Assembly (NCBI GenBank): GCA_009103225.1
Contig: RHPI01002402.1
Location: forward strand, 839,412-903,411
Length of the DNA stretch: 64,000 nucleotides
Direction of reading: 5' to 3'
DNA from: Chlorokybus atmophyticus
Lineage: Eukaryota; Plantae; Mesostigma and Chlorokybus algae
The translations under genes and the position numbers were made by a program. Positions within the stretch are counted from its first letter, which is position 1, and each line of letters starts with the position of its first letter. Of this stretch, positions 1 through 64,000 are shown one piece after another. A model generated the notes under the pieces. The model was not told the DNA's origin. It did not search any database and was given only the letters and a program-made list of their open reading frames with translations.

Positions 1-224
1 GCTGCGCACGCGGCCGTGGTCGCCCTCTTCCTTAGTGCATTGAGCAGGCTGCAGCGCAAGAGATCCGCTACCTTTGGATAAATGTATTTCGGGCCCCTCG
101 AGGGCTTCAGTCAGTGCTGCGCACGCGGCCGTGGTCGCCCTCTTCCTTAGTGCAATGAGCAGGCTGCAGCGCAAGAGATCCGCTACCTTTGGATAAATGT
201 ATTTCGGGCCCCTCGAGGGCTTCA
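1..224. repeat. 115-bp direct tandem duplication (two copies visible; may extend beyond the window start)
   Basis: 1-109 and 116-224 are identical except gcaTtgagc/gcaAtgagc; a 6-nt spacer gtcagt (110-115) completes the unit. Confidence 0.95.
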
Positions 225-240
225 TGTTCAATGTCGAAAT

Positions 241-935
241 TTACTTAACCCCATGAACATGCACCCAACACATGCACCGAGCATAGGCCCTTATGCTCGA
301 CCGCGCAATCACGACATTGACTTTGAACAGATCATGAATAAGGTGCTCCAAAGGCCAAACGTCTTCGCCAACATGAAGAACTCGTCTTTTACGCATGGTC
401 ATTGTACTTCTGGCAGTTGAGCGAGCTTCGCTGCATACTATATAAGCTCTTTTTATGTACATCCCCATGAAGCGAGGGTCACATGTAATGATCATAGAGT
501 AGGAGGCCTACGTCGTGGCTTGGTCTAAAGGAAAGCTTGTAAAATTTGCATCTGCGTAACTCGCTTGATAACTGCCAATGAAGTCAATAGCTTCGAATTG
601 ACACACTGCACTGCATGATGTGTGAGTGAGTGCATGTGCAAGTGCAAATGCTTACGTGTGTGCGTGGTTGTTATATGGGCTGAGCATATGCTTTATTATA
701 CACGTTATGCCTTATGATATTTCTTCCAGCAAGTGGCGTGTGCGCTGCGAGCGCAAGAGTGGGGGATGCTTAAGAGAGGAGGGGCCATGGTGGAGGACGA
801 TACCTGGTTAATGACTCTTGACATGGTGCTCTTATCGATAAAGACATGGCGTTGCGTGGGGTAATGTGTGTGTCGCACCGAGTGCAATGGCGGACACCTT
901 GTGTAGGTTCTGTATGTGTACGGTTGTTGTGTCAA
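241..935 (-). mobile_element. Possible heavily decayed PIF/Harbinger (ISL2EU/IS5-like) DDE transposase remnant
   Basis: Minus-strand fragments appear in the expected order: LHSVRHTHYPTQRHVFIDKSTMSRVINQV (HTH_Tnp_4-like L..LRHYPT...F.ISKSTVSRII), FEAIDFIG (AIDG-like), IITCDPRF (Q.VCD..RF-like), VGEDVWPLEHLI (GDEAFPL-like). Interrupted by stops. No terminal inverted repeats or target-site duplication identified. Confidence 0.25.
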
Positions 936-1322
936 AGAGATGCAAAGGTTTTTTGTGCTTATTCCTTTGTGTTCGGGTCTGGTAGAAGGTAAATACTAAA
1001 ACGCTTGCATGCCAATTGTATAGAGCGGTTTTTACAGTAACCCGCCTGACAAATGATGTGATACACCTCGTCACGCACGGCGTTACTGATGATGCGTGGC
1101 GTTGTGCTGCAGAGGAGAAGAGCAACATAACAATTGCATCCCTTGTCCATCCCTTTGAGCTATACTGCATGCGCAGTGAGTGTGGCAGCATGGGATGAGC
1201 TAGCCTCACAAGCAAGCGCACCGCAGCACAAAGCACATGGTTGGATGGGCGCAAGCTAGGATATGAGGTTATGCATAGTAACACTTGCAGTTGTTAAAAT
1301 GTGTACAGTAGGCATACAAAAG

Positions 1323-1366
1323 GAGAGAGAGAGAGAGAGAGAGAGAGCAGCAGCAGCAGCAGCAGC
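1323..1366. repeat. Compound microsatellite (GA)n-(CAG)n
   Basis: Direct reading: gagaga... followed by cagcagcag... Confidence 0.95.
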
Positions 1367-1727
1367 ATCATGACACCATGAGTCGTTCCACAACCGACTT
1401 TGAGTTTCATTGAATCACTCTTATATGTCAAACAAAATTCAGCGCTGTGTGCATACTACTAGTAGTATGCTCATGTGCACCGGATGTCCATGACACTTAC
1501 ACTCACACAATGACAATGACTCGAGAGCTCTAGTTGTATGTTGTGCGCAATAATATTGCAATTGGTGTTGCAAATTGTCTCCTGATTGTGGCCCACAATT
1601 TGTGGATATATGTACACACCATTATGACATGCATCATGCATGTGATAATGCGCAACCAATCGCCCCTTGGTCCCTAGAACAATGTCCTCCCTCTGCAGAG
1701 TATCAATGGCAGCCATGCTGTTAGACC

Positions 1728-4700
1728 TTAGACCGGACTTGCAGTTTTCAAAGGAGAGTCCACAGCCAACGCAGCTGCCAGCCCTGCCTCTATGCTCCGA
1801 GGCATTTGTAGGTGCATCTGCAGCGCGAGGGGTGTAGCACTATCTGAGACATCACAGAACACCTGTATTGGGTTTGAGCGAGGAGCATACAGCATGTGGC
1901 TGTTTGTGGTGGTAGCGGTGTTAAGTGTGCTAGCCTTCAAACTTTGGCTGTCAATCACCGACCGTCGCGGGTTGTCAGTGGTGCAAAGCGATGGCAATGG
2001 TGGTGATGACGGAAGCGAACCACTGCGCTCTGCGGCCAGCATCGTCTCCATCTCTTGAAGAAAAGATGTCATAATCTCACTTCAAATGCACCCCTGGCTG
2101 TTAAGCTCTTGCATAAAGGCAGATGTCCATCGTGCGAGTTGCAAGTTGGAGGCATAGAAACCATTTGCTTGCTGGGACGGTCTTAGTCGCTCATGCATTA
2201 AAGCCTCTCCATTAGGAGTATCGCATAACGGGTTAAACAAGTACATAACCGGTGGGCCCTGCTTGTGCATGTGCGTCTTGGGTGAAGAACTGTTCGCTAC
2301 CGTATCGCCACTGTAGGAGTAAACGGGGCGCCAGACCGGCTGATGGTTCACGGTGACACATGAATTCTGCAGAGGGCGCGGAATGACGCTTGAACTTCGG
2401 TGGCGGCGACGGTGTGGCAGGATGAACACAATCGCCGCATCTCCGACAATAAAAAATCCAGCATGATCTCACAAGCTGAATCAGAGCCTACTCTTGTAAT
2501 ACTTACCCTCAAGAATTGCACCATCCAGCCGCAACCAAGGTAAGATATAATGCCATCATTAACACCTGAACTATCCGGCATGCATGGGGGGTCGTCACGG
2601 TCTCCACGGTACAGCTGAAGCAAGAAGGGTGTGGACTTCTCCATGCTAAACAAGAAGTAGTTGATATTGATAGCCGACATGTTGGAGATCTCGATTAAAA
2701 ACACGGGGTTTCTTGGAGTCCCGTGTTTAAAATTGGCTATCCCTGCGCCATCGTCAACAAACGAGGAGATGATAGACTCCATATCGTCCTCGCCATGCGT
2801 GAACACTTTAGACTGCGACATTGCGATAACGGGGACTTATAGCGTCTGGAAAGTTGGTAGCCCAGAGGTCCAGGAGCCCAGCATAGTTTGGCACATCAAA
2901 CTCTGATCTGGGCATGTGAAACGCGCGCTGCATGCTTAACAATTGAAACAGTCATCGCAACAACGAAAGCTCCTCGCGCAATGTGCGGATGAATGTATCG
3001 CGAGGGTCTTTGTTCACAATCGGCCTATTTCTGATGCGCCGTGCACGGTTTGCGTACCGCAACGTGCTGACGGACCCCTTATGTCTGCTACAGCTGGGGA
3101 TATGCTTGCTATCATGATGGGTTTGGAGTTCCCGCCCAACGACTCCTTCAACAACCAATTGAGCGCAAAGTTGCGATACCCAATGAAATCACTACCTCGT
3201 GACAGTTGCATAGTAACCTGCACAGACACACATGCAGTCAGTAATAACCAATTACCAAGTTGCACCTTCATTGCGTTAAAGCAGGCTCAAGGGCTTACGT
3301 CGTTGAGCATGGGAAGAGACTTGTTGATATGTATGTGATCTCGCTGAGTCGCTGCCCTCTCGCACCTGTCCAAGACACTAGCTCGCTTCCCGCAAGGTCC
3401 ACCAGGTTGATGCGCTTAATCAACTCCAACCCGATCCTTTTATGGGCCGACGGGACCTGCCGCCGCAGGGTGATGGTAAAGATGCGGTGGCTTCGGCTGA
3501 ACAAGTTGTTTATGTTAATGGACTCTAATTTCCTTTGCTCCTCTCCAGCAGCTAATGCGGCAGAGAGGTCTTTTCAGCTTGTGAACGCATCTGACGTGAA
3601 GCCCTCGACGTCTTTTTGATGTTCTTCTGGATACGCAAATCATCTCCAATTGCGATAGGCATCGGTGTTGTGGGAACGGGCGAAATGCCCCGTGTCTCTT
3701 CGCCCGTAGACCCGTTGGCAAGCTTCTTGCGATCGCTGCTCGCATCCTTCAAGGCGGGCTTGCGCATGAGGCTGGGCGATGCTGCTCGCATGAGCGCACT
3801 CTGCCCCATTAATTTAGAGCGGCCCGAGTTGGGACGCTCGCCAGACTCTGACCCACCCGCATCCAAAGTGGAGGCGTCTGCATCGCTTGTGGACTCGCCT
3901 AATCCGCCCTCTTGGGACATACTTGGCTCACTTACATTGAAGCCCTGCCACGCCGACACACGGGAAGTGCCCGTGACAGTGCGAGGCAACATTAACCTTG
4001 CAAGCAGATCAAACACCTGTTCTTGATATATCTCCATGTACGTCATCTGTTGTACATGTCATTGATAGATTACATATGGCTGCAAAAGGCGCTTGCATGC
4101 CGATACAAGAAGTTGATTTACATTAACATTACATGGTGGTGAGGAATTGTCCCTGGATGCTAAGTCCTCAAACAGCTTTGATGCCAGCTGAGAACCTGCA
4201 AATATGCACATTTTAGCTGATGGTGCAAGTAACCAACCTGGTAGCTAGAGCCATATGACAAGACAACCCTTATTTGCCAACCATACTGTAACAGCCCGTT
4301 AGCATCAATACAACAGTCCACCATCCACTGCACCAACAAGTGCCGTGCCAACATGCAAAGCACTTCTTTTCAACAAAGTGATAGCAAAAGTATTGCACAA
4401 GCACCCATTGGTAGCTAATGTTTGCATTTGATTGCTGCTGTGTAGATGCAGATGCTGAATCAAAGCACTTGCATAGTGACATGCCAAGCTTAATAGCTGA
4501 ATGCACAACCCCAACACCCATTGCGCGAACCACATAAAGTGACACGCATGTGCGTATATAAGATTAACACTGTGCAAACATGCTAAGACAAGACGCATGG
4601 CATTTCGTCTACCATCCCAACTCCTGCGTGTTCGTCACCCATCATTGTAGATGTCTTACCGAAGCCCGTCTGGCCATTTGCAAACAACTGCAGAAACAGC

Positions 4701-5420
4701 CGTAGGTATCCCTTTCAAAACCAAGTGTTATGTTTACCTCACAAAGCACGACATATCGTGACATTGTAGCCTTCCCCCCCAGCGCATCTTGTATGTAATT
4801 ATAGACAACAACATTAAATACGGCACTCTACAACAAGTTACTAATCAGTATTTAAGTTTTATGCTGCATACAAAAGGCGGGTCACGCACAAAGCAGCACA
4901 AACTATCCGCACACCCATGCTAGGAAGCAATCCCTTAACTTCCGCAATCAACATCGAAGCTTAGCAGACACCAGTGTGCACAACTTTCTTGTTCGCAATA
5001 CACATGAAGCGTACGCCTGTTGCAAGAGTTTGTCGTTGGCCACCCACCTGGCATTCACTAGAGGTGTTCCCGGCACTCAGCAGCTGGTCGTCGTCTTAAA
5101 CAAAATAAATTTTGAACTCATGTGTTGCTCCTGCATTGGTTTCAACCGGCTTTAACATGTACACGTCCTCTGGGTTAACTGCCTCGCCATCAGACACTAA
5201 CATTTGCCCTGTGCTTTTAAAACCTGGATAGTAGTCGAAGCACTTGGACGAGCACGAGCAACCGCAACTTGCATGTTGCAAACAAAGTGGTTTTGCTTTC
5301 AAAGCAAAACAACTTTGTTTGCAACATGACATGTGGACGAACCGAGCATCTGTGCGCTTGCTCCTTTGGGTGCAATGGCGTACGCACCGCAACAACGACA
5401 GATTGTTGCATGGTAAGTGC
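1728..5420 (-). pseudogene. Kinesin-3-like (motor + FHA-like) pseudogene
   Basis: Motifs in order: SVVVAVRTPLHPKE (~5361-5400), DAL-GYNVT (~4757-4788), LFANGQTGFGKTSTMMG (P-loop, 4652-4675), [84 protein letters not shown], then FHA-like VTVNHQPVWRPVYSYSGDTV. Lesions: frameshifts at ~4775 (7-G run on the coding strand), ~3328 and ~3084; GT>AT donor at 4755-4756; TGA at 2952-2954. Confidence 0.85.
5272..5328. repeat. Near-perfect palindrome: 28-bp arms, 1-nt centre, 1 mismatch
   Basis: catgttgcaaacaaagtggttttgcttt-c-aaagcaaaacaactttgtttgcaacatg. Confidence 0.95.
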
Positions 5421-5566
5421 CAAAGTGAGCAAATGGCAAGGCAATCTGTTACTGTCATGTGTTGCTACTATTGTAAACTTTCCTACAGGCTAACCACACG
5501 ACATGATTCAACCCAAAAGCACTGAATCACACACCTTGCTAGTTTCAAGAGACAAAAGGTGAGAGC

Positions 5567-6889
5567 GTGAAAGACGCATCTCGCCTTTTTGTTTACTGTT
5601 GTTATCTTACTCTTCAATTTAAATGCGATGTTGAGATCCGGCTGGTAGTAGGCCACCGAGCTTCAAGAACCGTCACCTCCAAGCAATTGTGGCAAGGCGT
5701 TGAACTACATTTCAATGCACCAAACATGAAATGCCATTTCATACGAACCGTTCGCCTTCTTGAGGGCTGTATGTTTGCCTTGTGCTCCCTGTTGTTGATG
5801 GCTAAGACTCGGAAGAAGGTGGCGTCTGTGGTGGGACAGCTATGCCTTTGAGAAATTTTGCGTGCCGCAGCGTTTGCGACGATCGAGTGTTGATAAGACG
5901 TGGCCGAGCCTGCCAAGTGACACCCTCTCATGCTGACATGTACACTCCAGTGTGGCCTGAAAGATGTTATTCTTAGGGTATAAAAACTGCAGAGTTGAAG
6001 ACCCTCAGATACATGACAGCAAGAAGTGATATAGTGCATGCGTGTGACATTGATATAATTTTCGTTGTCAATCACTACAACGATAAGTTGAGGATTGCGC
6101 ATACATAGAACAGATTTGCATCCATTAAGGGTCATACCACCTGTGGTGCTTCATTGCTTTCCGGCTTTGTGCCGATGTCCGAGGCTTAGATCTGTGCGTG
6201 CTCGCGGTACGGCAAGGCGCCAATGTTAAAGCCATAACGCTAATCAAACCCAACACAATACAAAAATGTAACAACAAGGATAATAATCATTCAGGTAAGC
6301 ATGCATCAGCTGCGCAGCCTGCACATCAAGAGTACCGCCACGTCTGACATGGTCGTCACGGGGCAGATCAAGGTGGTGGCTAGCTTGGAGCTGCGCTCAC
6401 AGCAGTAGTCGTTCACTCCAACAGGGCCATCTTTGAGTGTACAAGAATTTTGCTGCCCATACATGAACACAAAATCTGACATATGAGTCATATGCAAAGC
6501 CCTGTGATGCACCACATGGCGTGCACCGACGGTGATCTTGTGAAAGGAGGCTCCCATTGCGCTAGGAGACAAGATCAATGAGGTGAACTTGTCTCCTAGC
6601 GCGTGGTCACTGTGCTTACAACACATGAGCATCCCAGCTGCTCGTGCGCCTCCTCCCAACTGAGCGCTGCATAAGCATAACCAATCAGTAGTGCACAATA
6701 GCAGGGCAAAGCAAGTGCAAAACAATAACATGACAACGACGGGTTGTCGCGCTTCACCAGCACACACGCACAGCACGCTTCACACACATCGCACTACACA
6801 CAAACGCCCTACACGCCCGCACTCAACTTCTCTTTCTCCTCTCCTCTCCTCTCCTCTCCTCGCCCTCTGCGGTTGTTCGCCTGCTCCAT
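5567..6889 (-). pseudogene. Putative spliced, disrupted reading frame of unknown identity, upstream of and possibly the 5' part of the kinesin pseudogene
   Basis: ATG at 6889 gives MEQANNRRGRGEERRGEEKEKL|gtgcgg, then cag|TLSWEEAHEQLGCSCV|gtaagc. Further exon-like blocks with good splice sites carry in-frame stops (RYGFNIGALPYREHAQI*; VWCIEM*FNALPQLLGGDGS*SSVAYYQPDLNIAFKLK|gtaaga). No family recognised. Confidence 0.25.
6559..6602. repeat. Inverted repeat: perfect 15-bp arms, 14-nt loop
   Basis: gcgctaggagacaag-atcaatgaggtgaa-cttgtctcctagcgc. Confidence 0.9.
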
Positions 6890-7519
6890 CTTGCCTGCCG
6901 CTGCCAGCACTTGCACGCACTTGCACACATACACATTCACGTAGCTAGACGAGTTGTATAGTTGCGTTGAGCTGAGCTACACCCCCTGGCTAAATTGTGT
7001 ATTGTTTGCTTGATTTGCCTAGTTGGTTTGCCCATTATGTGAGTTGTCTATGCATGTCTATGATACCGTAGGTAATGGAGCAAGGCATGTAATAGCAGTG
7101 ATAGCCAATTGTAGGTGTCGGGCATGGCCTGGCTCCGAACCCACCAGATGCAATGCACGTCCCTAAGTTGCCTGGTAGAATTGGCATGAAACCCAAGCAC
7201 TCCCTGCTCACCGAGCACCCCGCCTCTCGCAGGATATGATGCATGCTGGCATGGCAGCTTCCCATTTATACACCTCAACGCGTGCTTACATCGAGGTGCG
7301 GCTGGAACATTGAAACCGGACCTCAACACTTGGCAACCTACTATAAGGCTTGACAACCGTCATTGCTCCAGGCGCTCTCGCATGCAAACTTTTTCAATGT
7401 TTCCGCATGCACCACTCTTCCTGGCTATTCCAGCATTACGACCCATAGCAACCCCCACACTCACTTCAGTACGCGGCGTGCAAGCCAAGCAGCGTACGAC
7501 TGCAGACATATCAACATGC

Positions 7520-9032
7520 CTAAAACTTAAAAACCATGTCTTTTGTGTACCCCATGTCTTTCAACACCCCTTCAACCTGCAATGCAACAACTAAGTAACA
7601 TCACAGCCACTAGCGCTGGTTGACATGCAGCCCAGCTGCACAGTGCTTAACAGTGCAAGCGACATGCGGAATGCACTGTGCAATGCACATCACTACACTT
7701 GCATTTGCACATGTTTGGCATTTACCTCTCCCTGCGACCGATCTGGAGCCTTATCCCCACTAACAGCCTTCATCATGGGCGGAGGCCCACATACCTGCCA
7801 AAGAAGCACTCAAACACATCACGCAGAAGTCTGGCAACTTTTCTCACTCAGAGCTATCCTGCAGCTTACCATAACCAAGGTATCAGGACTTGGCGGTGGT
7901 GTATGAGCTTTCACAATGTCAGCGGTGACAAAGCCTTTACCTCCTGTCCAGTCCGGGCGGGCTTCATTGAGGACGTAATAAACCTGAACACCTCATATGT
8001 TTAGTGGCACAATAGGGTGCGAACGCGTGGTCCAACCCCCTCGCAGTGTACCTTGAAGTTAGGATGCGTCTTCGCAAGGTAATCAAGCCTATCTTGTAGC
8101 AGTATGTCAGGCTCGGTCACGTTGGCAAACACCAACGACACCTGCATGTCATGCGTCACAAATCCTACAACAGGGATGCTGTTATTAAAGCTGTTGGGGT
8201 ATTGAACATTTAGCAGATATGGTGCTACCTTGGTGTTGTCTTCCGGATTGCGAAGAATCTCCTCAATCACTTGCAGCATTGGCGTGATGCCTGTTCCACC
8301 AGCTATCTGACAATACAAGTTGTCGCTGACAATCCTTCATCACATTGACACGTAAGAAACCAAGAACAGGCACGCACCATGCCAATGTCCTTCTTCATGT
8401 TGGCCTTGTAGGGAATCTTCAATATGGGGCCTTTCACCTCCAAACGGTCACCAGGGTTGAGCGATGCGATGTGCTTGCTCATCACACCCTCAGGGTACTC
8501 TTTGATTACAAGGTCAAAGTGACCCACGTCGTCGGGCCGGGATACAGGCGTATAACTGCACACAAGGGCATATAAGCAAGCAGCACAACTAGAAGATTAC
8601 TGCCAGCTTGAGCTTAAGCTTGATGCTGCTTTGCAAGTTTAAACATACGGTCGTATGACGTCTGATGGGGGCCCACCAGCCTGTTTAGGAGCACCAATTG
8701 GAGCCCTGCCAGACACAAGCAAGCTTGTACAACAGCAAGCCTGGCAGGCATCTAGCATTGCTAACGGCAATTTTACTTCCTGGCTCGTACTTGGTCACGA
8801 TGCACGAAGCCACCGGCATCCCTAACGTCGTGCCTCGTGGAAGCTCAAACCTGTTGACACCCAGACAGGGGTCAGCATAACTTCTCTTGTCGTGCACAAG
8901 GCATAGTTGATACAATGAGTCCCCCACTGTCTGAGATCAACCTGACGAATCAGCGTTCTCGTACAGCTCTGCATGCATATTGTCTGTGGAAATGGTCGAG
9001 AACACAACCCAAGGAGTGCATAAGTAAGTATA

Positions 9033-9079
<47 letters not shown>

Positions 9080-9810
9080 ATACCTGCTTGCACAGACCCA
9101 TCTACACATAGTTAGACGATGTTTATTTCACGAAACCACCCACACAACCACATACATACTGACAGTGATCAGCTCAATATTGTGATAGTGTACGCGAGTG
9201 AGTTTCTTATTGAGCCGAAAGGAGTTCGTCACACGCATCACCTGTAGAGCTTGGTGTTGTGGCTGATTGGCTGCACCTCCTTGAGGGGAAAGCTGCGCCA
9301 TTCTTTTGGATCAATGCCTGTTCAAGCACGCAATCAGTAGCAGTTGGCAACTGACTAACATGCGCTGTTGAGCTGTAAGCAAGCAAGTTCCAAATTTGAT
9401 TCGAGCAGCATGTGCACTCACTCTGTGCAGGTCCAGGCTTTGACTCTTCAGCAGAAACCTGACCAACACATAACAGCAAAGAACAGCAGTAAGTGCTGGA
9501 AGCTACGAGCACATGCTGTTTGTCTTTGCCCAGACCAGCGGTGAAGCGCGCGCGCATGCAAACAGCCCGACTTGGTTAACCAGCTGCATGCCAAGTTGTG
9601 GACTTCAAGCTCTGCATGCTGCAAACTTACAATGAACGGCACAGCTGCAACCGCAGCCGCAGCTGCTGCGGCGAGCACAGAAGCGCCGCTGCCGCTGCTG
9701 CTGCTGCTGCTCTGGTGCCACTGCCATAATCGCCCGACTACAACAGGCGCCACAGGCAACGCCTGCAGCCCCCGGCCGGCACGCAGCGCCGCCGCCGCAC
9801 TCGCAAGCAT
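7520..9810 (-). CDS. CBR2: NADH-cytochrome b5 reductase, mitochondrial-type (CBR2/Mcr1-like), multi-exon
   Basis: Ala/Ser-rich N-terminal leader; [35 protein letters not shown] (RxY[T/S] FAD motif), [32 protein letters not shown]; ends [16 protein letters not shown] at 7520-7522. All introns GT-AG. Confidence 0.93.
9029..9070. repeat. (TA)n microsatellite in a CBR2 intron
   Basis: Run of tatata... read directly. Confidence 0.95.
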
Positions 9811-10272
9811 GACGCCAACAACACGAACACGATGTGGACAGCAACAACCCCCTCCATGCAGGAATGCCTGTTACAACATCACTACAACCCGGCTGCATCG
9901 CCCATGCAAGGTTGTCTGTACGCATATCTCTATACCCAAGCGTGTGCATCTGCACCCTTCCGCTGGTCGTAAGTCGTAGTGATATCGCCATTCTTTGACC
10001 GCTATCTATGAGGATGTCTCTATAGTACGAGTAGGAAGCTTACGGCTGCCAGCTGCGCGCAGTGTACACGTGGAGTCGTCGTCGGCGGCGGCGGTGGTAG
10101 CGGCGAAGGCGACGGGCGGCTGGATAGCAGACTAGTCACCAAAGCGGCTGTTTGTTGGGAAAAGGTGTAAGCGGGCTTTGCGCAGGTTGGCGGGTTGTCT
10201 GCGGGTGGATCAGGGCGTGTGACGGGGGAGGGCGGCCTGGGTTGCTGCTGCGAGGCGTTCACCGCCGCCGGC

Positions 10273-11262
10273 ATGGGGTTCGCCATGGCTGTGAGCGTTG
10301 GAACTGTGGTGCTTGGAGGTAGTGGTTGTGGCGTTAGCAGCCTGCGGGGTAGGGACGGGGCGGGAGCAGCAGCGTCAAGCGCGTCGACGTCCAGGCAGTC
10401 GGCGGAGGCGGCGACACCGCGGCAGGCATGGCTGCGACGGGGTGGGCTCTCTGGTCTACGGCATGGTTCGTCAACGTCCAGACAGAGGCGGTTCCCAACC
10501 AGCGCTGGTGGACGACGCGCATCCACCAGTATGACCGCAGCATCCTTCGACACGTTGGCCTTGACCGAGGAGAACATTGAGTCGGTGCTGGACGAGATTC
10601 GCCCTTACCTCATGGCTGATGGTGGCAACGTGGAGCTGTTTGAGATTGACGGCCTGGTCGTCAGGCTCAAATTGCAGGTACCATGCAACTTTCTTGGCAT
10701 GCACTTGATTGGCGCAATTGTACAACATACACCTATGTCGCCGCCATGCTGACATGTGCACTTGTAGTGCGCTCTGTGTTGATGTTGTCCTTATTTGGCA
10801 GGGAGCCTGTGGTTCCTGCCCAAGCTCTACCATGACGATGAAGATGGGTATAGAGCGTAGGTTGATGGAGAAGATTCCCGAAATTACAGAAGTTGAGCAG
10901 GTTCTGGACGAGGAAACTGGTTTGGAGCTCAATGCTGAAAACGTGGAATCGGTACGTTGTCTTACTCTTCTTGTTCCTTACCATGTGTTCCTTACTACGT
11001 GTCTTATCAATCCAGCTTCTAGCATTATGTTGTCTTGCCTGTATTCTTCAAACTTGTGCTGGCTATGGTGCAGGTTCTTTCTGAAATTCGACCATATCTT
11101 ACGGGCACGGGAGGTGGCGAGCTGCAGCTTGTGAAGATTGACGGGCCTGTCGTCAAGATTAGGCTTTCGGGTCCAGCAGCTGGTGTGATGACAGTGCGCG
11201 TGGCTGTGACGCAGAAGCTGCGGGAAAAGATCCCGATGATTGCCGCAGTTCAGCTGCTGTAA
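10273..11262 (+). CDS. NFU2: Plastid NifU-like Fe-S cluster carrier (NFU2/NFU3 type), 3 exons
   Basis: Transit-peptide-like N-terminus; [35 protein letters not shown] (CxxC), and a second Cys-less NFU domain [15 protein letters not shown]...[20 protein letters not shown]2 versus NFU3 is not resolved. Confidence 0.93.
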
Positions 11263-12370
11263 ATTACCCATTGCGGACCCTCAGCACCATCTTGGCCTCA
11301 AGAGAAGGACTGGCGCAGGCTGGGGATGAGTGGTGATGATCATGCCGCCATGCAGTCATGCATAAGTCTATGAGACCATAGCTGCGATCGATTACACGCC
11401 CGGGTTTTGTTTTTGCTTCGAGGTCGCAGCATCAGCTGGCATGGCACGCCTTCTTGGATGTGTTTGTGGATATCGTGGGCTGGTTAGCCGAAATTGGTGT
11501 GAAGTTTACTCTGTAGAGGCAAGGTATGTTACATGCATTGCAAGATTGTTACTGAGTTCTTAGTGGTTGTGATGTCGGCGTTTACATTTACGAGATGAGT
11601 AATAAATTATTGCGAGTTTTGCTGTGTAAGCCTAGACTATGTTTGATAGTTTGCTATTGTGCCTGCTAGTGTTTGAGTTTCAAAATGGCGCAGACAGCTG
11701 CAATGGCAGTGTTGACGTCGTGGGATCTGGTGGCATGTAGTCCAGTCTTTTGCAAAGTTGTTTTTCCACTGTTTCGAATTGGCTCGTTGCGCAGGCTATT
11801 GCTGTCATCTCAGCTGCATATTGGGTTGACCCGCAGAGTACGTACCATGCACTGCTGCATGTGCACACCATGGTATGAATTTCCCACGCTTTGCACGCAC
11901 CTGGGACTTAAGATCCAGTCTGTGATATACTTTGCCCTCTCTTGTCCTACTCTACACAAAGCAGCCATCTGCTCATCGCTATTGGAAGCACATTGCGCAT
12001 GCGCCGGGTGATGGGTCTGCTGCGCGCATATATTCGAGGCCAAACGTGTGCAAGCTTAGAATCTGAAGTGTGAGCTACAACTGCTAAGCACAATTTTCAG
12101 ACATTGACACAATGGTGCCAAGCACACTTCTTGCATACAAGTTCAATCCTTGGCCAGAAGCAGCCTATAACTGAAATCAATGAAAAAGTGACCACATTAC
12201 AGGTAGTAGTAGCCAACTCTCTATTGTAGCAACACTTGTACGTACTAGTTACCCCCCCATTATGACACAAGTGTACATGGATCCACTGCTAATTCTTGAA
12301 TCAGTAGACACCTAGCTATTGCTAATAATGCAGTCTACTCACACTCCAAACTTCCCTCTATACACCCCAA

Positions 12371-13394
12371 CTAAATGTCGTGGTACAACAGTTGGTATTT
12401 GGGGATGCGCTCTTGTGGCAAAGGACAGGTGACAATCAGTTTACCCCGCATTGCGCCTCTGTATATTGTCTGTTCGCAAGAGCAAACAAAACCATCAGCA
12501 TGCCTGCAAGCTTCTGCAAATGCAAAACCACTGCTCGAGACCTCAAACCTCAACAACATCAATGAAGTCTTGCTTTGTCTTGAATGCGCCAATCCACTTG
12601 GTGTGGTCAGGTGACCTGGATGATAATCTATGGTCAACACCTCAAGTACGGATACAACAAGCTGCACACAATCTTGCTCTCACATTGTCCATCACGCACT
12701 CACCCGCAATCCATCTTCATGTGCTGTGCATTGAAGAAAAAGACGGTTGCAGGCACGAGCGTGATGTCAAAGTACTTCAAGTACACCTGCAGGCCTTCCG
12801 AGCCGGCATCCGCCGTAAAGATGGTAGCAAAGCGAGACACCTCACGCGCCGACTTTGCGAGCTGGTCCAACAGATACACAAATAGAATCACTTGCATATT
12901 ATGTCAATTGACCAATATCTTGCCAGCACGAGGCTTGAGCCATATCCTTGCCAAGCATATGTTCACACTTCACAGTGGCGTACCACGTCGTCCAGTTGCA
13001 TGCACGTGGGGTCGTCTTTGAGGCCAAAGCGGAGTACAACAACCTTGTCAACAGCGCTCTGGATGGCAGCGTCCACCTGCAGTGCGGACAGTCAGTACGC
13101 ACTCGACCGCACAACAATATGTTGTTTGCTGATTCTTCACAACGAGGGACAATAAGAAACCAAGCACTGTGCAAAATTGGGCTCAGAACTTCTTGCAATA
13201 CTGAGTAACCATAACTATGCAACAGTATGCGTTGGAAAAAGAACGTGGTAAACATTGCACGCAACCAGAGTAATGCCAATGCAAGCGCGTTATCGGTTTT
13301 GCAAAAGGCTGTGACATCAATAGGCGCAATACCAAATGCAGAGCTTCACACAAACCTCTTCTTTCTGCGTCAGCTGCAGCTGTCCAGCCTCCAT
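12371..13394 (-). CDS. TXNL4B: Thioredoxin-like 4B (Dim1 family, Dim2/DIM1B)
   Basis: Spliced product MEAGQLQLTQKEE|VDAAIQSAVDKVVVLRFG...LDDV|LAKSAREVSRFA...YFDITLVPATVFFFNAQHMKMDCG|SPDHTKWIGAF...DVVE|[35 protein letters not shown]. Confidence 0.93.
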
Positions 13395-13496
13395 TCTGCA
13401 GCCGCTATTGCAGCCTTCATAGAGGCCAAGTGATCATCAGAGCAGCAGCAGGTTCAGCACCATGCGCCGGCGTAGGCCTTCACCCTGTCAACGCCC

Positions 13497-13504
13497 AAAC
13501 CCTA
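13497..13504 (-). promoter_or_regulatory. Telo-box (AAACCCTA) in the TXNL4B/FKBP bidirectional promoter
   Basis: Exact motif located between two divergent ATGs 218 bp apart. Confidence 0.6.
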
Positions 13505-13612
13505 GCGACGCAGTGCTCCAGTGTCACTCGAAGTGGTTGCTGATGTTTACGTCGTTATTGCTGTTGCTGTTCGCGTAGTCGGCACCGGCGGCGGCGGGTG
13601 TGTGTCTCCGTC

Positions 13613-15064
13613 ATGGGCGGCATGGGCAAGCTGGCGACGACGGCAGTGGCGCTGCTGTGTCTCGTGGCACTGCTGGCAGGCAAGTTGGTTGGTTGCATTG
13701 CTGGTGCACGGCTGAACTGGCTTGGCGAACAATGCAGGCTTGGTCACATGGTACTATGATGTGCTCGAGCTGTGGTGAAAGTGGATTGTGTTGAGGCGTT
13801 GAATCGCTTGCTTGGTGCATGCATGGGTTAGTGGTTCACTTGCCTTGTGTTGCGCAGCTGGCACTGAGGCCAAGGCGGCCAGGGAGGTCAAGCAGCTGCA
13901 GATTGGCGTGAAGGTGAGTAGAGTGCTTGAGCAATGCGTTTTGGTTCTTTCGCGACGCTGATTCTACAAAGAGGGTCACACGCAGCAGCGCCGCTTGCTT
14001 AACTGTTGCCTAGTTTTGTACTTTGGATGCTCTCGAACTAGAGTGGATGTGCTGAGTCCTGCGATTGTACTGTGTGCACAGTTCAAACCTGAGCAATGTG
14101 ACCGCAAAGCAGCCAATGGAGATCAAGTCAAAGTGCACTACAGGGTCAGTGCAATATGAGACGCATTGCAACTTGAGCTCGCTTGTTGTTCAGATTCTGC
14201 GTTTTGCTCAGCTTCTCTTATACCACGCACCAGCTCGTACCCATAGCTGCGTGTATTTGCACAAGACACACTCATTACTCTTGTGTAAATGCTCTCTGAT
14301 CCATTGCTGCAGGGCACTCTGGTGGACGGCTCGCAGTTCGATGCGAGCTACGATCGTGGAGAGCCTCTGTCGTTTACGCTTGGCCAAGCCCAAGTCATCC
14401 AAGGTAGACACACAAACTGGCAGAAGGCGCATGTCAATGGCGCTCGCGGCGCATGTATGTCACTGCTCATGAGGTTCACGTGGATGCTTGCCGGTTAATT
14501 GTTGTTGGACAGGTTGGGATCAGGGCATTCTTGGCATGTGCATTGGTGAGAAGCGCAAGCTCCAGATCCCGGCTCACTTGGGATACGGTGATCGCGGTGC
14601 GCCTCCAAAGATTCCAGGTGCGTGAGCACACAAGCATTTGTGCGTGGCTTTTGTCTGCGCATGTCACCAACAGAATTGCATGCAAGCCGTGCACTGTGTA
14701 TGAGACTGCTTGCAACTCAATCATCCAGTTGCTCGCAGCCTGTCCTGCTAGTTGACTGCGAAGCATCAGGGCTGACACTTGTTAACATCATTGTTGATAG
14801 CATCTGAACTTCTTTGCCTCACGTTACATGTTGTCGGGTTGATTCAACCTGACAGGATAAGTGCGACATTAATGCAAGCGTGCAACACATAGCACGCCTG
14901 CACTGTCTGTGCTTTTACTTATTCAAGTTTGCATCTCACCATCAATTGTTACAGGTGGAGCAACTCTTATTTTTGATACGGAGCTTGTGGACATTGTAAA
15001 CAAGGCAAGTGACGGTGTGGAGGATGATGAAGACCAAGCAATGGACGAAGAGGATGAGTTCTAG
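13613..15064 (+). CDS. FKBP15: ER-luminal FKBP-type peptidyl-prolyl isomerase (FKBP15/FKBP2-like), 6 exons; first intron GC-AG
   Basis: Signal peptide [22 protein letters not shown]; LQIGVK|FKPEQC...VKVHYR|[24 protein letters not shown]...|[19 protein letters not shown]...[12 protein letters not shown]|[11 protein letters not shown]; acidic tail ending DEEDEF-TAG. Confidence 0.95.
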
Positions 15065-15546
15065 GTTGCGAGAGTCCAACATGTTGGCCACTCAAAGCAT
15101 CACTGACATGGGTAGTAATGTGTTAGACAATCGATTGCATACCTCAAGTGAACCAACTCACTCAATCCTGGGACATGCAATCATGTGGGTGCATCAATCA
15201 CTATATGTTGTAACTGTGTTCTCTTTGCCGCAACTCGGGAAATTATGACGGCTCAAGCTTGAACTCCATGGTGCGAGCACCTTTACGCCACAAGTACATT
15301 CGAATGTATGACTTCCTGTCAACATTACGTTTCATTTGCTGGCAAAGGTGCTTGTTTGGTAGGCAGCATGCTCTGGGCGCGCATTGTACTTAGCTACACG
15401 TGGCGGCATTTTTCACCAGCAAGAGTCTGCAACTGCAGTGCATTTCGTGTTGCAATAGCTGGTGATTGACCCCTGGTGGGACTGTCCGCCATGCTGGTTT
15501 GCGTGGCGGACGCTGCTGCAGCATAGCAGTCCATGCCGCTCAAAAC

Positions 15547-15586
15547 GCACTCTCATCCACCCCTGGCCATGGGTGGATGAGAGTGC
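15547..15586. repeat. Inverted repeat: perfect 16-bp arms, 8-nt loop, in the FKBP/PPI convergent gap
   Basis: gcactctcatccaccc-ctggccat-gggtggatgagagtgc; imperfect pairing extends about 10 bp further on each side. Confidence 0.9.
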
Positions 15587-16072
15587 ATTTCTGAGCAAAC
15601 ATGTGTTGGGTGGGTTGGAAACCAACTGGGTATCTGAACTCTGCATTCAGTAATAGAGAGAGAGTTGTGCGTATCCACAGGCTGGCTATGGCGTTCCACG
15701 GTCACATGGCTGTGCGGTTCAGGCTGGTTGCTATGCTGTGGGGTGTGCGAGGCTCACAAAATGGCGGTGTATGCCTTACATGTGCATGCGTGCTACAATT
15801 GGCACTTTCCCAGACCTTGGGCAACCCCTTGCTTGGGTATGCGCCCTTGCAATCCGCCCTTGCATAGGAGTGCTTGGTCTCAATGTATCATACATACATA
15901 GTTGTCATGTGGTCCGCTATGCCTTCATACCTCACGCACCAATCATGTGTTGCCAACATGGCACGGGTATGGAGTGATACTACAAACAAGCAAATAGCTA
16001 GCAACAGAGTTTTATCTAGCAGCAATGCTCGGACTGAGCAACATATGCGCTCACAAGGCACAGTGAGCAAAA

Positions 16073-18596
16073 CTAATTTACGGTCAACTCGACCACTACT
16101 GCATTCATGGAGTCCGCGGTCAGGGTGACAGAAACGCTGCTGGCTTCACTGCACAGATCGTCAGTTTCATCCATTTCGGGAAGATCCTGAGCACAAAAGC
16201 AGTTAGCGATTTCTGACATAGCAGGCGCAGCATTCAACCACAGCTATAGCGCCAAGAGCTTGTAACACTGACCTCAGCTGCAGGAGCTTCGGGCTCAGCA
16301 TTCCCGTTCTCTGCTTTGTCTTTCCGCAGCTGATGATAGTGAGCCATTTTGTCCTTGATCTTGTCAATGCAAGGCAGAGCATCTGCGGTAGTTGCTGGTG
16401 AGTCCACCCCAATGGTTTGGAAGGACTTGAGGGCGTCATAAGAGTGCTTGAGCTTTTCAGGTGCTTTGGGTTTTGACGCAGTCTTCTTCTTGTCTTGCTT
16501 CTTCTTGCCAAGGCCACCAAACCAACTGTCCAACTCCTCATCGCCCTTGTTCTTCTTACTGACTAGCATCTCTCCAACCCCTTTTGGTGCCACAATCTCC
16601 TTCGCAGCAACCACCTCCTCCACTGTACTGTCAACTGGTGCCACCTTCTGCAGGTATGATACCAACTGTTCGCAGATTGTAATCTCCACCGCATACGGTT
16701 CCACCGCATACTCCGCCGCTCGTTCCTTGCGTGCCTCGTCCCTAGCTTTGCGCTCCTGCTGCCCCTGCTCCCATCTGCGCTGCCTTTCTTCTTGTTGCTG
16801 CTGCCTGAACTCGCGTTCGCGCTGCACAGAACCAGTGACGTCAGGATAAAACGCCTCCTACATGCATGTGCATGCAGACATGCAGAAAAGGATCAGAAAT
16901 CAAACCTGATAGTACTCGTCCTCCTTTGCCCTAAATTCAGTCTTTGCAGCGCGCAGGGCGTCACGTGCGGCCACAATTGTTTCCCACAATGCTTGGCGCT
17001 CCTCAGCAAGTGCAGGAATATCAGCACCCTCACTGTCTTCCTTCAACTTCATCTGTTCCAGCAGGGCTCGCTGGACGTTCTCTTGTTCCTTGATAGCATT
17101 GATCTCTTCATCCTGAATCAGGCATTCCTTGCTTGCATTAGCAACAGCCCAGTCTGGGGCATGGACCTTGACAACACAACACATGTCGTATGCTGCTACA
17201 AGGCTGCACCTTCAGTTTGATGGCATCAAATATCTCACTGCGATTGCCCTCATCAACAGACAACTTCTCCAGCCTTATCGTGTAGTCCTTGACAAAGTCG
17301 CGACTCTTCTTGAGCTCCTTTATTTGAGCAAGAATGCGCTTTTCCTCTTGCAGGGCCATTGTGGTGTGTGACAGTTTGTACTCGAGCTTGTTAATCTCTC
17401 CGTCAATCTCTTCCACCTGCAAAAGTTGAGGTTTACTCCACAACTCATGCTGCTGTGTTGTACATTAAAGCTGCCAGGCTGCTGCAGGCTGGCAATGCAT
17501 AAAGAGTGCCATTAGCATGACTACACAGCAAACCACCTGTACAGATACTGTATGGTTAGAGTGCAATCTGTGCCCAGTGGGCTCCGGGCATACTCATTGC
17601 AATGGTTTGGCATTCCTTGCTACCTTCACAAAGGGCAGCTTGTCCTTGATCTGACGGGCCTCCTCACTCATGGTTTTGCGGGCAGCATCTGCATGCTTCA
17701 GCTCGTCTCGCAATGCCTGTTTTTCCTCCACGCGGGCTCGGAACTCTGCTCGCAGCTCCGCCAATCGGGCTCGGACCTGCATGCATCAGACTGTGAGCAA
17801 ACCTATCGTTGCACATGGTCGCAAACTAGGTGAACACATACTTCACAACTGTCGATCATCCAGACACTACACCAACTGTCCTCTTTGGCAGTGAAACACG
17901 AGCGTTGAGACAAAAAACTTCACCCACCTGACCAGATCCAGCACCTGCGCTGCGCCGCCCATCCTTTGCGAGCTCAATGAGCCCCTTGATCTCATTGATT
18001 CGCAGTTGGCTGCGACTGATCTCGCCCTGCCATGTCACTGTCAGCATTGCCTTCGCAGCACAACAATGCAGACCCAGGGTGGTTAGCACATTGTGAAGAC
18101 TGTCCAAGACGCGCGGTACTCTTCGTGAAGTGTAGCTAAGTAATGGCAAAGAAATCATTCCGCTGTAACCATGTGGTGCACAAGGAGCACAGTAATGGCA
18201 GAGTTCTTAAGCAATGCATGTGCCAACCATATGCATGACACAGGCGGTGAAATGCGCTGTACCCAACAGTCCAAGCAAAGGGTCGCCATCCAAACGCACA
18301 CCGGCCTAACTCTCGCTAGGAACAACGAGCAATGTGTGCTGCATTGGACCAGCCAGCAAAAGGACAACACTGAGACGAGATAACGAAGTCGGCAATGTGC
18401 CTTCATGCTTGCTGTGTACCTCAAGGCGGGTGATCTCGGCATCCAGCGACTCTCGGTTAGGCTTGTCCAAGCGTTTTACACGAGCCTTGGGGCCAGAAGC
18501 AGCGCCGGCATTGGCCGACCCGCCTTTCTTGTCGACTCCAGCCGAGGTGGGGCCCTCCGCCACCTCGACGGCAGTAGCGGTCGCTTCCTCCACCAT
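16073..18596 (-). CDS. Proton pump interactor / BFR1-like coiled-coil protein
   Basis: KRLDKPNRESLDAEITRLE|GEISRSQLRINEIK, VEEIDGEINKLEYKLSHTTMALQEEKRILAQIKEL, PYAVEITICEQLVSYL, KLKHSYDALKSFQTIGV. The probable last exon is DLPEMDETDD...VSVTLTADSMNAVVVELTVN-TAG (less certain). Confidence 0.75.
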
Positions 18597-18801
18597 GATC
18601 ACAACCACAGCAGCAGGCACACTGCCAGCGAGGAGCGGAGGAAGGAGTAGGGGAAGGGCAGCGAACTGGCACGGGCCGTGGCAACGATGTCGCCGCCAAC
18701 GACGCCGCGACGAACCACCTCAACGACGACGCTGCCAATGCCGCCGAGCCTGCAGCGGCAGCAGCAGTAACAGATGCCAGCAACGGCGAGGTTTGCTGAG
18801 C

Positions 18802-18809
18802 AAACCCTA
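18802..18809 (-). promoter_or_regulatory. Telo-box upstream of the PPI/BFR1-like gene
   Basis: AAACCCTA about 210 bp upstream of the minus-strand ATG. Confidence 0.55.
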
Positions 18810-19290
18810 GCCGGGTTACGCTCGGTACGCGACAGCGATCCAACTAACTAGCGTAACTGCTGTAATTCGCGCCAACTACCGTCGCGCAACTCATCATGAG
18901 CCCGACAACGTACGTTGTTGACATCAACGCTATCAAAGATGACCAATTCAATAGAAGCCATAGTTTGACCTCCATCAACGCCATCTGGTGTTACTTCATG
19001 AACATAACAATGTAGCGTTCAAGGCAACGTCCCTTTGGGCTTGGGGTTGACGCCGCGGCTGCCACGCAGCCTTGCCACGTGGAAAGTGAACCGCAACGCT
19101 TGCAACCGTCGATCGCGTGCCGCCCGCGCCAGGCGCAGGCTGATCGTCAGCTTGCGCGACCGCGGCCTTCAATTACGATCTCCTTGTGCTGATTACGCTC
19201 GTATGCCGTATCACAGATTATGTTGATTGACAATTGTGGTTGTTGCTTAACGGCGCTGCTCTCCATCTGTCGTTTGCAGTTTAGCAAGTT

Positions 19291-19298
19291 TAGGGTTT
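19291..19298 (+). promoter_or_regulatory. Telo-box (TAGGGTTT) upstream of RAB7
   Basis: Exact motif about 245 bp before the ATG. A G-box (GCCACGTGG) lies at 19074-19082. Confidence 0.55.
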
Positions 19299-19539
19299 GA
19301 CGAGAACGCCCCTGAAAACTTTTCTTTCTCCATGCAGAGGAATTTCCACAAAAGAAAAATTCCTCTACGTTGGTGTTGCAGGTGCGGCGGAGGGGCTTTG
19401 CTTTGCTGCGGCGGCGGTGGTGGTGGTGCCGGCGGCAGCTCTCTTGGGCTTAGGCTGTTGTTGAAAGTTCTCCAGTGTCGCGCATAACCAAGGCTGCTGT
19501 CGGTTCTGTCCCAGGACTTGAGCTTGGACGTCGGCCACC

Positions 19540-21426
<1,887 letters not shown>

Positions 21427-22316
21427 TTAACCCGACTGCCATCACCGATGTTGCTTGCTGTGCACATGGTCATTTTTCCCGATAAAACACTGTCAGGGAG
21501 TTCAGCATTGCGCTGCATTTGTGCTGCGTGGAACTGTCATTAGTACATATCTGAGCATGTACAGTTGTTGTGTTTTAGGAGAGTATAGGAATGAAAGTCT
21601 TTTTTAGCTGTTTGCTGCTTGCGCGTGGGTAACTGCAGCAGTGTGGATTTGCACTGTGCGGGCATGCAGGCTTGTTTGAAGCTTGTACAAAGACAACATC
21701 GTGTACAGAAGATGCAAGACACAATGTGTTACTGGGCGATATGGCTTGCGGTATCTGCACGAATTCAAGCGTCTTGGTACAGGCGCTTTTGTCATGCGCA
21801 GCATAATGAGATGTCTGTGTACTCTGACTCTTACTAGCAATGGCAACAGGTAGTCTGATTTCAAATGATGTTGCACCTGTGCTTTGTGATTGGTGTTGTT
21901 ACTGTTGTTGGCTGTTGGGCATAGCACACCTTTGCACTCTCGAGTTATATACATACCCCTCTCGCATTTTCTGTACACTGCTTCATAGTGTGCAAAGAGG
22001 CAGTATGCAATGGCGGCAAGCATACCGGTAGTGCAAGGCCACCAGAGCCATGGCGTTTACAACACCAACCAGCTACGAGCACAGCCAACATAGCCCCCCT
22101 CCAGTATCCTCTTCAGTGTTTTCTCCCCGTGACATGTTGAGCAGGTGCGTAGGCAGACGTTCAGAACAAGTTCAACTGACCTGCAATTGAACCCTATACA
22201 TGTAGGCGCTCTGTGCAGCAGCCTTGTCAGTTTGCACACTAAGGGCGTAGGACGTTCACTGGCCTTGTGCTCCTGGCTCAGGGCCTGGCGGCGGCGGCGG
22301 CAGCGGCGGCGGCGGG

Positions 22317-24537
22317 ATGGCGTACGCCCAGATGCTCCCGCGCGAGCGGACGTACATAGAGGAGTACCTCGAAGGTAAGTGCTGTGTTGTTTGGGATGGG
22401 ACTGTGTCTGGACATCCTTCTGCTGCGTCTTTGTCTTGAAGCATGGCTCGCTGCTGCTACTGTCAATCTAGGGTAAATCGCTGCAGTTGCCTATGAGGTG
22501 CATGCACATGCCAGTTTGTTAGTGTTAACACGCTCAAGGCATGCCACCTGCTCAGCTGGCTCGGTGAGCCCATATTAACGGTGCAGTGCGTGTTGATGGA
22601 CAGGCGTGGGTTCTTTGCCAGCGGACTTGCAGCGTCACCTGTCCACAATGCGCGAGCTTGACGAGCGACTCGACAGTAAGCTGGCACACTGTGTTTGGTT
22701 TTGCTTATTACTCCTAGTTTTGCGTGGGGCTGTACTAGTCAGGCTTGCATGATGAAGGCGTTCATGTACACAGCATCTCGACAACTTCTGTGCACTTGGA
22801 TATGCCTGATAGTCAAGTTGTTTACTGGTGTTACAAGCATGATCTATCGCACGAGGCGTGTGCATGCGTGAAGCCAACACAATCACGGAGTGCACGACAA
22901 GTGCAATGTCAATGCTGAAACAAGTAATGTATAAGGGTTGCGGCACGAGATGGCGGAGCTGTGCTCACGGTGTTTGCAAGCGCCTTCGCAGCAAAGCAAA
23001 ACCACCCCACCAGAGCAGGTATCAGTGTACACACAACATGGTCGTCATATGCTACACCTTCCCGTTGTTGTTCAGCACATGTTGCATGGGCAGTTGGAGC
23101 AAGTTGCGCAGTTGCGGGCAGAGTTGGAAGAGCACAACAGCCAATGCTTGAGGCTTGCGCAAGAGAAGATTCAGCTGGCTCAGCAAGCCCAGGCATTGGT
23201 ATGATGGAATGGTATGGTGTCTGATGGGCATGTCTTGTGTCTGCCGTGTTGCCGAGTGTAGTCCATAACGCGTTGTTTGCGCCACCACAGCTGGATAACC
23301 ACATTGGCCGCCTGGACGCCGAGCTGCGCGAGTTCGAAACTGAGCTGAAGCAAGGTATGAAATTAGGCAATGACGCCAGCGCGCACTCACACACATATGC
23401 GCACATGCATGTGCACACAGGCGCCAGCGTGTGCACACATGCATGCGTACAGGTATTTGGTCACTTACTTACAGCCCTTGTGCGGGCGGGTGTGCGTGCA
23501 CACGCTCACACACATTAACATACGCACACATGCGTGCACACCCCCACACGCGCACGCACACACACATGCGCACACACACACGCACACAGGCGCTCGTAAT
23601 TGCTCACCCTCTTACTCACTTTTACTCACCTTTTGACTGTGCACCAGAGGGCAAATTTCCCGTGGCGGAGGCGATGGTGCTTGAGCGCAAGAAGCAGGCG
23701 CACACGGCCTCCGGCGTGCCCAAAAGGGAGCGCGAACGCGAACGCGAGCGCGAGCGTGAGCGTGCATTGGCCACGGTCGGTGTCGGTGACAACAACAACA
23801 ACGGGGCCCCGGATGCGCTCGCGGCAGCGAGCCGGAAGCAGCGGACAGCACCGAGCGTGCCTGTGGTTGATAGTGAAGCACCCGTCGATCCATCTGAACC
23901 CACCTACTGCATATGTAATCGGGTCAGTTGCTCCTTGCCCTGACTCTGTCATCATCATGCACAGGTGGTTGAGATGCTCATGGTCGGTGTCTTGTTGAGG
24001 AGATGCGTTATCCCACAAGCTTTGTGGATGTCAACTGAACATGTCGGGTTATTACGTACATGACAAAGTACACCTGCCTTGTTATCTGACCAGAGTGGAC
24101 AACTTGCTTGTGTGTCTGTGCGGGTTGTGTGTGTCCAACACTTCCGGTGCCCTTTGTTGGCAGGTGTCGTTTGGGGACATGATTGGGTGCGACAACGAAG
24201 ATGTAAGCTCTGCTGCCCCTTTGAGTTGTCAACAGAGACAGTTTGCACCATTGGCGCTTAGCCTTGTATGATGCCATCTCCTGCTGACTCATGCTGTTGT
24301 AGTGCAAGATCGAATGGTTTCATTATGAGTGTGTTGGGTTGACCTCAGAGTCGAGACCGAAAGGTATGCTACCGTAACAACGCGTCGCATGTGTTCCCTA
24401 TGCTATGCATTGCATGTTAACCTCCCGACAATGCCAACCACAACACGTGTAACGCGCTTGTGGTAACTACAGGCAAATGGTTCTGCCCAGAGTGCGCTGC
24501 GTTGAAGCGGCGCGGCTTCTTGACTGGACAGGGCTGA
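22317..24537 (+). CDS. ING2: ING family PHD-finger protein (ING2-like)
   Basis: TYIEEYLE|GVGSLPADLQRHLSTMRELDE, EKIQLAQQA, LDNHIGRLDAELREFE, and PHD finger PVDPSEPTYCICNR|VSFGDMIGCDNED|CKIEWFHYECVGL...|KWFCPEC. Confidence 0.93.
23380..23590. repeat. CA/GCAC-rich low-complexity intronic tract
   Basis: Repeated gcacacac/gcacatgc units within an ING intron. Confidence 0.8.
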
Positions 24538-25204
24538 GAGCTACTCTCAGAGACAAACAAAACGCACGCGAACAACACTCCAAATCGAGGAGCCTCAATG
24601 ACTCGTTTGATAATGTGCTTGTAGGCTGACACACACGCGCATACACAAGTACGCACAGTCACAGAGGGTTTTCGCATCCGCCGGTCTACCTGGCCAGCAA
24701 TTTGGTGGTTCCAAGACATTTGTAACTGACAACGAAGCAGGCTCAGTAGAGTTGACGCTTGCCCGCATGGTCGTGATGTACTCTGCCGGCTCTTTTGGCT
24801 GCTGCGTATGCAAGGTATGCAAGTCGCCACCAGTGCCACCTAGTACTAGACTGCACACTCATCTCACCGCACTTGTTGTCCCGTGTTGTGCCTGCGGTTT
24901 GCTCGCATGCCCATCGCGATAGAGAGAGATTTGTAGGGTTGCTGATGGCTGGTAGTGAAGATAGCAACACCACGCATTGGTCATGTGAGACATGTGTGAT
25001 GGGGGAAGTAGGAAATCAGCATACATAATGACCTTGAGGCAAGGCGGACACCATGCTTTGATACGCAAATACGCTTCATGCAAGGGAACCAAATGGAGAC
25101 ACAGTCACATTAACAAGTCAAGTCCGCTGGAAGTGCATGAGGTGTAAGCAGTGCCAAGAAAACAGCAAAATCATCGGCATCAGCAGTGGCAAATCTCTCA
25201 GCAA

Positions 25205-27224
25205 CTAAGCCTGGAACATGCGCTGCACATACGCCACAGCCCGCTTGATCACCGGTATGCGATTGAGCAGCGGGTCCACCTTCATCCCGAGGGAGTACCA
25301 CACGCGCCTGTGGTTGGCAGAGCTGCTTGGCGACCTGTACCGCATGCGCAGCAATTGCCAGTATGCAAACACCCTCATGAGGTTCCTGCTTGGCCTGTGG
25401 ACGCACACATGTGTATCAGCATGCGACGAGCACAAGTTGAACTTTACGGGCGATAAGGCCAGCACGCAAGGTGTGTGAAGACGGAGCTTACCCAGTGAAC
25501 ACTTGCAGCAGGAGAATGAAGCCGACAGTGACTTCGCATGCTGCGCATAAGAGCAGAGCGTCTTGCGTGTGCTGCTGCAGCTTAGCGTACAGGCGCGCTC
25601 CATAATTCCTGTCTCATACGAAGCGCTCATTTCCATACCCAACACATGTACACAGTCACACATGCGTACGCATATATATGAACGCATGCACGCACGTGCA
25701 CAACTACGCACGCATACACACGAGTGTAAACAATGTCTGTATCTGTGACATTCAGCCAAGGCGCAGATGTCTCACCTCCAGAGGGGGGTTTGGCTGAAGT
25801 TGCGAGACAAGTAAGTGCAGGTGTTGAAGAGAGCGCCAGTAACAATTGGCACCATAACAACTGCAGAGGACACCACACATGAACGACACAACCCCATGCA
25901 TGCTGTTGAGAAAGTTAACCAACATCCAAATCCAGGCTCAAATACAAGCTCAACATACGGGTAACGGGCGGCGCGTTCACGAACAAGAAGCAGAAAAACA
26001 GGTACTGGAAGTCATTCGTGATAGAAATGGTCTGCAGATACTGCGAGATGGACGCCCGGTTGAGTGCAGGTCTCTGCAGCAAAACACACGTGAGTACCAC
26101 CACAACCCACAAGTGTGTGACACGTCCCACCACAAACACGCGAACAAAACACGCAATCACTCACAGGGTAGGATGCCGACAGGCTTGCAAAGTAGGTGAC
26201 CATCGCGCCGATGAGTGCGAAGTTGTACGCGCGGTATCCGATCGGTCTCGGCGTGAGCGGGAAGACGTACACGAGGGCCATGACGACCACCCACGCGTTG
26301 GCCATGAAGAGGAACGTCTGCTGCTGGCTGCCTGTCTGCGAAGATGCGCGCGGGGGTGCAGAAGGTTGCCGCTGGGATGAAGTTTGTGGTGGAGGAGGTT
26401 GACGGGATGATGATGATGATGGAGGTGGTTGGGAAGTGGATGGAGTTGGAGCGGGAGTTGGAGCGTTGTCAATCTCGTAGTCGGGGTCCTGTATGCCCGA
26501 CAGCCATCAGCACTTCAAAGTCCAGTGATGTGCCGCGCTGAACGCGAGCACAGCAGTACCCACACGCGCACGGACACGCACATGCGTGCATGCTCGCGTT
26601 GCGGGTTTACGCTTGAAAACCAAGGCAGCTGTCTCTCTGGTGTGCAATGTAAGGGACTCCACATGCATGAGGATAATGGCGGAGAGGGTTGGCGAGTTAG
26701 CGTATGGTGGTGACTGCATCATGTGCATGCGTGCGTATGGCAGAAAGCCTAGGTGCACGATGCCGAGAACCAGCGGTCTGCAAGCGTGCATGAGATTTGT
26801 CTATGTCTGTGCTGAAGTGACCACTGACTGTGCTCACAAACAATGGCAGACAGGCAAGGCGACAGGTTCCATGATGTTTTCTTTTAGCTGTTTTTTAGAA
26901 ACAACAAAGCAACCTGCGCGCAACACCAGGCGAGCAGTTTGTCCAGCAATTAAGACAGCCCGTTGATTTCGCGCTAGTCTCGAGCATGTAACCGCCCAGC
27001 ATTCACAAGCAAGCACAGCCCACAATTGCAACCAACTCTCGCTCTCTGTGTATGTTTGTTTGTGTCATAATTACAATGTGTCGCTTGTAGAATTTCTGCT
27101 GTAGCCTGCGCATCGCCTGATGCTCGTCCTTCCCCGGCGGCACCGTCACGTTAAGCCTGTAAGACTGCCACGCCGAGTCCCCAGCCCAGTCGTGCCGCTC
27201 AAACCCATCCTGGCCCCGGCCCAT
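25205..27224 (-). CDS. TMEM33: TMEM33/Pom33-family membrane protein, plant type
   Basis: MGRGQDGFERHDWAGDSAWQSYRLNVTVPP...QKFYKRHI|DPDYEID, QTFLFMANAWVVVMALVYVFPL...YRAYNFALIGA, NDFQYLFFC, RNLMRVFAYWQLLRMRY...RRVWYSLGMKVDPLL...RMFQA-TAG. Matches the architecture of the plant At3g02420-type protein as recalled. Confidence 0.88.
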
Positions 27225-27504
27225 CCTGCCGCCCACCGCACCAACCACGACCACAACCACGGCCACCACGACCACTACCAGCACTACGACCAGCACGCCA
27301 CCTAGCACCACGCCGACGACGACACCTCCGCCGCCCCTGCCGCCGCCGCCCTCACCCACCACCACCACCACAACGGCAGGCCACAGTCTGCTCTGGCCTG
27401 GTAGTTTGGCTGCTCGGCAGGCGGAGGCGGAGGCGGAGGTGGAGGTGGAGGTGGAGGTGGAGCGGCGGTAGTTTGTGGTGGTGGGCGTTATTGGCAACAT
27501 TGAC

Positions 27505-30500
27505 ATGGTTGTGGAGGATGGCGGAGGTGGAGGGGCGGCGGAGGGGTTGAAAAAGTCGACGCCGGAACAAGAGGTGCGTGTTGTGTATGTGCTGTTCTTT
27601 CTGCTTTTCAGTCGTTGCGTGCCTCGCCTACATGCGTTTTGTTTTTCTCTTTGCTGCTTTGGCTTTGCATGTAACCAGGCCAGGAGCCTGATAAGCCATG
27701 CACGATTATGTTGCTTTGTCACACCAGCATCTGTTCAACTATAGACAAGCAGCTGTGCCGTTTCTACCAGATAGACAAAGAGGGGAATCTAAAAAGTAAA
27801 GCACTCAAACCAACTCAACCGTGGTTCTTGTTTTGGTCTGCATCTTGACTCGGAGTAGACACAGTTGACACCATCAATCGCAGCACCCGGCAATGTTCAC
27901 GGCTGCGCGTTAACTATGTGCTTACTAGTGCAAACAGCGTGCATGCAGTACACGCGTAGTGTAGCGCATCACATCATCTATGACAATGTTGGTTATGCGG
28001 TTTGTTTCAGTCATTTGCAACAGATGATTGGTGCGGAATCAGCACAGCCACATGCATTTTCCGCGTACTATGTCGTGATGCTCGTGGCTGCCTTGCACAT
28101 AGGATGGCCGGGACGCATCTCCAGATGAAGATGTGAAGAAAGCAGTCGAGCTGAAGAGACAGCTGAGGCAGAGCAACCTGAACCCGCAGAGACCAGGTAT
28201 GAGAGTTTTGATGGCTACAAGCATTTGCACACAACTTCAACACCAACATCTCAACACAGGCTAAATGTGGGTATGTTGCGTTCTGTGTCGATGATATCCA
28301 TTCTCCTATTGCAGATGAGGTGGCGTTGAAGGCGTTTGACTCCAGCGTGAAGCGCAACAGCGCGGTGATCAAGAAGCTTCGCGTCATCTCGGAGGAGAAC
28401 AGAGACTCTCTGCTGGAGGAGCTGCGCGCCGTCAACCTCACCAAATACGTCAGCGAGGCCGTCACCGCCATCGCGGAAGCGAGGCTAAAAACGAACGACA
28501 TCAACGCCGCCGTACAGGTGCGTGCGCGTCGCTCGTGCGCGTGCGCGTGCATGCGTACACGCATGTGTTTATGTCACTGTATTGTATTATGTTTGACATG
28601 TGACACAGTCGCTCTCTATCTGCGCAGGTGTGCTCTTTCCTGCACCAGCGTTACGCGGAGTTCTCATCTCAGCTGGTCGCGGCGTTGGTCCGCGCGTTCA
28701 AGTTGGCGGACACCGACGCCGACAAGAATGCGCGTCCAGTGCGGAAGCGCTCCTCGCTGCGCTTGCTGGTGGAACTCTACCAAGGCGGCGTGTACGATAC
28801 CCCGCAGGTCCTGCAAAACGCTGTCAAAGAGCTGGTAAGGGGACTCAGTTGGGAGTTGGTTGAGTGTGTTGTTGTGATGAAGTGGTGCGGGTGACGAGTG
28901 ATGTTGTTTGATGTTGTGTACTTTTTGGTTCAGACAGGGTCTGAGCAGCTTCGGGACAGGGAGTTGCTTCAGCAGAATCTTTCGCTGCTCGTCAGCTTTG
29001 CGAGGCAGTCGCAGGGCATGCTTGGACGCAACCCAAGTGACCCAGAGGTTTGTCATACACACGCATGTGCATGCATGTTTGTGTAAACCGCGCGCGTGCG
29101 CAGGCACGCACGCACGCACGCACGCACGTGTCTTGTGCTTACAGCGAGCTGACATTGTCCTTCACAGCAGGCTGCCACTGTGCTTCCCAGCAACGTGCAG
29201 CAGACAATGCTGCAGACGCTCGAGACTTTCTACCAGGCGACTCTGAGGCATCTGAAGGCCGAGCACTTGGTACAGACATGCATGCATGAATGCCGATGCG
29301 TGCTGCGGCTGAGCGATATGGGATTCAATAGTATAACATGCAGGCATTGCATGAGGTGGAGCTGGAGAACCAGCGGGCGTTGGGCACGCGCGCTGAAGTT
29401 GCCGACGATGGCGCGTACGAGAAGCTTCGCAAGTCTTTCGACCAGCTGTTGCGCAGCGTCTCATCGTGAGTGTTCACGTACAACAACCTCCACCACGGCA
29501 GACATGACACGATACAGCCATGCTCACCCTCGCACGCAGGTTTGCCGAGTCGATGGACTTCAGCCCCCCCATACTGCCGGAAGACGATTCTACCACGCGC
29601 ATCGCATCGGGACAAACAGCCACCACTACCGCACAGGTGATGCAGCATTTTCCCATTGCATGGCCTTTATGTATAGAAACAATGCGTCATCATAGCTTAC
29701 AACCAATCGCTGCTATTGTAGGAAGGACCTGAGCCCGTGTTTGATGACGAGGACACGCGCACATTATACGAAAGCCTTCCTGACCTGAGGTTTCTTTGCT
29801 TTGATGCAGTATGTTGATGACTTTGCAAAACAAGCTTGAAGTCTGGTCGCAGGCTTATTGGATGATACGTTCTTGCTTGCAGAGTGCTGGTGCCAGCTGT
29901 GCTATTGGGTGACACTGAGAAAGACAGCTCACGCGCAAGTGAACAGGTACAAATGCCCTGTCTGCAGCATGTTGGCACGCGCTCACACATCTCCAACATC
30001 GACTTCTGTACAGGACACGGCTGCGTATACAAGCGGAGCCAATGAAAGCACCTCAGGCAAGGATGAGACAACCGCCGGCAAGACACAGACGGATGATACA
30101 AAGGATGGGACCAAGTCGAAACTTACAGATACGGGTGGACTGGACGCGCTGCTTCAGAGACTACCAAATTGCTGCAGCCGCAATCTCATCGACCAACTTG
30201 CTGTAAGTCAATGTCGATATATATTCGAACACAGAACCCTTGTTGATCCATATGTTTCAGGTTGAGTTCTGTTATGTCAACACTAAAGGCGCCCGCAAGC
30301 GACTCGTGAAAGCGCTGTTCAGCGTGCCGCGCACGGCTCTGGAGTTGTTGCCTTACTACGCGCGGTTGACAGCGACCCTTTCCAGCTGCATGAAGGACAT
30401 CGGGCAGCCCCTCGTGGCGATGCTGGAAGAAGAGTTTGACTTCCTTGTACAGAAGAAGGTTGTGTGTGTGTGTGCAGCTGTGAGAGGGTGATGGCGGGTG

Positions 30501-33245
30501 TGTATGGGGAGGTTGTTGATGTGATGGTTGTGTACAGGATCAAATGAACATTGAGACCAAGATTAAAAACGTGCGCTTTCTTGGCGAGTTGTGCAAGTTC
30601 AAGATTGTAAAGGCGGGTGTCGTTTTCAACTGTCTGAAGGTATGGTCATGAGCGTAGCTGATACGTGTTGGCGTGCGTGTATGTTGTGTCGTGGCTTTGC
30701 GGCTCGTATGTGTGACCTCATGTGCAGGTGTGTTTTGACGACTTCACGCATCACAACGTGGACGTTGCGTGCAACCTTCTTGAAGTGTGCGGCCGTTACC
30801 TGTACAAGACGCCGGAGACGAGCATCCGCACGCGCAATCTGCTGGAGATATTGATGCGTCTGAAGAACGCCAAGAACTTGGACACCCGGCAGAGCACGCT
30901 CGTGGAGAACGCGTACTACTTGTGCAAGCCGCCCGAACGAGCGGCTCGCATTGTTAAAACCCGCACGCCACTCCAAGAGGTCAGGCAGGACTATTTCACT
31001 TAAGCAATAGTCATGCCCACAGTATCATCCGCGCTCGTGAAATGTTGTATGGCTGACACATGCAGACGCATACATGCATGCACTCACAACGTGTATGTGT
31101 GCACGTGCGTGTGCACGCATACGCATGCACACGCCTACACACGCATCACATTCCCCCTGTTTCCTACGTGCTCTCTGTACGCTATGTGCGCGTGAGTGCG
31201 TGCCTTTTGCGTGCACTTGTGCTCATGTGCGCGTGTATGTACCACAGTACATACGACATTTGGTGTACGTGGAGGTCGGAAGGGCTCCGGTCGAGAAAGT
31301 GCTGCGCCAGTTGCGCAGGCTGCCCTGGCGCCAGTGCGAAGACTACATTCTCAACTGCATGCTGCGCGTCCACAAGGTCAAGTACAGCCACGTCCACCTC
31401 ATCGCGTCTCTGGTGGCCGGTCTGAGCCGCTACCACGACACCCTTGGGATCAAGATAGGTGGGGTTGAGAGCTGGTACAACCGTTTGGTTCGTGAATGCT
31501 TGCTTGATTTGTGTCCCTGAGCTGTGCGTATTGCAGTGGATGCGGTGCTTGAAGAGCTTCGCGTCGGACTTGAAGACACCAATCGCATGCATCAGGTCAG
31601 TTGGAACAACCACATCAGTCCTTGTGTTGAGATAGTGCTGTGTGTTTTCTTGCTCGTGTGTGTGTTTATACCAGAGAGGATTTGTATCAATTAACCATTT
31701 TATCTGTTTCTCTGGATCTTTTGCAGCAACGACGTGTGGCGCTTGTCAAGTTTCTGGGCGAGTTGTACAACTACAGAATGATTGATTCCAAACTAATTTT
31801 CGATATGTTGTACTTGGTTCTGTCCTTCGGCCACGAGGGCACAGAGGTGAGCAACAACTTTTTTCACAATGCTCACTCCAACACGTTGCGTGTGGGATGT
31901 CCCTATATACAAATTATTTGCATCAGGAAGAGGCGGAGTGGCTTGAAGACTGCTTCCGAGTACGTTTGGTTTGCACGCTGCTCGGAACGTGCGGTCAGTT
32001 CTTCGACCGCGGGTCTTCCCGACGCAAGTTGGACATATTCCTCGTGTACTTCCAGCGCTACATTATAAACCTTCCCAGCGTGCCAATGGACCTGGAATTT
32101 GACCTACAGGTAGATAATCAATCACATGCATGGCGCTGATGGCCTTTTTGAAAATTCCCAACATGCCTCTCTTGAGCTTGCTTTGCTTTGCATGGCAGGA
32201 CTTGTTTGAGATGTTGCGGCCGAAGCTCGTGCGTTACAAAACCATTGAGGAAGCGCAAGAGGCGGTGTCTGAGCTCGAGAGGCAATTAGCGAGCAGCGGG
32301 ATGGCGCAATCGGCTGGTTCGGGTGCAGGTTCAGCGGAAGTTGATAGCAGCATTGACGGCAGCGACAGCGAGGCGGATGCTTACAAGGAGGAGGATGAAG
32401 ACGACGAGGAGGACGAGGAGGATGGCGATGAGGCGGGCGAGTCTGAAGAGACGGATGCGGATGAGGTGGAGAGCGTGACGAGGGGGGCGCAGTCGGACCA
32501 GGAAGAGGATGCTGTGGTTGTGGCGCGCAAACCGATGGCGCCGGAAGAAGATGAGGAGTTTGAGAGGGAGTTCAAAGCTATGGTTGCTGAGTCGATTGAG
32601 TCGCGTAAACATGAAGTGCGCAAGGGCTCCACGTTGAACATTGTGCTTCCGGTACGATGTCACTGATTGCTGCATTCCGCCTCCCCCCTCCTCTTTGCTA
32701 TCATTTGTTCAATCGTCTTTGTTGTGTATAATGTGTGTATGTTTGGCAATAGTCGAGTGTCAATGAGTCTCTGCTGTTCCAGCCTGAACACAAGCGAACC
32801 GGACTCTCGGATGAGGGAAGCAACCCGTCGCCCACGTTGGGAGACAGTGTCGCCTTCAAGGTGCTCGTCAGAAAGGGAGCGAAGCAGCAGGTCAAGGAGC
32901 TGCAGGTGCCAAAGGACTCGAGCTGGGCACAACGCTCACGTCAGAAAGAGGAGGCGGAGAGGGAGGAGAAGCAAGAGCTGAAGCGACTGGTACGTGGTTA
33001 AATGTAGCCTGGCATTGTGCATGAGAGATCGTCACTGCCGCGCAGTCAAAGCAGTTCTGCTGTGAAGTACTGACTTTGGATTCTGGTAGGTGTTGGAGTA
33101 CAACCAACGAGACGAGGACGACTCGGAGGTCGTCGCACCACCGGTCAATCGCACAATCCTCTCAACAGCTGGGACACGCCCAAACCGGTGGAGTCAGCAC
33201 CAGCAGCGGCCACATGCTGCTGGAACCCAGCGACGGAGGAAGTAG
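27505..33245 (+). CDS. UPF2: Regulator of nonsense transcripts UPF2 (three MIF4G domains), many exons
   Basis: LRQSNLNPQRP, FDSSVKRNSAVIKKL, VNLTKYVSEAV, VFDDEDTRTLYESLPDL, LPYYARLTATL, DQMNIETKIKNVRFLGELCKF, ENAYYLCKPPER, LVKFLGELYNY, acidic tract, FKVLVRKGAKQQVKELQVP; ends QRRRK-TAG. Confidence 0.97.
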
Positions 33246-33602
33246 TGGTCCGCTAACAACATGGGCATTGTGTGCAGCACTGTTCACTTTGGCACAACAG
33301 GCATGCTCAGCACGCAGGATTGGATAAGACCGTGCGCTGTTACTACTGCCCAGCGCCATCATGCAGAGCCCGCAGGTGCTGTACATTGTGGATGGGTTAC
33401 AACTTCGGTTGTAAGTGCAAAATGGGCCATAAGGACTGGGCCATGCAGCCACGGAAGACGTCATAGTACTGGAGCGTGCAAGCACAGACGAATGGCAGAC
33501 AGCACAGCACGCTGAGGTCATGGTCAAGGTGTTGCCACCGATGTGACAGGCTAGCATATAGTTACATAGGCCGGCTTTACGGGCTTGTAGTAGTAACTCC
33601 AC

Positions 33603-36497
33603 CTATTTCAACTTAGCAACATGGCGAGGTTTCTGCATTGCTTCTACATGAGCAGGCAGTAGACTGAGCTTTGCATCTATGTCGGCCAGAGTGTTGAGCA
33701 GAATTCCCTTCTCAATGGACACTAGTTGCGTTGCTACCCGCTCCCTTGTGGACACCGTACCACTTCTCAACTGACAATGCAAGTTCTGTGAGTCACGCAA
33801 CCGCACAATCAAGCAGTACCACACATTGCAAGCACATCGTGTAAAAACAGTAAGGGTGAGGTTGCGCACCAGTGCCTCGTCTTCTTCCAGCGTTCGTGGA
33901 TATTTTGACAAGCGCTGTTGCACGTAATCCTTCAACTGGAGCAATGCACCCTTCTCCACAGTTGGATCTCGCTGTGCACAACAGCAACAGTCCCACTTAA
34001 CAGGCTGACGCAATAACTTCACTGTCATTATGACTGAGGGAGGAGGCTGGTGCTTACCAGACAAACAGGACCGTCGGCAAAATCGATCTTGCTGAGTTCA
34101 TCTGCATCACTTGCGTGTGCAAAGCGCATGTACGTCAGCATCTTCTCAACGGCATCAGACTCCTTGCCCCTGTACAACTGAACACACCAGCACATGTTAA
34201 GCCACCTACAAAAGAGGGCGCCTTTCTTGGGGTCGCAACAACTAGCAACAACGCTAGTAGCTGTTACAGAAGCAGCATAGTTGCTAGTCTGATGTCTAAG
34301 ATACACATGTACCAGCAATGGTTGGCACCTGGAAAGTTTGAACTGTCGAAAGGCCATGATGCTGAAGAATCAACCTTTTCTTTTGGAATAGAGGATCATC
34401 GTTTGGTAGCGAAGTCTGCAGAAAAGGCGCAAGCAATGGTGTTGTAATTAAGGTTGTGAAACAGCTGTGACTGATGGCATGGGCCCTTGGAAAGCAGCAA
34501 TTACCTCAACAACAAGCCTGTCATACGGGTTGTTGGGGTCGACAAAGCCATAATTCAACAGCAGCTTTGCATTTGGCTGCGGGCCGCACCTGCAAACATG
34601 TATTACAAATTGAGGCACCGTCCAGCCTGCTTTTGCCCACCACAATCTCGCAAACTCATACCACACACTGATGGGTTCTCCAGCCTTGTATGGTCGGTCT
34701 ATTGTGAGGGACACATGGTCATCATCGTCATGCTTGAGCAGCGCTCGGCAGGTGCTGCTGTACGCCAAAAATGGAGGTCCAAGCGGGACCAGCGCAAACC
34801 GTTTTGCAATATTTACATTCTGCAGACGGCAAACCAGTCAGATGGAACGTAGATGACATAGGAGTACAGACTCATGCATTGATGATTGCAACAGCCTAGC
34901 ACGCCTGCACTCACCTGCAAGTGAACTACACATGATTGCACTGCGACAAAGGCTTGCTTAAAAATGTTCAAGCTGAACGCCTCTGTTGGAATATCATATG
35001 GGTACTTCTGAAATAAAGAGCCCGCGATAAACCAGACAGTGTCCAGCTCCTGATACTCCTTTTCAATCACCGCAAGGCGATTCTCAACTTCTGCCTGCCA
35101 AGCACCTTGACACGTCAACGTCAACGCAGATGCTGCAGCTCCATCAAGTCCCGTATGTGATAAAACAAGTGAATGCACCACAAACTCGATAGTTGGTAGC
35201 GTTAGTCCTCACCACAACAGGGCTCCCTGCAAGCAACGTGTACAACTCTTCCTCCTTCCACAGCAGCGGCGACTCAACAGCTGCCTGCCCTCGAGCACGT
35301 TGCCTGTCGAGTTCTTTAATGTATGATGACCAAAACGACTTCGCACCGGACTTCTTCTCATACATCATATACAACGCCAGACACGCCAGCTCAGATAACG
35401 AATTTGTGGTCAACAACTCCGCTGCAGGACAGTGTGATGCATGATTAGCAATGTGGAGCACAGTTTCGTAACACATTGCCGTCTTCTGAGTAGAGTATAA
35501 ACACGCAAATGTGTCTGTATTTGGCCTCACCAAGCGTCTCATCACCAAACACGCGCTCCAAAGTAACAATCAGTCCATCAGGGATGCGCAACACAACGTC
35601 TCCTGCCTGCAAAACATGGAATCTATATATGGAACCTTTGAGTGCAAATCATGGTGATTCAATCTTAGTTACAAGGAGAAAGAGCACAGTGTCATGTGCA
35701 CAGACAAGCAGTTATGCTGATGCCGATTGTACAGGCCAGTGCTGCCCAGCAATCGGTCCCTCCAGCAATATGAGGCCTATACCATAACTTCACGGTGCGC
35801 CAAATGAATGCAAGCTTGCAACGCATTCGCACCTACATGGCTTACATGGCTTTGCACCCACATAACCAACCGTCACAAGTATCAAAGCAGCCTCGGCATT
35901 TATGCAATGTCATGTCAACATTTACACTCAAACGTTGACAACCGACAACGCGGACGCAGCATGACAACTGACATTGCATGATAGGTTTTCTGACGGTATG
36001 ACATTGCATACAAGCGAAGCGGCTGCTCTAAAGCGCGTGTTGCCTCACACGTTATTCGCTCACAACCCGTGCATTGTTCACACAATGTTCACAAAACGCT
36101 GCCCACGCACCTTGAGGTCTTCGCTGGCAATACAAACGTGGATGGGCGGCTCCCCAGGCTTGATGGCCCTGTCTTCTAGTCTGATCTTGGCGGGGGGCAT
36201 GCCCTGCTCCAGCATCCAATGCATGAGATCCCCGGTAGCCGCCTCAGCCCTCGCAGCCTGCGCCGCCTGCGCAAACCGCGTCTTCCTGGCTACCCTCGTC
36301 CCAGCCACGCCCGCCGTTCCCGCCGCCCTCGTCAACCTCCCCGGCGCCATGGGCCTCCATGGCTGCCGCCCCGCACCCCTCAACCAGCTGCTACCCAACT
36401 GCTGCTGCTGTTGCTGCTGCTCGGATCGCCCGCCGCCGGTGGAACAGCTCGCCCCGCAACTACTCACCGGCACGCACATCAGCGACACCGCCGCCAT
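33603..36497 (-). CDS. SAFE1: Plastid SET-domain / Rubisco-LSMT family protein, At5g14260 (SAFE1)-like
   Basis: VTLERVFGDETL|AELLTTNSLSELACLALYMMYEKK, ELDRQRARGQAAVESPLLW, ELDTVWFIAGSLFQKYPYDIPTEAF, FALVPLGPP, CGPQPNAKLLLNYGFVD; transit-peptide-like N-terminus. Confidence 0.85.
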
Positions 36498-36738
36498 GCC
36501 TTCCCCTACCCTGCTCACACCCCGCCAACAATGCCACCAATGCCGCCACCACCGCCGCCGCCGAAGCAGCGCACTTCACTGACCCGTTCCGCTGATTCAC
36601 TGAACTAAAGGGTGAATCTCTCCCCGGCTTCGCTGCTGCGCGAGTGAACTATTTGGATGAGGTGATTGAGTGGCTCATTCAAGCTCGAGCTCAGCGGCGC
36701 TGCTCATTGGCTGCTACTTTACAGTCTACAGGCGACTT

Positions 36739-36776
36739 ACACGTGGAAGTGGCCAGTCGTGCATGCATTAGGGTTT
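36739..36776 (+). promoter_or_regulatory. G-box/ABRE-like ACACGTGG (36739-36746) and telo-box TAGGGTTT (36769-36776) in the SAFE1/HEME1 bidirectional promoter
   Basis: Exact motifs within the ~330 bp between the divergent ATGs. Confidence 0.5.
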
Positions 36777-36826
36777 GCGGCGGTGGCGGTGGCGGTGAGA
36801 GGAGGTTGGGGGGTGGGGCGGCGAGG

Positions 36827-38706
36827 ATGCTGGGCGTCTTTGTCGGGGTGGACGGGGTGTCAGCTGCGGGGATCGCGGCGTTGAGCTCTTCCTCGAGGCC
36901 GGCACGCAGGTTGTCTTGCAGGCGGGGGACCGCCACTGCTGTTGCCCCGCGAACGAGGCGCAATGCTGTGTGCGTGCAGACTGCGGAGACGGCTGATAGC
37001 GCCTCTCCAGCCCAAACAAAAGGCAAGAGTGCTTTTCTACGTCATCTTGACGAAATCACGCAGGGCACTGTACGCTGCATCGTGAGGTTTAAGTTTAGTC
37101 GCCCAATGCACTGGAGTGTACTGAACACCATATTCTTCAGACCCACCCTCCACCCCCCCACCCCTCTGCAGCGAAGTGTCTTTGCTTAATGTAGTGAGAG
37201 GCAAATAAGCAACATGCATGCACAATAGACGAGCATTACGAACATAAACGCATGCCAAGTATTGCATGCGCTTATATTCGTATATTCGTATCTCCTAATT
37301 GCCGGTCACGCGAAGCAGTGAGTTGTCTCTATGTGCATTGTGCTGTTGATGCCGGTGATGATTCGTTGACCTGTCAATGTTGCTTGTGCAGACCCGTTGC
37401 TAGTGCGCGCAGCCCGTGGTGAAGTGGTCCCGAGGGCACCAGCATGGATGATGCGACAAGCTGGAAGGTATCAACAAGCATACAGAGATCTTGCTGAACG
37501 GCATCCATCTTTTCGCGAGCGCTCAGAGACGACAGAGTTGATTGTAGAAATATCATTACAGCCCTGGCAGTCCTTCCAACCCGATGGCGTGATCTTGTTC
37601 TCAGATATTCTTACACCGCTTCCCTCTATGGGAGTGCCCTTTGAGATCGACGACTTAAAAGGCCCTCTCATTGACAACCCCATCCGCACAACAGAGCAGC
37701 TGGCTGCATTGAAACCAATTAATTGCGACGACCTTCGGTTTGTGGGGGATGCGCTACGATTGCTTCGGTCTGAGGTCAGTTCAGGACACTTGTAGAAGAA
37801 AGGTTGTTGAAGCCAACAGAACAGCAAGCATGTCTCTTGGCAGTGAAATGCTTGTCGGCGCCGGACACTGCATACTTTTTGTTGCATTTTCAAGTGATAA
37901 GTTGAAAGGTACCACACGTGCAGGTTTGACACCAAGTCTGTCAATGCTGGTGATGTACGCAGGTGGGGAACAACGCTGCTGTGCTTGGATTTGTTGGTGC
38001 GCCGTGGACACTGGCCACATACATCGTGGAGGGCAAGAGTACGCGCACGTACACCAAAATTAAGCGCATGGCGTATGCTGCCCCAGATGTGTTGCATCGG
38101 CTGCTTTCACATCTGGCCACGGCCATTGGCGAGTACTGCAATTTCCAGATTGAGTCCGGTGCCCAGTGCATACAGATCTTTGATTCATGGGGAGGTCAGC
38201 TCACCCCAAAAGACTGGGATCGGCTGTCTTTACCGTACATCCAGAAGGTAATACTAGTCGCCAGTTGTAAGAACAATGATGCAGCCATTGTTGCATGCTT
38301 GAGTGCCCATCACGTTGGTGCATCACACACAAGTCATTTCTTGCTTCAGGTTGTGTCTACGGTGAGGGAGAAGCACCCAGAAACGCCTTTGGTGTTGTAC
38401 GCCAATGGCAGCGGCGGTATGTTGGAACGCATGCGGGCAGCGGGCACGGATGTCATTGGTCTTGACTGGACCGTGGACATGGCGGATGCGAGGTCAAGGC
38501 TGGGTAGCGGTGTTGCTGTGCAGGGCAATGTGGACCCTGCAGTGTTGTTTGCTACTGAGTCTGCAATCGAAGAAGCTGTCAGGGACTGTCTAACCAAGGC
38601 TGGAAAGACAGGACATATCCTCAACCTTGGGCATGGAGTGCTTGTGGGTACTCCAGAGGAGTCTGTGGCTCACTTTTTTGACATCAACAGAAGGATATCT
38701 ATATGA
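36827..38706 (+). CDS. HEME1: Uroporphyrinogen decarboxylase, plastid (HEME1-like)
   Basis: [85 protein letters not shown]. Confidence 0.97.
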
Positions 38707-38924
38707 CACACCGGGTGTTCTATATGAGCGCGTAGTCTATTTTTGCTGCTGTGTAAGTAATTGTTTGCCGCTGTTGGAGCATTGCCTGCGACTTGTCTGC
38801 CAGTACTGATTTTTATCCTGTGATTTGACATCGCCCTACAGCAGCTGGGCCAGGACTCCTGGCCCTGGAGTCATGTACGTTCTTAACATCTCAACATATG
38901 GTATCACATAACAACATAAATGGC

Positions 38925-39190
38925 AGTAGGCAGCTACTGCTGTTTATGGTGTCATGTACATACAATGCGCGTGGCATATGCTTAGTGACAATCACCACAA
39001 TCATACCACTCATATTTCACACTACCACGTAGTTCACCACCGGGCTACTCTACCTGATCTACCTACTACTGCTAACACCCCGTCAGCTATGCAAGCATGC
39101 ATACATGCGCAGTCACCTGCGGCACGGCTGTGTGGTTAGCGGCCACGACAGCAGTAGACTCAACGAACTCCCCCCTCTCTCCCCCTTGCC
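38925..39190 (-). repeat. Single copy of an unnamed repeat family (homologous to the 61.3-62.3 kb array)
   Basis: The reverse complement shares collinear blocks with the 62192 copy: gcaggtga / catgcttgc / ctgacggggt / agtagg / tagcccggtggtgaa. It also shares actgccatttatgt with the 61347 copy. Confidence 0.8.
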
Positions 39191-39242
39191 GCCGCCACCT
39201 AACTTACAACGCACTGCCATCGCTCGGCAGCCGCTTAGTCGT

Positions 39243-39250
39243 TAGGGTTT
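39243..39250 (+). promoter_or_regulatory. Orphan telo-box (TAGGGTTT) immediately followed by CACGTG; no protein gene starts nearby
   Basis: gtTAGGGTTTcacgtg in the HEME1/LeuB convergent gap. Confidence 0.4.
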
Positions 39251-39447
39251 CACGTGCATACGTCAGCTTGACATCACACTAGCCAGGCAGTTGCTGTCTA
39301 CGCCAATCCTGATCACACGGGCAGATGGAACTGCTGCTCCCCGTGTACTTGACCACGTCCGTTGCTTGGTCTTGTTAAATTTGTCGTAGTAGTGTAATAC
39401 TGTGACAGCATGCGCATGCCTTTGGTAAGAAACCCCCAGCAGTCGAC

Positions 39448-39531
39448 TTCCGTCATCACCAAAACAGTTCACGCAGCCACAGATGTCAGTTGACATCTGT
39501 GGCTGCGTGAACTGCTTTGGTGATGACGGAA
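39448..39531. repeat. Long fold-back hairpin: 41-bp arms, 2-nt loop, 1 mismatch; candidate small-RNA precursor
   Basis: ttccgtcatcaccaaaacagttcacgcagccacagatgtca-gt-tgacatctgtggctgcgtgaactgctttggtgatgacggaa. The mismatch is A-C on the plus strand and G.U on the minus strand. Confidence 0.95.
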
Positions 39532-39933
39532 CAGGGCTGTGCTGTGCATGCCAATGCCAGCTCGCACAGCATGTCAACAGTATGACGAGGCACAACAAGG
39601 CCTCAATGTTGCACCGCGCACAAGTGCACTGCACTGTCCTGGCAAGTAAACAGACCAAACAGAAGAGTGTAACATGTCATGAGCATCTTGACATGTTGCA
39701 AATGAAGATACCGAGCGCGTGCCCAACTTGTTTCAGTGACATCAAAATTGTTGTGTCGAAGTGATGAACCTGCTACTAAGCTCTTGCATTGGGCGCCAGT
39801 CCCCTAGCACCCCGTCATGGTCAAGCAACTGCGCATGGGTGCGTTATGCGTCTGCCGCAGCGTGGGCTATGTGCCTGCGTGGACCGGGGAGCTGCACGAA
39901 GCAGGATGCTTGCACAGGCATCACGCCAGGCCA

Positions 39934-42210
<2,277 letters not shown>

Positions 42211-42900
42211 TGTGCACGCCACCGCCGCCGCCACCGCCACCGCCGCTCAGGCAGCTGCAAACTCGCGCCAAACACTACTGAGATGAAACACCTCAGCATT
42301 GAGGATTAGTTCACTTCGGTCAGTAGTTCGTTCAATTGCTCGTCCAATGCGTCGGTCGTCTTGACAGTGCTGCAGCAAGCAGTGAGCGGCGGCGAAGGCG
42401 TGAGCGGTGTTTGCCAAGCTCGGAGGATGGACGACCAACGAGCTGACTGGTTGGCATTGCGTGGATTAAGACCCTTCACGACGCTGGTGTTTCGCTCGTG
42501 AAGTGGGCATCCGCCTTTCTTCTGCGCAAGCTTTTGGTTGACGTCAGCGACGGTAAGGGTGGGAGTGACGCTTGAATTGACAGCAGGCATGCTTGTGTCA
42601 ATCACGTACAGCTTTGAACACCACTTCCTTTGGGTTTGTGAAACACACTCATGGCAGGTTGAGGTTAGTTGTTACAATCGCCAGCAACAGCACGTGGTCT
42701 TGCCCGCAAGTGCTATCCCTGTTTCTGTCTGTGGCTGAGGATATCTTTGCTAGGGTGTCATGCTTTCATGGTGTCATGCTGCAAGACTGACAAGCCCTCT
42801 CTCGCTCCTAATCTCATGCATGCATGTTTGCTGCAGCACGTCGTTTGTTGATGCTGTTGTTGGCGAGCTGCCGTAAAAGTGCAGCAAGCAGCTTAGCAGC

Positions 42901-45232
42901 ATGCAGGCAGCAGCAGAGCACAACAGTCACACAGTTGAACGAAACTCTCTGCCATCAGAAGCGGCGACAACAGCAACCGCTGCAACAGCAGAAGACACAG
43001 TCAACAATGACAACAGCAATGCACCGTCACAGCCTACAACAGCAACAGCAGCAACAAGCAACAAGCAGCAGAAGAAGAATTCTTGGCCTGGACGTAAGAA
43101 AGCATCCAGCGGTAGCAAGCGAGCAAGGGAGGAAGGAGGAGGAAATGGAGGAGGTGAAGGAGCGCAGGTGGCCGCACACAAGCCGAAGTTCTGTCCAGGT
43201 GGTTGCGGGCGTTACGTGCTAGCGTACTCCCGTCACTGCGCTGGTTGTGGTTGGCGCAGGGTATGTGTGTAAGCGCACAGGAGGTGATGGTACTTCTCTC
43301 CTCTTAGACCCGTCCTGTTTGTGTACTAGCTTGCTTGATTGCCATGTATGCATTTGCTTTGGCAAGAACTTGGTCGTGCATGTAAGACTTGGTCAATTGC
43401 AGCCAACCAAGCCACACGATCACTTCCGGCTCTGTCCTGGCTGCAACCAGCGCATTGGCAGAGCAACCGTTGTACATGCAGCATGCGGCTGGCGAAAAGA
43501 AGGGCATGTCAAGAAGCCGCGCGTGATTACAAAACCCTGCCCCTCTGCGTCGTGTCGCAAGGTACATGAAAGTGCTGGTGTGATGCTGGGTCACACAACT
43601 TGGTTCACCCATTCAGGTTGAGAGTGAGCTCTCTCTTTGCTTCACAGGTTGGTCACAGAATACACAACAAGGTTGCGGCTTGCGATCGCTGCGGGCTTGT
43701 CATGCGCCCGGAATGCGACAGCACAGCAGCTTTGCTGCGCAGGCAATCAGACACCACGCGCAAGAAGAAGCGAACGCAGCAGCAGCAGGCCTCACAGTCT
43801 AACCCAACGACGGCCACAGAAACAACCACCTTAGCACTTGTTCCAGCATTGCAACCAGAGGTGTTACCACGCTCGCTACCTCCCTTGAGACACTGCACGA
43901 GGCCACAGCAGCAGAGGCCTCCAGCAGAGGCAGCTGTGCAGCTCGCAGCGTACAGCGATTCCGGCCTGCTGCCGACGTCTCTGCTGGAGGCGTCAGTCAG
44001 GCGCTTGCCTCATCACAACGGACCACAACTCGCCTATCGCGTGTGCGGCGCCATTGCATTGGACCTCCTGGACGAGGCCAACCGAGACTTGGAGACCTCC
44101 AATGTAACGGTGATGTTCTGTCCTGGCTTCAGGTCCACCATGATGGACGCAAAGGTAAAGTGTACTCACCAACAGTGCATGCATGCGCCAAAAAGCATGC
44201 TGATTGGCACACACACCTAGTTTTAAATTGCAGCGTGCTAACATGAGACCCAACTGCTGAGCAGGCTCAAGCGTTGGCAACGTGGGCAGAGGTCACCGGC
44301 AGGAGGTGCGTTCTGTTCGACTACTCCGGGCACGGAGAGTCCCTCGGACAATTCTTGGAAGGTAATAACTACTGATTCTCATGTGTTTTCAACACAATTG
44401 CTGCCGGCTCACGCATCATATTCATCATCAGGGTCGGCAACGCAATGGTTGGAAGACCTGCTGTCGGTAATGCAGGCAGCTGCACCCGGACGAGTGGTGC
44501 TCATTGGAGATGGCATGGGAGCGTGGTTGGCGCTGCTTGCTGCGCAGCGCGCACCGGCTGCAGTGGTCGGCATCGTGGGCATTGCATCCGCACCTGATTT
44601 CACTGAGGACTTCATTTGGAACCAGCTCTCTGATGCTGAGAGGAGGTGTGGCCTCGGTCGCAATATGCTGCTGGCCCTAGACACTACTGTTGTCCGCATT
44701 ACACGTGTTGCTTGTGTCCAGGACTTTGCAGGAGCAAGGGTTGATCTGGTACACTCGGTACGGCCTGGACCCTTTCCCGTGCTCCCTCCGCCTCATTCTG
44801 GACGCAAGGCAGCATCTTCTGTTGCGCAGTGACAGGAGACTGCTCGTGAAGTGTCCTGTCAGGTTACTGCATGGCATGGAAGATCAAGTAAGGCTTGCAC
44901 AATCTGAAGGGACCATCCAACATAGCTTAGATATTGTCTTCCAGTCTCATCCCCTGTGCATGCGAGTTGGTTGGTTTGCGCTGATCTGCATGTCCTGCAC
45001 AGGAGGTTCCTTGGCAGCATAGCCTGCGCCTGTTGAACACGTTGGACGCTGCTGACTCCAGCGTTACGCTTGTGAAGGTGAGCAGTCATATGCCACACGA
45101 AGTTGGAGTTGCCGTATACCTGAAGTCGCTGAGTGCGTTTGTTGCCAGGGCGCTGACCATCATTTTCTTCGGACCGAGGATCTGTCTCACATTACGTCTG
45201 CACTGGAGGCCATTCTGGTGACCATCAATTGA
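42901..45232 (+). CDS. Triple zinc-ribbon protein fused to an ABHD10-like alpha/beta-hydrolase domain with nucleophile Ser replaced by Gly (putative pseudo-enzyme)
   Basis: Exons begin 42901-43260, 43403-43561, 43648-44154 and continue to TGA 45230-45232, all joined by GT-AG in consistent phase. Zn ribbons: CPGGC..CAGCGW, CPGC..HAACGW, CPSASC..CDRCG. Hydrolase motifs: QLAYR, VMFCPGFRSTM..KAQAL, FDYSGHGES, QWLED, VLIGDGMGAWLAL, GIASAPDF, RLLHGMED|EVPW, GADH. Confidence 0.85.
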
Positions 45233-45849
45233 GGACTTGACATGTGGCAGCGGCGTGGCTGTACTTCAGCTGCACATTGTTAGTTTAATGAAGCAGTCCA
45301 CAACCTTGTATTGGCAAGGTGCCCAAGTCAGCATGCTGCGGTGGATCGGCTGCATGATGCTTGCAGTCGTTAGTGCAGAGTGCAAAGATGCGCTTGCAAG
45401 CTGCTGGGCGTAGCAATTGTAGATGAATGAATCTGGCCTTAGCGGTTGTAAGTGGATTTTGCCAGCCATTGCTGCATCATAGGTCATGTTCGGTAAATGT
45501 ACGTTGCTTGCATGACCACTTTGGAAAAGGTGCTGTTGACCATCACACGGATTTGCTGATGAGATTTCGGCATATGCCCCACTCTTGTCAGCTGATTCAA
45601 TAGCGAGTATTGCGTCGCTATGTAAGCCTGCAAAAGGTTTTGGAGGCTGCATGAAGGGTTGTAATCAACAATTCATGCATGATGAGTAAGCAAATACGAC
45701 GATTACCATATCTGAGCGACTACAATCCCGCTTTAGACAAACCCCCCCCCCAAAATCCATGGGGGTTGTTGTATTAGGGCTGTATTTTGCCCGTAAAAGA
45801 GGGGTAACAAACCAAGCCCCCCACCCACCCACCCCGAGTTTCGCGCGGC

Positions 45850-45930
45850 NNNNNNNNNNNNNNNNNNNNNNNNNNNNNNNNNNNNNNNNNNNNNNNNNNN
45901 NNNNNNNNNNNNNNNNNNNNNNNNNNNNNN
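45850..45930. other. Assembly gap (81 N) with low-complexity poly-C/poly-G flanks
   Basis: Run of N. The flanks (~45740-45849 and 45931-45940) resemble low-quality read ends. Confidence 0.98.
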
Positions 45931-47646
45931 GGGGGGGGGCGTTTTCCATTTGCACAAATACAACGTCATACGCGTTATTAAATCTGTATGCATGTTAAGT
46001 CTGTTTATATGCCACACGTATAAGGCTTATGAGCGGCAATTAATGCGTATCAGATTATGGTCCCCACGCGTACAACATCGTGGAGTCTTTAAGGTGATAG
46101 AGAGGATATACATCAAAGTAGTATGCACGGCTATTGCAAATCTTACTACAGTAAATTTACTTATGAAAGGGTGACCTCCCATATTATGGCGTAAATGTAA
46201 TATTGCCTAATTGCTTTCATAAGCATGCACATTACACATTTGAATGCATTATGTAATGTATCACACTGGACATGGCTTGCAAACGCGTTGCGTTGAGGCT
46301 GCACATAGTGATGAAATCTTGAATACATGTAACACTTACGTAGTACCTCATATGTCAGTAGGGTGATGTACGAATTCACTTCCACTCGCCCTAACATATT
46401 CATCACATAAAAAGGGTAGAAATCTCTTTACTTATGAAGCAATCAACTACATCTCACTTTATAATGAGTCAATATTGCAACATATAATAACAACAACCCC
46501 GCCATGAGGGTGGGAAGGAATGCCTCATTCATCTTTACGGATATTTACCTTACTGACGTATACGTTGTTCTTGCAATGCAAACATTTTGCTTGCATTGCA
46601 TATACATAGTGTGCGTATATCGCAATCGGCCAACACACAATGTTGTAGAGATTGTTTATTCCAAAATCAACATCACAATTTTGTGTGGTATTGAATTATT
46701 GGTTATGAACATAAATCTGTTTGTGTACATGTTACGTGCATGTGCCATGTCATGCACCGGTGCTCAACCACACACATGTGACTCACATCGCTTCAGACTC
46801 TGTGCTACAGACTAATTATGACAATCTGTAGCAAAGAAGCTTGAATTAAACTTGTTCACTTTCAGCTTGTTGATGCCTACCGCCTCGCCGCACAAATGCA
46901 CATAGCATAAATTTAGCACGTAATGTAATAAGCGTCTAATATGATTGAAGTTGTCTACCTCTGACTCTGCTACATGTTTGTCTTACGTCTGCTGATTCTT
47001 GATATTTCTTAATGGGTGTGCATGACTGACCTTGATCTACACCTTATGCATGTTGTGAGTCATAGAGCACACTTGTGGTTTGTGCAGTGTCACAACTTGT
47101 GACACCACATCAAATACAAGGGTCATAGCCCATGGCACAAACTGTCCTACAATCTGTTACAGACTGTCTGTGGCACAAGGCTTGTGTACTCCGTAGGTCC
47201 TGGCCACGCTGTAGGCTAGGAGGCTGAACAGAAGCGCGCGCGCGCCAAATTGGAGCTCGCAAATTGCAGCACCTTTTTGCTTGTTTGTGTCCCCCGCCAA
47301 TCAGTAGCCGCGCGGAGTTCGTTAAGCACGTTAGTGTAACGTGCTGGCCCCAACATCAACTACACCCACAGCCATATCGGCCGCAAAACGTTAGTTCTGT
47401 TCTCCCCTGTTTGCTGCATGCATGTGTGTATGCTTGTGCGCCTCGTTGACCTGGTTGCTGGCGGCGGTGGGGGCAGAGCAGCAGAAGGTGAAGGCGGGGC
47501 TGTTGAAGCTTGAGGATAGAGCTGGAATGACTGATGGAAGCGTGGCGCAGTGGGCCAGGAGCAATGCGGATGTGAGGTGTGCATTGTGGTGAAGATTAGG
47601 GTTGCTGTTGCTGGGGCGTGGAGGGTTGCTGCTGCTGGTGTGAAGC

Positions 47647-49778
47647 ATGGCCAGGGGCGGTGCGGCTGCGGCGCCGCCTGCTTCAGGGGTGGTGTCTCCC
47701 CCTGGCAAGAAGAAGCTGGACGTGGGCTCGCGTGTGGAGGTGCTGCAGGCCGACAAGGGCCTGCGGGGCGCCTGGTTCGCTGGGGAGGTGGTGGAGGCCA
47801 AGCCGCTGCGGCGGTCGGTGCGCTACGAGGAGCTGCTTGCGGAGGACGGGGGGAGCACCCGCCTCGTGGAGACGATCAAAGTGGGGCCGGCATTAGACGG
47901 CCGCCAAGTCACTGAGACACGCGCAGTGTCCAGATCCCAGCGCTCGCGGCAGCATTTCCTCAGTCGGGTGCGGCCGACCCCGCCCGCCGCCTTGATCACG
48001 CCGTCCAGCCTTCGGCCTGGGGACTGCGTTGACGTGCGCGTAGACGATGCCTGGTGCGTTCAACTTCGTCATGCATGATGTGCACGGTGTACAGTTTTGC
48101 AGGGCGCTGTACTGGTGGCGTTGGGGGTAGGTGTATGTATGTATGGGTAGCAGCATGGGGTTTGTTGCTCGGTGTTTAGTTCACAGTGTTACTTGAGCGT
48201 CTAAAATTATGCCTCATTGGTTTTAACATATGCGGGGTGCGGACAGGCCTTGATCTTCTCACCTGTGCTACTGGGACTTGGTGCCTGTTTTCCCGTAAAC
48301 ACAATAGTTCACGTGCAGTTTATTTCTAACTGCAGCTCTCACCCGTTCCAGTATGCGCAGCGCATGCTGTATGCATGTTCCTGCTCTTTGTCAACGTGTC
48401 TACCAGGGGCTCTACAGCTCAAAATGTTTGGTGGTCGTATGTGTTATTGCTCGGCAACTGCATGCATTGTAAAGTACTGTGACAGAAGCTCCCAGGGTCT
48501 GAATCGGTGTTTGCAGCTCATTGCTTCGCGGAGCTTTGACGTTTTGTCTTCATCATGTGTGATGTGGTTGAAATAACTGTTGGATCCGTTCTGGTGGGCT
48601 GATGCCCTTGGGCGTGCTTGCAGAGATTGTCGTCACGTATCAGTTGCCTGTTATTCGTGGTTGTGTAACTTTACCAAGTTATTGGTGAGTATCGCAGTCA
48701 GTGCTCATGCTACCAGATTGCATGCTTGCCATAGCTTGCGCTTCTCGTCCTGCGTGCCTTCTCCTCGCTCAAACAAACTGTCCAGTGGACGCCAGCGTTT
48801 CAAAGGCATGCCAAGCACGCAACTTGTGACAGTGCCTGTGCGCTGTTCTCATTACTCGTCCAACTGCCGTACAGGTGGGAGGCCATCTTCGTGCAGCGTG
48901 GCAGGGAGGAGGGCAAAGGGTTGCTTTTCTTTCCGGACGAGCTGGATAGGCAGGAGCGGCCATACGCAGACATGCGACCCGGTCAAGACTGGGATGATAA
49001 GACTGGCATGTGGCAACCAAGGACGGCACCGGAGGAGTGGCATAGCTGGATGGCCAAGCTGGAGCCCATTGAAGCCGCAGAAGATTCTGCGCCCCAAAGC
49101 ACCGGTCAAAGTGCAGACAGACAGCCGGCAGACATGAACGCCATCGGCGAGGCCGAGGATAAGTCCCTGATTCAGCGCCTGATTGAGGAAGGATGGAAGG
49201 TCGAGCAAAGCGCGCGCAAGCGCAAGCGAGAGCCGGAACTCTATTTCATTGAGCCTAATGGCACTGAGCTGACCTCAATCCAGCAAGTCCGCGCGCACAT
49301 CAAGGAGCAGGACAAGGATGGCAACGTAGACTCGGGGGAACACGCAGGCGAGGATGAGCATGCTGCCAATGCCAAAGCTGCCGCCCGCAAGGCGGCTGCA
49401 GCTGCCGTTGTCCACAAGGCCAACTCAACTCCTAGAAAGCGAGGGCGGCCTCCAAAGAAGAAACCTGAAGATGCCGCCAAGCCTGCGGCCGCCACGACGA
49501 CCACAACAGCACCTGCACCAGAACCAGCAACAGAACCGCAACCAGCTGCCCCACCTGCAGCAGCACCCATGGAAGGGTTCACAGAGCAAGTGTTTGCAGC
49601 CCTGGAGCCGTCAACTGTAGCTGCGGCACTGACGCCTATCGCCCCCATTGGAGGCCAACCAGAGGTGGACGCGACAGTGACAATGGAACAGGTTCTGATT
49701 GAAAATGCTACTCAGTCAGTAGCTGTTACCACTATCACTTCTGCAACAGTAGTCACAGACCCGCCGACGGTAATATGA
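47647..49778 (+). CDS. Tandem Agenet (Tudor-like) + MBD-like + AT-hook chromatin protein; 3' end uncertain
   Basis: KKLDVGSRVEVLQADKGLRGAWFAGEVV..VRYEELL, RVRPTPP..LRPGDCVDVRVDDAW|WEA..FFPD..QDWD; LIEEGWKVEQSARKRKREPELYFIEPNGTELTSIQQVRAHI (MBD-like); PRKRGRPPK (AT-hook). acg|gtaata near 49770 may be a donor leading to further small exons. Confidence 0.8.
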
Positions 49779-51820
49779 GTGGATGCTTGTGTGAATACAG
49801 CTTAGGGGACATGTGAATAGCGCCTACTACAGGCTATTGATACCGAGACAGCTGATGCTGAGGTTAACGCACTGTGGCAGCACTACAGCGTTGCCACAGT
49901 GTACACCATTGAGCAATGCAGTATGTGGCACGCAATGAGTTGCTGTGTTTGACAGGTTGCACTTTGTGAAGTCGTAAGTAGCTTCACAACATGCAGAGGC
50001 TGAATGCATGCACTCCAGTCGGGAGAGCTCTTTGCAGAGTGGATGCCGTACTTACGCACTAATCAGCGAAGTGGCTTGGAGACGAGAATTGCGTGTTAGC
50101 AGCCATCTCCATCAACGCATCTTGATTGCAATGCAGCGCTATACAATCTGTACACCAATGCAGCGCCAACTTCAATGAAAGACATGGCTTAGCTGGCTTG
50201 TGACAATTGCATCTCGTTAGTAACCTTGTGGTCCTTCCGTTGCCGTGCAGGTGGGCCCGACGGCCGGGAAGGGGTGCAGCTAGACGCATTGCACAAGCAA
50301 TACGCATCCTCATCAACACCTGCTTATGCGCTGCAAGTTACGTCAGATGTTTGCTGCACCCTCCCCATGCATTTGCCCATCTGGACACAGGCACATGCCT
50401 TCACCCGATGGTCAAGTTGGTGAGTGGTGGTTGTGGTGGGGCATTGCATGTTCATGTAGATTTGCATGTGCGAGTTCCTCCTTGCATCTTTTGTACAATT
50501 GCACTTAATGCAGCAACCATTGTAGGCAAATGTGATTGGGAACATGATCATATTTTATGTTGGGTAAACATTGATGCTTGTATTTGCATAGGGTATACAT
50601 CGTAGTCATCCAAAGACACACACACATGCTCATTGCGCAAACACACAGTGTACAAGAACAAGTCAGCTCGAACAAGCAAATACAATTGTTACACCCGGGG
50701 CCTTCACCTACTCTACACCATGCGAAGTGCCATATGTGCTATGTAAGTGTCGTGCATCATGATGACCTCCTGCAAGAGGCAGCCGCAGCAACTAACGGCA
50801 TAATCAACCTATGAATCACATGCATAAGCAAGGAATGGCAAGACAAGTGCGGTGATGTGCAGTGCGTGTTGTATGGTCTCCCGCCCATTGCATGCGCCAT
50901 TTCGCGGTTGTGTATCCTTCATATGAATACCATTGCAAAAGATATTCAACAGCAAGAATATGCACGTAGGTGTATACTGATGTTGGGATCGATAAAAATA
51001 AAACTTAGTTACACCCAATACATATGCATTGGGTATAGGAAGACATTATGCACACGCTATGCCAAGCTTACACAAACACAAGCATAACACATAAAGCACT
51101 CTTTATTTACACCACCACCTAAGCTAAGCTACATAGGCTTTTCTTAGGCTAGGCTACGTGAATGCAATTGCAAGTGCAAGAGCGTAGGTAGGGTAGGCAG
51201 AGGAGCAAGGGCATGCGTTATTTAAACACCACACCACGGGGAAATCGTTGCAAATGGGATGCCAGCCATTGTCTTTGCGTTGTAAGTCATGAATGAAATG
51301 GGCGGTTCAACGGCTGTATTTGCAGGTCTGTGAGAATGCAAGCACGCTCATTAAGCTGGCACCGCACGTTGTCTGTTCATGCGTCTCCAGACCCTCTTCT
51401 ACGCTTGTGTGCAAACGCACGGATTGCACTCGCTACCCTTTGCGCCCCATCACTTGCAATGCACCTATCATTAAAAGATTATTGTCACCACATTTTCTGT
51501 TATATAAAAGTTGAATTAGTTCACTTCCACTGAAGCATGCATTTGTCGCCAGTACGTACGCGAGTACTCTTAATGAAGTAAACATGGATACGTACGGTGG
51601 ACACATAAGCATGGTACTGGTGTCTTTGGTACGATAGGGTTCCAACTTTTGCGTTTTGCTGAACATGATCAAGCTTTTCATCACACCATTACATTTGCCC
51701 AAAGTGAGCAAGAAATTCTGCAATTCGTTATGGTTTTAATAATGCATGTGTATCTTCCAATGGGTTAATATAGCATTTAGTTCATACAATTGTACTTTCT
51801 GATTATTCATAACAAGAGGG

Positions 51821-51855
51821 CACACACACACACACACACACACACACGCGCGCGC
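51821..51855. repeat. (CA)n(CG)n microsatellite
   Basis: Direct reading. Confidence 0.9.
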
Positions 51856-51957
51856 AATTGATAGCATTGATCAATGTTTGAATTGAGGTCCAGTATAATG
51901 TGTGTCTGCTGCGGGTGCCATACACATATCATACTATGTGCATGAACATGTGGGTGT

Positions 51958-52056
51958 AATGCAAATGCGAGAGCGATTGTTTCTTATTGCTCAATAATTA
52001 CCCACATGTCAGTGCACTTTTTAGCAATAAGAGACGATTGCTCTCTCATTTGCATT
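51958..52056 (+). repeat. 99-nt hairpin: 34-bp arms, 31-nt loop; miRNA-precursor-like or a short MITE
   Basis: Left arm aatgcaaatgcgagagcgattgtttcttattgct; right arm agcaataagagacgattgctctctcatttgcatt. Three of the four differences form G.U pairs on the plus strand. Confidence 0.85.
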
Positions 52057-52691
52057 CGTGTATACAATTGTACCATGAGTTTGTGCCTCTCACCATGAAA
52101 ACATACAATTAGTTGGGAGAGCCTTGCAAAAATGCTTGCTATGTTCTATCTGACAATGTGAGTTGGAGATTAGGTTGGTGCCAGCTATCATTCGGCTTCA
52201 ACAGCACATAGCCTACCCTGCCTGCTGCCCGGTTATTGTAATGGCGCGTACAGACCACAATGCCCGGCAATTGCCGGGCATCATGAATGCTTTGTGTGAG
52301 TCCATGATTGTGGTCGCAGTGGCTTTACTGAAGGGTTTGGCAACACTTGCATCGAGTTGTTGGATTTGCGTGATGATTAGGTGTGCGTGATGTTGTGACA
52401 ATGGACTCTGCTGTGACCTAGTGGATATTGCCAATTTACTGGCTCAGTACACAACTCGCAGATGTCAACCAAGACACCAGCTTTACATGGCCATGTGTGT
52501 TACTCCTTGCTCTCCAAGCTGCACAATAAGTGCACCCACAAAACAATTACACACAGCATGACATGGGTAACTCAAGCTGTTGAGGTCCTTGGCTACATGC
52601 AATTTATACCGGCAGGCAGATGCACAGTAGATGCAGTCATGTCTACCGTGTTTCGCATCTCACAACCAAGCTCTGTGTGCATGACCCACCA

Positions 52692-54868
52692 TCAATCTGC
52701 TCGCAGCTGCATAAGCTCCCAGACCATGCGCTGCCGAAAGTACTCCATGTTGTCCTGCGAAAAGGTAAACGGCGCATTGCGCGACTGGTAGTCTGCATAC
52801 TTGACCATGAACACCCCACAATCGCAGGAATTCCGCTGTTCCGGGATGTCTTTGGGAAACACGCGCGGCCAATCGCTGGTGTCAAGCTTTGCGTCATCCT
52901 TGTGCGCCACTTCTTCGGTGATGTAGCGCGCAAGGTTCTCTAGGCAGGCTCTGTCCTGGCCTCCCATGGAGTCATAATACTCCAGCTTTCGGTTACGCAT
53001 GTTGACAATAGCAAGGCACCAGTGAACTTGCTGGTGTATGGGGACAATCACCTTGTCGCAGTCCTTCAACGAATAGCCTAGCCTCTTTTTCAAAGTCCAC
53101 CTACGCACGGCGCCATAGTTATACTGGCGGCCGTCTGCGAACAACTTGTTGTAGAAGAAGGTGTTGAAAAAATGGCAGCGAGGGTATGGCGACTGGCCCT
53201 TCTGCTGATATCGAGCCTGTCGTTCTTGCAAAAGGTGCAGGTAGAGATTGATGACTTCATCGTTGAGCCACTCCAACGGGCGCAAGCATGCCATCTTCTC
53301 GCGTGAGATCTCATATCCTGACTCTTTGTGTGATGTGAGCACCTCCTCGCGGCGACCTTTGCCATAAAGTACTCTGTGAACAAGAGCTTGTGCCTCCTCC
53401 GATAGTGGCACCAATGCCGAGTCCTGCGTGACAGCCAGTGTCAACAAAAGTAACCCGCTCAACAACTGTGCTGAGTATCAAGGAAAGATGGCCATTACCA
53501 CAGCAACTTGCACAAAGCAACAACATACCCCCTGCATACCTCTTTAGGCTCAATCCGCAGCTCTGCCCGCAAAGCTTCCTGGTCCCTCAGTTGCAGGCGA
53601 GACAGCTTCAATGCTTTCAAGGAACCCTGGACTGCTTGAATCTCAAGGTTTCGAGGATCTGGGGACACTGTACATAACGTCTTGCTTTTCTCCAGCTCTG
53701 CCTTCAGACCTTGCACAGCCGCGCTGATTGCAGCACTGGGAGCGGACGTGGTGTTGGACTCAGGCTCGTGGCAGCGTGCAGTTGGTTGAGGAGAGGCAAG
53801 CGCGTGTACAGCCTCCACACGATAGGAGGGCAGTGAAGCACGTCGACCCCTGGATATTGCAACCTCAGGCACCATGCTCTGTTGAGCAGATGGGTCCGCA
53901 AGCAGTGTTCTGAGCGAAGCTGATGTTGTGGCTAAAGCTCTTCGACCCAACCAACTGTCAGTAGGGTGTTGAGCAAAAGCACTAAGCACTCTTGCGTAAC
54001 GTTCCAGGTGCTCGGGCCTTGCAGGTGGGTGAGCCACGTGCTTTCGCCGTTGAGTGGGGACTGCAAAGTACTCTGGACCCTTCGCTTGCTCCAACGCCTC
54101 TCTTAACACACCTATATCATTGGGAGCTGCACGGGCCGCACGCACCGCATCCTGCTCCAGCTTACGTGTTTGCCAGCCATAAAGCTTGGCGAAGTGCTCT
54201 TGTTGCTTTGGAGGTCGCATGCTGCCTTGCCCAGCATTCCGTTGCCATTGGTGTTGTTGCTGGTGTTGGTGTGATGGCGCTTCATGCTGGCCAACGTTGT
54301 TTCCTTGGGCTACCCGTCCCGAGTAACTGCCTCGGCGCGGCAAGTACGCTGAACCATTGCCATAAGTTAACTGTTCAACTCCCTGCTGCTGATGGCGACC
54401 AGCATCATCATTCTGCAAAGCGTCGGGTCGATTATGTTGACATGGTCGTCGACGTCTGTGCTGCTGCCAGCCATCATCATTGTCGTGTAAGTCACTTGTT
54501 GCTGCAACCTCCATTGCTTGCACTGTCTGCGGACGCACGTTCAACTGGTTTGATGGACTCTGATGCTGAGGTGTATGCTGCTGCTGCAGCGCAAGAATGC
54601 CCGCAGAAGACAAACTGGTCGTGTTATCGCGTTGCGTTGGGTGCAGCTTGTAATTTGTCATCTCGTTCGTTCTGGTGGGCGAGATGCTCCGTGCACCGCC
54701 CGCAGTGCGGGCACGCTTTGCGGATGGCTGAGCGACTGTGCTCGCAAGGCGTTTGCGAGAAAGTGCGGGAAAGAACAGCTTCCATAGGCTCCGTGCCAAC
54801 GCTGTCCCAAGTCGTCGCAGTGGTGGCAGCATTGACAGCGATGCTGTCACCCCATTAGCTGTGATCAT
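52692..54868 (-). CDS. ULP1: SUMO protease, Ulp1/C48 family (ESD4/ULP1a-like), 2 coding exons
   Basis: CLRPLEWLNDEVINLYL, HFFNTFFY, PIHQQVHWCL (His), YYDSMGG (Asp), PEQRNSCDCGVF (Cys); long low-complexity N-terminus; probable donor gag|gtatgc near 53540. Confidence 0.93.
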
Positions 54869-55638
54869 GGGACACTTGTTAGCACAAGTATTACTGCATG
54901 GACAAGAATCTCACCAAGCGTGTGATCCCTGCACCCAAGCATTTGCGTAATTGGAGAAAGAGATGAGAGCATGCATGCACTACGCGCACTACACTGAACA
55001 CTCACCAGGCAGCAGGCTGAAGCAGCAGTGCTTATCTTAGGGTAAGCATCAAGAGAGGAAATGCCACAAGGTTTGCATGCACGCCCTGTCACGAAGGAGG
55101 CGGTGAGTACCTGCAATGTATTTCGTATACGTGGGTGCTACCAAAAGGAAGACTAGCTAGGCTATGACGCCTGGTGTAAGCCCAAGTGCGAGCTGAACGT
55201 GTCTGTGGCTGAATCAAATTGGCGCCAAAAGGATGGCTTGGAAAGCAGGTTGGAATACAATGCATTTATTCGTTTGTAGTAAAACTCAGTCGTAACCGAC
55301 GTGCAGTGGGCAATGCGGCACAAAACACAAAAGTAAGTGGTTGACCTTGACTCACCTGAAGAACACCACTACCAGTCTTTTCCGGCCACGTTGTACTGTT
55401 AGCCTATTGAAGGCTGACGACCAGCGCTGTAGCCCTTGCTGCTGCTGCCTCTGCAACCAAGATCACCGCGGCGGCGCTGCTCGCTGCTTGCGCCACGCCA
55501 GCTACACCCACGCCCACGACGTCACCAACCAAGCAGGCGATAATGAACTAGAAGCGTACTTGTTTCCCGCCCGCTGCAACGGACCAAAACGGGAGGCGAA
55601 TAACGTTTGCAGACTTTTCAACCGCAGCTGAGCTGAAT

Positions 55639-55646
55639 TAGGGTTT
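55639..55646 (+). promoter_or_regulatory. Telo-box (TAGGGTTT) upstream of VPS3, in the ULP1/VPS3 divergent region
   Basis: Exact motif about 250 bp upstream of the ATG at 55891. Confidence 0.55.
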
Positions 55647-55890
55647 GGGCGGAGTGTCCAGCTGGCAGCTTGGGTGCATGTAAGGCGCAGGCGGCGCAGG
55701 TGTAGCCGCGTGCGCGTGGTTGGACGCTTGCTGAGTGTTGTGAGGACTGTGCTTTGGGGTTGTCGTGTCATTGAGTACTTCAATGAGGGCTGAGGGGGAG
55801 GCTGGTGTTGGCGCATGCAGCTGCTGCAGCAGGAGCAGCACCACCCCTGGGTTGTGATGCGCAGCATGCAGCGCTGTTTCCTTGGCGTGA

Positions 55891-58800
55891 ATGATGTCTA
55901 CGGACGGCCGACAATTAGATCCCTCGTTTGCAAAACGGAAGCGAACAGCTTTTCGGCTGGTCGAAGTAAGTCCTGAAATATACCCGTGTGCGTATTGACG
56001 ACAGTGGGACACAATCAATCAACCTGGTGCAGTAAGCTAAGAACGCATGCATCGCATTGCGTGTTCCAATCGTGCTGTACTGGGAAACAGCATTGGTGTA
56101 CGCGCAAATAACGTCGCATGGCATCATGAGGAGCAGATTGCATGTGTATGTGCCATCAGCCGTCAAGGATTTTACACAGTTATGACACAGTCAACGTGAA
56201 TTCTGCAACAGTTAATGTTTGAGCCGACGACGTCCCACGGCATCCTAGCACGACTGCAGCACAGCATGCGTCCGCTTGCATCGCTATTGTGCATGCTTGC
56301 GGCAAATGTGTAGTATAGGCCATTCAGCAAGTGCCTGATAGCCTACACTTCATTTGCAAGTAGGGTTTTTGCTGTCTTAATCATCAACAGCATTGCGCAT
56401 CTACACCAAATCACTGGAACACACCATATCAGTGGTATACACCATATCAGCCACTGGGAGGATAGACCTCGTTTTGATAGACTTGTTGCAGTGTTTAGCA
56501 CATGCATGAGTGACATTCCCTTGTGGCGATGGAATGGTCATCAGTTTTTGAAACAACTCCACAGCCAGCTTCCCAAGTTCGCTGCGCTCATGGTCGGTTG
56601 CCTGTCACCAATCCTGTTGAACCTCTTTGTGACCGGTTTGGCATTTGTGGCAGACTGTTGTTTAATTGGAACTCTGTCTGCATGCATTATTAGTTGAAGT
56701 TTCACCGATTGTGCATTATCTTGTTGGGGCTGAGGTAGGCTGCACTGTGACTGATAGTCTTGGACGCTGTTGCTTCGGTAGGTGAACGGCGAACCTGCAC
56801 TTCCACCTCAAATAAGCATCTGCAGTGCGGCGTTGGTGGCCGGAGGCGCGTCGTTGTTCATAGGAACAACTGATGGCCAGTTGCTACAGTTGTTGTTGCA
56901 AGAGAGGCAGGAAGCATCCACCACTTCCGTGCAAGCGCGGTCCATTGGGAGGCGCCACATTGGACGCAGGTGCGGAGGATGTTCACATGAGTATACTTGC
57001 GTTCAGCAGATTCGCCCGTTTTAACTGTATCAATTGCAGGCCAGTGGATTCCTTGAGCATTGTCTCTGGACCAGGAGTGGTCGCTGCGTTGTGCGATGGC
57101 GCGCTTCTGCTATTTTCAAGTGATAGGCTCGAAGGGGATGGCTTGCCCATTCCTGATGTCAAGTCGGCAACAGTTGTTCTCTCCATTCCCGGTCAGGACT
57201 TTCCTGGAGGGCTGGTCGTAGCTGGTCGCAAGCGGCTACTTCAACTTGAGGTTCTTACCAAGCATTCTATGGGTTGCGATCCTTTCCCTGTTGTTCGGTT
57301 CCAGTACAATTGCGCAGGTGCGTGGCCCAGGAGGAGCTGGCGCTGGTAAGCCGGCTCGCATATGTGAACTTCAGGATGAAGTGTTATCCATGGCCTGGTG
57401 CGGTGATGCGCTCGCGATAGCAACTCAGCATGGGTACTCATTGCTCAATCTGCGCACACGTGCATCAATAAAGCTTTTCGACTTGCCTTCAACCGGAAGC
57501 CTCCCTCTTGTCAAGTCTCTGCCCTCGCTCCAAGCTGCACTTCTGCTTTCTGAGAATGTTGGGCTGTTTGTAGAGCCCACCGGGCAGCCCCAGGCCACAA
57601 CTGTCGTTTTTGTTATGGTGAGCGGTTTGCAACACCATGATGTGCTATGCCACATGGTGCTGACCTGAACTGCATTTGGTGCAGCACCCTTCCAGTATTG
57701 CACACAGCGCTCCATACCTCGTGGCCTTGCATAATGGCTATCTGGACGTGTATGACTATGCTAACAAAGGCAGGACACCTGCGGACGCACTTGTACAGAC
57801 ATTTGAACTCTCCCACACTGAGACGCACGGGTTGGTGCGTTTCTGCCACATCCATGCGGTGCGATTCATACAATGACACCGCTTCCATAGTTGACACATG
57901 TCTTATGTGCAGTTGATAGATGATGTTGACGGACAGCGAGTTTTGGCCATCACCAGCTCTACGGTGAGTTATCAGCTTTGTGGTGTTATCCGGTGCGATG
58001 GGTTGTCATCTTGTAAAGCTGTGATGAGCACCGTCAGCTACGGTATCCTGAACTTCACATCTGTTGCTGCAGCTGTGGTGCTTGTTGCCTGTGCTTGCTG
58101 AGGAACAAGTACGTGAGCTTCTGAAGAAGAAGCGATGCGAAGAGGCAGTTGCCATTGCTGAGGCCCTTTTTGCGTCGCAACAGTCTACCTTGATAGGCGG
58201 GGATCTACTGGAAGACTTGACGCGCGCAGAAGCCGGGTTTATCAGATGGCATGACCTGGATTTCAGTCAAGCGGTGAGACCACTGATCAGTAAATAGGCT
58301 GCAGAGCAAGTGCTCCTGCATCATGCTCAGTGCATGCACGCAGTGTGTAATGTATTCTCCCATTACCATCATTCTGTTCTCTCTCTATGTAGCTGTGCTT
58401 GTTTCGATGTTGGCATGGCTGCAGGACTGCTGTCCCTGACTTGTGCCATGTTCAGATTGAGCACTTCTTGCAATGCCCCCTGGTTGAGCCTGGCGAGTTG
58501 TTCGCATTTTTCCCCGAGTTCACTAGCCGGTACCGCCTGTTGTGCTGCAGTAACAAGAACCACCTCACATTCTTTCACGCTGATTGGCTGCTTGTGGCAG
58601 TTGGCGAACACGAGTGCCAACAAAAAGATATCTTGGCATGCACCCCGCCCCGCGCCGTCTCGCTGAGGTTGTGCAGAGTGGCTTACGCTCCTTGCGTACG
58701 GGTGTGGCACCGTGGCCCGCAGACCTGCCCCCTGAAACAGACTGGCGCAGCACAACGGACAGCCAGGAACACATAGACTACCATATTACACGTGCTAAGC

Positions 58801-60406
58801 GGAGTACCATCAAGTACCTCAACGCTGTGCGCACATTGCCTTCAGTCCCTTCACAGCAGCTAGCTGGGGTAGGTGCTGATGGCAACTGGTGTTCAACAAG
58901 CTGCCAGCATGCCAACAGTTTGCTAAGCTCTGGTGTGCAGGTGGACACACTGTTGCTGATATTGTTGGCAGAGACCGGTTCTTCCAGCGAGCTTGAGAAG
59001 TTTGCCTCCTCAGCAAACTCCTGCATGCTGGTCAGTGCATCTACGTGCAGATAGTTGCACTGGCAGCTTCAACATCACCTTTCAAACCGTCTGTTTCGGC
59101 AGAAAGAGTCTGAGGAGGTCTTGCGCAGCAAAGGGCAGGTCGCTGCACTTGCGCGTTTATTAGAGCAGAAAGGTGATCTGCGCGGTGCTTTAGGCATTTG
59201 GCAGGAGCTGAGTACCACCCATGAGGCGCTCGCACCCAGCAGCAATGTCAGCAATGTCATGAAGCAGAACACTTCAAGTGGCCTTGGTGTGCAAGAGTTC
59301 AAGCGTCTGCTTTCTGCTGTGGCGGATACTGCGTTTGTGCTAGAGCAAATACGCTGGGTACATGCAGTCTTGCCGAGCTCATTCACTGTTGATTGTTGCA
59401 CTTTGTGCTGACAATTGGTTGTGTGCCTTTCTGGCTTTCTCTTGTGCAGCTCATCCCTACAGACCTGGACACTGTCATGGACATTGTAACCTCAACCAGG
59501 AGATCAAGTGCGCTGTCGAGCAACGACGTGCTTGCATTCTTCAAGTCGCACAGCAAAGAGTTGGCTGCGTTTTACCTCGAGTACATTGTCACAGAGCAGG
59601 GCATTGCGGACACTCAGCTCCACACCGAGCTGGCCATGGCTTTGCTGTCAGCAACGCTAGCAGCACTGCCCAAGGATAGGCCACAACATGCTTCAAAGAC
59701 GCGAGACCAGCATCCGACAGATGACGTTCTCATGCCGCCCATACGACAGCGCCTGCTCCATTTTTTGAGAACCTCTGCTCACTACAGCGTCGAGGACGTG
59801 CTTGCCAAAGTGAAGCGAACCCAGCTTTATCATGAGCAGGTGGTGTTGTATGGCCGTACCCGGCAGCATCAAGAAGCGCTTCGGGTGCTGGCTCTTTCTC
59901 TGGGGGACTTTGAGGGTGCAGAACGATACTGCGAGGAACATCAGGATGAGGACACGCATATGCTGTTGCTCCATATTTACCTTATGCCTGGCCAGGGGCG
60001 TGAGGCTCTTCACTCGCAAGCAATGCGATTGTTGCAGCTGCATGGTCGGACACTCGACCCAGTGCAGGTGCTGGACTCGCTCCCAGCAGACATCCCACTG
60101 GGTCTTATTGTGGAGACACTGGCGCGCATGCTGCGTGAACGCGTGCATCGCCAATACCAGGGCCAGATAGTGCGCCAGCTGGCACGCGCAACTAGCCTCA
60201 CGGCTATGGCAGAGCATGCGCAGGAGAGGTTACGGTCCACCGTCATCACAGACGAGCGCTCCTGTCTCAACTGCCACACGCGCATCAGTACAAAGCCCTT
60301 TGCCATCTATCCCAACGACCACCTTGTCTGTTACAAGTGTTTACGCAAGTTCGGTGAGCATGTTGACCCTGTGAGTGGAAGAGATTTTCGTACAGGACAA
60401 GGGTAA
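55891..60406 (+). CDS. VPS3: VPS3/TGFBRAP1 (Vps39-family CNH + clathrin-repeat + C-terminal Zn domain; CORVET subunit)
   Basis: KRTAFRLVE|, LFIGTTDG, MAWCGD.LAIAT..Y.L.NL, EEQVRELLKKKRCEEAV, WRTRVPTKRYLGMHPAP, VDTLLL.LLAE, YLEYIV, LHTELA, LYHEQVVLYGR..QHQEAL, CLNCHTRISTKPFAIYPNDHLVCYKC..SGRDF. Confidence 0.9.
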
Positions 60407-61334
60407 ATCGCTGCTGGACACAGATGTGTAAGTTCTGCAGTGTCTTGGTTGTCTCTTTGGCGGCTTGTGTACAAAGCTTGGAATGCCGAGTATGTGTCTC
60501 CAGTGATGTTGCTAGCATCAGCACACTACTACTTGCTTCCTGGCATAACACGCGCCAAGTGCAACGGCAGCTGGGTTTTGACTGCTGCCTGGATCGCTGC
60601 TGTACCGACAATGGTGTGCTCTTTGAAACCGCAGGCAAAGGCATGCTTGATACTGTGTCTTATGCATATGCCAAAAGCTACGGGGGATTGCTTGATACTA
60701 GCTTGTGCCCTGCAAGCATGCTTCAAACATTGATGCATAAGCTAAACCAATCCTTACACCGTTTGGATTAATTGGCAGTACTTCACTGCGCTATTTGCTC
60801 CCTACCACATACTGATGGAATGACGCCACACAAGCACAAGCAAGAAGTAGATAGAGCTGTAGGGTTGAGCCTGGTGGGCTGGGCTGGGCTAAGAGGCATA
60901 AGATACAACAACTGCCATTAAAATAACGTATTACTCATCTGCCCTTTTCTCAGCATGGAAGCAGCACATAGATTGAACGCAGCCCCTGCCTTTGTGCAGC
61001 TGGTTGGCGTGGTGTTTGCACACTGATGTATGAGCGTATGCTCTATGCATGCAAAGACTGTGGCAAGGATTAGCAAATTTTCCCAATTGCATATGACGTT
61101 GTCTTGCACATCCATTCAGCCTGTATACAACCTATGCACAGGTAACTCTACCCGTTCATAAGCTATGATGATGGTCACGCACCACGCACATGCACACGCA
61201 CACGCACACGCACACGTGCACGTGTAGAGCACAAAGGATCACAGAGAATACACAGTACAGATGCAGCACACAAACATGGCACACAATACACACAGTACAC
61301 ACATGCACATAGACCAGCACCAAGCACAAATGCA

Positions 61335-62285
61335 GAGCCCGTATGGGCAGGTAGTGCACTACTAATACACATGTATGCATGCCAAACGGGGAGGTCTAGA
61401 CTAGGGTAGCGTAGTGAGGTTAGAACCAACAGTGTGTATAGCCCGGTGGTTGTGTTGCAATGTGCTTGCATGCTGTTTGGCATGCTGTGAGTGCTGTCAT
61501 GCATGCACCACCCGACCCCGCCAACCGTGCGTAACTGCCATTTATGTAGCGGCCCTGCGCGGTGCAGTGCCGACGTGGCACTGCACTGCGAGGGTAGCAA
61601 GAGACGAGGCAGCGTGAGCTGCCTGCATCGCACAGCTGGTGGGGGAGAGGGAGAGCAGGCGGGAGGGGTCGTCGTGCTTGCTGCTGCAGTTGCTGCCGTT
61701 GTCAACAACGACTAACACAGCCCATGTGGGCAGGTAATTGACCACTGACATGCATGCATGCATGTCTAACGGGGAGGTCTAGAGTAGTCTAGTGAGTTAG
61801 GTGTGAAGGAACAGTGTATACAAGGTGTATGGTACTATGCCAACATGCATGGTGTGCGGTCAATGTGTCTATAGCCCGGTGGTGTTGTATACTAGCGTGC
61901 TTGCATGCTGCTTGGTATGCTGCTGTTTGTGTCATGCATGTCTAAAAGACAGGCACCAGTAACATACATGATGGGTACTGTGCACGGAAATTCGAGCAAA
62001 GGTGACACACGCAAACCTAACCTTGGCAATCGGTTGTTGGCAAGCCCGCCAAGCTGCATGCACCATGGCACACCCTATATTTGCCTCACTCATTCACCTC
62101 ACTCTCTAACCTCACCCTGTGCTCTCCTCTTAGACCTACTTCCCTGCGTGCATGTTGCTTACTCTGTACTTCACACTCTACGCTCGTGTGGGCAGGTGAA
62201 TACAATCCATGCTTGCTGTATGACTGACGGGGTAGGCTAGAGTAGGCGTAGGATAGAAAGTACTAGCCCGGTGGTGAATAAAGTG
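61335..62285 (+). repeat. Three diverged tandem copies (spacing ~383 and ~462 bp) of an unnamed repeat
   Basis: Each copy has tgggcaggt (~61345, 61728, 62189), then acgggg(ag/tag)g..ctaga, then tagcccggtggt (61439, 61872, 62264). Copies 1 and 2 also share gtgcttgcatgctg and tgtcatgcatg. Confidence 0.85.
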
Positions 62286-62626
62286 TGGTTGATCCTGAGT
62301 ATGAGCGTGATGCATGTCATTGACATGTGTGAGCCCACCATGCATGTCGGCATACCAGCACACCCCCTTTGTACACTATTCCATCACTCCTTAAGCTTGC
62401 ACCTAGCGGTTATAGTTTGATAGTTGATAGAGCAAGCTGGAATCCGTGCACCTACCCTCCGCCAACGTGCTCGTAGGTGCATTGTGTGCGTGCAATACGT
62501 GTGCGCCACTGCGGGTGCCCTATGCATGCAACCTTTGGCTGTTCGAAGACTTGGGACTCGCAACGCCACCCACTGTTGCAAATAATCACAGCACCTTCAA
62601 TGACGTATCAGCGCAAGCTCTAGCCG

Positions 62627-64000
62627 TTATCGGTCTCTTTGTTTTGCATACGCGGCCAGCTCGCGCTTATGCCTGATTGCTAGATACCCGCGTGCTGTGG
62701 ACGTTACAATGCTACCCACAAAACCCAGAAGCATGGCTGCAACGACGTAGTTCCACACCGACGCAACTGTCCAGCGCTTTGCAGGCAAGTTGTCCTGCAT
62801 GGCAACGCAGTCAGTATGCCACATACAGGATCTGCACACGTGCATTGACTGGAGACGTACCTTCAACTCTGGTGGCACAGTGTACTTCTCCTTTGTGCTG
62901 TCAATAAGCGCATCAATCTTGGGTAGAAGCAGCTCACCATACGGCAGTGTTGGCACAAATCTATCAAGGAAACTCTGAATGCGATGCAGCTGTGTGGCAT
63001 TGAACACCACAATCATTGCCAGCGCCTGGCAAGAGAGCACCTCAGGTCAGAACTAGGTGTTGCACATGACCGTCTACCATTGAAGCCAAGTTAGACATAT
63101 ACTCAATGAAGACGACATGCATCTAGGCATAGCTCACTTGTATATGAACTTTCACAAACGCCTTGCCAATCATTGTTGCAGAGAAGAACTTCCAGAAAGG
63201 TACTAACAAGTGCCCACATGTGATGCCCGCCAAGTCAAACAGTGGGTTCGGAACCTGTGTAAAGCAGGGCATCAGCGTCACAACACCGACCTGTGCTTGT
63301 TCTATGGCATGGGGGTGGGACAATGGACTGCACATACCGAGGCGAACAACAGGATTGTAAACCACCCAAACTGCTGCGCGTGTTGAGCGACAAAGGCCTG
63401 CGCGCGATGGAAAAGCCCCGACTTCTTTTGATGCGACAGCTCTTCAAGCTCATCCAACTCCTTCACGCGCTCACCAGACAGACGCGCTGTGCATGTGCCA
63501 AGCTAAATCCATGCGTTATTCAGCACATACCTACCAAACAGGCCAACCAACCTGCTCGAGAGACAAAGTATGGAGGAAGCTCGCCGAGTGCAGTGCCTAA
63601 GCCCCAGAGGATGGCTTCTAACTGTACCGATCTTAAAATATGGTACACAGGGATTGTGAAACAATCCCACTCTTCGCCCCAATGGGCATACTGAGGTGCG
63701 CCGAACTCCACACATCGCCGGTGCTGTGATGGGCCATGCATCAATGACATGGCTGTTGACCATGCACAAGAAGAGATGCACTGTGTTTGCCGACATCAGG
63801 CTTGTATGCATGTTCTTGCGCGCAGTTAGAAGCACACATGCACACCTGCCAAGACGCATCGGAGCCCCATTGCGCAGTGTCATACGGCGCGGACTTGAGA
63901 TCAACTCTGCCACATTGTGTCGCCTTCAAAGTGAACCGCATGATGTGCGGTCCAAGATATAGAACAAACGTGTGCAAACCAGTGCCTGCGCCCCATCACA
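62627..64000 (-). CDS. VMP1: Vacuole membrane protein 1 (VMP1/KMS1), 5' part outside the window
   Basis: [113 protein letters not shown]; stop at 62627. Confidence 0.93.

Follow-up and report, generated by a model that had tools for sequence, protein, structure and literature searches.

Results

Gene structure and transcript evidence

The window, which is the whole 64,000-nucleotide stretch of DNA that was analyzed, contains at 42901-45232 (+) a Chlorokybus gene with an eight-exon ORF of 1662 nt, or 553 codons plus stop (Table 1). The N-terminal part of the ORF holds three Cys/His ribbon repeats accompanied by basic patches, both present as the sequence-only reading of this DNA had described them, and the frame continues into a hydrolase. 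That reading had also placed ribbon 3 and the hydrolase start in one exon, which is correct for the second knuckle (CDRCG, exon 3) but not for the first (CPSASC), which lies in exon 2. The split is immaterial because cDNA contigs join the exons.

Table 1. Features of the ribbon-hydrolase gene in window coordinates
Feature	Position	Strand	Exon	Details
Exon 0, noncoding 5′ exon, 3′ end	42524..42552	+	0	donor GT at 42553
Exon 1	42901..43260	+	1	ATG; low-complexity A/T/Q-rich N-terminus (codons 1-63); basic patch; ribbon 1
Basic patch RKKASSGSKRAR	43093-43128	+	1	
Ribbon 1	43192-43254	+	1	C98-x3-C102-x10-C113-x2-C116-GW
Exon 2	43403..43561	+	2	ribbon 2 and first knuckle of ribbon 3; very basic
Ribbon 2	43433-43492	+	2	C131-x2-C134-x10-H145-x2-C148-GW
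Ribbon 3, first knuckle	43538-43555	+	2	C166-x4-C171 (CPSASC)
Exon 3	43648..44154	+	3	ribbon 3 second knuckle; RKKKR; P/Q/T-rich linker; hydrolase start
Ribbon 3, second knuckle	43681-43692	+	3	C185-x2-C188 (CDRCG)
Met192	43702	+	3	start of public model
RKKKR patch	43759-43773	+	3	
First hydrolase strands	from ~43999	+	3	include PGFRSTMMDAK
Exon 4, hydrolase	44265..44361	+	4	conserved DYSGHGES motif
Exon 5, hydrolase	44432..44645	+	5	nucleophile elbow; conserved APDFTE motif
Elbow G400-D401-G402-M403-G404	44506-44520	+	5	gga gat ggc atg gga; ggc at 44512-44514
Exon 6	44722..44887	+	6	cap region; triad Asp
Triad Asp D500	44882-44884	+	6	in LLHGMEDQ
Exon 7, hydrolase	45003..45077	+	7	from spliced contigs
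Exon 8	45149..45232	+	8	triad His, then stop codon
Triad His H530	45158-45160	+	8	in GADHHF (family consensus GDHRxS)
3′ UTR	to at least 45544	+		X1 contig

Contigs from four public runs (X1-X4) were compared with positions 42601-45600 of the window. The runs carry the label "RNA?", and their RNA origin is shown by their spliced contigs. In X1, a single 1917-nt contig covers 42958-45544 with 0 differences from the window and lacks all seven introns, each with GT..AG borders; it joins exon 1 to exon 8 and thus places the ribbons and the hydrolase on one mRNA, confirming the fusion that had been proposed from the genomic sequence. Introns 3, 4, and 7 are also confirmed by X2, a run from a different study, whose record 6 covers 44430-44637 with 0 differences. 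X3 bears the same organism label and yields a 2239-nt contig with the same splicing that is ~95% identical and diverged by ~3-7% per exon, a distance that fits those between species in PMC8611356, where the sequenced strain CCAC 0220 is now named C. melkonianii. The pieces from X4 are unspliced and DNA-like.

The noncoding exon 0 was identified from loose contig ends that equal window positions 42526-42551, without adjacency to exon 1. It is at least 29 nt long in the X1 and X2 contigs and 207 nt long in the X3 ortholog, and its 5′ limit probably lies at ~42346. Exon 0 is joined to either of two acceptors. Splicing to the acceptor between 42836 and 42837 retains the ATG at 42901, preceded by an out-of-frame ATG at 42851 that opens a 124-codon ORF ending at 43222; splicing to the acceptor between 42958 and 42959 removes the ATG at 42901, and a reading of the exon 0 sequence found no in-frame ATG from which this second isoform could start. 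We considered the ORF from ATG 42851 as a real frame and rejected it, as it stops at 43222 and shows no synonymous bias in the listed differences between X1 and X3. The two 5′ isoforms are the chief reason for doubt about the amount of long protein that is translated.

The open frame upstream of the public gene model

The translation of exon 3 is 100% identical to the corresponding part of jgi/Chlat1/7870/Chrsp66S00577 (362 aa), a public model that contains, in order, every exon piece from 43702 on. The model begins at the internal Met192, just past ribbon 3, and is therefore without the ribbons, a choice of start for which the 5′ isoform structure may be the reason. No contig encoding the Chrsp66S00577 protein was found among those on record.

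Three observations bear on the 191 codons upstream of Met192. They stay open across two phase-0 introns, for which our own arithmetic, (61/64)^190, gives a chance of ~1e-4. The indels that separate X3 from X1 net to multiples of 3 in the coding sequence (-4/-2, +1/-1, +3, and -2/-1), and those of the 3′ UTR measure 5 and 29 nt. In codon-level comparisons of X1 with X3, which are partial because they rest on 40 of the 84 differences, 8 of the 11 listed differences that fall in the basic patch and ribbons (codons 64-186) leave the amino acid unchanged, against an expectation of 24% (p≈0.001), and this bias holds in the main frame only, being absent from the alternative frame. Together, the open frame, the multiple-of-3 indels, and the synonymous bias argue that the 191 codons are coding, and the public Chlorokybus gene model appears to be truncated at its 5′ end by that number of codons. 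Within the same partial set of differences, the ribbon region is under purifying selection. Codons 2-21, by comparison, carry 11 nonsynonymous and 1 synonymous change among the listed differences, suggesting that the extreme N-terminus is unconstrained.

Three small zinc-ribbon motifs in a basic N-terminus

All three ribbon modules fall inside 95 residues, with candidate ligands at 98/102/113/116, 131/134/145/148, and 166/171/185/188 and with paired knuckles ~10-13 residues apart in each. The surrounding sequence is strongly basic; exon 2 encodes 12 K/R and 5 H vs. 2 D/E in 53 aa. A six-frame scan of the 64-kb window for a strict pattern, CP-x(1,3)-C-x(9,13)-[CH]-x2-CG, gave only two occurrences, each of them in this gene; the third ribbon is absent from the scan because intron 2 interrupts it. 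A loose four-ligand pattern is far less discriminating, with 44 occurrences among 128,000 residues of six-frame translation. No zinc-ribbon family in Pfam matched exons 1-3 at E ≤10. By protein language model, ribbon 1 and exon 2 lie nearest to small ribbons of the CPxCG, Zn_Ribbon_1, and L40e types, with scores of 0.85-0.91 that serve as leads only, and a single-sequence AF2 prediction of exon 2 alone was of low confidence, with a pLDDT of only 57.

In layout, the modules resemble small basic zinc ribbons such as Zn_Ribbon_1/DZR and ribosomal L40e, which have two knuckles 10-12 residues apart in a module of ~20-25 aa and whose CP..C and CG signatures and strongly basic surroundings recur in the Chlorokybus ribbons. 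Unlike these known small ribbons, Chlorokybus ribbons 1 and 2 have G-W after the last Cys, and ribbon 2 uses His as its third ligand. RanBP2-type fingers have a similar C-x2-4-C-x10-C-x2-C spacing, but their W and N are missing from the Chlorokybus ribbons.

An ABHD10/SM0281-type hydrolase domain

The C-terminal domain is a member of the ABHD10/SM0281 family. Searched against the PDB, the sequence of Chrsp66S00577, which represents exons 3-8 in this analysis, matched SM0281 of Sinorhizobium meliloti (8TRF, 3.9e-43), a putative hydrolase of Agrobacterium vitis (3LLC, 1.8e-39), and mouse ABHD10 (6NY9, 8.5e-34), and the Pfam models Hydrolase_4, Abhydrolase_1, and Abhydrolase_6 all scored above their cut-offs. 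Shorter queries were less informative: exon by exon, Pfam returned only weak α/β-hydrolase matches, in exon 5, and exon 3 by itself retrieved no PDB sequence. An AF2 model of Chrsp66S00577 residues 90-362, built with 58 homologs, has a pLDDT of 92 and a pTM of 0.91, and its top Foldseek matches are again 8TRF, 6NY9, and 3LLC (TM 0.82-0.92), consistent with an α/β-hydrolase fold with a cap. Sequence matches, model, and structural search thus agree on the ABHD10-like assignment made earlier from the letters of the DNA.

The three structures are homologous to the Chlorokybus protein across the whole ~260-aa domain (E 1e-34 to 1e-43) and have in common with it the DYSGHG, APDFTE, and LLHGxxDxxVP motifs and the catalytic His. 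ABHD10 is a canonical Ser-His-Asp enzyme, a mitochondrial S-depalmitoylase (PMC13625376). A wider search returned 1076 homologs (best 1e-57), of which the 119 closest are stand-alone proteins of 218-311 aa with 39-49% identity. In genomes, homologs are overwhelmingly alphaproteobacterial, according to a scan that used GSSMG among its search patterns and so cannot speak to variation at the elbow. The stand-alone form of ~250 aa that typifies the ABHD10/SM0281 relatives is not that of the Chlorokybus protein, whose 553-aa ORF is extended at the N-terminus by 290 aa that include the three ribbons.

Loss of the nucleophile and other active-site changes

The elbow sequence GDGMG, where GxSxG would be expected, aligns residue for residue with the GSSMG/GSSLG of 8TRF, 3LLC, and mouse ABHD10, so that Gly stands in for the family nucleophile Ser and Asp for the Ser before it. 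The ggc codon at 44512-44514, seen before in the genome only, is identical in the RNA-type assemblies of two studies and hence is not an assembly error. The exon 5 piece compared between X1 and X3 has 8 differences in 216 nt, which by our arithmetic gives a chance of ~11% that any of them touches this codon. The question of whether homologs also lack the Ser has a clear answer, in that 119/119 of the closest have Ser-Ser at the elbow. The other two triad residues are intact, as the sequence-only reading had noted: D500 (HGMEDQ) occupies the invariant Asp position of the ABHD10 motifs and H530 (GADH) the invariant His position.

Changes extend beyond the elbow. Of the 74 columns conserved at ≥90% in the 120-protein alignment, 16 are altered in the Chlorokybus protein; for the other proteins the median is 2, and none exceeds 12. 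Among the 21 invariant columns, 3 are changed in Chlorokybus (S to D, S to G, and R to H), the last being the loss of the invariant Arg after the catalytic His (DHR to DHH). The SDMxG loop has become STMMD. Four catalytic loops (SDMxG, DGTIGxW, the elbow, and DHRxS) account for half of the changes (8/16; p≈0.03, for classes that we drew post hoc), and most of the cap motifs (APDFTE, W, Y, P, R, and H) are retained.

Asp at Nu-1 is frequent in active enzymes, such as those of the HSL family with GDSAG, and is not catalytic there. Asp401 was considered as a shifted nucleophile and rejected on the grounds that the flanking Gly residues are in canonical register and that an Asp in this position is nothing unusual among GDSAG-type enzymes.

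Between X1 and X3, hydrolase exons 4-7 differ at 15/551 positions (2.7%) without indels vs. 65/931 positions (7.0%) in exons 1 plus 3 (p=3e-4); exon 8 plus a piece of the 3′ UTR differs at 18/373 positions with 34 gap letters (p=0.10). This raw divergence, which is not a dN/dS ratio, favors constraint on a hydrolase domain that is presumably dead. Judged by exon divergence, the domain has the attributes of a pseudoenzyme, in which a triad residue is lost and the fold is kept under selection. In the family tree, the Chlorokybus protein has the longest terminal branch, 1.09 vs. a median of 0.17, as expected for a eukaryote set against densely sampled bacteria.

Discussion

Here, we show that a single Chlorokybus transcript encodes an in-frame fusion of zinc ribbons to a hydrolase domain that has lost its nucleophile and retains an intact predicted fold. 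These features raise the question of what the domain does. We favor, with a probability of roughly 0.55, the view that the gene expresses a 553-aa fusion protein in which the Ser-less ABHD10-type domain is a binding or scaffold module tethered by the ribbons. The N-terminal half of such a protein would be disordered and strongly basic, with two K/R patches that resemble nuclear localization signals and a tandem array of three mini zinc ribbons, each ~20-25 residues long and providing four putative Cys/His ligands. For the C-terminal half, a well-folded α/β-hydrolase domain is predicted, and the ABHD10/SM0281 family to which it belongs is of an alphaproteobacterial and mitochondrial type. Because there is no side chain at the apex of the elbow, the domain should be unable to form an acyl-enzyme intermediate, and we infer that it may instead act as a noncatalytic binding or scaffold module, whose cap and pocket, largely conserved, might receive an acyl or ester ligand or else an acylated protein. 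Attachment to nucleic acid or to a binding partner, probably inside the nucleus, would be the task of the basic zinc ribbons. With Gly in place of the catalytic Ser, the protein more probably binds than catalyzes. The Asp and His survive, however, so water-based or otherwise unusual chemistry could still take place.

A noncanonical enzyme would exploit this chemistry in one of several ways, with His530-Asp500 activating water or with Asp401 or the Cys of the FCPGF oxyanion loop as the nucleophile, and the ribbons would merely target it. Such an enzyme would account for the retained Asp and His in an intact fold, the largely conserved cap and pocket motifs, and the slow evolution of the hydrolase exons. 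Nevertheless, we consider it improbable, since Gly occupies the elbow apex, the Asp at Nu-1 is noncatalytic in GDSAG enzymes, and the invariant Arg after the His has been lost along with other catalytic-loop residues; moreover, Nu-2 and Nu+2 are still Gly, which makes a register shift that would put Asp at the apex unlikely. The same losses could also mark a gene in decay, whose Ser disappeared recently in the lineage and whose ORF is intact and transcribed yet functionless. The 16 changes at conserved columns, the long terminal branch, and the unproductive-looking 5′ isoforms with their upstream AUGs all point in that direction. We regard decay as unlikely, because the eight-exon frame is intact in two lineages that are ~3-7% apart per exon, the hydrolase exons lack indels and are less diverged than the linker and the N-terminus, and the listed differences in the ribbons show a synonymous bias. 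The branch length weighs little, given the sampling of bacteria against which this eukaryote is placed.

A different objection concerns the ribbons, which would drop out of the protein if the 362-aa model beginning at Met192 were the true product, perhaps with an organelle-targeting leader, and the ribbon ORF were an untranslated leader. The public annotation does start there, and isoform 2 is without ATG 42901. Relatives of the ABHD10 type reside in mitochondria (PMC13625376), and the ~100 aa after Met192 are rich in S/T/R/P/Q, a composition that may be likened to that of a transit peptide. It is difficult to reconcile this product with an upstream frame that stays open over 191 codons and two phase-0 introns by a chance of only ~1e-4, with a synonymous bias over the ribbons confined to the main frame, or with three regularly built Cys/His modules in what would be leader sequence. 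In addition, many AUGs precede Met192 in either isoform. We therefore judge it unlikely that the short protein is the true product, and we retain the ribbon-tethered binding module as the preferred reading.

Pseudo-α/β-hydrolases are already known. Neuroligins and other cholinesterase-like adhesion proteins have changed Ser to Gly, ABHD5/CGI-58 has changed Ser to Asn, and GID1 has changed His to Val. Neuroligins, ABHD5, and GID1 have each given up one residue of the triad but preserved the fold with its pocket, and their domain now serves in binding. The neuroligins and their cholinesterase-like relatives (Ser to Gly) and ABHD5 would be comparable in principle to the Chlorokybus domain, but these proteins, like GID1, belong to subfamilies unrelated to ABHD10, and the binding role of the Chlorokybus domain is putative. 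None of them derives from ABHD10, and none is known to us as a fusion to zinc ribbons.

What is new is a probable ABHD10-derived pseudohydrolase fused to zinc ribbons, so far in one genus. The architecture had not been recognized in the sequence-only reading, and our searches agree with that impression. No ribbon fusion appears among the 120 listed homologs (including the Chlorokybus protein), none of which is longer than 362 aa, and an exhaustive HMMER search with exon 3 against 1.84 billion cluster representatives returned only the public model of the gene itself, which indicates that ribbon 3, the linker, and the N-terminus of the hydrolase have no detectable relative in which they occur together. 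A search of the literature on ABHD10 with zinc ribbons, or on SM0281, found no description of such a fusion. Checks for an AGC (Ser) codon, for two separate transcripts, and for an already described fusion family likewise found none of these.

Chlorokybus is among the streptophyte lineages most distant from land plants. An expressed, Ser-less ABHD10 relative with putative nucleic-acid-binding ribbons would add a case of the α/β-hydrolase fold being reused for binding, and its reach is modest, as it concerns one small genus and a function predicted from sequence. We speculate further, and regard it as rather doubtful, that the protein is an ABHD10-derived nuclear "reader" kept for tens of millions of years in the several species of Chlorokybus, which would place its dead acyl/ester pocket on RNA or chromatin by way of the ribbons and would be switched on and off by the 5′ splicing. 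Should this be true, it would be the first noncatalytic member of the ABHD10 family, in a domain architecture previously undescribed.

Gene Model and Transcript Structure

In the public model of the ribbon-hydrolase gene, jgi/Chlat1 Chrsp66S00577 (362 aa), the coding sequence begins with an internal methionine in exon 3 (Met192, 43702) rather than with the ATG in exon 1 (42901). The 191 codons upstream of Met192 are absent from this model, yet one spliced transcript carries them together with the rest of the gene, and their substitution pattern is biased toward synonymous changes. The public model probably lacks the true 5′-end of the coding sequence.

The intron in the 5′ UTR, which begins after the noncoding exon 0 at 42552, has two alternative acceptors, 42837 and 42959, and both were seen in X1 and X2, the RNA-type assembly runs from two studies. 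Use of the distal acceptor removes the main ATG and leaves no in-frame ATG before Met192; the resulting isoform may be unproductive or regulatory. Two ORFs lie upstream of the main start, one of them within exon 0 and the other opening 50 nt ahead of the main ATG and extending into exon 1.

A dehydrogenase gene is arranged head to head with the ribbon-hydrolase gene. Because exon 0 probably begins near 42346, the 5′-ends of the two genes would be only ~100 bp apart, which suggests a bidirectional promoter between them.

Features upstream of and overlapping the 5′-end of the ribbon-hydrolase gene
Feature	Position	Strand	Details
Isopropylmalate/isocitrate dehydrogenase gene, first coding exon	41674-42240	-	Pfam Iso_dh, E 3e-34
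uORF, 24 codons	42426-42500		ATG 42426, within exon 0
Upstream ORF, 124 codons	42851-43222		ATG 42851, out of frame; overlaps exon 1

Relatives of the Hydrolase Domain

Among the genome loci (L001-L080) and listed protein homologues (P0002-P0120), those closest to the hydrolase domain are alphaproteobacterial (Rhodospirillales, Azospirillum, Rhodobacterales, and Rickettsiales), at 39-49% identity, whereas mouse ABHD10 is more distant, at 30% identity in a structural alignment. Judged from these sequence comparisons, the greater nearness of the alphaproteobacterial proteins fits a family that arose from mitochondria or Alphaproteobacteria.

Genomic DNA and Assembly

The DNA-like run X4, which carries a different organism label, was compared over 42601-45600 and yielded unspliced pieces with at least 99% identity, including one (44578-44773) that runs through intron 5; these pieces are genomic DNA, either from the same strain or from one almost identical to it. 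The assembly itself has a gap of 81 N at 45850-45930, ~300 bp past 45544, the last 3′ UTR position that the contigs cover.
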